Origin: an uncultured Bacteriovoracaceae bacterium
GTDB lineage: Bacteria > Bdellovibrionota > Bacteriovoracia > Bacteriovoracales > Bacteriovoracaceae
Direction: 5' to 3'
Assembly (NCBI GenBank): GCA_964012805.1
Contig: CAXGUD010000030.1
Location: 1 to 46,086 of the forward strand
DNA: 46,086 nucleotides
Shown: one piece after another, positions 1-46,086 of the stretch
Layout: each line of letters starts with the position of its first letter
How positions within the stretch are numbered: position 1 is the first letter of the stretch
Notes under the pieces: model-generated
Told to the model about the DNA's origin: nothing
Database searches by the model: none
Seen by the model: only the letters and a program-made list of their open reading frames with translations
Translations under genes and position numbers: made by a program

Positions 1-1
1 T

Positions 2-742
2 CAACTCCGTTCCTTTATAGAAAAAACAAACAATACTAGATCTAATTTTATTAAAGAGAATAGGAGGCTTATAGAAGTCGCGAATTCAGTACATAATAAC
101 AGTGGAAATGGAGGAAATATAAATGAATTAATAAAAGATATAAAAACTGCTTTTAATTCATTTAACCAAAAGTTTGTATTAAAGGAATTAAGTTCCATTT
201 TTAATCAGTTCATTTCTCCAATTGAAGAACTAGCAAGGCAGCAGGATAAAATGGTAGAAATCAATATCACAGAAAGCGATATATACCTAGATCCCGAAAG
301 TTATAAAGAATTATTTTCTAGTTTTATTCATATATTTAGAAACTCTATAGATCATGGGATAGAATCTATTGAGGAAAGGATTGCTAAAAATAAGCAAAAG
401 ACAGGAATTTTAAATATAAAAATTAAAAAAATTAATTCGAGTTTCTTTGAAATTATTATTTCCGACGACGGAAGAGGTATAGACCCTAAAATGATAAAAG
501 AAAAAATTTCTAAGATAGAGGGTATAAAAGAAACCAATTTAGAAAAATTAACGGATCGAGAAATTTTGGACTTCATTTTCCATAAAGGATTTACGACTAA
601 GGAAGATATAAATACAATTTCTGGGCGAGGAGTAGGGATGAATTCAGTTAAAAATGAAGTCGAGGCGATAGGTGGTAAAATAATAATTAAATCGATATTA
701 GGTGATGGGGTTGACTTTATTATTAAACTACCCTTTTTATAA
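2..742 (+). CDS. CheA-like histidine kinase, C-terminal part (5'-partial), ending after the HATPase domain
   Basis: Frame is open from base 2 (QLRSFIEK...IEELARQQDKMVE) into the listed 251..742 ORF. CheA-type P4 motifs HIFRNSIDHGIE, DDGRG, GFTTK, SGRGVGM. Stops at KLPFL with no P5 domain. Confidence 0.85.
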   Translation, partial: QLRSFIEKTNNTRSNFIKENRRLIEVANSVHNNSGNGGNINELIKDIKTAFNSFNQKFVLKELSSIFNQFISPIEELARQQDKMVEINITESDIYLDPESYKELFSSFIHIFRNSIDHGIESIEERIAKNKQKTGILNIKIKKINSSFFEIIISDDGRGIDPKMIKEKISKIEGIKETNLEKLTDREILDFIFHKGFTTKEDINTISGRGVGMNSVKNEVEAIGGKIIIKSILGDGVDFIIKLPFL

Positions 743-921
743 TTTAAATGAGTTGTAAAGAAATAATACATTATATTTATTTTATTTAATTAAAACTTTC
801 ATCGATTTTTTGATTATCTCCCATGGCAAATAAAATTTAAGGTTTCTAATCTTTAAAGACGATAATTTATCAATACTTTTAATTAGAATAAGCTTTAAAT
901 TTTTTAATTAATGGGATTTTA

Positions 922-1290
922 ATGAAAAAAATTATCGTATTGTTAAATCTATTTTTTTTCATAAATTTAATAGGCTGCTCTACTATTACACCACTAAAGG
1001 GTAGTCAGTATCATAAAAAAAAATTTTCTAGCTTTGAAGAATGTTTAAGCAAAACGACTGGGAGGTATAATTTTTCGGAATATACTCTGAATCTATTCGC
1101 CGGGATTGGAGGTCTTGTTCTAATGTATAAATCGGGTAGGACCGATTCCTTTTGGGGGTTCCTAGGCTCTTCTATGTTAAGTGGGGCAGGTTTTAATAGA
1201 TTGGACGATGTTAAAAGGGCAGCAGAATCATGTCAGGATTATGATGAATGGAAAAAAAATCAAAAGCCCAAACTTATTAAATTAATTTAA
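922..1290 (+). CDS. Hypothetical lipoprotein with glycine-rich hydrophobic segments
   Basis: MKK + hydrophobic stretch + LIGC lipobox. Two Gly-rich hydrophobic segments flanked by Cys. Confidence 0.6.
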   Translation: MKKIIVLLNLFFFINLIGCSTITPLKGSQYHKKKFSSFEECLSKTTGRYNFSEYTLNLFAGIGGLVLMYKSGRTDSFWGFLGSSMLSGAGFNRLDDVKRAAESCQDYDEWKKNQKPKLIKLI

Positions 1291-1479
1291 AACGATCGTA
1301 GATAAATTTATTGATGCTAAAATTTTTTTATTTAAATAAAAAATATATAACGAACTATTATTAATTAATTTTTAAAAATATAGTTCAATTTCTTATATTT
1401 TTTTTTAAATAAACGATGAATAATTTAGAAAAAGTGTAATGATTTTTCTAAAACTCAATTTTTTTATTAGGAGAAAGAA

Positions 1480-1737
1480 ATGAAAACACTTAAAATTCTG
1501 ATGGCTTTTTTAATAATTTCATTAACAATTTCAATAAATGTCGTGAGCGCAAAAGAAAAAAAATATCCAAAAAAAGTTTGTGATGGAATATACGGCTCAA
1601 TTGGTTTATTTGTTAAAATTGCTGACGGTATATGGAAAAAAAAGAAAAATGACAAAAAAGCGGTCTTATACTCCCAAGCAGCGGCTAATTATGCAACTAT
1701 TTATGAAACAGTATGCAGAAAAGGAAAATCTAATTAA
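1480..1737 (+). CDS. Small secreted hypothetical protein (2 Cys)
   Basis: AGGAG RBS; signal peptide ending VSA; mature part basic and helical-looking. Confidence 0.65.
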   Translation: MKTLKILMAFLIISLTISINVVSAKEKKYPKKVCDGIYGSIGLFVKIADGIWKKKKNDKKAVLYSQAAANYATIYETVCRKGKSN

Positions 1738-1940
1738 ATAAATATTTGATTAAAAATATAAACTTCATTTTATTATAATTAAGCTTACTTTTTAACAAAA
1801 ATAACTTTATTTTAATTTAGAGTTTGAGCTTTCGGAATAATATTCTATTAATGAGTGGTGTTGAGAGTAGAAAAAGGGTTTTTTCTTCTCCTAACCTTTT
1901 TCCTTTGTAAGTCAGCTCCACTTTTTTACTTTATTTACCC

Positions 1941-2543
1941 TTATAAAATTGGCCAACCCATTTTAATGGCCAGATAATGGGTCACTTTTGTATGAAAGTG
2001 AAAGTTGGCCATATCCAAAGGCCTCATACCTTTAAAACTTCCTTTCTTGATAGGCCCCAAGTCGGCCCCGGCTTCAACTAGAACCTTTACAACGTTGAAA
2101 TTCCCTAATAAAGATGCCTTCATAATAGGTGTAAGACCTTCATTATCTCCTAAGCTAAGGTCGGCACCTAAATTAAGAAGCTCTTTAACCAAAACATGAT
2201 CACCTTTTTCAATTGCTCCTAAAAGTGCAGTCATTCCTTCTTTTGTTTTGAAATTTATATCTGCACCTAAAAGTAGGCATTCTTTAACTCCTTTTAATCC
2301 GACTTTATAACCACACTGGCTTCCTAAAAGAGAGTCGTCAAGAGAATTACCTCTTGAGTTCGTTAAAGCTACGAGTTTTTTACCCCAATAACGGGCTTCA
2401 TCAATATTTGGTCTTTTTACAATTTGATCCATATTCCTCTCTGAACTCTTTTTAAGAGAAATACTGCAAGAACTTAAAACCAAACAAATTAAAGACAGAA
2501 AAGCAGTTTTTAAAAAGTTATTTTTTGATAAACAAAACTTCAT
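1941..2543 (-). CDS. Ankyrin-repeat lipoprotein
   Basis: LSSC lipobox; ankyrin repeats GMTALLGA..GADL, GLTPIMKA..GADL, GMRPLDMA. Confidence 0.85.
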   Translation of the reverse strand: MKFCLSKNNFLKTAFLSLICLVLSSCSISLKKSSERNMDQIVKRPNIDEARYWGKKLVALTNSRGNSLDDSLLGSQCGYKVGLKGVKECLLLGADINFKTKEGMTALLGAIEKGDHVLVKELLNLGADLSLGDNEGLTPIMKASLLGNFNVVKVLVEAGADLGPIKKGSFKGMRPLDMANFHFHTKVTHYLAIKMGWPIL

Positions 2544-2755
2544 TTCTTTTTCCTTTTGTAGAAAAAAATTATTTTATGAAATTTCGTCTTTATTAAAAAA
2601 GTCTTTAACGGAAAGGCTAAATAGAAACTCGCCTAAATTTATAGTTGATATTAATGGTAGATTAAATATCGCTTCTCATCACTTTTCTCAAGCTCATTCA
2701 TATTAAGGTCGATATGAATTTAATATCCATTACAATTAATTGGGTGGTCAGAAAA

Positions 2756-2836
2756 ATGAAATTCATTTTCTTTATAACTTTGATTATTTTAGCTGAAAAC
2801 TCTTTTCCTCAAGTACATTGTGTTAAAATAGCTTAA
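2756..2836 (+). CDS. Possible 26-aa hydrophobic leader or remnant ORF (MKFIFFITLIILAENSFPQVHCVKIA)
   Basis: Translated by hand. Its TAA overlaps the next ATG (TAATG at 2834-2838). Signal-peptide-like N-terminus. Confidence 0.3.
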   Translation: MKFIFFITLIILAENSFPQVHCVKIA

Positions 2837-3744
2837 TGAAATGTCATTTTACTCTTCTTCTTTGTTTTTTTCTTTGTTCTTGTGCCGGAACTATAAAGCA
2901 TTCAACTGTTGCGTTTGATAAAAAGATGTTTAAAGAAAATGACGCGAATGTAACAAATAAGGCAGTCGCTTATCAAAATATAGCTGGTGAAGATGCTATG
3001 TCAATTACACTTAATTATTCAATGAAAGGTGGAAAAGTTGATTGGGCCAGACGAGGTGTAAAAGGTTTTGCTCAACGTTGGCAGATACAATTACGTAAAT
3101 CTACTCCTGCAAATACCACTGCTTGGTATACATTTAAATTCAACATAGCTAAAGATACCCAAATACCTCAATACACTTTAACATTTGCAGACTTCAAACG
3201 AATGATAGGTAATACAGATACAGGAGCCCCACCGATATCATTTTCAATAAACAACAATCGTTTCATGTTGGGATTGAGTGGTTCAGATAAACAAACATGT
3301 AAGAAATGGTTAAGTGGGTCAGAAGAATGCAATAACTCAGAAGCCTACTTTATGACACTTGCTAATACTCAAAGCCTTAAAGGTCGTTGGGTTAGAGTAA
3401 CATTTCGTGTAGACTGGAGCGACTTAGGATCAGTAGCAGTATGGATAAATGATAAATTACGTGCAGAATACTATGGCAATTTGCGACAAGGTGGTACCGG
3501 ATTTAGATACAAAGTAGGTAGCTACCGGCATCACATGTTACAAGCTACAGAAAAAGGTATCACAATAGATCCTATTACCGTTCATTATGCTGATATAACC
3601 TCAGGTAAATCATGTTCTAAAGTAAGTGACTCATGTTCAACACTTGAATCACAACTAAAAAACAAGAAATATGCTTCAGGTATGAGTCACATAGCGCAAT
3701 GTGGAACTGGTGGTCCTGCTAGTTGTAGAACAGTAAATTGGTAA
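2836..3744 (+). CDS. Polysaccharide-lyase-like (beta-jelly-roll) lipoprotein
   Basis: LCSC lipobox; WYTFKF, GRWVRVTFRVDWS..G.VAVWIND, FRYKVGSYR resemble the jelly-roll lyase (Polysacc_lyase/PL7-like) signature (Y/F)xKxGxYR. Confidence 0.6.
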   Translation: MKCHFTLLLCFFLCSCAGTIKHSTVAFDKKMFKENDANVTNKAVAYQNIAGEDAMSITLNYSMKGGKVDWARRGVKGFAQRWQIQLRKSTPANTTAWYTFKFNIAKDTQIPQYTLTFADFKRMIGNTDTGAPPISFSINNNRFMLGLSGSDKQTCKKWLSGSEECNNSEAYFMTLANTQSLKGRWVRVTFRVDWSDLGSVAVWINDKLRAEYYGNLRQGGTGFRYKVGSYRHHMLQATEKGITIDPITVHYADITSGKSCSKVSDSCSTLESQLKNKKYASGMSHIAQCGTGGPASCRTVNW

Positions 3745-4220
3745 AAACTTGAAAAATATTCGTTCTGCTCACTTAATGAAAGCACCAGTGGTAGTGACAA
3801 TTCAAAAATTGAAAAATCTCTAAAAAAGAACTAGTAAAAAATTATTCCAAAGGAAAACTAGGATGAACAATTCTCTACGGGAGGATTTATGGAAACGGAG
3901 ACTGTTAAATAAGAGAACTAGCATTAGTAGAAAGATAAGTAGAGGAGACCCTAGAAGAGATTAGGGAAATTTTAGATGAAGCTAGAGAGTTTGGGAGTCA
4001 ATAAGAAGCTTTGAGCTGGTTGACTTATCCCTTAAAATAAAAAAAAACTAAGAGCTAAGTTTTCTTTCATAAGATCCCTAAGGTGAGTTCCAGTAAAATA
4101 AAAAGATTCTTAGGTTCCACTATTTTTGTAAATAAAATTTTGAAACGAGAAAAAAAGAATTTAGAATAATGAGAAGTGAATAGGGTAAAGCTCATAAATA
4201 TGAACAAAAAACCCGGATCG

Positions 4221-4320
4221 CTTGGGACCAGGTTGCCTCTGGGTCCCGAAACAATTTCTACTTGGGAGCCTTAGAAAGACTATAAAATTACCAACTTAAT
4301 TAAGGACCACTTGGGTCCAA
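4221..4320. repeat. Cluster of (C)TTGGG(A/T)CC-type short repeats and inverted repeats just 3' of the tRNA (possible att arm sites or terminator)
   Basis: cttgggacca 4221, ctgggtccc 4239, cttgggagcc 4261, ggaccacttgggtcc 4304-4318. Confidence 0.5.
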
Positions 4321-4323
4321 TTA

Positions 4324-4410
4324 TGGTGGTTCCCGCGGGACTTGAACCCGCAACCTCTAATGAGGCATGGATTTTAAATCCACTGTGTAAACCAATTCCA
4401 CCAGGGAACC
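4324..4410 (-). tRNA. tRNA-Leu (anticodon TAA)
   Basis: Reverse complement GGTTCCCTGGTGGAATTGGTTTACACAGTGGATTTAAAATCCATGCCTCATTAGAGGTTGCGGGTTCAAGTCCCGCGGGAACCACCA. 7-bp acceptor stem, TAA anticodon, long variable arm, TTC T-loop, encoded CCA. Confidence 0.97.
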
Positions 4411-4425
4411 ATTAAGAGAGTCGGT

Positions 4426-5892
4426 ATGCAGGAAGTGATATTGAACTATTTGAGATACTTTTGTCAATTAAAAAGACTTGGAAGATTAGCTCCGCTCTAT
4501 CTTATTTTTCCTTTTCTTTTGTCGGGGTGTGGCACTTCAAAGTCTGTGATGAAAAAAATAACACAAAAGGTAAAGGGAAGCCGTGCTTCAATTCCAGAAC
4601 TTGCCTCTTGGGAAAGTGTTACTAACAGAGATGGGAAAATGCCAGAAACTGGTCACGCCTTTTTTAGCTTTTCCCCTCGAATGAGCAGTGAGACCGGTCT
4701 TACGCAGGCCATTTTAACGACACCTGCAGGAAGCCCTTACCGTTATGAATTCCACCTCCCCACCGGGCAGGTTTATCGTACTGAGCGTTACTGTAAACAA
4801 AGAGATGTTTGGCGTTCTTTCAAAAGCTCTTTAACGAAGCCTCCTTTCCATGAAGGTTTTATTCCTCGCTTAATGGATGCAACTGGGAATCCCCAGAAAA
4901 TTTTAGTTTTTGGAAGTAAGGCCATGCACCCCTTTAATTTCGACCGTTTTTCAAAGCCAGTTACGGTAAAGATAGTGGGTGGAGTTCAAGAGCAATATTG
5001 CCGACGCTACCCTTGTTCAAAGCAGGGTACTTGGCAAAAGCGGATGGTTTTAATAGGTATTGATCCATTGCATGAAGACTTTATGGGTGTGAAGACTTTT
5101 AAAAAGTTCAAGAAAGTTTCTGATTGGAAATACGCAAAATCCTTTATTGAAAATTCTCAAGGTAGGACAAGCTCTTTTTATGACCCTGAAAAGGATAGGG
5201 GGGACAACCCTTCTTATAGAATTGTGGGTTCGTTCGAAAAGGAATCTGCTATGCGCTATGTGACTAAATCAGGTCATCTTTTTAAGGAAAAAGAAATACT
5301 AACGATGAAAAAGTCGTGCGACAAAATATATTCTTTTTTATGGCAAGCTTCTAAGATCTTCAAAAAAGCGAAAAGCATTAAAAAATCTGATAGTAAGGAG
5401 ACCCAAAAAAGTTTTGGCCTTTTCTTCTCATCTTTCTTTGAAGACTTTGGGAGGTCCTATAGGACCTGTTCCAAATTTATGGGAAGCACAAAGCGTGAAA
5501 AGAATATGGGAAAAGTTTGGTTTTTTTCTTTTTTAGATGGAGTTTTTCACCTCGCTAATTTGGGTTATTCGTATGACTGCGAAAAAAAGGCATGGGCCAA
5601 AAATGTTGTCAAAAACAACTCTCTTTTTTTAGAAAAAGACCAATGTGGGCCTGAAGATGTTAATGACGCTTTTGATTCTGCTGTAACAACCTTGGGGATT
5701 CTCTACAGAAATAAGGACCACTCGTATATGTATAAAACATACGATTTTGGGCCAGGAGGGACTCACCAAAGAATTTATTCTTGGGTCTTTAACCGAGGGA
5801 AAAAAATTCTTTGCGTTAATGAGAATGAAAAATTGAGCTTTGAGGATACCCAATCATCATTTCCTAACGATGTACGTTGGACACCTCTTTAA
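4426..5892 (+). CDS. Hypothetical Cys-containing lipoprotein (true start may be TTG 4441 or 4450)
   Basis: 488-aa ORF with LLSGC lipobox; no recognisable domain. Confidence 0.7.
   Translation: MQEVILNYLRYFCQLKRLGRLAPLYLIFPFLLSGCGTSKSVMKKITQKVKGSRASIPELASWESVTNRDGKMPETGHAFFSFSPRMSSETGLTQAILTTPAGSPYRYEFHLPTGQVYRTERYCKQRDVWRSFKSSLTKPPFHEGFIPRLMDATGNPQKILVFGSKAMHPFNFDRFSKPVTVKIVGGVQEQYCRRYPCSKQGTWQKRMVLIGIDPLHEDFMGVKTFKKFKKVSDWKYAKSFIENSQGRTSSFYDPEKDRGDNPSYRIVGSFEKESAMRYVTKSGHLFKEKEILTMKKSCDKIYSFLWQASKIFKKAKSIKKSDSKETQKSFGLFFSSFFEDFGRSYRTCSKFMGSTKREKNMGKVWFFSFLDGVFHLANLGYSYDCEKKAWAKNVVKNNSLFLEKDQCGPEDVNDAFDSAVTTLGILYRNKDHSYMYKTYDFGPGGTHQRIYSWVFNRGKKILCVNENEKLSFEDTQSSFPNDVRWTPL
4438..4467 (-). 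promoter_or_regulatory. Probable sigma70 promoter of tRNA-Leu
   Basis: Perfect TTGACA on minus strand (4462-4467), weaker CAATAT 18 nt downstream. Confidence 0.4.
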
Positions 5893-5980
5893 GGTTATAA
5901 CGACAGATCCTCTATTTACAGGCTTGGTGGGGGTGGCATAAAATAGGATTATTTTTGTCGACGCGACGTGGGAGCTTTCG

Positions 5981-6532
5981 ATGTCCAAAGTAAAACCTAC
6001 AAGGGACTTCGCTAAAATTGAAGAAGAATTTCTGCTGGAAAAACTTGTTTTGACGACTAAGGCAAGTGGCCTTATTGACTGGTTAAAAAGAAGGTCCCAA
6101 GTAAATTCTTTATGGACTTTTCCATTTGGAACTTCTTGTTGTGCTTTGGAGTTTATGTCTTTGAGTGGTGAAACTCAATCAGCTGGAGAGCTTGGAGCAG
6201 ATCTAACTCGTCATTCTCCTGAGCGTTCTGATTTATTGGTTGTCGGAGGAACTATAACTGAGAAACAGGCACCTATTTTGAAAAGTGTTTATGAAAAAAT
6301 GGAAGGCCCTAAATGGGTCATCGCTATGGGAGCTTGTGCAGCTTCAGGAGGCCCCTACAACACTTACTCTGTTGTGCAAGGAGTTTCTAGTATTATACCC
6401 GTAGACGTTTATATTCCTGGCTGCCCTCCTTCGGCTGAAGCTGTTATTGCTGGCTTCCATCTTATGAAAGAAAGAATTCTTAAAGGAGCTCAAAGAGGGG
6501 TCCTCCCTGAGACAATTGAGAAAGGATTATAA
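5981..6532 (+). CDS. nuoB: NADH-quinone oxidoreductase subunit B-like
   Basis: FGTSCCALE tandem Cys, GACAASGG, DVYIPGCPP (N2 cluster ligands). Confidence 0.92.
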   Translation: MSKVKPTRDFAKIEEEFLLEKLVLTTKASGLIDWLKRRSQVNSLWTFPFGTSCCALEFMSLSGETQSAGELGADLTRHSPERSDLLVVGGTITEKQAPILKSVYEKMEGPKWVIAMGACAASGGPYNTYSVVQGVSSIIPVDVYIPGCPPSAEAVIAGFHLMKERILKGAQRGVLPETIEKGL

Positions 6533-6534
6533 AG

Positions 6535-8217
6535 ATGGGAAACAGTAGGGAGCTCTTTCAAAAATGTGAGGATCAATTCGGTAATTCTCGACTTACGGAA
6601 TACAGACCTATGGAATGGGTTTTAGTTGCAGATTTAGAAAAGCTCCAGGAAGACTTTTCTTTTTTGAAGGTCCATTGCCAATTTAATTTGCTTTTGGACA
6701 TTTGTGGTGTGGATAACCTTAGTAAAAAAGAAGGAAACTTATCAGGGAAAAGATTTGAAATTAATTACCATATCCTTAACCTTGAGGAGCATATAAGAAT
6801 CAGGGTTAAGGTTTATCTAGATGAGAAGGAAAGCCTTCCCAGTATCACCGCTCTTTGGAAAGGAGCTGAGTGGTTTGAAAGAGAAGTCTGGGACATGTAT
6901 GGTATTCTTTTTAATGGAAGGCCTAAGGAAAGAATTTTGACTCATCACGAGTTTATTGGGCATCCCCTTCGTAAAGACTTTGATCCTAAAAAAAGAATTC
7001 CTTTATCATCTCCTTTACCCCTAGCTCCTCACGACACTAGAAAATTAAGAGGTCTTCCAGAAGATGGGCACTGGCTTAATATTGACCCATCACACCCTAT
7101 TACTAAAGGAGCCTTGAGGGTTATGGTTAACCTTGAAGGAGAAAAGATAAAAGATGTGTTGCTTGAAATTGGTTACCTTCACAGGGGCTTTGAAAAACTT
7201 TGTGAGGGTTTAAATTACAACCAAATTATTCCCTATACTGATAGATTGAACTATTGTTCAGCCGCACTTAACAATATTGGTTGGTGCAAGGCCGTTGAAG
7301 AACTGATGGAAATTGAGATTTCTGAAAGGGCCAAAGCGTTGAGGATGGTTTTTGGTGAATTGGCGCGAGTCATTGACCATTTGATTTCTTTGGGAACTAT
7401 GGCCGAAGATCTAGGAGCTCCTACCGGTCTTTGGTTTTTCATGGAGTTGAGAGAGAGGATTTCGAAACTTTTCACCTCTTACTGTGGTGGAAGTGTGAAC
7501 CCATCATTAACCAGAGTAGGAGGTATGTCTCATGACCTTCCTTTGGGTTGGGTTAACGATTGCTTAAATACTGTTAAGTCAGTTGAGCACTCGATGGATG
7601 ACCTCTCAAAAATGTTCAGTCAGTTGCCTTGGTGGATGGATAAAACAAGAGTGTGCCCTATTGAAGCCAAAGATGCGATAGAGTGGGGTTTTACTGGTCC
7701 CTGCTTGCGTGCGTGCGGAATTAACTATGATTTAAGAAAGGTAAGCCCTTATTACTATTATGGAGATGTTGAGTTTGAGGTTCCTCTAGGTTCTAAGGGG
7801 GATGTCTACGACAAATACCTGGTAAGGATGGAAGAGATTAGGCAATCTCTTAAAATTATCACTCAAGTTTTGGACTATTTGCCAGTAGGACGTTTAAACA
7901 TTGTGGACGGAGTAAGCCTTCCTGAAAAATCGGAAGTGTATAAAGATAAAAAGGCTTTAGATAAATACCGCTCTTTAATAAGAGATGGAATAAAAGTTAA
8001 GCCAGGTGAAATCTATTCGGCCATAGAAGGTGCAAATGGTGAACTAGGTTTTTATATCCAGAGTGATGGAGGAAATACTCCCTATAGAGTAAAAGTCAGG
8101 CCTCCTTGCTTTCCCCTTTTTCAATCATTTTCTGAAATCGTTAAAGGTAATTATTTATCAGATGCCTACGCAACACTTGTTTCTTTAAATATTGTTCCAG
8201 GGGAATTAGACCGGTAA
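6535..8217 (+). CDS. nuoCD: Fused NADH-quinone oxidoreductase subunit C/D-like (divergent)
   Basis: NuoC motifs EREVWDMYGI, GHPLRKDF; NuoD motifs GYLHRGFEK, DRLNY, GELG, C-terminal GELDR. Confidence 0.92.
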   Translation: MGNSRELFQKCEDQFGNSRLTEYRPMEWVLVADLEKLQEDFSFLKVHCQFNLLLDICGVDNLSKKEGNLSGKRFEINYHILNLEEHIRIRVKVYLDEKESLPSITALWKGAEWFEREVWDMYGILFNGRPKERILTHHEFIGHPLRKDFDPKKRIPLSSPLPLAPHDTRKLRGLPEDGHWLNIDPSHPITKGALRVMVNLEGEKIKDVLLEIGYLHRGFEKLCEGLNYNQIIPYTDRLNYCSAALNNIGWCKAVEELMEIEISERAKALRMVFGELARVIDHLISLGTMAEDLGAPTGLWFFMELRERISKLFTSYCGGSVNPSLTRVGGMSHDLPLGWVNDCLNTVKSVEHSMDDLSKMFSQLPWWMDKTRVCPIEAKDAIEWGFTGPCLRACGINYDLRKVSPYYYYGDVEFEVPLGSKGDVYDKYLVRMEEIRQSLKIITQVLDYLPVGRLNIVDGVSLPEKSEVYKDKKALDKYRSLIRDGIKVKPGEIYSAIEGANGELGFYIQSDGGNTPYRVKVRPPCFPLFQSFSEIVKGNYLSDAYATLVSLNIVPGELDR

Positions 8218-8236
8218 TTAAGGGGCTCAGAAACTT

Positions 8237-8791
8237 ATGATTTTAAAAAGAGAGTTATACCAAAGGCATGGTTATTTTAAAGGCATTTTGATTGTTCTTT
8301 CCCTTCAAATGTCCCGTCTATTAAAGATGTTCTTGAGTGTATTCAAAAAAGATGAAGGACGTTTAGCGGGTAGTGAGGATCAAAGATCATCGAAGTATAA
8401 AGGAATGCTCGCATTGACTGTGAATAAGCAGGGTGAACTCCAGTGTACAGGATGCGGACTTTGCCAAGCTGTTTGCCCAAGTGATTGTATTGATATTCAG
8501 TTCGATAAAAAGAAAAAAGGCGTAGGGGCCTTTAACATTGACCTCCTGAGGTGTGTTTTTTGTGGACTTTGTGAGGAGGCATGCCCTATAGACGGTATTA
8601 GGCATACGGCTGAAATTCCAAGTCCAGGCCACTTTGAGCAAAATTGGAATATTGGGATACCGACTCTGGCCTATCGAAAATCGCTCAATAATGGTAAGGG
8701 TCTCCTTTCGGAATACGCCTTTGATCAACAAGATTTAAACCAAGATAATGAGACGGTTTTACAAGATGAAGGTCAAACCTCCAACGCTTAA
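8237..8791 (+). CDS. nuoI: NuoI-like 2x[4Fe-4S] protein
   Basis: CTGCGLCQAVCP and CVFCGLCEEACP; FNIDLLRC; follows nuoB/CD. Confidence 0.85.
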   Translation: MILKRELYQRHGYFKGILIVLSLQMSRLLKMFLSVFKKDEGRLAGSEDQRSSKYKGMLALTVNKQGELQCTGCGLCQAVCPSDCIDIQFDKKKKGVGAFNIDLLRCVFCGLCEEACPIDGIRHTAEIPSPGHFEQNWNIGIPTLAYRKSLNNGKGLLSEYAFDQQDLNQDNETVLQDEGQTSNA

Positions 8792-8797
8792 TTGAGT

Positions 8798-9484
8798 TTA
8801 GCTTCTTTTTGGTGGGGGTGGGAAAAGGTCTACTGTTGTTAAGCTTGTTCTTGATTCTTTTAACATTTCCATGAAAGTGGCCCGTGGAACTGCTTTTCCT
8901 CCCAGATTTTCGATGACAGGCGTGAGCATTTGGGTGTCGAGAAATGAGATATTGTTTTTGTTTAGATGAATCATGAGCTCGACAAGGGCAATTTTTGAAG
9001 TATTGGGGTCTGTAAAAAACATGCTTTCCCCGGAAACAAACTTATTAATGTGAACTCCATAAAGGCCACCTTTAAGCTCTCCATTTTTATTTTTTACTTC
9101 AACACTATAGGCATGGCCTGCGTAAAAAAGGTCAGTGTACGCCATCATAATTTCATTTGTAATCCAGGTACCAGTTTGACCTTTCCTATTATTTATTTGG
9201 GAACAATTTTGAATAACATCTTCAAATTGAGTGTTGTAAGTGACATCATACTTATTTTGTTTTATGAGTTTTTTTAAACTCCTTGAAATATGAAGGTCTT
9301 CAAATTTAAGAACGCCTCTAGGGTCAGGAGAAAACCATGCCAAAGGATAATGGGAAGAAATTGGCCAAGGAAAAATTCCCTCAGAATAGGCCAGAAGAAG
9401 GCTAGGGACCTCTAGGTCTCCACCCACTGCAAGAAGGCCTTCTTCATTTGCTTTATGAACTGGAGGGAAAGAAAGTATGGCCAC
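8798..9484 (-). CDS. aat: Leucyl/phenylalanyl-tRNA--protein transferase
   Basis: GLLAVGGDL, AYSEGIFPW, WFSPDPRG, GHAYSVEV, GGLYG, GESMF. Confidence 0.96.
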   Translation of the reverse strand: MAILSFPPVHKANEEGLLAVGGDLEVPSLLLAYSEGIFPWPISSHYPLAWFSPDPRGVLKFEDLHISRSLKKLIKQNKYDVTYNTQFEDVIQNCSQINNRKGQTGTWITNEIMMAYTDLFYAGHAYSVEVKNKNGELKGGLYGVHINKFVSGESMFFTDPNTSKIALVELMIHLNKNNISFLDTQMLTPVIENLGGKAVPRATFMEMLKESRTSLTTVDLFPPPPKRS

Positions 9485-9537
9485 TAAGCATTTCCTCTTT
9501 AATAGTTTTTAGAAAGAATGTCTTTATACTTCCACTT

Positions 9538-10674
9538 CTACTTTTGCGACTGAGTCCACTTGGTAATTTCATTAATTAAAAAAGATGAAATTGAAGCCCC
9601 TACCATGAGAGTTGTTTCAGATCCTTGGTGGATATTCTCATCTGTTTGCAAATAAGGAGCAATTTCCATCATGTCTGCTCCACTAATAGGAAATTCTTTG
9701 GCCAGGTCTTGAAGGATGACCATGGGGTCATGAGGCGAAAGACCGTTAGGCTCTGGGGTCCCTGTTGCCGATGCATAAGTGGAATCAAGTGCATCAATAT
9801 CAAAGCTTACGTAGAGCTCTTCTATTTTTTCCTCCCTAAGATAGGATAGGATTTTCTCTGTAATTGGTCCAGGACCTTGATTGATAACTTCGTCGGCCCA
9901 GTATTGTTGCACACCAAAAGTTTTTTCCCAGTGCTCTTTGGGGTGTCCACTAGAGCGGATGCCTATTTGAATAGCATGAGAGGGTTTTTGAAGGTCGCCA
10001 AGGATATGAGTAACCCAAGAGCCAAAGCATAAATCTATACCCAGCCTTTCAACGAGGAGGTCTGTATGGGCATCAAAATGGATGAGTGCAACTTTTTTTC
10101 CCTGTGTTTTTTTGGCCTTCAAGTAGGACTTTACAAGAGGATAGCTTGTAGAGTGGTCGCCTCCAATTCCAAAAAGGCCTTTTTTGGGAAAAACTTGATA
10201 AAAGGAGGAGGCAACATCTTCAGAAATTGAAAGAGGTCCTACAGGGAGGGGAGTATCATTTGTTCCGTAAAGGGCCTTTCGGCAGTTTTCTATTGTTCCT
10301 TCATTAAGGTACTTATCATGAAGAAGGTGGGGGATAACTCTTACATCGCCGAGGTCAAAATAAGGGATGTCCCCTTTAGCAGTTTCATTTTTAAGAAGGG
10401 CCTCTCTTAAAAAAAGGGGTCCCCAATTAGCTCCCCTTAAAATACCTCCACCTGTATCAGAACAAATTCCAAGAACAACGGCATGATTGGACTGAGGTAA
10501 ATGGTTTAATGAATCTTTCCAAAGGTTTTCCACTCCTTCACTTGTTCCAAAAACTTTTTTATGAAGACTTTCCCTCTTTTCTTTCGCCGTATGAATAGTA
10601 AAGACTCCATTACCAGGAGGGCAAAGTTCCAGTTCTAATTGTTCTTGAAGTTTCGACCAAGTCAGCTGATTCAT
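9538..10674 (-). CDS. Arginase/agmatinase (ureohydrolase) family protein
   Basis: GGDHS, HFDAHTD, SFDIDALD, TGTPEPNG Mn-binding motifs. Confidence 0.9.
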   Translation of the reverse strand: MNQLTWSKLQEQLELELCPPGNGVFTIHTAKEKRESLHKKVFGTSEGVENLWKDSLNHLPQSNHAVVLGICSDTGGGILRGANWGPLFLREALLKNETAKGDIPYFDLGDVRVIPHLLHDKYLNEGTIENCRKALYGTNDTPLPVGPLSISEDVASSFYQVFPKKGLFGIGGDHSTSYPLVKSYLKAKKTQGKKVALIHFDAHTDLLVERLGIDLCFGSWVTHILGDLQKPSHAIQIGIRSSGHPKEHWEKTFGVQQYWADEVINQGPGPITEKILSYLREEKIEELYVSFDIDALDSTYASATGTPEPNGLSPHDPMVILQDLAKEFPISGADMMEIAPYLQTDENIHQGSETTLMVGASISSFLINEITKWTQSQK

Positions 10675-10737
10675 TCTACTATTTCCTTTCTACCAAATAA
10701 TGAAAAATTCGCAATTGATTTTAAAATCACTTTTAAT

Positions 10738-11718
10738 TTAAGTAATAAGTCCTTCATGAATTTTGTTTTGTAAAAGTAAGTCCTTAAAAATACCATTCCA
10801 AAGAGCTTCCTTTTCTTTTTTTCTTTTCGCCATAACATATGATCTTAAGATATTTGCTTCAAATTTAATTATAAATTGATCGAGCTCTGTAAAAACACCA
10901 GCAATATGCGATGAAAGTTTGATATTTTTTAGATGAGAAAATTTATCGTATGAGACGGGTTCTTTTTCAAATACGTCTAAATAAGCAAAAGCTTTAGGGT
11001 GCTCCTCAAGGAAATAGATGAGGTCCAATTCGTTAACCAATTTGCCTCTAGAAGGGTTTATAAAGAGAACATTTTTTTTCATTCGTTTAAAGATACTTTT
11101 ATTGATAAAGCCAATATTTTTTTCATTTAGGCTGCACGCTAAAATAACTATATCGGCCCTTTCTAGAGGACCGTCCTCAATAGAAGGAAAACCTTTAAAT
11201 GGATCAAAAATAATAACCTCTTTTACGATAGGGCTGAGGCTTGCTTTAAGAATAGATCCAATATATCCGTAACCTATTATAGCAATAGTTTTTTGGCATA
11301 AAAGGTTTCGATTCCATTCCCTATTAATATTCCAGGAGTTTTCGTTTGGGATGCATGTTTCTCTCTCAAAAATTGAAGAGAGGATGTAGTTAGAGACGGC
11401 TTGCGCTCGGACGGGATTGCCTAAAATGATGGGCACTCCCGATTCTGTGACAAAATCTTTTGAAAAATTGTCATAACCAGAGTTGGGGTGAACAATAAGT
11501 TCGACACTTTTAAAGTCTAATTTGTTGTGCGGCGAGTCTTTGCCTGGCTTAAAGTGAGTGTTTGTAAGAAGGACTTGGGGAGACCCTTCCTCTAAAGTGT
11601 CTAAATAGCGAATCCCTTCAATTTGCTCCAAGGAGCTTTTTTCCCATTCCTTAAATTTTTGACTTTGATAGGGAGAAACGCCGGTTCTGTATACATTAAG
11701 AGCTATATCTGTTGACAT
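10738..11718 (-). CDS. D-isomer-specific 2-hydroxyacid dehydrogenase family protein
   Basis: IIGYGYIG Rossmann motif, INPSRG, LDVFEKEP, SHIAG. Confidence 0.88.
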   Translation of the reverse strand: MSTDIALNVYRTGVSPYQSQKFKEWEKSSLEQIEGIRYLDTLEEGSPQVLLTNTHFKPGKDSPHNKLDFKSVELIVHPNSGYDNFSKDFVTESGVPIILGNPVRAQAVSNYILSSIFERETCIPNENSWNINREWNRNLLCQKTIAIIGYGYIGSILKASLSPIVKEVIIFDPFKGFPSIEDGPLERADIVILACSLNEKNIGFINKSIFKRMKKNVLFINPSRGKLVNELDLIYFLEEHPKAFAYLDVFEKEPVSYDKFSHLKNIKLSSHIAGVFTELDQFIIKFEANILRSYVMAKRKKEKEALWNGIFKDLLLQNKIHEGLIT

Positions 11719-11888
11719 GGCTTACCTATAGCATAAACCTCTGTTATGGGAAATCTTCTTTTTTTGGTACCTAGGGGAGAAAGATAATTGGATGGTTTTT
11801 CTTGAAATTTGAGGGGGGATCATCTAGAAAGAGTTACTCGTAACGTTAATTTATTAATTATCAGAATGCAGTATAATAAGAGAAGGGA

Positions 11889-12662
11889 GTGTCCTTTATG
11901 ATTTCAATTAAATCGTCCAGAGAAATTGAATTGATGCGTAAAACATGTAAGCTGGCTTCTTCCACCCTCGAGTTTATTGAACCTTACGTTAAGCCAGGTG
12001 TTAGCACTGAAGAATTAAATAAATTGTGCCACGAGTATATTTTAGATCATGGTGCTTACCCTTCGCCACTTAACTACCATGGTTTTCCTAAATCTATATG
12101 TACCTCTCCAAATGAGGTGATTTGTCATGGTATCCCAGATAAGAAAGTGATAATAAAAGATGGAGATATCCTAAACATAGATGTCACTACATACCTTAAT
12201 AAATTTCACGGTGATACAAATAAAACTTTCTTTGTAGGAGAGGTTGATCCATCTATAAAGAAGCTTGTTGAAGTAACATACCAGTCTCTTAGAGAGGCCA
12301 TAAAGACTGTGAGACCAGGTTCAAGGTTAGGTGACATTGGAGCGGCTATTCAAGAAGTCGTTGAGCCTCATGGATATAGCATTGTTGAGGACTATTGTGG
12401 TCATGGAATTGGAAGAGAGTTTCATGAAGAGCCTCAAGTTGTTCATGTTGGTGAGAAAGGAACGGGTGTCGAGTTGAAAGAGGGAATGACTTTCACAATA
12501 GAGCCTATGATTAACCTTGGGAAAAAAGAAGGTCGTATATTAAAAGATGGATGGACTGTTATAACCAAAGATAAAAAATGGTCGGCTCAGTTTGAACATA
12601 CCATTTTGGTGACCAAAGACGGATCAGAAATTTTAACTTTAAGAAAAGAAGAAACTCCTTAA
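11889..12662 (+). CDS. map: Methionine aminopeptidase type I (start may be ATG 11898)
   Basis: FPKSICTSPNEVICHGIP, GDILNIDVT, GHGIG, FHEEP, TIEPM, AQFEHT. Confidence 0.97.
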   Translation: MSFMISIKSSREIELMRKTCKLASSTLEFIEPYVKPGVSTEELNKLCHEYILDHGAYPSPLNYHGFPKSICTSPNEVICHGIPDKKVIIKDGDILNIDVTTYLNKFHGDTNKTFFVGEVDPSIKKLVEVTYQSLREAIKTVRPGSRLGDIGAAIQEVVEPHGYSIVEDYCGHGIGREFHEEPQVVHVGEKGTGVELKEGMTFTIEPMINLGKKEGRILKDGWTVITKDKKWSAQFEHTILVTKDGSEILTLRKEETP

Positions 12663-12668
12663 GCTTAT

Positions 12669-13535
12669 ATGGAATCTTTAGAAAGTCACAGAATTAATCC
12701 TCGCCACATGGTAAGACCTCTCTTTTTTGATGAAGAGGTTTACTTTGATGATCAATGTTCTGGTGGGAGAATATCTCTTTATTTAGAAGTTGATAAAAAG
12801 AAAAGTCGAATTAGCTCCTTAAGTTTTTTCCAAGAAACGGTTTCATTTTGGACACCTTTCTTCTCAGCTCTTTGTGAATTATCAAGAGGAATGAGACTTG
12901 GTGAGGCAAAAGGTTTGTCTTGGGTGGATTTTTTAAATTATTTTGAAAAAGACCAGGAAATGAGCTTGATGGTTGAAAACTGTAAGCTGCCTCTTATTAA
13001 CAAGCCTCTTTTTCTTTTATCTAACCTCATCGACCGCTTTGCCCACACTGAAGTTAAAGCTCCTGATGAAGCTTTAGGTGGCGGAAAGTTGATTTGCCGT
13101 TGTTTTGGGGTTTATGAAAAAGAAATTCAAAGCGTAATTAGTAAAGAAGGTTTTTCATCTTTTAGAGGGATTTTGGATGAAACCTGCGCTGGTGGTGGCT
13201 GCGCTACCTGCAAACCCCAGATTCAAGAAATACTTTCCAGAGAGTCTTTTAAAGGACCAACTCTTTTTGATTCTTTCAAGGAAACGGGTAAAGTGCCCCG
13301 TATAGATGGTATGACTCCTGTCGAAGTCATTTTGAAGTCGGAAGAGCTTTTAAATAACTTTGAAGAGAAAGAAGGTGATTGTCATCGTTTTGAAATCTTA
13401 GGACTTCGTGGGCGTTGTTTGGATATAAAATCTTTTTCAGAGAACGATCCTCTGTTGGCCCATCAGGTAGAACGCCTTTTGAAACAAGGTGTTTCAAGAG
13501 AACTTTCCGTTAAACTCAGTCATGTTTTCGAATAG
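12669..13535 (+). CDS. NifU-like protein with intact BFD-like [2Fe-2S] domain
   Basis: LICRCFGV...CAGGGCATC; IscU-like N-terminus (QCSGGRISLYLEV; LCELSRGMRLGEA). Confidence 0.75.
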   Translation: MESLESHRINPRHMVRPLFFDEEVYFDDQCSGGRISLYLEVDKKKSRISSLSFFQETVSFWTPFFSALCELSRGMRLGEAKGLSWVDFLNYFEKDQEMSLMVENCKLPLINKPLFLLSNLIDRFAHTEVKAPDEALGGGKLICRCFGVYEKEIQSVISKEGFSSFRGILDETCAGGGCATCKPQIQEILSRESFKGPTLFDSFKETGKVPRIDGMTPVEVILKSEELLNNFEEKEGDCHRFEILGLRGRCLDIKSFSENDPLLAHQVERLLKQGVSRELSVKLSHVFE

Positions 13536-15568
13536 TTTTTTCTTAAAACTCTTCTCATAACTTTATTTGAAGATGTCCTTGGGAGCGAGTCAGCTAGTAC
13601 TATATCGGATACCTTAAATAATGGATTCAAATCTTTTTTTAAGATTGAGGAAAGCTCTTTTAAAAGTTGTTCCTTTGTTGTGCTCGAAATTTTTTCTTTA
13701 TCAGCAATAGTATAGATTACAAGGTTACTTGGTCCCCCACCTTCAGGAGTTACTCCTATAGCAGCCGATTCGTGAATCCATTCAAGTGTTCCAATGGTTC
13801 TTTCAATTTCTGCTGAGCTAATTTTAATTCCTCCTAAATTCATTGTATCGTCTGCACGCCCTAAAGCTCTATAAAATGGGCCAGCGGCTTTTTCAAGCTG
13901 ATCTCCATGACGCCTTAGAGGACGACCATTGGATGATGTTTTTGTATCTTTAAAATAAACGTCGTGGTGATCTCTGTTAAGAAGAGTCTCAGAAAGTCCT
14001 ATGGAAGGAGGAACGATAAAAGCTTCTCCCTCTTGGGCCGAGTTATCATTTTCATCCAAGAGCTCAATATCTAATCCAAGAGTTGGAGTTGTAAAGGTTG
14101 CTGGTGAAGCATTATGAAGAAGAGTTCCTGTTATATAACCTCCTCCAATTTCTGTTCCTCCACAGTATTCAATGACAGGCTTATAATCCGCTAGATACAT
14201 GAGGTAACTATAGTCTTCGGAGTTTGAGCACTCGCCTGTTGAACTGAAGCATTTGATATGCCTCCAGTTTTTATCTTCCATAGATTTGGACTGTTTCCAA
14301 GCCTTAACGATACTCGGAACAAGACCTAGGACATTAACTTTGGCCTCTTCAACAAATGAACCAAACTCTTCGCTTGTTGGAACTCCATAATAAAGTGCTA
14401 TAGTTCCTTTATTGATAAGGGTCGCAAAGATGAGCCATGGGCCCATCATCCATCCTAAATTAGTTGGCCAACAAACAATATCTCCCTTTTGAATATCTTG
14501 ATGAAAATATCCATCCATGGCCGATTTGATAGGCGTTAAGTGGCTCCAGGGTATGGCCTTTGGCTCACCTGTTGTCCCCGATGAAAAAAGAATGTTTATA
14601 ATATCTTGAGGGTCACATAGGCATGCTTTGTCTAACTTTTCTTCCTTTAAAAAGTCGTGGAAAAGAGTATCTTCTTTTCTCAATTGAGGAGGATTTTCTT
14701 TTTCAAGTGGTATGACAAAAATATTGTCTGCTTTGGCTTCAATAATCCTTTCATAAAGAGGAATTTTTTTTGATGCCCTTTCCATAAAGTCCATTGTAAA
14801 GATTGCTTTGGCCTTGGAAATTCTTAGCCTCGTTTCAATTTCTTGGGGTGAGAAGCTATCAGCGATACTAACGACAGCGCAACCGCTCAAAACAATGCCT
14901 AAGTAAAGGGCAACTGATTCAACTGTCATAGGCATCATAATGGCGATAGCATCACCTTTTTGAAACCCTTGCTTTTTCAATGAGGCAGCAATTTTTAAAG
15001 AAAAAAGTTTTAACTCACCCTGAGACATAGTTTGAAGTTCACCTTTTTCTTTTTGAAACACAACCGCAGTATCATCATCCTTTCTTTGAAAGCAACTCTC
15101 AGCGATATTTAACTTCGCATTTGGGAACCATATTGGCGTTTCAAAACTCTTTTTAGAGTCAACTACTTTGGAAAATGATTTTTGAAACTTAATTCCCAGG
15201 AGCTTGATTGTGTCTTCCCAAAATTCATCATAGTTATCAACGCTCCAACGGTGGAGCTCTTCATAGGTTTGCTTTTTTATTTTTTCATTCTTTTGTATGA
15301 ATTTATAAAGGTTGGTTCTTTTTTGCTGCTCTATTTTAGGAACCCACCATGGAACAGGCCCTTTTTCTTTTTCATCCCAGTTTTGAAAAATATATGAGTG
15401 AATTACTTTGTGTTTAGAAAAATCAGTGATGTTGGGAAGGATATCATCACAAACTTTTTGCCAAAGTTCCTCCTCCCTCAACTCAGAGTTAATTAGTTGG
15501 TCAAGTTGGTCGGAAACTTTTTTATTATTTAGGCCAATTGTTTCGAGTATTGCATTAGAAAGGCGCAT
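13520..15568 (-). CDS. Acyl-CoA synthetase (AMP-forming; acetyl-CoA synthetase/AAE17-18-like)
   Basis: FSSGTTGEPKA P-loop, WPTNLGWMMGPW, CGGTE, RHGD, GRADD, LPRTSSNK. Confidence 0.92.
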   Translation of the reverse strand: MRLSNAILETIGLNNKKVSDQLDQLINSELREEELWQKVCDDILPNITDFSKHKVIHSYIFQNWDEKEKGPVPWWVPKIEQQKRTNLYKFIQKNEKIKKQTYEELHRWSVDNYDEFWEDTIKLLGIKFQKSFSKVVDSKKSFETPIWFPNAKLNIAESCFQRKDDDTAVVFQKEKGELQTMSQGELKLFSLKIAASLKKQGFQKGDAIAIMMPMTVESVALYLGIVLSGCAVVSIADSFSPQEIETRLRISKAKAIFTMDFMERASKKIPLYERIIEAKADNIFVIPLEKENPPQLRKEDTLFHDFLKEEKLDKACLCDPQDIINILFSSGTTGEPKAIPWSHLTPIKSAMDGYFHQDIQKGDIVCWPTNLGWMMGPWLIFATLINKGTIALYYGVPTSEEFGSFVEEAKVNVLGLVPSIVKAWKQSKSMEDKNWRHIKCFSSTGECSNSEDYSYLMYLADYKPVIEYCGGTEIGGGYITGTLLHNASPATFTTPTLGLDIELLDENDNSAQEGEAFIVPPSIGLSETLLNRDHHDVYFKDTKTSSNGRPLRRHGDQLEKAAGPFYRALGRADDTMNLGGIKISSAEIERTIGTLEWIHESAAIGVTPEGGGPSNLVIYTIADKEKISSTTKEQLLKELSSILKKDLNPLFKVSDIVLADSLPRTSSNKVMRRVLRKNYSKT

Positions 15569-15732
15569 TGTGCTATCTCTTTTAAAACTTTGTTGTCATT
15601 TTTCTTAGGAAAATTACCAAAATTTGCGCTTATTCTCAATGAACGTTTTGATAATGATCAAGCTTCTTTATCTAGGTCCGATATGTTTAATATTCGATCT
15701 TTTTGAAAATAGTTTTTTTTTAGAGGTTTTCC

Positions 15733-16122
15733 ATGGCAAAAATTCTTATCGTTGAAGATTCTGATTCAGTAAGGATAAGTTTAAAAAATATTTTGACTCC
15801 TGATGGTCATGAAATCACTGAGGCAGTAAATGGTTTAGACGCATTGAGAAGGCTTGAGGAGAGCCAAGACTTTGATGTAATTCTTTGTGACATAAATATG
15901 CCTGAAATGAACGGCATGGAGTTTATAAAAGAGCAATGCAATAACGATGGTTATCGTGATATACCCACGGTTATGTGCACAACAGAGTCGCACCCAAGGT
16001 TGACTTCTGAAGCAAAACAGACAGGAGTTGTTCGCGCTTGGCTAATGAAGCCCTTTAAACCCGAAATTTTGAAGGCCACAATTGATAGAATAATCAAAGA
16101 AAAAGAATTAAAAAAGAAATAA
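15733..16122 (+). CDS. Single-domain response regulator (CheY-like)
   Basis: ILIVEDS, ILCDINMP, TTES, MKPF: intact phosphoacceptor set. Confidence 0.92.
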   Translation: MAKILIVEDSDSVRISLKNILTPDGHEITEAVNGLDALRRLEESQDFDVILCDINMPEMNGMEFIKEQCNNDGYRDIPTVMCTTESHPRLTSEAKQTGVVRAWLMKPFKPEILKATIDRIIKEKELKKK

Positions 16123-16153
16123 AAGCTTCAGGAAAATTTGTTTTTTTAGTTGT

Positions 16154-16774
16154 TTAGGTCTTTTTATTACACTTTCTTATAACCTTCTCTATTTTCTTAA
16201 GCCTCATAAAAATCGCCTCAATTTTACCTTTTTCGCTAAGTAATTTTTGAGGGTTTATTTCCTCCTGAAGATAGCGGAACCTTTGGACAAAGTAGTTGAA
16301 TTCCGGAATAGCTTTATAAAGGCAGTCGGCTCGATTCGTTAGGCTTTGCAGCGAGATTAAGTAGTTAAAGAAGAGGTTTGGTACTTTTTGTTGTAGTGTT
16401 TCAGTTGCGGCCTTTTGCAGGCGGAAAACTTTTTCATTGTCTCTATCAAATTCATAAATACTCTTCCCCTCGACCAAAAGCTTTCTAAGAAAATTAACAG
16501 ACGGTGAGAAATCACTTCCGAGACAAATTTCTTTTATAATATCTTCTTTAACTTTCATTAAGTTTCCGCTGGAGACCTCACTTATAAGTTTTTGATTCAA
16601 ATCATATATTGGGCCACGAATTTTCTTTTTGTGAAGCATCATCTCTTCCATACCAAGACACTGAAGTATGCTTTGGTATGTTTTTTCTGCCTTGAGGGTT
16701 AAGGAGAAAGAAAAAAAGATAAGAAAATAGATTATGGGCATATAATTTTTATTGAGGCTTTTCTTTTCGGTCAT
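16154..16774 (-). CDS. Hypothetical secreted helical protein
   Basis: Signal-peptide-like N-terminus; 4 Cys; no known motif. Confidence 0.65.
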   Translation of the reverse strand: MTEKKSLNKNYMPIIYFLIFFSFSLTLKAEKTYQSILQCLGMEEMMLHKKKIRGPIYDLNQKLISEVSSGNLMKVKEDIIKEICLGSDFSPSVNFLRKLLVEGKSIYEFDRDNEKVFRLQKAATETLQQKVPNLFFNYLISLQSLTNRADCLYKAIPEFNYFVQRFRYLQEEINPQKLLSEKGKIEAIFMRLKKIEKVIRKCNKKT

Positions 16775-16928
16775 GGTTTTTCTTTTTGTTGCGTGTTGTT
16801 AGTTTGGAGAGTTCTTTTTTACAAAAAGCCCTCAGGATTATATATAACTATACCAAATATCGACATAGTAGTTTAGCTTCTTAAAAATTTTGTTCCTTTT
16901 TGAGTACTAATAAAAGAGAGATTTCCTT

Positions 16929-17690
16929 TTGAAAGAAATGAGTTTTACGGAACATTTAGAGGAATTGAGGACAACACTTATTAGAGTCGCTGTCATTTTG
17001 GTTGGTACTTTTATTATTACCTACCTTTTTGGAGCACCTATTGCCGAGTTTTTACTTCAACCATTAAGGGATGCTCTTGCTCAGAGGTCTGGGGACTTGG
17101 GGGGAGTGGCCTCATCTGATAAAATAGTTTACTTAGGTATTTTGGACAAAGTCATTTCTCAGCTTCAAGTAGCTTTTTGGTCATCGATGATAATCTCTTC
17201 TCCCCTATGGTTTCTTGAACTTTGGCGTTTTATAAAGCCTGGGCTTTATGATCACGAGCTAAAGGCAGTAAGGCCGTTCCTTTTTGTTGGCTTTTTGCTT
17301 TTTTTACTAGGAATTTTGTTTGGCTATTATCTGGTCTTTCCGTTCACCTTTGAAACATTATTAAACTTTGGTGTTTCTGAAGTGCAAGCGATGATCAGTC
17401 TGAGGGATTACCTCGTTTTATCTTCAAAGATCTTAGTTCTTTTAGGGTTTCTTTTTCAATTGCCAAATGTGATGTTGATTCTAGGGTTCATGGGTGTGGT
17501 TACAAAGCAGAGCTTGAGGAAAATGAGGCGGTATGTTTATGTGGGCTTTGCAGTTCTCTCTGCTTGTTTAACTCCTCCTGATATTTTAACGATGATGGGC
17601 CTATGGTTTCCAATGATGCTTTTGTTTGAAGTCGGGATCTGGGTTGTTGCCTTTATTGTGCATCCATATTTAGAAAGGCAACATACTTAA
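16929..17690 (+). CDS. tatC: Twin-arginine translocase subunit TatC
   Basis: MSFTEHLEELR, FIKPGLY..E, FQLP, LTPPD; six TM segments. Confidence 0.96.
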   Translation: MKEMSFTEHLEELRTTLIRVAVILVGTFIITYLFGAPIAEFLLQPLRDALAQRSGDLGGVASSDKIVYLGILDKVISQLQVAFWSSMIISSPLWFLELWRFIKPGLYDHELKAVRPFLFVGFLLFLLGILFGYYLVFPFTFETLLNFGVSEVQAMISLRDYLVLSSKILVLLGFLFQLPNVMLILGFMGVVTKQSLRKMRRYVYVGFAVLSACLTPPDILTMMGLWFPMMLLFEVGIWVVAFIVHPYLERQHT

Positions 17691-17706
17691 AAAAGGAAGA
17701 TAAAAA

Positions 17707-18696
17707 ATGATTATTGTGACTGGTGGAGCTGGTTTTATTGGAAGTGCTCTTGTAGGAGAACTGTTTAATCAAGGCCACAAAGATATAGTTGTTGTCGATT
17801 CAAGTGAAGACTTTAAAAATTGTTCTAACTTAAGTCCTTACAAGGAACGTTTGTCGTGTACTTTCTCTGCTTGGGATTTCCTGGAAGGAGAAAAGGCAAA
17901 ATCGATCTATTCTAAGATAACTGCTATTTTTCATATGGGTGCATGCTCTTCAACAACTGAAAAAAATTTGGAATTTTTGAGAAGAAATAATGTTGAATAT
18001 TCTCAGAAAATTTTTAAGTTGGCCGTTGAGCTGGGCGTTCCACTTGTCTACGCAAGTAGTGCCGCGACCTATGGAAATGGTGATGAAGGTTATTCTGATG
18101 ACCACTCCTTAATAGACAGCTTGAAGCCTCTTAATCCCTACGGGGATTCTAAGCAGGTCTTTGATATTTGGGCCCTTGCTCAGGAAAGAAAACCTCCTTT
18201 TTGGTGCGGCTTAAAGTTCTTTAATGTTTATGGTCCTAATGAATACCATAAAGGAGAAATGAGGAGTCTTGTCCACAAGGCGTTTCATCAGATAAATGAA
18301 AAGGGTTTTGTTGGCCTTTTTAAATCCTATAAAGAGCCTTATGAAGACGGTGAACAATTGAGGGATTTTGTTTATGTAAAGGATGTTGTGAGGGCCATGA
18401 TTTTAATGCTAAAAAATGGTGATCCAAGTTATTGTGGCATGTATAATTTAGGTACGGGGAAGGCGAGAAGTTTTTTAGACCTTGTGAAAGCGGTTTTTTA
18501 TGCCCTTGAAAAAGAACCCAAGGTTGAATTTATTGATATGCCAGATTCCATAAAAGGTCAGTATCAATATTTCACTGAAGCTAAAATGGATAAGTTTCAT
18601 GCATTCCTCCCTGAGTTTCAATTTTCTTCTCTTGAAGACGGAGTTCTCGACTATGTCTCTAATCACCTTTCGCAAGCGGATGCTCACTATTCTTAA
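17707..18696 (+). CDS. hldD: ADP-L-glycero-D-manno-heptose 6-epimerase
   Basis: IVTGGAGFIGS, HMGACSSTTE, YASSAATYG, YGDSK, FFNVYGPNEYHKG, YQYFTEA. Confidence 0.95.
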   Translation: MIIVTGGAGFIGSALVGELFNQGHKDIVVVDSSEDFKNCSNLSPYKERLSCTFSAWDFLEGEKAKSIYSKITAIFHMGACSSTTEKNLEFLRRNNVEYSQKIFKLAVELGVPLVYASSAATYGNGDEGYSDDHSLIDSLKPLNPYGDSKQVFDIWALAQERKPPFWCGLKFFNVYGPNEYHKGEMRSLVHKAFHQINEKGFVGLFKSYKEPYEDGEQLRDFVYVKDVVRAMILMLKNGDPSYCGMYNLGTGKARSFLDLVKAVFYALEKEPKVEFIDMPDSIKGQYQYFTEAKMDKFHAFLPEFQFSSLEDGVLDYVSNHLSQADAHYS

Positions 18697-18749
18697 ATTT
18701 ATTAAGTTGATTGAGAAAGCGGTCCCTGAAAGAGAAAAGGGAGTGACTA

Positions 18750-19178
18750 ATGGCCTTTAATGGTGGTGTTAAGGGAGCAGCTAAACTTCTAGCTGGTCTA
18801 GATCCAGTTAGTAGACAGAGGCTTTTTGAAGAGCTCAGTAAAAAAGATCCCAAAATTGTTGAGATTCTAAAAAAGAATATGGTTTCAATGGAAGACCTTA
18901 TTCTTTTAACAGTAAAAATGATTCAGGACTTAACTCGAGAGATTCAAATGAAAGACCTGGGGATGGCCTTGAGGACTGAGAAAGAAGACCTTAGAAGTCA
19001 CTTTCTTAATAATGTCTCAAAAAGAATGAAGGAAGAGGTTGAGGAAGTTTTGAATGGTCCAGCACAGCCCCTCTCAAAAGTTCAGGAGGCCCAGGAAAAG
19101 ATCCTTTCACTGATAAGAGAAAAGATGGAAAAGGGTGAAATTGTTCTTTCAAAGGATAATAAAGACCGTCTTGTTTGA
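18750..19178 (+). CDS. Stand-alone FliG C-terminal-domain protein
   Basis: GGVKGAAKLL, MVSMEDL, DLGMALR, FLNNVSKR, VQEAQEKI, KGEIVL match the FliG-C pattern; only 142 aa. Confidence 0.8.
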   Translation: MAFNGGVKGAAKLLAGLDPVSRQRLFEELSKKDPKIVEILKKNMVSMEDLILLTVKMIQDLTREIQMKDLGMALRTEKEDLRSHFLNNVSKRMKEEVEEVLNGPAQPLSKVQEAQEKILSLIREKMEKGEIVLSKDNKDRLV

Positions 19179-19256
19179 CCGCTTTTTTATTCTTTTAAAA
19201 AAAGACTAAAAATGAAATAATCTATTTTTAATAAAAAATACATGGATGGTATTTTT

Positions 19257-19331
19257 ATGAAAAAAAATTGGATCCTTCTTCTTGCACTTATTCTTATTTC
19301 TATGGAAATTGGTCCCAGGATTTCTTTTTAG
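19257..19331 (+). CDS. Possible 24-aa hydrophobic small protein (MKKNWILLLALILISMEIGPRISF)
   Basis: Translated by hand in an intergenic gap; MKK + hydrophobic core. Confidence 0.25.
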   Translation: MKKNWILLLALILISMEIGPRISF

Positions 19332-19339
19332 GACGGCTT

Positions 19340-20107
19340 TTAAATCTCGCTTTGTAAGCAAAGATGTTTTGTAACTCTTTTTATTGGAAGCCTTTCAATA
19401 AGTTTTATTCCGACTCTATGGAAAGGTTTCTCTTTTTGATTTCCTGAAATCATAGATGAGTTAACAATAATACCTGTTACCCTTTTTGCTACGGGAACTT
19501 TTAGGTATTCGAATTCAACGTGAAGGACTTCATTTCTGTTGAGAAACCTGGCAAAGGCACTAGGAAGCTTAAGGGCCATTCCAAATTCAGAGATATCTAA
19601 AAGTGTGCCCTCAAAGGTCGGAACATCCGGATAGGTATCTAAAGAGGAGTTGGTAACTTTAACTGGAATTTTCATTTTACCCATCTTTACTCTTGGATTT
19701 CGCAACCACCATTTTTCGTAGGGAACGGGTTGAGTAAAAGGGTCGTCTATCAATGACTCGCTTTGGAGAGCACTTTTCACATCCTCATCGTTTAAAGGCA
19801 TGGTCAATATATGATCGATGCCTATTGCTTTAACCATGCTCATAAGATGCTCTGATTTTTCTCTTTTAAGAAGAAGAATTGAGCGTACATTTTCGTTTGT
19901 TTTTCTAAATTCTTCTATGATGGTAATACCATCTTTAATTGGCGTAAAAAAATTAACAATAACTAGGTCAAAAGGCCATTTCCAGAAAGCATCAAGCGCC
20001 TTGTATACATCTCTTGTAATAAGAACTTTTGCTTTTGATTTTCTGAAAAGGGATTGGAAATAATCGGTATTTTCTTTTTCAGGGTCTAGAATTAGTACTC
20101 TCGGCAT
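19340..20107 (-). CDS. Pseudo-receiver + PilZ domain protein
   Basis: REC-like N-terminus (VLILDPE, FDLVIVN, TMPL); PilZ-like RNPR...DISEFG...HRVGIK. Confidence 0.8.
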   Translation of the reverse strand: MPRVLILDPEKENTDYFQSLFRKSKAKVLITRDVYKALDAFWKWPFDLVIVNFFTPIKDGITIIEEFRKTNENVRSILLLKREKSEHLMSMVKAIGIDHILTMPLNDEDVKSALQSESLIDDPFTQPVPYEKWWLRNPRVKMGKMKIPVKVTNSSLDTYPDVPTFEGTLLDISEFGMALKLPSAFARFLNRNEVLHVEFEYLKVPVAKRVTGIIVNSSMISGNQKEKPFHRVGIKLIERLPIKRVTKHLCLQSEI

Positions 20108-20406
20108 TTTTGTTTTATCTCCATCTTTTGAACCTGGATCCTAGCCTCACTATAACAAAATTTTAAAAAGGGTATTGTTTTAGGAAAGAAATTCATCCTT
20201 ATTTAAAAAGTCTCTTTTTGAAACCAGTGAATTTGTGGGTAGGGTCAAAATCTAACCAATTAATATCAACAATTATTTAAATTTAGGTATTTACGGCCTG
20301 TGGCCAAATAGGAATTATTGGTGTGAAATTTGCATCTCATCTTTTTAGGGTAGTCCTCTTTAAAAAGGGATGAATTTTTTATTAATTTTATTCAAAGGAT
20401 GAAACA

Positions 20407-21030
20407 ATGAAAAAGACAGTTTGGGTTGGAATTTTGGCTTTTCTAATCTCTGGAGTAACCCTTGCAGAAGAAAAAATTCAATTAGGTGAAAGCTTCTTAG
20501 GTGATCGGGATTCGCTAGTTGCAAGGTTAATGAGAAATGCAAGAGGCCTGGACAGGGATGTTTCGAGATCTTATTTACCTTATGAGGTAAAACGTTCTGT
20601 GGAAGATTTTAAAAATGCTTCCAGGAGGCTTTATTCCTGTGAAAATGATTATTCTCGTGACCGCTATGGGCGAGATAGGATTAATTTTGGAATCTGTGAT
20701 AGGGAGTTTTCCGCAGTCAGAAGGACTTTTAGGGGCGTGACGAGAAGTTTGAGCCGAAGTTATGGTTCATATGAAATTGAGGAAAGAGTCCAGGTTCTTC
20801 AAAGGATAATAAGGAGTTTGGCCAGAGACTATGACAACGGAGGGGGAAGAGACCCTTACCCATATCCAAATGAGGAGTTTGTCTGTACTGCTGAAGCAGA
20901 GGAGGGGTGGAATACAAGACCTATTAGAGGTGGGCGCTCTTTTTCTCTTAGAGATGCAAAAATGAATGCTCTTAGAGCATGTGAAAGAGTTTATAATTAT
21001 TGCGTCATAAAATCTTGCCGTAGAATTTAG
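20407..21030 (+). CDS. Secreted hypothetical protein, C-terminal Cys-rich (DUF4189-like) module
   Basis: Signal peptide; C-terminal C..A...AKMNALRACE....C.I..C pattern. Confidence 0.6.
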   Translation: MKKTVWVGILAFLISGVTLAEEKIQLGESFLGDRDSLVARLMRNARGLDRDVSRSYLPYEVKRSVEDFKNASRRLYSCENDYSRDRYGRDRINFGICDREFSAVRRTFRGVTRSLSRSYGSYEIEERVQVLQRIIRSLARDYDNGGGRDPYPYPNEEFVCTAEAEEGWNTRPIRGGRSFSLRDAKMNALRACERVYNYCVIKSCRRI

Positions 21031-21034
21031 AATC

Positions 21035-21071
21035 AAATAAAAAAGCCTCCCCATAGGGGAGGCTTTATTTT
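21035..21071. terminator. Bidirectional rho-independent terminator
   Basis: aaagcctcccc-ata-ggggaggcttt with A- and T-tails between convergent genes. Confidence 0.9.
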
Positions 21072-21100
21072 ATCTCAATATTATTCCAATTTAACTCAAA

Positions 21101-23065
21101 TTAGAGGGCCAAGTTTGTAAGCTCTTTGATAAGGTTTTGAGACCTTTCTACAAATTTTTCTTTGTCCTCATTTTTAAGCCCTTCAGAAGAAATGGTCGCT
21201 AAATCTTCAACATGATGACAAATCATGTCTACGATAGGCTCATTGTTGCCCTTTTCGTGTATCTTGAGAGCATTTTGAATAAGAGCATTTTTTGGGTTGA
21301 TAACAAGAGTTTTCTTGACTGGAAAAGATTGATTTTGTCCCATGGACGTTGCCATTTTACTGAATCTTTTCATTTGTTCATCAACTTTGAAGTATGCTGG
21401 ACTGCTTGAGTTTTTGATATTTTTAACTTCAACCTCTAAAGAACTATTCATAAAGTCATCCATAGAGGGAGCGGCTTTTTCTTCGCCCTCAGCTTCCTTT
21501 TTGTCTTCTTTTTTTACAAGACCTAAAAACTTTTCAAAAAGGTCCTTAACTTTCATGTCTTCTGGGGTTGAGTTTTCTGATTCAAGTATTTCACCAACCT
21601 GAGCATCAACAGAGGAGAATTTGTACTCATTTTCGCCTTTCTTTTGGGCTTCTACGTGTTGCATAAAATGAGGATCAATATGGTCATCTGTTTCAATCGC
21701 GTGGATTCCCTCTGTCAAAAGTTGTTTTTGAAGGGCCGGGTCTGACGAACCTTTTTCAAAGTAAAGGACCATATCCTTCATTTTTTCTTTATAAGCTTCA
21801 GGAATGGATTCAACGTACTCTGGAAGAGTAATGAACTTGTTTTCAGAGTTTTTGAAAAATACCTTGTCTCTCATTAATTCATCAAATTTTGGGTCAGAAA
21901 CAACACCATATTTGACGAAAAGACCAATATCCTCCCAAATCGATTCCATTTTTTCTCTATCTTTTACGTAAAGAGTTTTAAGAGCATCTGCAACTTTCTT
22001 TACAATATAGTTAGAAATCTTTCTTATATTTGGATCACCTTGAAGTGATGAACGGGAAACGTTGAGTGGAATATCAGTTGAGTCAATAGTTCCTTTAAGC
22101 AAAGAAAGGAAGTCAGGAATAATGTTTTTTACGTTATCAGAAACAAAAACCTGCTTTGAGTACAGCTTAATATGAGACTCATTAAAATTTCTATTTGGGT
22201 TTATTTTTGGAAAATAAAGAATTCCCTCAAGTGTAAATGGGTGGTCAATCTTTAGATGGATCCAAAAAAGTGGATCTGAGTCCATTGGATAAAGCTTTCT
22301 ATAAAACTCTTTGTATTGGTCTTCCGTGATTTCTTTTGGATCTTGCTTCCAAAGAGGGTTTGTTTCATTAATAACTTCAGCTTTTGGTTGTTCAATGACT
22401 TCTTTGCCGTCGTCATCTTTTTTAGTGACAGGCTTTTCGTTTTCATCAAAAACGCTGATTTGGTAAGGCATAAAATCACAATGCTTTTTAAGAGTCGACT
22501 TTAGTTTCCACTGACTTAAAAATTCTTCACCGTCTTTATTTACGTTCAGGGTAATTCTTGTTCCAACTTCAGTTAAGTCAGACTCTGAAAATGTATACTC
22601 TGAATCTCCCGCGCAAGTCCATTTGACGGCTTTGGCGCCTTCTTCCATCGATAAAGACTCAACAACGACAGAGTCTGAAACCATAAAAGCTGAATAGAAA
22701 CCTAAACCGAATTTACCGATAATATCGTCTTTTGTTTCTCCATCTTTTTCTAATTTTTGGACAAACTCTTTGGCTCCAGAAAAAGCTAGTTGAGCAATGT
22801 ACTTTTCAACTTCAGCTTCAGTCATACCGAGACCGTTATCTGTTATTGTGATGTATTTTTTTTCATTATTGACGTTTAATTTAATAGTACCTGCAGGGAT
22901 CTCTTGGTTTTTTGTTCTTGCAAGGGTTCCTCTTTTTGTAATGGCATCAGTTGAGTTTGCGACAAGCTCTCTGACGAAAATATCATGCTCTGAGTAAAGC
23001 CATTTTTTAATAATCGGAAGAATATCTCCTGTTTCAACTTTAATTGTGCCTTTTCTATCGCTCAT
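21101..23065 (-). CDS. htpG: Chaperone HtpG (Hsp90)
   Basis: WLYSEHDIFVRELVANSTDA, DNGLGMT, IIGKFGLGFYSAF, IPLNVSRS. Confidence 0.97.
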   Translation of the reverse strand: MSDRKGTIKVETGDILPIIKKWLYSEHDIFVRELVANSTDAITKRGTLARTKNQEIPAGTIKLNVNNEKKYITITDNGLGMTEAEVEKYIAQLAFSGAKEFVQKLEKDGETKDDIIGKFGLGFYSAFMVSDSVVVESLSMEEGAKAVKWTCAGDSEYTFSESDLTEVGTRITLNVNKDGEEFLSQWKLKSTLKKHCDFMPYQISVFDENEKPVTKKDDDGKEVIEQPKAEVINETNPLWKQDPKEITEDQYKEFYRKLYPMDSDPLFWIHLKIDHPFTLEGILYFPKINPNRNFNESHIKLYSKQVFVSDNVKNIIPDFLSLLKGTIDSTDIPLNVSRSSLQGDPNIRKISNYIVKKVADALKTLYVKDREKMESIWEDIGLFVKYGVVSDPKFDELMRDKVFFKNSENKFITLPEYVESIPEAYKEKMKDMVLYFEKGSSDPALQKQLLTEGIHAIETDDHIDPHFMQHVEAQKKGENEYKFSSVDAQVGEILESENSTPEDMKVKDLFEKFLGLVKKEDKKEAEGEEKAAPSMDDFMNSSLEVEVKNIKNSSSPAYFKVDEQMKRFSKMATSMGQNQSFPVKKTLVINPKNALIQNALKIHEKGNNEPIVDMICHHVEDLATISSEGLKNEDKEKFVERSQNLIKELTNLAL

Positions 23066-23149
23066 TTATGGGTCTCCTTGGGAAGTTTGTCAAAATGGCC
23101 GATTTTTGGTGCTGGGCCATGTTGAGATCAAAATTTTTTACAATAAATA

Positions 23150-23180
23150 AGATGGTTGAAATTTTCACCAAGTCAAGGGG
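23150..23180 (-). promoter_or_regulatory. Possible sigma32 (RpoH)-type promoter of htpG
   Basis: Minus strand CCCCTTGAC-N14-AACCATCT resembles CTTGAA-N13-15-CCCCATNT, upstream of a heat-shock gene. Confidence 0.5.
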
Positions 23181-23220
23181 GAGGCGTGGACTTTAAGCCT
23201 AATTTTCGTTATTTTTTTAT

Positions 23221-23772
23221 TTGAGAAGGTTTTTTGCGCGGAGAGTCTTTATCGTGAAGAATGAAATTCAGGATGTTACTATTTTTACAACCGGTGGCAC
23301 TATTGAAAAAACTTATGACGAGCATGATGGAATACTTGAAAATAGAGAGTCCATTATCAAACAAATGCTTCTTTCAAGACTCAGGCTTCCCTACACCCGT
23401 CTAAATATTTTCCCTCTTTTATGCAAAGACTCTTTAAATATGACGGATGAAGATAGAGCTTTTTTAGTTCATAATGTGAAAAATCACCTGAAATCAAAAC
23501 ACCCTATTGTTATCCTCCACGGCACTGATTCTATGGCCGAGAGTGCTCACTATCTTCAGGAACAAATAAAAAATATTGATACACCCGTTATTTTCACAGG
23601 GGCCATGAAACCACTTGGTTTTTTGGATTCAGATGCTTCACAAAATGTGACTGAAGCTTTATTAGCGGCAAAAATAATAGCTCCTGGAGTCTATATTTCT
23701 TTTCACAATAGAGTTTTTAGCGTCCCTTCTGTTAGGAAAAATAGGAAGCAAGGGACATTTGAATCCTTTTAG
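23221..23772 (+). CDS. Short (N-domain-only) class 1 L-asparaginase (start probably GTG 23254)
   Basis: FTTGGTIEK, KDSLNM, HGTDSM, TGAMKP, SDA. Confidence 0.85.
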   Translation: MRRFFARRVFIVKNEIQDVTIFTTGGTIEKTYDEHDGILENRESIIKQMLLSRLRLPYTRLNIFPLLCKDSLNMTDEDRAFLVHNVKNHLKSKHPIVILHGTDSMAESAHYLQEQIKNIDTPVIFTGAMKPLGFLDSDASQNVTEALLAAKIIAPGVYISFHNRVFSVPSVRKNRKQGTFESF

Positions 23773-23780
23773 AGATTGTT

Positions 23781-24248
23781 CTAATTTTTTTGGGGTCGAA
23801 ATTTTAAAAACTTTTCTTTCTCGTTGGGGGTTGGAATTCTACAAGTTTCTTTTTTCCCAAACCACCTGTATCTATTTTTGGCAATGATATCATAGGCCCA
23901 ATCTCTGAAAAAAGTTGGGATGATAAAGCCACAAGAAAGAATTCGATACCAACCGGCCAAGTCCCATAGGATAAAAAGAACTGCTTTTGACTTAATCTCA
24001 ACTCTTCCTTTTCTCAGATAAACAATATTTGAAAGACCTTCAATATCCTCGATGGGGTAATTATTTTTGAGAAGAATTTCTTTTGCTTCCTCAGACTGTA
24101 GTGAAGCAAAAAGAAAAAGATTTTTTCTATCTCTTTTTAAGAGAAAGTCTACAGAGCTATTGCATAGCTCACAAACTCCATCAAAAAAGATTAAATTCTG
24201 ATATTCAATATTTGCCATGTTTTCCTTCACTCCCCTCATTTTTAGCAT
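23781..24248 (-). CDS. DCC1-like thiol-disulfide oxidoreductase (DUF393)
   Basis: FFDGVCELCN DxxCxxC motif; RDWAYDIIAKNRYRWFG..C. Confidence 0.92.
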   Translation of the reverse strand: MLKMRGVKENMANIEYQNLIFFDGVCELCNSSVDFLLKRDRKNLFLFASLQSEEAKEILLKNNYPIEDIEGLSNIVYLRKGRVEIKSKAVLFILWDLAGWYRILSCGFIIPTFFRDWAYDIIAKNRYRWFGKKETCRIPTPNEKEKFLKFRPQKN

Positions 24249-24422
24249 AAATTGGAGATTTTAGCTTTCATAAATGAAAAAAAGCCATTATGTCGATTAT
24301 TTTGGGCGGTAAAGGCTTATGGTCGATGAGAAGGGGTCTTTTTTCAAAGCCTTTTAAGGCGATAAAAATAGAAGTGTTTCCTTGTAAAATAGACTTCAAG
24401 AAAGGCGGTCAATCACTAAATA

Positions 24423-26456
24423 GTGCTAAACTATTCACCAAAAGGAGACGATCCAAAAACAGAGGCTATGGAAACAAAAACAAATTTTATTTCCCTTAAT
24501 CATAAAAGATTTATAGTTCCTTTATTCGGAATTATTCTACTTCTTTTTTCTTCTTGTATGGATCAAGAGGCCTTACGCTCTAAGAGGTCCCTTCAAAAAA
24601 ACCAAAATGAATTTACTGAGAATGAGTCGGAGACTTTGAATGGCTCCAATCCTTATCAAAATGACCCTTTAGCGGGTCCCCTTGACGGTAATATTGAAAC
24701 TGGAAGTAATATTGCTGATGGCTTTATTTATGGAAGGGCCGATTTAAGACATTTTGTTGACCCTTTCGATGGAACCTATAAAACAAAAATAACTGTACCG
24801 AAGAATATGGCAGGGCTTCTTTATATCTCAGGAATTAATGTATCTGGTTTGTCAGAAAGGCTTATTAGAGTCAGGTTTAATTTTGGTCGTGAGTATGAAC
24901 CTATTGATGTTCCAGCAACTGTAGGAAGGGCACCTGGGATAACGCCACAGACAGATATTGAAGTTCTTATTTTAGATATGTCTTCTCAACCATTTAATCG
25001 CCTTCGCTTAATGTATGATCTTTTTGACTATACAAATTACGATGGAGATAGTGATGGTGTAGAAGTTATAAGTGATAATGTCGTACCCTCTAATGCTAAA
25101 AATACAAACCTTTATTGCAGAGGTCTCTTTTTAGAGCATGATCCTACGTTTGAAGATGTGTCTGGAGATACAGGTAAGTGTGATGCTTCTTCAGATACAT
25201 GCCTCTACGCTTATGCTAAAATTTCGGACTCCCATCTCTATGATGAGAATGGATTGTATACAACAACACCTACAGTAACTCAAATTGATCAAAGTGGTCA
25301 GGGGTATGGCTACGATGTCACTTCTGATAGCTTGAGGTGTCTACCAGATAGCAATAAAATAGCGGATCTTAAAAATGCCTTACCCTTTACCAATGATGGA
25401 AGTAATACGTCCCTTTCAATTGGGGGGACCATTGATTTAACGACAGGTAAAGAGATGATTTATAAAGGTCCATTTAGGACTTACAATGAAACAAATTGGG
25501 AAATTACTGGAGAAGCTATTTTTTCACCTATTATTAATCAAGGCGACAAACCAAAGGGAATTTTTCAAGACTACATAACGACAAAGTTACCTGCTAATGG
25601 TTTTAGGTCTTTCCTCTATCCAAGGTTTGGAAAAATGGAGCTTAGTAAAGATGTACAATACATAAAGTTAAATGGAAGCGATGTAAGTTCAGATAGAAAA
25701 GTGGAAACAATGATTGCAAGTGGTGAAACAGAATACATGGATGGTTGCAATTTAAGAGTTAGTAATCATGATTCTTATGCTAATGAAGGATTATCTTCTT
25801 GTAATATAACTGCAACAATAGAACTTATTTCAATTGATCCTCAAACTGGTGCGCAAACAAAAATCCTCAAAACGCCAAATAAATCTTTAAAGCTTCAAAT
25901 TATAAGACCTAGTTTAGTGGATTACGCTGGGCGAGAAGTACTCTATGAGGCTTTAAAAACTTGCCAAAATAGCAAAGATTGTAAAAGTGATGAGTGTTGC
26001 TTTAATCAAAGATGCTGGTCGAAAAGAATTGTGACTCAGTGTAAAGAAAATGTAAGTGATCAAGGCAATCTCCCTGTAGGGGAACAATGTGGATCGGACT
26101 TTCAATGTTCATCACTATGCTGTAGTGGATCTACAAAGGTATGTGCACCTCATGTTAATAACTTTACTGATAAGTATAAGGTTTTATGCTCTAAGAGTCC
26201 CGGCCAGGCTTGTGTCGCTCAAGAATGGTGTCAAAAGGTCGACTTAAGAAAATGCCTTGTCGTAAAAACAGGTATTAGTGTAACGGGTAAGCAGGAATGT
26301 GGTCTCCGCTGTTACAATGTTCCGACCTTTGCAGAATGTAGAGATGGAGTTTGCGTTCCTCCTCAACCCTATGCAATTCCAGCCTTTGACCCACTTGACC
26401 CAAATAGATGCAACCAGGCCCTTGATCCGCCAAAAAACTTAAATCAGTTAAAATAA
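24423..26456 (+). CDS. Large lipoprotein with Cys-rich C-terminus (start probably ATG 24468)
   Basis: LFSSC lipobox; 20 Cys in the last ~165 aa. Confidence 0.8.
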   Translation: MLNYSPKGDDPKTEAMETKTNFISLNHKRFIVPLFGIILLLFSSCMDQEALRSKRSLQKNQNEFTENESETLNGSNPYQNDPLAGPLDGNIETGSNIADGFIYGRADLRHFVDPFDGTYKTKITVPKNMAGLLYISGINVSGLSERLIRVRFNFGREYEPIDVPATVGRAPGITPQTDIEVLILDMSSQPFNRLRLMYDLFDYTNYDGDSDGVEVISDNVVPSNAKNTNLYCRGLFLEHDPTFEDVSGDTGKCDASSDTCLYAYAKISDSHLYDENGLYTTTPTVTQIDQSGQGYGYDVTSDSLRCLPDSNKIADLKNALPFTNDGSNTSLSIGGTIDLTTGKEMIYKGPFRTYNETNWEITGEAIFSPIINQGDKPKGIFQDYITTKLPANGFRSFLYPRFGKMELSKDVQYIKLNGSDVSSDRKVETMIASGETEYMDGCNLRVSNHDSYANEGLSSCNITATIELISIDPQTGAQTKILKTPNKSLKLQIIRPSLVDYAGREVLYEALKTCQNSKDCKSDECCFNQRCWSKRIVTQCKENVSDQGNLPVGEQCGSDFQCSSLCCSGSTKVCAPHVNNFTDKYKVLCSKSPGQACVAQEWCQKVDLRKCLVVKTGISVTGKQECGLRCYNVPTFAECRDGVCVPPQPYAIPAFDPLDPNRCNQALDPPKNLNQLK

Positions 26457-26471
26457 TTTTCCATGCAAATT

Positions 26472-28091
26472 CTAGGTGATAGGAAGAGCGACTTTAACAA
26501 TCGTTTCACCAGGCTTTGATTGGAAAGAGATATTACCATTGTGGTTTGAAACAATATTATGTGCGATTGATGAACCAAGGCCTATATCAAAAGGCGATTC
26601 AAAGGATGAAAGAGGCTTAAACAACTTATCCTTAAGTTCTTCTTTAATTCCAGGACCGTTATCTCTAATAATAAAAATAACTTCTTCTTGTTTTAATTCA
26701 TAGGAAAAATCAATTTGTTGTCTAACTGATTTGTTATCTTTTTTCTCTTGAAAAGAGTTAATGGAATTTTGAATAATATTTAAAAAGACCCTTTTTAAAC
26801 TTTTCGCTTCTCCGTATAAAAACCCTGTTTTACTTATATCAGGAAAAATAAAGGAGAGGTTAGGATGAGATAATATCAAATAAGATACAGACTCTTGGAG
26901 GTCTTCAATCATTGAGGAGATATGAATTTTTTCTTTTTTTGGGGTCGGTGATTTAATGGTTTCTTGTATATGCCAAAGAAAAGATTCAAAGTCCTGGCAG
27001 GTACTATAAATATAGGAGAGGTTATTGAGGACTTCTTTTTGGTTAGCTATTGATTGTTGGGCCTTCGTCGTTGCATTCATGAGGTTATTGAGAGTTAGTT
27101 TTAGGTCATGAGTAATGGCCCCTATATTTTCACCTAGTTTTGAAAGTCTACTGCCAACCCTTATTTTATTTTCTAGGTAAAGCTCATTAAGAAGTGTTTT
27201 TGATAATTTTGAAATAAGTTCAAGAAAAAAGTATTCACTTGAACTTAAAATTTTATTTTCTGGTTCAAAAATAAAATATAACCTCTCCATTTGAAGAAAA
27301 ACTAGGTTTTGATCATTTTCCAATTTTAGAGGTGAATCATTGTCACTTAAGTCAACTAAATTCTCGAGCTTTTGGATTAATATTTTTTCTTTTTGAATGT
27401 TAAATTTATTGATAATTTTATATTCATTATTATCGTTTTTTTCACAAACAGCTAAGCTTTTTAATTTAAAATACCTTTTGAAAAGTAATATAATACTCTC
27501 TTTAAAATTTTCTATTGATTCTTTTGACCAGGTTTGATGATTACGTAAATTATGAATCATAGTCGCTTGATATTTGGAAATATCATCAGCCATTTTGATC
27601 ATTTGATTTTTAGAATTCCATTCTGATATTGACTTATTAGCAATTGAAACAACTTCTTCGCCCTTAAAGGGCTTTGTAATATAGCTTATATTGCTTCCAA
27701 TGATTTCATTGATTTCAAAAACAGTGAATTCGTTGTAGGCCGTAATAAAAATTACTTCAATTTTTGGATCGATGGACCTTATAATTTTTGTAGCTTCAAC
27801 TCCATTCATCTCAGGCATCTTAATATCTATAATAAGAAGAGCAAAAGAATCATCATTTTCTTTTAATTTTTTAACTTGTTTTATGGCTTCTTCACCTGAG
27901 TAGACACTAAAAGGAACCATGTTTGAAGTGACAGATTTTTCGTTATTTGAAATATCATCAAACAAACTTTTTGCTTTTTCACTAAGGGATTTTTTTATCT
28001 TTGACTGGCCTTCTAAAATAGTTTTCAAGGAGTCTGCGATATCTTTTTCATCATCAACGATGAGAATTTTATTATTTTCTTGTAATTCCAT
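26472..28091 (-). CDS. Hybrid response regulator/histidine kinase (REC-linker-HisKA-HATPase)
   Basis: Start moved to ATG at 28091 (MELQEN) to avoid overlap. ILIVDDE, IIDIKMP, ITKPF; H-box THDLK; DNGPGI. Confidence 0.9.
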   Translation of the reverse strand: MELQENNKILIVDDEKDIADSLKTILEGQSKIKKSLSEKAKSLFDDISNNEKSVTSNMVPFSVYSGEEAIKQVKKLKENDDSFALLIIDIKMPEMNGVEATKIIRSIDPKIEVIFITAYNEFTVFEINEIIGSNISYITKPFKGEEVVSIANKSISEWNSKNQMIKMADDISKYQATMIHNLRNHQTWSKESIENFKESIILLFKRYFKLKSLAVCEKNDNNEYKIINKFNIQKEKILIQKLENLVDLSDNDSPLKLENDQNLVFLQMERLYFIFEPENKILSSSEYFFLELISKLSKTLLNELYLENKIRVGSRLSKLGENIGAITHDLKLTLNNLMNATTKAQQSIANQKEVLNNLSYIYSTCQDFESFLWHIQETIKSPTPKKEKIHISSMIEDLQESVSYLILSHPNLSFIFPDISKTGFLYGEAKSLKRVFLNIIQNSINSFQEKKDNKSVRQQIDFSYELKQEEVIFIIRDNGPGIKEELKDKLFKPLSSFESPFDIGLGSSIAHNIVSNHNGNISFQSKPGETIVKVALPIT

Positions 28092-28101
28092 ATTAATTTC
28101 T

Positions 28102-29358
28102 CTACTTGCCTTTTTTAGGAAAGGAAATCTTAAAATTAGCACCTAGATTAAGACCAGGACTCGTTAATGAGATTTGACCATGAATCAAGTCGATTACTTC
28201 TTTTACATAAAATAGTCCGAGCCCTTCATGATTATTCTTAAAAGATATTCCTCTTGAAAAAAGAAGAGCTTCCTCTTCTTTTGAGAAGCCTACGCCATTA
28301 TCTTCAATATTAATAAAGAAAGAGGTTTTATCTGAAGTCCATCCACTACTAACTTTAATTAGACTTTTTTTATAAGACTCATCATTTTCTTTTCTTTTCT
28401 CAATCGAATCATAAGCATTACTTAAAATATTTAAAAAAACTTGAAAGAGGTCGGTCGAATATTTTTTTAAAGTAAATATTTCTTTGGAAAGAGCAAGTTC
28501 TATATCAATTTTTAACGTTTTTCTTTGATTCTCAGTTAAGTTTAGAGCATTTTGTAAAATGTCGTGAACATTTGATTTTTCCTCTAGGGAATGAATGGGG
28601 TCCTGTTTTATTCTGCTGCGGTACATTTGTATGATTTGTTCAGTTTGATCGATTTTCATTTTAAGAGAAGACAATCTCTGAGTCTTTTGTTTGTGTTCCT
28701 CTTTGAGTGAGGATTTGAAAGTATCCAAAAAAGAAATTATATCCTCACTTTTTTCTTTAAACGCTGCTTTAAGTTCTTTCTCTTTGCTTTTAAAAAGATC
28801 TAACAACTTTGAAACGTGGTTAAAAGACTCTAGGGTTTGGTTATCTTCAATGATCTTAATCCCTAGAGTCAAGTTTGTTATTGTATTTCCTATATTATGG
28901 ATGACAGATTCCATCAACTTGACTTGACCATTTTGAAAGGACTCCCTTTCAATAAGAATTTCCTTTTCTTTTAAAATTCTTGTAACTTCCGTTATATCTT
29001 GAAAGACCCACATGAAGTGATCATTCGATATTTTCCTAATCATGATCGAAAGTATGAGAGTTTTCTTTTCATCTTTTGGGTAGAAATCAACTCTTTTGTC
29101 CTTAATTATAAAGCCTTGTTCATCTCTAAAATTGTTGATATTTTTTTTAAGGTCATTTCCAAGAGCTCTTTTTCCCATATTGAGGAGGTTAAAAATATTA
29201 TGAATTTCAGATGAGTTAGAGATAGATAACAGGTAATTGCAAGCAATAGCATTGCAGAGGTTAATCTCTCCTTCAAAATTCGCTTCACATAGTCCTATAG
29301 GGCTAAGATAAAGAAATTGTAGTAATTCTTCAGTACTTTTTTCCATATACAAAAGCAT
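28102..29358 (-). CDS. Cytoplasmic PAS-domain sensor histidine kinase
   Basis: N-terminal PAS-like LLQFLYLSPIGL...FQDITE; H-box VIHNIGN; NILSNA, DNGVGF, GLGL; no TM segment. Confidence 0.9.
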   Translation of the reverse strand: MLLYMEKSTEELLQFLYLSPIGLCEANFEGEINLCNAIACNYLLSISNSSEIHNIFNLLNMGKRALGNDLKKNINNFRDEQGFIIKDKRVDFYPKDEKKTLILSIMIRKISNDHFMWVFQDITEVTRILKEKEILIERESFQNGQVKLMESVIHNIGNTITNLTLGIKIIEDNQTLESFNHVSKLLDLFKSKEKELKAAFKEKSEDIISFLDTFKSSLKEEHKQKTQRLSSLKMKIDQTEQIIQMYRSRIKQDPIHSLEEKSNVHDILQNALNLTENQRKTLKIDIELALSKEIFTLKKYSTDLFQVFLNILSNAYDSIEKRKENDESYKKSLIKVSSGWTSDKTSFFINIEDNGVGFSKEEEALLFSRGISFKNNHEGLGLFYVKEVIDLIHGQISLTSPGLNLGANFKISFPKKGK

Positions 29359-29410
29359 TCTAACACAGTTTATTATAAAGTTAGAAGTTCAATTTTTAAG
29401 GGAGGAAATC

Positions 29411-29770
29411 TTGGATTTTGAGAGTATTTCAATAGAGGATTTGGATTCAAAAACGGATGCAGAGTTAGATCAATTGAATTTCGGAATTGTAGGAAGTGAA
29501 AAAGAAAATCATATTTGTACTCGTTACAACAAATACGAAGCTGACCTTGCTGGCCTTTCCAAAGATTACGTGATTGGAAAGAATTTTTATGTTGATGTAG
29601 CCCCATGTACAAATAATTTCTTGGTCTATAACCGCTTTGAAACAGAAACGAATTTGGAAGTAGCACTTGATTATGTTTTTACTTATAAACTCTCACCGAC
29701 GAAAGTTAAGCTAAGAATGCTGAAGTCCGAGGATTCTTTGACAGAGTATCTTCTTGTCCTAAAGAAATAG
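29411..29770 (+). CDS. pyp: Photoactive yellow protein (PYP) homolog
   Basis: LDQLNFG, YNKYE (Y42/E46), VIGKNFYVDVAPCT (C69), DYVFTYKLSPTKVKLRMLK align with H. halophila PYP. GGGAGG RBS before the TTG start. Confidence 0.92.
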   Translation: MDFESISIEDLDSKTDAELDQLNFGIVGSEKENHICTRYNKYEADLAGLSKDYVIGKNFYVDVAPCTNNFLVYNRFETETNLEVALDYVFTYKLSPTKVKLRMLKSEDSLTEYLLVLKK

Positions 29771-29778
29771 GAGGTTGT

Positions 29779-30462
29779 GTGGACTGGAAATCACTTATTC
29801 ACGAGGCTTTAAAAGAAGGAAAAGGACCTTTAACCGTTACACGTTATGGAGAAATAATACCTTCTTCATCTTTGTGGGTTGAAGTGAGAAAGTGGGTTAA
29901 GATTTTTAGAGAATATGGCATGTCTCCTGGAGATAGAGTTTCCATACAAGTGTCTGATGTTCTTCCTTATTTGGGATCCTTTCTGGCTTCTCTTTGGGAT
30001 GGCTATCAGATTATGATTTTTGACCCTTTTAAGAGTATAAAGGTGAAAAAAAAGTTGTTTCCTGCTGACTTGAAAATAGTTGAAGACAAAATATATGAAA
30101 ATGAAGAAATGGGTTTTTCATTAGGACAGGACCCTTTTGAAGAGAGTGATGTTAGGCTAATCTTTCTGAGAGGTAAGGGATACACGGCTTATACTGATGA
30201 TGACTTAAGTAGTTTGATAAACTCTTTCAAAGTAAAAAAAAGATTTTTAAGAAATAATGTACTTTCTTTTTCTGATTGGTACAGAGAAACCGGAATTATT
30301 CAAGATGTTATACCATCACTTATGTGGTCAGATCTTCTCTTGCAAGGGAGTTTGAAATGGGATAACGAAAAAATTTTGGCAATGAAAAAAAAATATCATA
30401 TAAATGTAGTCAAAGGCTTAAAAAAGTCTATTAAAGAAAATAATCAATTAAAACTTTTTTAA
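29779..30462 (+). CDS. Truncated, degenerate AMP-binding (CoA-ligase-like) protein adjacent to PYP
   Basis: FREYGMSPGDRVSI and VLSFSDWYRETGII match ANL N-terminal-domain motifs. The P-loop position reads IFLRGKG. Only 227 aa. AGGAGG RBS overlaps the pyp stop. Confidence 0.65.
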   Translation: MDWKSLIHEALKEGKGPLTVTRYGEIIPSSSLWVEVRKWVKIFREYGMSPGDRVSIQVSDVLPYLGSFLASLWDGYQIMIFDPFKSIKVKKKLFPADLKIVEDKIYENEEMGFSLGQDPFEESDVRLIFLRGKGYTAYTDDDLSSLINSFKVKKRFLRNNVLSFSDWYRETGIIQDVIPSLMWSDLLLQGSLKWDNEKILAMKKKYHINVVKGLKKSIKENNQLKLF

Positions 30463-30480
30463 CGAAGCGACTACACATAG

Positions 30481-31287
30481 ATGAAAAATCATTCCTTTTT
30501 TTCAAAAAATCAAAGGAGAAAAATTCTTTATTGCTCTTTGGAAGGTGGTAAAGACCAAATTTTTGATTTTTATAAACAAGAATTTGAAAAAGAGTCCATA
30601 CATCTTATTCCTATTTCAAATTTAAGTGATGCTAAAAAGTATACCTCTGATGATGCCTCAGAAATTTTGGGTTTTATCCTTCATTTTAATTGGGGTGAAA
30701 AACAGTGTGGACAATTTATAGAACACTTAAAAGAAAATAAGCTTCTTTTTGAATCCTCTTTTATTTTTATGCTCTTTGACTCAAAGTCATCTAGTGAGAG
30801 GAAAAGTGCTTTTGTATGGGGGGCCAAAGAAGTCTTGGATCCGAACGATTCAAAAAGTATAGGCGTTTTAAAAGATCATTTTATTAGCTATCATGGTGAT
30901 TTTAAATCATCTTCTTTTTCAAATTTAAATATTGGTTTTTTAGATGATTCTGAAAACCTTGTAGAGTCTTTTCAAAACTTTCTTTCTCAAAGAGAAATTG
31001 ATAAGAACTGGTCTTTTTTTACGACCTTGGAAGATTGGAAAAAAAATAAAAAATCATTTGATTTAGTGATGATTGATTACCGTTTTGGTAAAAATTTGGG
31101 AACCCAGTTAATCGAAGAGATTAAGGAATCCAATCGAAAAGCATTAGTTTTTATTATAAGTAATTATATTTCACCTGAGATAGAAAAATTATGTAAAGAA
31201 AGTAAGGCAGATTTTATCTTTAGTAAACCAAGGGACTTTAACCTTATTTTGTCCAGAATCTTTGAAGCTTATGTGAAACTTGTTTAA
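30481..31287 (+). CDS. Tandem receiver protein (pseudo-REC + REC)
   Basis: C-terminal FLDDS, FDLVMID, FSKP; degenerate N-terminal REC (RKSAFVWGA). Confidence 0.8.
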   Translation: MKNHSFFSKNQRRKILYCSLEGGKDQIFDFYKQEFEKESIHLIPISNLSDAKKYTSDDASEILGFILHFNWGEKQCGQFIEHLKENKLLFESSFIFMLFDSKSSSERKSAFVWGAKEVLDPNDSKSIGVLKDHFISYHGDFKSSSFSNLNIGFLDDSENLVESFQNFLSQREIDKNWSFFTTLEDWKKNKKSFDLVMIDYRFGKNLGTQLIEEIKESNRKALVFIISNYISPEIEKLCKESKADFIFSKPRDFNLILSRIFEAYVKLV

Positions 31288-31945
31288 AGGGAGTCCTCAC
31301 TTGGAATCAAATGAAAAAAGTATTATTGAAAGTTTCATTCATGATTTCAAAGGCGAGCTTCGGGATTTAAAATTAAATCTCGAAAAAGATAATAATGTTG
31401 AAGGATCTATACTTTTTCAAATCGAAATGATGAATGAAATGCTTTTAGCAGTTGAAGAGTATTACTTCTTTTATCATATGGAACTTAAAAAAAAATCTGT
31501 AAATTTACCTTTGTTGGTTAAAAGTTGTTTTCAAAAGGTTAAAGAAAGAAATCAAAATAGAACGGTAGAGTTTAATATTATTTTAAATAACTTTAAAAAA
31601 AGTAATGAGTCTGATCTTATCGGAGATGATGACTCAATAAAAAAGGCCCTCTCTCTTTTAATTGAAAATGCATGGAAATTTACCAAAGATGTTCCAAATG
31701 CAACGATTACCTTTGGTGAAGAGGATATTAAAGGAGAACACTTCTTTTATCTTTATAACAATGGTCCTAACCTCCCTCATGAGGTAAATATTTTTGATCT
31801 TTTTTATGGTAAGCGCTCTGGACACGAAAGGGCCGGTTTGGGAATAGGTTTACCGTTGGCAAAACTTATTTTTGAAAAACATGGCGGTCGTTTATGGGCA
31901 AAAAATAATGATGAAGGCGGGGTTACATTTTATTTTAAGTTTTAA
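31280..31945 (+). CDS. Sensorless histidine kinase (bacteriophytochrome-type HATPase)
   Basis: H-box FIHDFK near the N-terminus; ENAWKFT, GLGIGL, HGGRLWA, GVTFYF. Confidence 0.82.
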   Translation: MFKGSPHLESNEKSIIESFIHDFKGELRDLKLNLEKDNNVEGSILFQIEMMNEMLLAVEEYYFFYHMELKKKSVNLPLLVKSCFQKVKERNQNRTVEFNIILNNFKKSNESDLIGDDDSIKKALSLLIENAWKFTKDVPNATITFGEEDIKGEHFFYLYNNGPNLPHEVNIFDLFYGKRSGHERAGLGIGLPLAKLIFEKHGGRLWAKNNDEGGVTFYFKF

Positions 31946-31949
31946 ACTT

Positions 31950-32759
31950 TTATTTTAAACCTCTCTTTTCTATAACTTGGAAGATTTTTAAAGAGAGTTC
32001 TGAAGGGGAAAGAGGTTTAGGAAAGAAGTCATCCGCACCTCTTTTTAAGGCCTCAAGGGCGATATCAGGGTTTTGAACTGAGCTCATTGCAAAAATGAGA
32101 GCGTCAGGCTTTCTTTTCCTAATTTCCTCCATCGTTTCTAGCCCTGAAATTTTACTCATGACAATATCAACAAGGTAGATGTCACTTTCAATAAAATCTC
32201 TAAGAACCTCCTCTCCAGATTTGAATATATTTACTTTTTTAAAACCAAGCGTATTAAGGGAAGTCTTTAAGGAATTAAGGACATTTACGGAGTCATCAAT
32301 AATTGTAACGGAGTAATTGATGTTTCTTTTATGATCATCCCATTCAATTAATTTCTTTTTTAAGAGTAAGTCTATTTGCTGATTAGTCTTTTCAATTTCT
32401 CTGGATGGTGAAAAATATTCTGAGATTCCCCATTCAAAGGCTTGCTTTTTTTCTAATATTGTTTCTTCACTTAAAAGAGCAAAAAGGTCAGGTCGATGGA
32501 GTGTCTCATAGGATTTTATGAGAGAAGCACACTCTTTTAAATCATTTTTGTCAGCATTAAAGTTTATAAGGCAGGCCAAAACTTTTTTCTGAGGTTTATG
32601 CAAAAAATTTCTCAGGTCTTCTACTTGATAAAAAGCGGCATAAATATAGCCCTTTTTTGAGAAAAAGACTTCCTGTTCTTTTATTGGTTCTAAATCTTTA
32701 CTAAAATAGATAAAGTAGGGGAATTTTGCATTTGACATTAAAAAATCTCCTATTATCAA
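31950..32759 (-). CDS. Tandem receiver protein (pseudo-REC + REC), paralog of 30481..31287
   Basis: C-terminal IIDDS, YLVDIVM, GADDFFPKP; N-terminal KKQAFEWGI. Confidence 0.82.
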   Translation of the reverse strand: MIIGDFLMSNAKFPYFIYFSKDLEPIKEQEVFFSKKGYIYAAFYQVEDLRNFLHKPQKKVLACLINFNADKNDLKECASLIKSYETLHRPDLFALLSEETILEKKQAFEWGISEYFSPSREIEKTNQQIDLLLKKKLIEWDDHKRNINYSVTIIDDSVNVLNSLKTSLNTLGFKKVNIFKSGEEVLRDFIESDIYLVDIVMSKISGLETMEEIRKRKPDALIFAMSSVQNPDIALEALKRGADDFFPKPLSPSELSLKIFQVIEKRGLK

Positions 32760-32789
32760 GAAATTTTAGATTAAAAAAAGATAAATTGC

Positions 32790-34580
32790 ATGAAAAATAT
32801 TGAACTAGATAAAATTTTAGATTTGATTAGAAAAGAAGCAGGTCTTGATTTATTAAAATATGGTAAACATTATCTAGAAACTAGAATTTCTCAATTTTTT
32901 GAAGAGAAAAAACTATCAAGCTTTTCAGAATTACAGACCTATTTTCAAGAAAATAAAAATTCAATGAAAGATTTTATTGAAGCTCTCTTAATTGTTTCAA
33001 CGACTTTTTTTAGGGATCCAAATTCTTTTTCTGTATTTAAAGAGAGAGTTCTTGATTATCTTAAGACTCATAGGGGGGGGGATGAACTCAGGGTTTGGGT
33101 CGCAGGCTGTTCAACTGGAGAAGAAGCTTATTCAGTTTCTATTATTTTAAAAGAGTCTCTAGAAGAACTAGGGATATCTTCAAAAGAAATAAAAATTTTT
33201 GCAACAGATTTAAATGAAAAAAGCCTCTCTATTGCTTCTACCGGGTATTTTCACAAAAAATTTAGTGAAAATATTTCTAAAGAGAGACAAAGAAGGTTTC
33301 TAAAGAGAGAAGGTGACCAATTTCAAGTCATTGATAGTATTAAAAAAGATATTAGTTTTGTGAGCCATGACCTTATAAACCACGCCCCTTTTTTTAATTT
33401 GGATATTATTGTTTGCCGAAATGTCATGATTTACTTCAATAAAAAACAACAAAATGAAACCGTGACTAATTTTTACGAAAGTTTAAAAGAAAATGGAATT
33501 TTATTTTGCGGTGAAAATGAATTAGGCGTCACTATAGATATTAAAAGGTGGAGGCAATTCCAATTTGGGGTTTCAATATTTGAAAAACTAGAGTTAGGGA
33601 AAAAAGATAAAGAAGATAAAGAAGAAGATATTTATAATAAAAGTGAAAAACTGTATTCGAGAAACATTACTGATCCATTTGATTTAAAAAGAAGGGATAG
33701 GCTTTCTTTGACAAATCGTTATATAGATTTGTTACTTCAAGGAACTCTAAAAAATGGAGTTTTTTTGGAGGAAAATTTCGATATTCTTTATGTTATTGGA
33801 GGCGTAGAAAAATATTTCTCCTTAAATTCTGGTTACTTTTCAAGAAATATCTTTGGTTTTCTCAATAATGAAATAAAAGATCACTGCCGTATTTTGTTAG
33901 AAGACTGTGCTGAAAAGGAAGGCACGAGTGTTTATGAACTTAAATCAGTTGGACTCATAATTAAAGCCTATTTTTTAAAAAGTTTAGACGATTTAAAGGG
34001 ATTTTACCTTCAGTTTGATTCTATATCCTCGGAGAATCAAAAAGAAGAGAATATATCAGATATTAATAAAGATGAATTGGATGTTTTAAAAAATTCATTA
34101 AAAAAGAAAGAGAAAGAAAATTTTTATTTAAAAGAGCAAAATGAAGAATTGGGTGACTTAGCAAGAAGCCTCTCTGATAATTTGGAAAAAGAAAAAGCCT
34201 ATTATAAAAGTTCAAACGCTTTTTATGAATCCTTGAGTACAGAAAATCAGCTTTTAAAAGAGCAATGTAAGGTACTTAATTCCATTGAGTCTAGTGGGAA
34301 AGAAGCTTTCTTATACCTAAATGAAGAAGGGATTCTTCAAGACTTCAATGAAAAGACCATAGATTATTTTCCTTTAAAGTCCTCAGATAAAGGCCTATCT
34401 TTGGACCGAGTTTCTTCCTGTTTTAAGTCTTTTTCTTCGAAAAACTTACTAAAGGAAGTAAAGCAAAATAAAGATTTTAAAGGGCTTAAATTAACCTCCA
34501 GTGAGGGGAGTGAGTTTCTTCTTCAAATTTTCTCCATTTCTCCTAATCTATACCTTTTCAAAATTACAGAACTCCCTTAA
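32790..34580 (+). CDS. cheR: CheR methyltransferase with C-terminal PAS/coiled-coil/PAS_10-like region (CheBR-type, no CheB)
   Basis: TTFFRD, RVWVAGCSTGEEAYS, IFATDL, HDL, CRNVMIYF; C-terminal AFLYLN...FPL..SDKG.L resembles PAS_10. Confidence 0.9.
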   Translation: MKNIELDKILDLIRKEAGLDLLKYGKHYLETRISQFFEEKKLSSFSELQTYFQENKNSMKDFIEALLIVSTTFFRDPNSFSVFKERVLDYLKTHRGGDELRVWVAGCSTGEEAYSVSIILKESLEELGISSKEIKIFATDLNEKSLSIASTGYFHKKFSENISKERQRRFLKREGDQFQVIDSIKKDISFVSHDLINHAPFFNLDIIVCRNVMIYFNKKQQNETVTNFYESLKENGILFCGENELGVTIDIKRWRQFQFGVSIFEKLELGKKDKEDKEEDIYNKSEKLYSRNITDPFDLKRRDRLSLTNRYIDLLLQGTLKNGVFLEENFDILYVIGGVEKYFSLNSGYFSRNIFGFLNNEIKDHCRILLEDCAEKEGTSVYELKSVGLIIKAYFLKSLDDLKGFYLQFDSISSENQKEENISDINKDELDVLKNSLKKKEKENFYLKEQNEELGDLARSLSDNLEKEKAYYKSSNAFYESLSTENQLLKEQCKVLNSIESSGKEAFLYLNEEGILQDFNEKTIDYFPLKSSDKGLSLDRVSSCFKSFSSKNLLKEVKQNKDFKGLKLTSSEGSEFLLQIFSISPNLYLFKITELP

Positions 34581-34606
34581 ATTCATTCAATTGAAAGGAG
34601 GGAATT

Positions 34607-35047
34607 ATGGTGAAAATTCCAGAAAGCTTTAGAAAAGATTGTGTTTTGGACCATGTGGCCATAGCAGTAGATGATTTAGAGAAGGCCGTTAAAACCTATG
34701 AATCTCTTGGAATTCAATTCAAAGATGAAAGGGAGGTTGTCGAATCGCAAGGGGTTGTTACAGCTTTTGCTTCCATTGACGAAAATGCTCAATTGGAGCT
34801 TCTTGGTGTTCATGGCGAGGGGGGGCCTATCGAGAAGTTCTTAAGCAAAAAGGGACCTGGAATACACCACCTCAGTTTTAAAGTCCCCGATATTGAGGCA
34901 AAATGTAAGGAGCTAAAAGAAAAGGGTTTTAAGCTACTTTACGAAGAACCTCAAAGTGGGGCCCATTCCTGTCGGGTAAATTTTATACATCCGAAGTCGA
35001 CAGGAGGAGTTCTTATTGAAATTTCGCAGCCAGTAGGTGAGACCTAG
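34607..35047 (+). CDS. mce: Methylmalonyl-CoA epimerase
   Basis: LDHVAIAV, QGV, FLSKKGPGIHH, FIHPKSTGGVLIE. Confidence 0.93.
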   Translation: MVKIPESFRKDCVLDHVAIAVDDLEKAVKTYESLGIQFKDEREVVESQGVVTAFASIDENAQLELLGVHGEGGPIEKFLSKKGPGIHHLSFKVPDIEAKCKELKEKGFKLLYEEPQSGAHSCRVNFIHPKSTGGVLIEISQPVGET

Positions 35048-35068
35048 AGGGAATAAACCTATCAAAGA

Positions 35069-35836
35069 ATGGAGGACTCAATGCAGCAAGGATATGGGAT
35101 TCACGTTCCTAAATTAACACCTTTGAATAAAATTCTGATTATCATTACTGCTTCATCTTTTTTTCTTCAAAGTATTTTGGCAAAAACTGGCGCCGCTTTT
35201 GTACTGAATTATGTTCCTCTCGTTCCTGCCAACTTTTTCTCTGGGCATATTTATGAACTTATAACCTATCCTTTCCTGGCCCAAGGGGTTTTTGAAGTCC
35301 TTTTTGAATGCCTTTTATTCTGGTTTGTAGGAAGTGAGTTAGAGTCCATTTGGGGAAAGAAGCTTTATGCAAAATTCTTGATAGTTGTCGTTATTGGAGG
35401 AGGTCTCCTCTATTTAGGCTTAATGGCGGCATTATCTTTTCTCGTAGGTCCAACTGCTTATATGTCGCCTCTTATGGGTTTGGCCGGAGTGACGAGTTTT
35501 CTTCTTCTGGCCTATGCCATTCTTTATCCTAATCAAATTTTTACCTTTGCCCTTATCTTTCCAATGAAGGCCAAGTACTTTTGCGCTATTATTATTGGTT
35601 TATTTTTCTTTTATGGGGTTTTTGGTAATTATTACGGTGCATTTGGTCACTTGGGGCTTATGGGTGTTGGTTACGCTTATATGGTTTGGCTTTCTTCACC
35701 GCGCTTTAAAAAGTGGCGGGCCTATTTTACGAGAGCTCCAAAAAATGTTCAAAATAAAAGGAAAAAATCGCATTTAAAGCTGGTCAAAAATTTTGAAGAT
35801 GATGATAATGAGGGTGGCCCCAAGTATTGGCAATAA
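35069..35836 (+). CDS. Rhomboid-family membrane protein (likely inactive)
   Basis: Six TM segments, ELITYPFL, GSELESIWG, FPMKAKY, GHLG; GLAG in place of GxSG. Confidence 0.8.
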   Translation: MEDSMQQGYGIHVPKLTPLNKILIIITASSFFLQSILAKTGAAFVLNYVPLVPANFFSGHIYELITYPFLAQGVFEVLFECLLFWFVGSELESIWGKKLYAKFLIVVVIGGGLLYLGLMAALSFLVGPTAYMSPLMGLAGVTSFLLLAYAILYPNQIFTFALIFPMKAKYFCAIIIGLFFFYGVFGNYYGAFGHLGLMGVGYAYMVWLSSPRFKKWRAYFTRAPKNVQNKRKKSHLKLVKNFEDDDNEGGPKYWQ

Positions 35837-35929
35837 GAGATTTTGTCGCTTTTTGCTTTTGCGTTACTTGTCATTAGTTGGAAAGAGTGCTAAGAATTTT
35901 CCCTAAAATCGAAAAAAGGAATCCCTAGA

Positions 35930-36139
35930 ATGAGAATCGCTCAAGCTTTGAAAGAAAAATTAATGGACGTTCGTTTAAGAGATAAACTTATTGCAGAGGG
36001 TAAAGTAACTCAGGAAGATGTAGAAAAGTACCTTCACGAACTTGAAGATCAGACAACAAAACTTCTTTACACAGATCAGGTTGAAACTCAAAGTGGAGTT
36101 GAGGCAGGAGCTCGAGACCCACAGGGCTTAAATCAGTAA
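35930..36139 (+). CDS. Small hypothetical protein
   Basis: DVRL.....GKVT..D..KYL..LED pattern, recalled from small deltaproteobacterial proteins; RBS present. Confidence 0.65.
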   Translation: MRIAQALKEKLMDVRLRDKLIAEGKVTQEDVEKYLHELEDQTTKLLYTDQVETQSGVEAGARDPQGLNQ

Positions 36140-36152
36140 AAAACTTGGAATG

Positions 36153-36180
36153 AGGGCCTTTTGACCATGAATAAGGCCCT
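36153..36180. terminator. Inverted repeat between convergent genes
   Basis: agggcctt-N12-aaggccct. Confidence 0.5.
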
Positions 36181-36196
36181 TTCGACCCTTGCCCTT

Positions 36197-36667
36197 CTAT
36201 TGGACCACAAACTTTGTGAAATAGAGTTCTTGAATAATTTTACTTCCCATTTCTTTGTTGAGGCGGTTTTTAATACGGCTTTCTAAAAGAAGTTTTCCTG
36301 TTAGGCTGTTAAGCTCTTCAGGAGACATTTCTCCGGCTATATCCAAAAAAGTATCCCTGACGATATGTTTGTTTTTTTCTATTTCAGCGACTTGATCGTC
36401 CTTAAAAGGGACAATTTCAGTAGTGATTTCCAAAAACCTCAGCTTTTTGCTCCTAGAAGGCAGGTTGACGATAACTCTTTTCATTTTATAGCTGTTTATT
36501 GGTTTAAAGGTTTGACCACTAGCTAGTAGTTTTGCTTTTTCGGCTTCGCTATTGGGAAGAGGTCGCTTGAAAATTATGGTTTTATAGACAATAACCCCAA
36601 GGGCAGCGAGTGTTGCTAATAAACTTACCCCAAGGATGATTAAATCGATCATTTTTTTACCTGTCAT
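36197..36667 (-). CDS. fliL: Flagellar basal-body-associated protein FliL
   Basis: Single N-terminal TM; IVNL, IVRD, GK..L...I..RLN, ELYFTKFVVQ. Confidence 0.9.
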   Translation of the reverse strand: MTGKKMIDLIILGVSLLATLAALGVIVYKTIIFKRPLPNSEAEKAKLLASGQTFKPINSYKMKRVIVNLPSRSKKLRFLEITTEIVPFKDDQVAEIEKNKHIVRDTFLDIAGEMSPEELNSLTGKLLLESRIKNRLNKEMGSKIIQELYFTKFVVQ

Positions 36668-36892
36668 GAGAAACTCCTTTTCTCCTTCGACCTTTACCTA
36701 TTGTAGGGTTTATTTTGTTTTGACTCAAATGAAGAAATGGCCAGATTTAATGTTTTAGGGAAGTGTATTTCCTTAAACACCTCCTAGGTAAAGTTTTTAT
36801 ATTGCCTTGCGAAATGAAAGAAAATGTGAGACTTAAAGCTTTGTAAAGGAATTCCCTTTTATATAGGGTGATCAGCTTAAAGGAGACCCCTG

Positions 36893-37858
36893 ATGAATAT
36901 TTTAAAGTCCACTTTGATAACCGTTACCTTAATGGCTTTTTTTGGACTTTGTCCCGAGTCTGCCTTCTCTGTAAATAAGATTATTTATGGTGAAGATAAC
37001 AGGTTTGACCTAATTGATTCTCCTCTACCACTTTTTAACGACTTGGCTAGATCAACGGCTGCCATGGTGAAAAAAGAGCGTTTGAGTTCCTCTGAATATG
37101 ATGTTGTTTCTCCAGTGATGAGAATGACTAAAAATATAAAACCTCTAAAGAAAGCATTAAACCTTTGCAATGATGAGAAGTTTTCTGATCAACCTCATTT
37201 GTCTCATTGTTCAGGTTTTCTTGTTGGAAAAGACATTTTGGTTACGGCCGGGCACTGCGTTTCAAACAGAATGGCCAATGCCTGTGAAGACTTCTATTGG
37301 GTTTTTGATTACAAATTAAATGATGTTAATGACCCTTTTGATATTCATTTTCCTGAAGAAAATGTTTACCGTTGTAAGGAAGTTTTGTCTTCGAAGTTTG
37401 AGCCTTGGAATCCTGGAAAAACGGATTATGCCATCGTTAAGCTTGATAGACCTGTTTTAGGGAGAGAACCTCTTAAATTAAGAGAGTCTGGAGAAGTCCA
37501 AATTGGAGAACCACTTGTTTTAATAGGTCACCCCTGGGGGCTTCCAACTAAAGTTTCTCATAACGCAGAAGTTTTAAAAAATGATGGTTTGACTTGGTTT
37601 ATGGCCAATCTTGATAGCTTTGAGGGTAACTCAGGATCAGCTGTTTTTAATGAATTAACAGGTGAAGTCGAAGGAATTTTAGTACGAGGGAAGCCAGACT
37701 CTGTTGGTCAATATTTACCTGAAGTTGGCTTTTGTAAAACCCTTAATTATTGCCATGAAGACGGAACGAATTGCAAAACCCACGATAGAATCGATGGAGA
37801 GCATGTCACTAAGGTGAGTGTCTTCAGGGACGATCTGAAAAAGTATCTCGGTCTATAA
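36893..37858 (+). CDS. Secreted trypsin-like serine protease
   Basis: Signal peptide; IIYGEDNR, CSGFLV, TAGHC, DYA, GNSGSAV. Confidence 0.93.
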   Translation: MNILKSTLITVTLMAFFGLCPESAFSVNKIIYGEDNRFDLIDSPLPLFNDLARSTAAMVKKERLSSSEYDVVSPVMRMTKNIKPLKKALNLCNDEKFSDQPHLSHCSGFLVGKDILVTAGHCVSNRMANACEDFYWVFDYKLNDVNDPFDIHFPEENVYRCKEVLSSKFEPWNPGKTDYAIVKLDRPVLGREPLKLRESGEVQIGEPLVLIGHPWGLPTKVSHNAEVLKNDGLTWFMANLDSFEGNSGSAVFNELTGEVEGILVRGKPDSVGQYLPEVGFCKTLNYCHEDGTNCKTHDRIDGEHVTKVSVFRDDLKKYLGL

Positions 37859-37914
37859 CCTCTTGATTGCTTTAGATCAGCATTAATTTTTAGTTTTAAA
37901 TTTGATTTTGAAAG

Positions 37915-37950
37915 AATAAAAAAAGGAAGGCTTGACCTTCCTTTTTTATT
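37915..37950. terminator. Bidirectional rho-independent terminator
   Basis: aataaaaaaaggaagg-cttga-ccttccttttttatt. Confidence 0.9.
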
Positions 37951-37973
37951 AGATTGTTCAAAGTTGAACTTTT

Positions 37974-39080
37974 TTAAATCTTTAAAGTTGTGTATTGAAG
38001 GTCTAAATCATCGGCAATCTGTTTGTAGACAAGATCACCTTTATATATATTGAGCCCAAGCTTGAGGGCATCATCTTTTTTACAGGCTTCTTCCACTCCA
38101 AGCTTTGCAATCATTTGTGCATACCTAAGTGTTACGTTTGTAAGAGCATAGGTAGACGTTTGAGCCACTGCACCTGGCATATTGGCCACGCAATAATGGG
38201 TAACTCCATCGACAACAAAAGTTGGTTCTTGGTGAGTTGTGGGTTTGCAGGTTTCGATACAGCCACCCTGATCGACAGCTATGTCAATGACAACTGATCC
38301 CTTACTCATTTGTGAAATCATTTCTCTTGAAACAAGCTTAGGTGCCTTTGCTCCTGGTATCAGGACAGCTCCAATAACAAGGTCACTCTCTCTAACACTC
38401 TTTTCTATATTATCGATATTTGAAAAAAGAGTCGTTATTTTAGTGCTAAAAAGGTCGTCCAACTCGGCCATTCTTTTAACGGACAAATCAATCGCTGTTA
38501 CATCTGCTCCCATTCCCATTGCCATTTTAATGGAGTTTGTGCCGGCCACGCCACAACCAATAACTGTGACTTTGGCCCTACGGACACCTGGAACACCGCC
38601 AAGAAGAACTCCCTTGCCTCCTCTATCAAGTTGGAGGTATTGAGCGCCAATTTGGGTTGCCATACGTCCTGCAACTTCACTCATAGGAAGAAGAAGCGGA
38701 AGAGATCCGTCTTTGGCCTGTATAGTTTCATAAGCAATAGAGGTTGCACCTGATTGCATGAGGGTTTCTGTAAGTTTTTTATCAGCTGCTAAATGAAGGT
38801 AAGTGTAAAGAATGTGGTGTGGTTTTAGGAGTTTGACTTCCCTTGGCTGAGGTTCTTTCACTTTAATGATCATATCAGCAGCTTCGTAGACTGCTTCAAG
38901 GCTGTCCAACATGGTTGCCCCAGCTTCAATATAGAGGCCATCAGGAAGCCCAATGCCCACTCCTGCAGACTTTTCGACAAAGACTTGATGTCCATCTAAA
39001 ACAAGCTGACGGACCCCAGAAGGAACTAAGCCTACCCGATTCTCATTATTTTTTATTTCCTTAGGAATTCCTACTTTCAT
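37974..39080 (-). CDS. ald: Alanine dehydrogenase
   Basis: GIPKEIKNNENRV, YLHLAA, PMSEVAGR, DIAVDQGGC, YCVANMPGAV. Confidence 0.97.
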   Translation of the reverse strand: MKVGIPKEIKNNENRVGLVPSGVRQLVLDGHQVFVEKSAGVGIGLPDGLYIEAGATMLDSLEAVYEAADMIIKVKEPQPREVKLLKPHHILYTYLHLAADKKLTETLMQSGATSIAYETIQAKDGSLPLLLPMSEVAGRMATQIGAQYLQLDRGGKGVLLGGVPGVRRAKVTVIGCGVAGTNSIKMAMGMGADVTAIDLSVKRMAELDDLFSTKITTLFSNIDNIEKSVRESDLVIGAVLIPGAKAPKLVSREMISQMSKGSVVIDIAVDQGGCIETCKPTTHQEPTFVVDGVTHYCVANMPGAVAQTSTYALTNVTLRYAQMIAKLGVEEACKKDDALKLGLNIYKGDLVYKQIADDLDLQYTTLKI

Positions 39081-39220
39081 TTTAATTTCTCCTGCTCCAA
39101 TGGAATGGCCTTCTCTATGAGATTTGCCAGAAACACATTAAGAGGGTGAATATAGACTATTTTATTTCACTCTTTAAAGAAAAAAATGAGGGAAGAGTCA
39201 AATAGAAGAAAGGTTCTCTT

Positions 39221-40072
39221 TCATTTATTGCGGTATGTCAGCACTTGATTGTCAAAGGCCGGACTTACAGTTCCCCCTAAAGATTTTTTCGCTTCAGTCT
39301 CAAGTTCTAAATGATCTAAATCGTGGCCCATATGAATAAGTTTTGCTCTCTCTGGGTTTATTTTCTTTATAAAATCAAAGGAGCTATCTGTATTTAGGTG
39401 AGTTCTATGAGGAGCGCGGCAAACACAATCAATAATGAGAAGCTCTAAATTTATTGATCTTAAATGATCGATAACAACTTCGGGTACATCGTGACAGTCA
39501 ATAAGGTAGGCAAATCTTCCTTGGCGAAACCCAATTGTTTCTCCTAGTCCATGAGGAAGAAGAAAAAAGTCAAAAGCTATTCCATGTAAGGTGGTTTTAT
39601 TAATCTTTTTGGAGAAGTTTATTTCTTTGATTAAGAGCCTTGGAATTCCTCCACCAAGCTGAGGTTTATTTGCCTGGTCTCCAAAAATATATGGGAATCG
39701 GTTTTCAATTTCCTCTGAAAATTTTTTTGAGGTGTAAATGGGTATCGTTTTAGGAGGTGGTCCAAAGCAAAGAGGTCTAAGGTCGTCTATGCCATGAAGG
39801 TGATCAGCATGAGTGTGAGTTATAATACATGCATCAATTTTTTTAATTTTGTGGTTAAGAAGTCCTTGTCTGAGGTCAGGAGTTGTATCGATGAGAAAAG
39901 ATAACTCCTGTTTGTTGTCTAAGGTAGGTATTTTCAAAATGATACTGGTCCTAAGCCTTTTATTTTTGGGATTATTGGATTGGCATACTTGGCATTCGCA
40001 GCCTGGAATAGGAATGCCTGTACTTGTGCCAGATCCTAAAATGAGAACTTTGTTTGTCATAGCTTCTTTCAC
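39221..40072 (-). CDS. MBL-fold metallo-hydrolase (PhnP/YcfH-associated type)
   Basis: LGSGTSTGIP..GCECQVC, IDTTPDLRQ, THTHADH. Confidence 0.92.
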   Translation of the reverse strand: MKEAMTNKVLILGSGTSTGIPIPGCECQVCQSNNPKNKRLRTSIILKIPTLDNKQELSFLIDTTPDLRQGLLNHKIKKIDACIITHTHADHLHGIDDLRPLCFGPPPKTIPIYTSKKFSEEIENRFPYIFGDQANKPQLGGGIPRLLIKEINFSKKINKTTLHGIAFDFFLLPHGLGETIGFRQGRFAYLIDCHDVPEVVIDHLRSINLELLIIDCVCRAPHRTHLNTDSSFDFIKKINPERAKLIHMGHDLDHLELETEAKKSLGGTVSPAFDNQVLTYRNK

Positions 40073-40148
40073 TTTACACAGTGCTTGTTTTAAGTCACCT
40101 TATTTAAAAGTTTTAGTTTGAGAAAAACTATTGGTTTAGGGGTTACTA

Positions 40149-41561
40149 ATGATTTTAGAAAAAATAAGTAATGAGTTGTCTTTTTTTATAAAATTTTTCA
40201 GAGTTTTTAAAAAGGGCCCCCTTTTAATAGGACTTTTCTTTTTCATATCTTGCTCAACTATTACGCCATCAAAAAAATCCAACCTTTCTTTAAATCTTAA
40301 GGTTCACAAAGAAATTTTGCCAAATGGCCTTAGAGTCCTGATCATGGAAAACCGCCGACTACCTATCTTTTCATACTACACTTATTTTGATGTCGGTGGA
40401 AGACATGAGAGGAAAGGAATTACAGGAGCGAGCCACTTTTTGGAACATCTCATGTTTAAGGGCGCCAAAAAATATGGAGCAGGTAAGTTTGACTCTTTGA
40501 TTGAAGGTAATGGCGGTTTTAGTAATGCCTACACCTCTTTTGATAATACTGTGTACCATGAAAATATGCCTTCAAAGTCCTTGCCAATAATTATCGATAT
40601 GGAAGCTGATAGAATGGTTAACCTTTTATTAGAACCTAAGGCCTTTGAGAAAGAAAGACAGGTCGTCTTGGAGGAAAGGAAGCTACGGTATGATAATAGT
40701 CCTATGGGTAAGCTCTTTCTTAATATGATGCAGGAAGTATTTGAAGGTACTCCCTACGGAGGCTCTGTCATAGGGGATGTCGAAGATATTAAGAATGTGT
40801 CGAGAGATCAAATATTTAACTACTTCAAAAAATATTATTCACCTAACAACGCCATTATTGTGATTGTAGGAGATGTGGACACAAAAAAAACGATGACCAT
40901 GATTAGGGAAAGATATGGCCCGTTGAAGTCCAATCCTAACTTAAAAAAATTAAAAGAGAAAATGGATGATGATGAACTTTATAAGCATAGAGGGCGGTAT
41001 GGAAGGTCAATAAATATCGAGGGACAATCTCCGACTCCAATATTTATTCTGGCAACGAAAGGCCTACCTTTGGGAAGTCACAAGTCTTATGTTGTAGATT
41101 TATTATCTTCAATTTTAGGAGATGGAACGAGTTCTTACCTATCCAATCTGTATGTCATTAATGATAAACCTTTATTGGCTTCAGTATCTGCTGGTCATTA
41201 TACTCTTAGAAAAAATGGCGTCTTCTATATTCTTGGTCGCATGATAAAAAAAGAAAAACCAGAAAACATGAAGAATGTAATTCTTAAAAAAATGGATGAT
41301 TTTTGTAAAGAAGCTATTACTGAAAGGGCCTTGCAAAGAACCAAAAACCAGTATTTTACTAGTTATTTAAATGGTATAAGGAGCAATGCTGGGGCTGCTC
41401 GATTTTTAGGAAGCTTTGAGTTTTTCCATGGGGACTACAAATACTACGAAAAAGAGTGGGATATTTATAATTCTATAACTATTGATGAAATTCGAGACGC
41501 TTGTCATGAAATCATAAAAAAGGAAGAGTTTTTATTCCTTTCTATTTGGGATAAAAATTAA
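40149..41561 (+). CDS. M16 zinc peptidase, catalytic subunit (lipoprotein)
   Basis: LPNGL, HFLEH (HxxEH), NAYTS, ERQVVLEE; FISC lipobox. Confidence 0.93.
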   Translation: MILEKISNELSFFIKFFRVFKKGPLLIGLFFFISCSTITPSKKSNLSLNLKVHKEILPNGLRVLIMENRRLPIFSYYTYFDVGGRHERKGITGASHFLEHLMFKGAKKYGAGKFDSLIEGNGGFSNAYTSFDNTVYHENMPSKSLPIIIDMEADRMVNLLLEPKAFEKERQVVLEERKLRYDNSPMGKLFLNMMQEVFEGTPYGGSVIGDVEDIKNVSRDQIFNYFKKYYSPNNAIIVIVGDVDTKKTMTMIRERYGPLKSNPNLKKLKEKMDDDELYKHRGRYGRSINIEGQSPTPIFILATKGLPLGSHKSYVVDLLSSILGDGTSSYLSNLYVINDKPLLASVSAGHYTLRKNGVFYILGRMIKKEKPENMKNVILKKMDDFCKEAITERALQRTKNQYFTSYLNGIRSNAGAARFLGSFEFFHGDYKYYEKEWDIYNSITIDEIRDACHEIIKKEEFLFLSIWDKN

Positions 41562-41576
41562 GATCAAAAAGGGTAA

Positions 41577-43025
41577 ATGAGAAAAGGAAAAAAAGAGATG
41601 AAAAACTTAAAAATCAATAAGGTAAAACGAGTATTCTTTTTCTTAATCCTAATGGTGACTAGTTGTGCTTGGGTAAATGCTAAAGAATCCAGCAAGGGCT
41701 TTGAAAGAAAAGGCGTTTTAAAAAATGTTCAAAAATTAAGCTGGGATGGGTTGGACGTTATATGGATTAAAGATAATCGTTTTCCAACTTATGATATAAC
41801 GGTTTATTATGGAGATGGTTCTTTAAGTGATGGAGATAGGAAAGGCGAAACAGAGAGAATGTTTTCCCTCTTGGGAAAAGGGACTCCAAAATATTCTTTT
41901 AAAGACATAGCGGAACAATTTGAGTTTTGGAGCTTTAGTGGAGGTCCAAACGTTTTCCATGAATATTCATCTTATAACTTTTCAGGACTTTTGAAGGATT
42001 TGAAGCCGACAATGAAATTTGTCTGTCATATTTTTAAAAACGCAAGCTTTCCCGAGTCTGAAATTAAAAAACACCTTACAAATGCAAAACTAGGTTTTCA
42101 ATCACTTATTTCAAACCCCAGTTCTCTTGCAAGCAGGGCCTTTAGAGAGATTTCTATGGCCGGTACTCCTTTTTTCTACCCTACAGGTGGTAAGCTTAAG
42201 GATCTCAGCTTTGTCACTCGCGAAGGCTTAAAGAAAAAGCTTCATTACTTTCAAACCAAAGTTCAAAAAAGAATTTATATAAGTGGACCTGAACAAGTTT
42301 TAGAGGTTAAAGACATTCTTGTGAAGGAGTGTGGGTGGAATGGAAGTCAAAGCTTTAAAAGGAAAGTAGAATCACCAGAGAAAAAGTTTGATAAATCAGG
42401 GCCTGAAGTCATTTTAGTGACAGTTCCAAAAGCCAATCAAGCTCAAGTCAGAATTGGACGCTACCTCAACAGAGGTGAGGTCAAGGGTAATGATGAGGTA
42501 CTCGATTTTATGTCAAGTATATTAGGAGGAGGATTTACTTCAATACTAAATAGAGAAGCCAGAATTAAGAGAGGATTAACTTATTCAATCGGAGCCTTTG
42601 CAGCGGGACAAAAGTATTATGGTAGGAGCGGAATCAGTACAGCGACAAGTAATGAAAAAGTTATTGAAATGGTTTCTGTTATTAAGGCATCTATTAAAAA
42701 GGTATCAAAAAAAGAATTTAGTAAAGAGCAATTTAAAACAACTAAAAACTTTTTAAAGGGAAGTTATCCTTTTCAATATGAAACCATAAAATCTTTTATG
42801 GGTCAGATGGTCTTTTTAGATCATGTTGGTAATAATTATTCAAAATTTCACACTTTTCCTAAAAATATTGCATTAATAGAAGAAAAAGATATTGCTAAAG
42901 CTGCAAAAGATATTTTTAATTGGAAAAAGCAGGTGGTTGTTATTCTAGGTGTCAAATCACTTGAAAAAGAGCTTAAAAAAAGTTTTAGAAAACTTAAAAC
43001 TATTTCCTATGAGAGCTTTCTATAA
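41577..43025 (+). CDS. M16 peptidase non-catalytic partner subunit
   Basis: No HxxEH; ILGGGFTS.L..EARIKRGLTY (R-Y pair). Confidence 0.88.
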   Translation: MRKGKKEMKNLKINKVKRVFFFLILMVTSCAWVNAKESSKGFERKGVLKNVQKLSWDGLDVIWIKDNRFPTYDITVYYGDGSLSDGDRKGETERMFSLLGKGTPKYSFKDIAEQFEFWSFSGGPNVFHEYSSYNFSGLLKDLKPTMKFVCHIFKNASFPESEIKKHLTNAKLGFQSLISNPSSLASRAFREISMAGTPFFYPTGGKLKDLSFVTREGLKKKLHYFQTKVQKRIYISGPEQVLEVKDILVKECGWNGSQSFKRKVESPEKKFDKSGPEVILVTVPKANQAQVRIGRYLNRGEVKGNDEVLDFMSSILGGGFTSILNREARIKRGLTYSIGAFAAGQKYYGRSGISTATSNEKVIEMVSVIKASIKKVSKKEFSKEQFKTTKNFLKGSYPFQYETIKSFMGQMVFLDHVGNNYSKFHTFPKNIALIEEKDIAKAAKDIFNWKKQVVVILGVKSLEKELKKSFRKLKTISYESFL

Positions 43026-43391
43026 AGGTAATGCAGCCTCTTCTCCGGTATCGGTATGTCCATCCATATTGAGAACTGCCCCCGGATAAATTCTAAGCTC
43101 CATCGCCTCTACTCTTCCTTTTACCTCAGCTGAAGGATAAAGAGTGACTTTTCCAGATGCTTTAATAGTGCCTTCATAGGTACCATAAATCTCTATATTA
43201 TTGCAGGTGACTTCACCGGTAATAGCACCATTTTTTTCAATTATTAGATCAGCATTGTTTTCCATAATAATCTCTCCCTCAATAAGTGAAGAGACATGGG
43301 TTGAACCTGAAAGGTGGAAACGGCCATTAAGTTTCGAGCCTCTTCCAAAAAAGGAGAAGTCTTGCTCTTTGAGGTTTATATAGTCTGCCAT
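43020..43391 (-). CDS. Bactofilin (polymer-forming cytoskeletal protein)
   Basis: G.GS...G, G.I, GAITGEV, G...G.I.A...V.L...A.V.G beta-helix repeats. Confidence 0.92.
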   Translation of the reverse strand: MADYINLKEQDFSFFGRGSKLNGRFHLSGSTHVSSLIEGEIIMENNADLIIEKNGAITGEVTCNNIEIYGTYEGTIKASGKVTLYPSAEVKGRVEAMELRIYPGAVLNMDGHTDTGEEAALPL

Positions 43392-43406
43392 TGAAGTTAT
43401 CCTTGT

Positions 43407-44141
43407 TTAGTTTTCTAATTTACTGGAAATGATTTTTTTAAGAATGAGGTCTCCCGTATTAGAAAAAACGATTATACTAAAGGTAAGGTTTTGAAGAGAT
43501 TGGGGACCAAAGAATGTTGCTTTAAATGGCCTGAATCTCGATGTAGCAAAAAACTCACCTTTATTAAAAAAGATTTGGTTTTGGTCTTCTGGCATACTAT
43601 CTGCGGGATAGTACTGTAAGAGTCCCTTTTCTTTAAGAAGAACAAAAACATAACCAGAAACCCTTTCCTTGTTTTTCGTGTTATTTGTTAGGTTAAAATC
43701 TAATTGAATATTTTTATCCTTTCCTTGACGTATTACTGGCCTATCAACAATCAGTTCGCCTTTTGCTGTTTGATCAACTTGACCAGGAATTTTTTTAAAA
43801 AGGGCAAGGCTATCAAGATAAGTATCTTTTTTTGTAAGCAACTTTTTTTGAAGGTCATTGTTTTGGGTAAGGAAAGTCGCTTTTTCCTTTTTTAGAACTT
43901 CATTTTCTTTTTTAAGTGCTTCTATAATTTTTGGCTCTCTTAACTGAAGAGAGTGCTTAATATTTTTAAAATAAATAAGGAGTATCATTACAGACACAAT
44001 ACTAACTAGGGAAATAAGAGGGAGTCCTACAATAAGGGTCTGAAGGTATCTTTTAGAAACTTCAAAGTACTTAGGTGAGCTTTCTCTTTCGTAAAGGATA
44101 AAGGACAGCTTTGAAGGATTTTGAGTTTTGCTTTTAAACAT
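43407..44141 (-). CDS. Hypothetical single-TM coiled-coil protein
   Basis: One TM segment, coiled coil (LKKENEVLKKEK...LQKKL), beta-rich C-terminus. Confidence 0.7.
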   Translation of the reverse strand: MFKSKTQNPSKLSFILYERESSPKYFEVSKRYLQTLIVGLPLISLVSIVSVMILLIYFKNIKHSLQLREPKIIEALKKENEVLKKEKATFLTQNNDLQKKLLTKKDTYLDSLALFKKIPGQVDQTAKGELIVDRPVIRQGKDKNIQLDFNLTNNTKNKERVSGYVFVLLKEKGLLQYYPADSMPEDQNQIFFNKGEFFATSRFRPFKATFFGPQSLQNLTFSIIVFSNTGDLILKKIISSKLEN

Positions 44142-44171
44142 TATGAACCCCCGAGCCTTTTTGGATCTTTG

Positions 44172-45320
44172 TTATTTTTGCTTTTTGTTTGTTCCAACTT
44201 GAGAGCTTGCGAAAAAGCGCATCGACGGTTTAAAGGCGTCTTTTTTAGAGAGCTCTTGTGGTGGCAGCTTCTTCCACTGCTCATTGACTATTTTCCATTG
44301 GTACTCACTATCCATCTCAAGGTAGAGGGATTTTTTTCCAATATCTTTTATATTGTTACCCTTATAAGATTGCTTAAAAGTTGCTACCGCGTAGTGTTCA
44401 GATCTTAGGATTGAAAGGTTGGAAATGGTGATCTCAGGCTGACCTGGGTTGTTAAAAACAGCCCTTTTGTAGTTTTTAAAGTTTTGATAGCCACCCCTAA
44501 AACGGTCGTAGTATTTTTGAGGGTGGTAATGTGAAACGTAGGTTTTATAATCTTCTTTCTTCCAGGCGTCGACCCAATTATGAATTGTTGCCTTTAAGTT
44601 GTTTCGGCTGGTCCTCCATGTTCTTTCTTTAAGGAGGTGTAGATCCTGCACAACAATGATTTGTGTTTTATCTAACTCTATATAAGTAGAAATTTCTTTA
44701 AGGTCGTTGTTTGCGGCAACAACACAACCCCTAGAGTCAAGGCCTTTCTCTATTCGCGTCTCGTCATTTGTTGAATGCAGCCATATCCCCCCACCTGTTT
44801 TTCTTAGTCTTTGGTCAATAGGGTTTGGATAGTTCATAACAAATGCACCAACTCCATAAATTTCCCCCGCTTTTCCATGCCTTTTTATAAGGTCTTCGTG
44901 TGTTAGGAATTCTATAAATTGATAAATCCCTTCAGGCGTTTTGTGGTCACCTTGAAAAAGTTTGTCGCCGGCTTTTTTGCCTGTTGCCATTTGATAGGTC
45001 TTGACGTGTTTTGGGTACGAGCCTTTATTTTTAAATAGGTGGAGTTGGTGAGTCGATTTCTCTGCTATAAGTATGTGATGTGAAAAGAAGTCATCAAGAT
45101 ACATCAGTGCAGCAGGAAAAATTTTTGGCAAACTATTATTTTTAATATTTGTGGGAATGGATGCAGAAACTGAGAGCGATGCATAAATTCCTAGAAAAAT
45201 GAGGGCCGTATGGAGTAAGGTCATTTTATTTTTTTGTATCATAGAGGTTTGCCTTTTGCGCAGTGGTAAAAAGCGACCAAGTTTGTCGATTATAATTAAT
45301 GTAAAAACAAGATCTTTCAC
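44172..45320 (-). CDS. L,D-transpeptidase/carboxypeptidase (YkuD) with C-terminal NTF2-like domain (Csd6/Pgp2/Bd1075-like); start probably ATG 45242
   Basis: GDHKTPEGIY, YPNP.D, GIWLHS, SRGCV; WVDAWKKED..Y..HY, FKQSY, WKIVNE. Confidence 0.88.
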   Translation of the reverse strand: MKDLVFTLIIIDKLGRFLPLRKRQTSMIQKNKMTLLHTALIFLGIYASLSVSASIPTNIKNNSLPKIFPAALMYLDDFFSHHILIAEKSTHQLHLFKNKGSYPKHVKTYQMATGKKAGDKLFQGDHKTPEGIYQFIEFLTHEDLIKRHGKAGEIYGVGAFVMNYPNPIDQRLRKTGGGIWLHSTNDETRIEKGLDSRGCVVAANNDLKEISTYIELDKTQIIVVQDLHLLKERTWRTSRNNLKATIHNWVDAWKKEDYKTYVSHYHPQKYYDRFRGGYQNFKNYKRAVFNNPGQPEITISNLSILRSEHYAVATFKQSYKGNNIKDIGKKSLYLEMDSEYQWKIVNEQWKKLPPQELSKKDAFKPSMRFFASSQVGTNKKQK

Positions 45321-45442
45321 CCACCATTTTAGTATAATTTAAATCTATTAATCAACAAGAGAAGGTTTCATAAAATGGATGTTTTTCCTGAAGATTGAAC
45401 TTTTTTAGTCATTTGTTATGATGGTAATATTAAGGTTGTGTC

Positions 45443-46086
45443 ATGAGGATAGTTATATTTAGCAAGGAAGCTCAGCTGGATGGTATTTCCCATCATGTGC
45501 CTTCTGAAAAATTTATGGTGTCTCTTTCGATAGAGGATATAGAGGCTTTTTGCAAAGTCGATGAACTCACATACCTTTTTATAGATATTGATGACGCTAA
45601 TGGTAGCGGACACCAACTTAACAAGTTAATGTTGGGCTTAACTCATGTGAAGCGGGTAGTCCTCTCAGGTCATTTTTCTCCAAAGGATTTTAAAAAGCAT
45701 CAATTTTCAGATGAGGGTGCTGATGGTTATTTGAAAAAGCCATTCGACTCATCAGACTTTTTAGACCTGATAGAAGACTTTTCTTACTTCTACAGAGATG
45801 ATTCTTCAGAAATAGACTCTAAGTTGTCTGGTGGTAATGACTTACAAGCAAGCAGTGATGAATCTACTTCTGGCGATGCTAAAGAAAAGTTTCCCTTTGA
45901 ATCGAAGCTTAATGATCAAATTCAAAAGAAATTTGACTATGTATTTGAGGATGAAGACGAAGATTCTTCAAAAGGGCTTTTTGCAAGGGATTTAAAGCCT
46001 GAAGAGCTTATTTTACCGGATGAGCTTGATAGTGGAGATCCTCAGATTGAAACAAATGATAAGTCCATGGGAGGTGAACTGCCTCC
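45443..46086 (+). CDS. 3'-partial protein with N-terminal atypical receiver and acidic linker (AglZ/FrzS-like N-terminus)
   Basis: Hand translation from ATG 45443 is open to the window end: MRIVIFSKE...LFIDID...VVLSG...FKKHQFSDEGADGYLKKPF, then D/E/S-rich. Absent from the ORF track because no stop is in the window. Confidence 0.8.
   Translation, partial: MRIVIFSKEAQLDGISHHVPSEKFMVSLSIEDIEAFCKVDELTYLFIDIDDANGSGHQLNKLMLGLTHVKRVVLSGHFSPKDFKKHQFSDEGADGYLKKPFDSSDFLDLIEDFSYFYRDDSSEIDSKLSGGNDLQASSDESTSGDAKEKFPFESKLNDQIQKKFDYVFEDEDEDSSKGLFARDLKPEELILPDELDSGDPQIETNDKSMGGELP

What the first reader, a model, noticed from the sequence alone, without database searches (positions are those of the whole stretch)
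26472..34580. PYP-centred, fully cytoplasmic signalling cluster in a likely predatory bacterium
Seen: eight contiguous genes, visibly more AT-rich than the flanks, in the order [REC-HK]<-[PAS-HK]<- ->[PYP]->[pseudo-ligase]->[REC-REC]->[sensorless HK]-><-[REC-REC] ->[CheR-PAS]. No TM sensor, DNA-binding output, GGDEF/EAL domain or tyrosine ammonia-lyase (TAL). Known: canonical PYP needs p-coumarate made by TAL and activated by p-coumarate-CoA ligase (pCL), and most PYP output pathways are poorly defined. Inference: a self-contained light- or hydroxycinnamate-sensing phosphorelay with protein-level output such as motility or predation, possibly using chromophore scavenged from prey or algae. I know no description of this arrangement in Bdellovibrionota but cannot confirm novelty.
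Basis: partly seen in the sequence, partly recalled or inferred. Interest (0 to 1): 0.85.

Follow-up and report, generated by a model that had tools for sequence, protein, structure and literature searches.

The report
PYP light sensor with dedicated kinases
A marine bacterium of a family known for predators carries an eight-gene block in which a likely blue-light sensor (photoactive yellow protein) sits beside a kinase whose first domain accompanies this sensor type almost wherever it was found, which makes that domain a testable candidate for the sensor's long-missing signalling partner.

Summary
The eight genes, their order and the lack of membrane or DNA-binding parts are confirmed. The PYP keeps Tyr42/Glu46/Cys69 and is clade-C type. 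The block is an old genus-specific insertion: all eight genes are syntenic in a sister species, and other genera run lipoprotein to mce directly. Its low GC comes from amino-acid content, not foreign DNA.

It is better read as two parts. The core (PYP, PAS-kinase, REC-kinase) recurs in 16 loci from five other phyla. The kinase's N-terminal PAS-fold domain, essentially unmatched by Pfam, lies beside PYP in 79 of 80 loci, fused to different outputs. It is the likely docking site. This scan noted that domain before on other DNA; I found no paper naming it.

Gene 4 is the catalytically dead front half of a pyp-linked CoA ligase, yet under purifying selection (dN/dS 0.09). The last four genes are genus-specific additions, linked only by position.

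Scavenged chromophore, motility and predation are unsupported: missing TAL is normal for pyp loci, the genome has another aromatic ammonia-lyase, and no chemoreceptor was found.

Verdict: new variant of a known kind; binding untested.

The parts
26472..28091 (-). g1: hybrid kinase, REC (D89, T117, K140) - DUF3369/GAF-like linker - HisKA (H328) - HATPase; 539 aa
   Evidence: Homologues follow or are fused to all 18 g2-type kinases.
28102..29346 (-). g2: histidine kinase, N-terminal PYP-associated PAS domain - coiled coil - H-box H150 - HATPase (N306, D349); 414 aa
28987..29346 (-). PYP-associated PAS-fold domain (LLQFLY..P.G motif); candidate PYP docking site
   Evidence: Beside PYP in 79 of 80 loci. 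AlphaFold pLDDT 89, PAS/LOV fold. Only weak Pfam PAS hits in a few of 79 members, none in this one.
29411..29770 (+). g3: stand-alone clade-C-type PYP, 119 aa, TTG start; Y39/E43/C66 = Tyr42/Glu46/Cys69; Leu at the Met100 position
29779..30462 (+). g4: pseudo-ligase, N-terminal half of a pyp-linked AMP-binding (pCL-like) enzyme, lacking the P-loop and all later catalytic motifs; under purifying selection
30481..31287 (+). g5: pseudo-receiver plus intact receiver (D199), no output domain
31280..31945 (+). g6: sensor-less histidine kinase core, 221 aa; G1 box reads NNGP here and DNGP in G002
31950..32738 (-). g7: pseudo-receiver plus intact receiver, paralogue of g5
32790..34580 (+). g8: CheR - PAS - coiled coil - PAS_10; a CheB/CheR-fusion-type protein lacking CheB and kinase
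24423..26456 (+).
34607..35047 (+). Right flank: methylmalonyl-CoA epimerase (mce); follows the Cys-rich gene directly in 16 of 20 other genera

Best explanation
The core is a PYP with an intact chromophore pocket next to two cytoplasmic histidine kinases, and it likely works as a blue-light-controlled phosphorelay in which PYP would dock on the first kinase's N-terminal PAS domain. Steps: (1) p-coumarate would be attached to Cys66 using enzymes encoded elsewhere in the genome (inferred; residues shown, binding untested). (2) Light would shift PYP's binding to the g2 PAS domain and so change autophosphorylation at H150 (inferred from co-occurrence). (3) g2 would pass phosphate to D89 of g1's receiver, which gates g1's own kinase (inferred from 18-of-18 linkage and one natural g2-g1 fusion). 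(4) g1 would phosphorylate a downstream receiver; the adjacent g5 and g7 are the nearest candidates and would act by protein contact, since they have no output domain (weakest step). (5) g4 cannot be a ligase and is likely kept as a binding or chromophore-handling accessory (loss of motifs and selection shown, role inferred). Leu at Met100 predicts slow dark recovery, which suits integrating light dose better than phototaxis (effect recalled, not tested).
For: PYP: 8 of 9 pocket residues identical, the ninth Ile31->Val as in most of the clade. The PAS domain lies within about 400 bp of PYP in 79 of 80 loci; the miss has only 117 bp of downstream sequence (75 of 80 with g2 alone as query). It is fused to GGDEF in 38, g2-type kinase in 18, another hybrid kinase in 1, PAS only in 3 and nothing recognised in 2 of the 62 proteins scanned. 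So the domain, not the output, is what stays with PYP. In the host family it occurs in exactly the 3 of 237 genomes with this PYP type and not in the 6 with another PYP type. In 5 PYP-bearing genomes its only copies are at the PYP locus. Of 650 unselected Myxococcota and Verrucomicrobiota genomes, both strong new matches have PYP within 2.5 kb. The pairing survives an orientation change here: divergent in 2 loci, downstream in 75, upstream in 2. All 18 g2-type kinases are followed by, or in L069 fused to, a g1 homologue. Catalytic residues are conserved. dN/dS against G001 is 0.09-0.27 for the five genes that could be compared.
Against: All support for docking is genomic context; co-transferred cassettes co-occur without touching. 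The 80 loci are the best of 459 chosen by a PYP motif, many are close kin, and the second-round profile was built from them. One weak domain match (33 bits, G666) has no PYP in its genome. TIGR02373 score 82.5 is below its 143 cut-off. The conserved Asp34/Gly37 turn is replaced in this genus. No clade C PYP was characterised in the papers read. No TAL or pCL is identified: the second lyase scores below every NCBIfam cut-off and has Tyr-Leu at the specificity site, and it was not found in the two incomplete sister genomes. g5-g8 have no counterpart at the other 78 loci.
Confidence: 0.5

Rival explanations
1. Chemical sensing: PYP still signals through g2, but the input is chromophore availability (apo versus holo PYP, loaded from external hydroxycinnamate), with g4 as a non-catalytic binder.
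For: The linked ligase is truncated but conserved. No linked lyase. 24 of 39 long clade-C loci have neither enzyme within 7 kb. Dohmen et al. allow uptake from the environment.
Against: The photochemical residues Tyr42 and Glu46 are kept. Unlinked TAL/pCL is the norm. The genome has a candidate lyase and 21 AMP-binding matches.
Confidence: 0.2
2. No direct contact: the PAS domain binds its own small ligand or serves dimerisation, and PYP and g2 are parallel inputs inherited as one cassette.
For: Its most conserved part is the N-terminal helix, which in PAS proteins often mediates dimerisation (recalled). Shared transfer alone gives co-occurrence.
Against: The domain stays with PYP while outputs are swapped among GGDEF, kinases and PAS-only proteins, and it was rarely found without PYP.
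Confidence: 0.15
3. One reading: one eight-gene pathway that steers phototaxis or predation through chemotaxis-type machinery, with g8 CheR methylating receptors.
For: All eight genes are kept together in G002. Flagellin and FliM/N genes are present. g5 and g7 are output-less receivers.
Against: No MCP in G000 by Pfam search, tblastn with three MCPs or motif scan; G002 has two. g8 is CheB/CheR-fusion-type. The genes form four oppositely oriented runs.
Confidence: 0.08
4. Relaxed or vestigial block: with chromophore synthesis lost, PYP is apo and the genes drift or serve unrelated roles.
For: Cluster proteins are 33-61% identical to G002 against 68-91% for the flanking genes compared. The ligase is truncated.
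Against: All frames are intact in three genomes and one metagenome contig. dN/dS is 0.09 for PYP and g4. Synonymous sites are near saturation against G002, so the block is old.
Confidence: 0.07

Closest known systems
Clade C PYPs next to GGDEF genes (Xing, Gumerov, Zhulin 2022, PMC9664959)
   Same: Same PYP type: Enterovirga, clade C in their Data Set, is among my loci. Stand-alone PYP with a signalling neighbour and often no TAL/pCL.
   Different: The output here is a two-kinase relay. In the parts I read they name GGDEF neighbours but not the shared N-terminal PAS domain or this triplet. Their one Bdellovibrionota row found by my search is a clade B protein of Pseudobacteriovorax. Met100 is Leu here.
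Predicted pyp operons with HisKA/HATPase genes (Dohmen et al. 2025, PMC12826048)
   Same: PYP genetically linked to histidine kinases (17 operons), read as PYP feeding a two-component system. Their lists include Bacteriovorax and Bdellovibrio PYPs.
   Different: Here the kinases are divergent from pyp, so an operon screen would miss them. The text searched has no CheR or truncated-ligase case.
Ppr of Rhodospirillum centenum (PYP-phytochrome-histidine kinase fusion; PDB 1mzu)
   Same: PYP coupled to a histidine kinase; the only PYP-kinase link with experimental support in the papers read.
   Different: Ppr is one polypeptide with a phytochrome. Here PYP is separate and would act in trans.
Rc-PYP and PYP-binding protein PBP of Rhodobacter capsulatus (bioRxiv 10.1101/2021.06.01.446672)
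   Same: Precedent for light-dependent binding of a stand-alone PYP to the product of the adjacent gene (abstract and introduction read).
   Different: PBP is a 142-residue protein with no enzymatic output given there. I did not compare PBP with the g2 domain.
pyp-linked p-coumarate:CoA ligase (pCL) with TAL, as in Halorhodospira halophila and loci L012 and L034
   Same: g4 is homologous to the first ~230 residues of the AMP-binding enzymes beside PYP in Verrucomicrobiota and Planctomycetota loci.
   Different: g4 has half the length and lacks the P-loop, GYGxTE and TGD motifs and the C-terminal domain; no lyase follows it.
CheB/CheR fusion (CheBR-PAS-kinase) proteins
   Same: g8 aligns over 452 residues at 27% with a CheB-CheR-...-HATPase of G002.
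   Different: g8 lacks CheB and the kinase.

Membership tests
PYP family (Xing 2022) | Cys69, Tyr42, Glu46 | tested here: met
   C66, Y39, E43.
PYP family | Nine-residue pCA pocket (I31, Y42, E46, F62, V66, A67, P68, C69, F96) | tested here: met
   8 identical; I31->V, the majority residue in 47 of 79 rows.
TIGR02373 equivalog (canonical PYP) | Score above the 143-bit cut-off | tested here: not met
   82.5 bits. The model covers about 20% of PYP homologues, so this bars the equivalog, not the wider family.
PYP family | Covalent pCA thioester and blue-light photocycle | not testable with these tools
   Needs spectroscopy.
PYP clade C | Same type as listed clade C members; loss of Trp119 and Phe92 | tested here: met
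   Shares VAPCTNN with Enterovirga; Leu at both positions.
PYP clade C | Conserved Met100 | tested here: not met
   Leu in all three genomes of this genus; Met in 72 of 79 rows.
PAS superfamily (g2 N-terminal domain) | PAS fold | tested here: met
   Model pLDDT 89; top Foldseek matches are PAS/LOV domains, TM about 0.55-0.68, 13-20% identity.
PYP-binding partner | Direct, light-dependent binding to PYP | not testable with these tools
   Genomic co-occurrence only; needs a binding assay.
Adenylate-forming CoA ligases / pCL (g4) | P-loop, GYGxTE and TGD motifs, C-terminal domain; PF00501 match | tested here: not met
   No Pfam hit; motifs absent in alignment with full-length homologues.
Adenylate-forming CoA ligases / pCL (g4) | Homology to the N-terminal half | tested here: met
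   phmmer E 3e-8 to 8e-5 to five pyp-linked enzymes; Atlas 26 of 30 hits AMP-binding; best hit of the L011 ligase in this genome is g4.
Class I histidine kinases (g1, g2, g6) | H, N, G1 and G2 boxes | tested here: met
   for g1 and g2; read from sequence for g6, whose G1 box is NNGP.
Receiver domains (g1; C-terminal halves of g5, g7) | Acidic pair, phospho-Asp, Thr/Ser, Lys | tested here: met
Receiver domains (N-terminal halves of g5, g7) | Phospho-Asp and acidic pair | tested here: not met
   Absent; pseudo-receivers. The receiver fold of these halves was not modelled.
Chemotaxis CheR (g8) | CheR and CheR_N domains | tested here: met
   E 8e-49.
Chemotaxis CheR (g8) | Chemoreceptor substrate in the genome | tested here: not met
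   No MCP found in G000 or G001, two in G002.
Tyrosine ammonia-lyase (G000 C12 gene) | TAL specificity | tested here: inconclusive
   Below all NCBIfam cut-offs; Tyr-Leu where the top PDB matches have Phe-Leu; His-Leu of Rhodobacter TAL is recalled.
Predatory Bacteriovoracaceae lifestyle | Predation genes or behaviour | not tested
   Family inferred from record titles of same-genus genomes.

The most novel reading that the evidence does not exclude
The g2 N-terminal PAS domain is the dedicated receptor for clade-C PYPs: a swappable docking module that plugs one photoreceptor into cyclases or kinases. The PYP-kinase-hybrid kinase triplet is an undescribed light-driven phosphorelay in six phyla. 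In this genus it has turned a dead CoA-ligase half into a chromophore-handling or regulatory subunit and tunes a marine predator's behaviour to light.
Probability: 0.3. Interest if true: 0.85.

Novelty: new variant of a known kind. Interest (0 to 1): 0.58.

Why it matters
How stand-alone PYPs pass on their signal is a stated open gap (PMC12826048 abstract; PMC13250908 search listing). This locus names a specific 120-residue candidate partner fused to a kinase whose activity is easy to assay, so the question becomes a two-protein experiment. It would also give the first functional look at clade C, a possible modular optogenetic pair, a conserved pseudo-ligase of unknown role, and a lead on light sensing in marine Bacteriovoracaceae.

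Tried and rejected
- Complex prediction of PYP with the g2 PAS domain gave no verdict (0.17 against a mark of 0.32). It is not evidence either way.
- AlphaFold of g4 on 6 sequences was too poor to search with (pLDDT 41).
- A metagenome scan with the PAS alignment could not run for lack of a conserved stretch.
- A search for longer relatives of g8's C-terminal part found none (weak evidence).
- g4 was not found outside G000 in 250 phylum genomes.
- Recent horizontal transfer was rejected on fourfold-site GC and near-saturated dS.
- Donor not resolved: the three genus sequences form one long branch with only 85% support for any sister (quick tree, 79 rows).
- Promoter and terminator counts were at chance (36 against 31.5 +/- 4.9; 5 against 4.5).
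- No RNA holder listed. One metatranscriptome had four short contigs, one inside pyp, which does not show transcription.
- Profile comparison of A5 with the L034 ligase gave nothing.
- The motif tally put one spirochaete kinase under GGDEF, so architecture counts are taken from Pfam.
- The G010 match has four stops and was discarded.
- The M100L effect could not be read in the library (reference title only).
Full report
OBSERVATION. None has a membrane segment. The small gene is a PYP: phmmer E 6e-18 against solved H. halophila PYP, with Tyr42, Glu46 and Cys69 in place, and 8 of 9 pocket residues identical (pocket list from PMC12826048). The block has 30.6% GC against about 37% in its flanks. 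At fourfold-degenerate sites it matches the genome (0.282 against 0.283), so the dip reflects protein composition. Contigs from two other marine metagenome runs together bridge all gene junctions.

HOST AND DISTRIBUTION. The two same-genus genomes are titled Halobacteriovoraceae and Bacteriovoracales. Predation is inferred from that family only. G002 carries all eight genes in the same order between the same flanks. G001 carries the first five before its contig ends, and the rest were not found in that 72%-complete assembly. One metagenome contig has PYP-g4-g5-g6. In 20 other genera the left flank gene is followed within 500 bp by mce in 16, by the rhomboid gene in 3 and by neither in 1; none shows a cluster gene. 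Among 237 family genomes, this PYP type occurs in 3, all of this genus, and 6 others carry a different PYP. Synonymous divergence to G002 is near saturation inside and outside the block. The insertion is therefore old and inherited vertically within the genus. Its donor is unresolved.

THE CONSERVED CORE. A GTDB scan found 459 loci with this PYP motif and returned the best 80. One is Enterovirga, listed as clade C by Xing et al.. The first ~120 residues of g2 have a homologue next to PYP in 75 of 80 loci using g2 alone and in 79 of 80 with a profile; the miss is at a contig end. The domain folds as a PAS domain, hits Pfam only weakly in a few of 79 members, and lies at the N-terminus in nearly all of 135 library hits. 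What follows it varies. Of 62 partner proteins scanned (of 79), 38 have GGDEF, 18 a g2-type kinase, 1 another hybrid kinase, 3 a second PAS only and 2 nothing recognised.

REVERSE TEST. The domain is in 3 of 237 family genomes, the same three, and not in the six with the other PYP. In five PYP-bearing genomes it occurs only at the PYP locus. In 300 Myxococcota and 350 Verrucomicrobiota genomes drawn without regard to PYP there were three new matches. The two strong ones have PYP adjacent or 2.4 kb away; the weak one (33 bits) has none. These samples are small and kin are not independent.

THE TWO-KINASE RELAY. All 18 g2-type kinases are followed by a g1 homologue, and in L069 the two are fused. 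The 16 outside this genus come from Spirochaetota, Verrucomicrobiota, Myxococcota, Bacteroidota and Planctomycetota. Phospho-His, ATP-binding boxes and the receiver Asp/Thr/Lys are conserved, here too. In L011, L012, L013 and L054 the order is ligase on the opposite strand, then PYP, kinase, hybrid kinase; L012 adds an aromatic lyase. Inverting pyp alone converts that layout into the one seen here (inference).

THE PSEUDO-LIGASE. g4 aligns with the front half of those ligases but lacks the P-loop and everything after about residue 230. Its length is 226-227 residues in the three genomes and its close homologues. dN/dS against G001 is 0.088, lower than for either kinase (0.14, 0.20). It is a maintained pseudoenzyme, not a decaying gene. 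Its role is unknown; a binding or chromophore-handling role is my guess.

THE SECOND HALF. g5 and g7 are paralogues, each a pseudo-receiver plus an intact receiver. g6 is a bare kinase core. g8 resembles a CheB/CheR-fusion kinase stripped of CheB and kinase. None has a counterpart at the other 78 loci beyond generic receiver or kinase similarity. Their link to PYP rests on adjacency in one genus.

CHROMOPHORE AND OUTPUT. Dohmen et al. found TAL in 5% and pCL in 32% of pyp operons. Here 24 of 39 long loci have neither nearby (the 15 with an AMP-binding hit include G002's own g4). So absence from the block says little. G000 has HutH and a second aromatic ammonia-lyase of unclear specificity, plus 21 AMP-binding matches. 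A second lyase also occurs in 2 of 3 PYP-less genera checked and was not found in G001 or G002, so it is not a demonstrated supplier. G000 has flagellin and FliM/N genes but no detectable chemoreceptor. This argues against classical phototaxis, though a receiver acting directly on the motor stays possible.

MECHANISM. Most likely, holo-PYP docks on the g2 PAS domain in a light-dependent way, g2 phosphorylates g1's receiver, and g1 passes the signal on, perhaps to g5 or g7 (0.5). Shown: the residues, the fold of the domain, synteny, co-occurrence and selection. Inferred: chromophore loading, docking, phosphate flow and output.

KNOWN VERSUS NEW. PYP beside kinases or cyclases, and PYP in Bdellovibrionota, are in print. 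I read parts 1-3 of 7 of PMC9664959 plus supplement rows, parts 1 and 3-5 of 8 of PMC12826048 plus text and supplement searches, the abstract and introduction of bioRxiv 10.1101/2021.06.01.446672 (supplements not seen), one reference line of PMC4214557, and only the search listing of PMC13250908. Eight library searches turned up no description of the shared PAS domain, the triplet or the pseudo-ligase. The library lacks most subscription papers, including earlier PYP family surveys, and unread supplement rows may list such neighbourhoods. Earlier notes of this scan reached the same idea about a PAS domain beside this PYP type in other genomes. I had recorded it before that look-up, and those notes are not independent evidence. 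No earlier finding covers this locus.

VERDICT. Real, old and genus-specific; a new variant of PYP-linked signalling whose value lies in a directly testable partner. Interest 0.58.

Noticed in passing
L026:6228-10044 (Salinibius halophilus record) and L074:6250-10367: The PYP-associated PAS domain heads a ~240-aa protein with no recognised output, upstream of PYP, which is followed by a chemoreceptor-like gene and an aromatic lyase; a possible adaptor route to phototaxis.
   Followed up: partly
L069:7369-10116: Natural fusion of the g2-type and g1-type kinases (915 aa) in a spirochaete.
   Followed up: yes
L094-L099 (G205, G122, G204, G192, G066, G067): Six other family genomes carry a different PYP type beside or fused to a coiled-coil-like protein; in G067 an aromatic ammonia-lyase lies two genes downstream.
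   Followed up: partly
G000:C12:88082-89665 (L088:1390-2973): Non-HutH aromatic ammonia-lyase with Tyr-Leu at the specificity site, between two small genes that look like acyl-ACP dehydratases (resemblance recalled, not tested).
   Followed up: partly
G000 whole genome; also G011 and G022: No chemoreceptor signalling domain found in these near-complete genomes; G000 nevertheless has 9 flagellin-family matches and two CheW-domain genes on C58.
   Followed up: partly
window 24423-26456: Cys-rich ~650-aa protein with no Pfam or NCBIfam match, found in 22 of 24 family genomes and none of 16 outside the family.
   Followed up: partly
L039:5627-7327 and L064:874-2031: The PYP match lies at the end of a much longer open frame, so these may be C-terminal PYP fusions still followed by the partner domain.
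   Followed up: no
L017, L025, L032, L057, L059, L060, L073, L075, L076 (Acetobacteraceae): The partner protein is ~370-385 aa with a second PAS but no recognised enzymatic output; L075 and L076 carry a second copy of the domain further downstream.
   Followed up: no
window 1-2000: GC drops to 26-27%, lower than the cluster itself.
   Followed up: no
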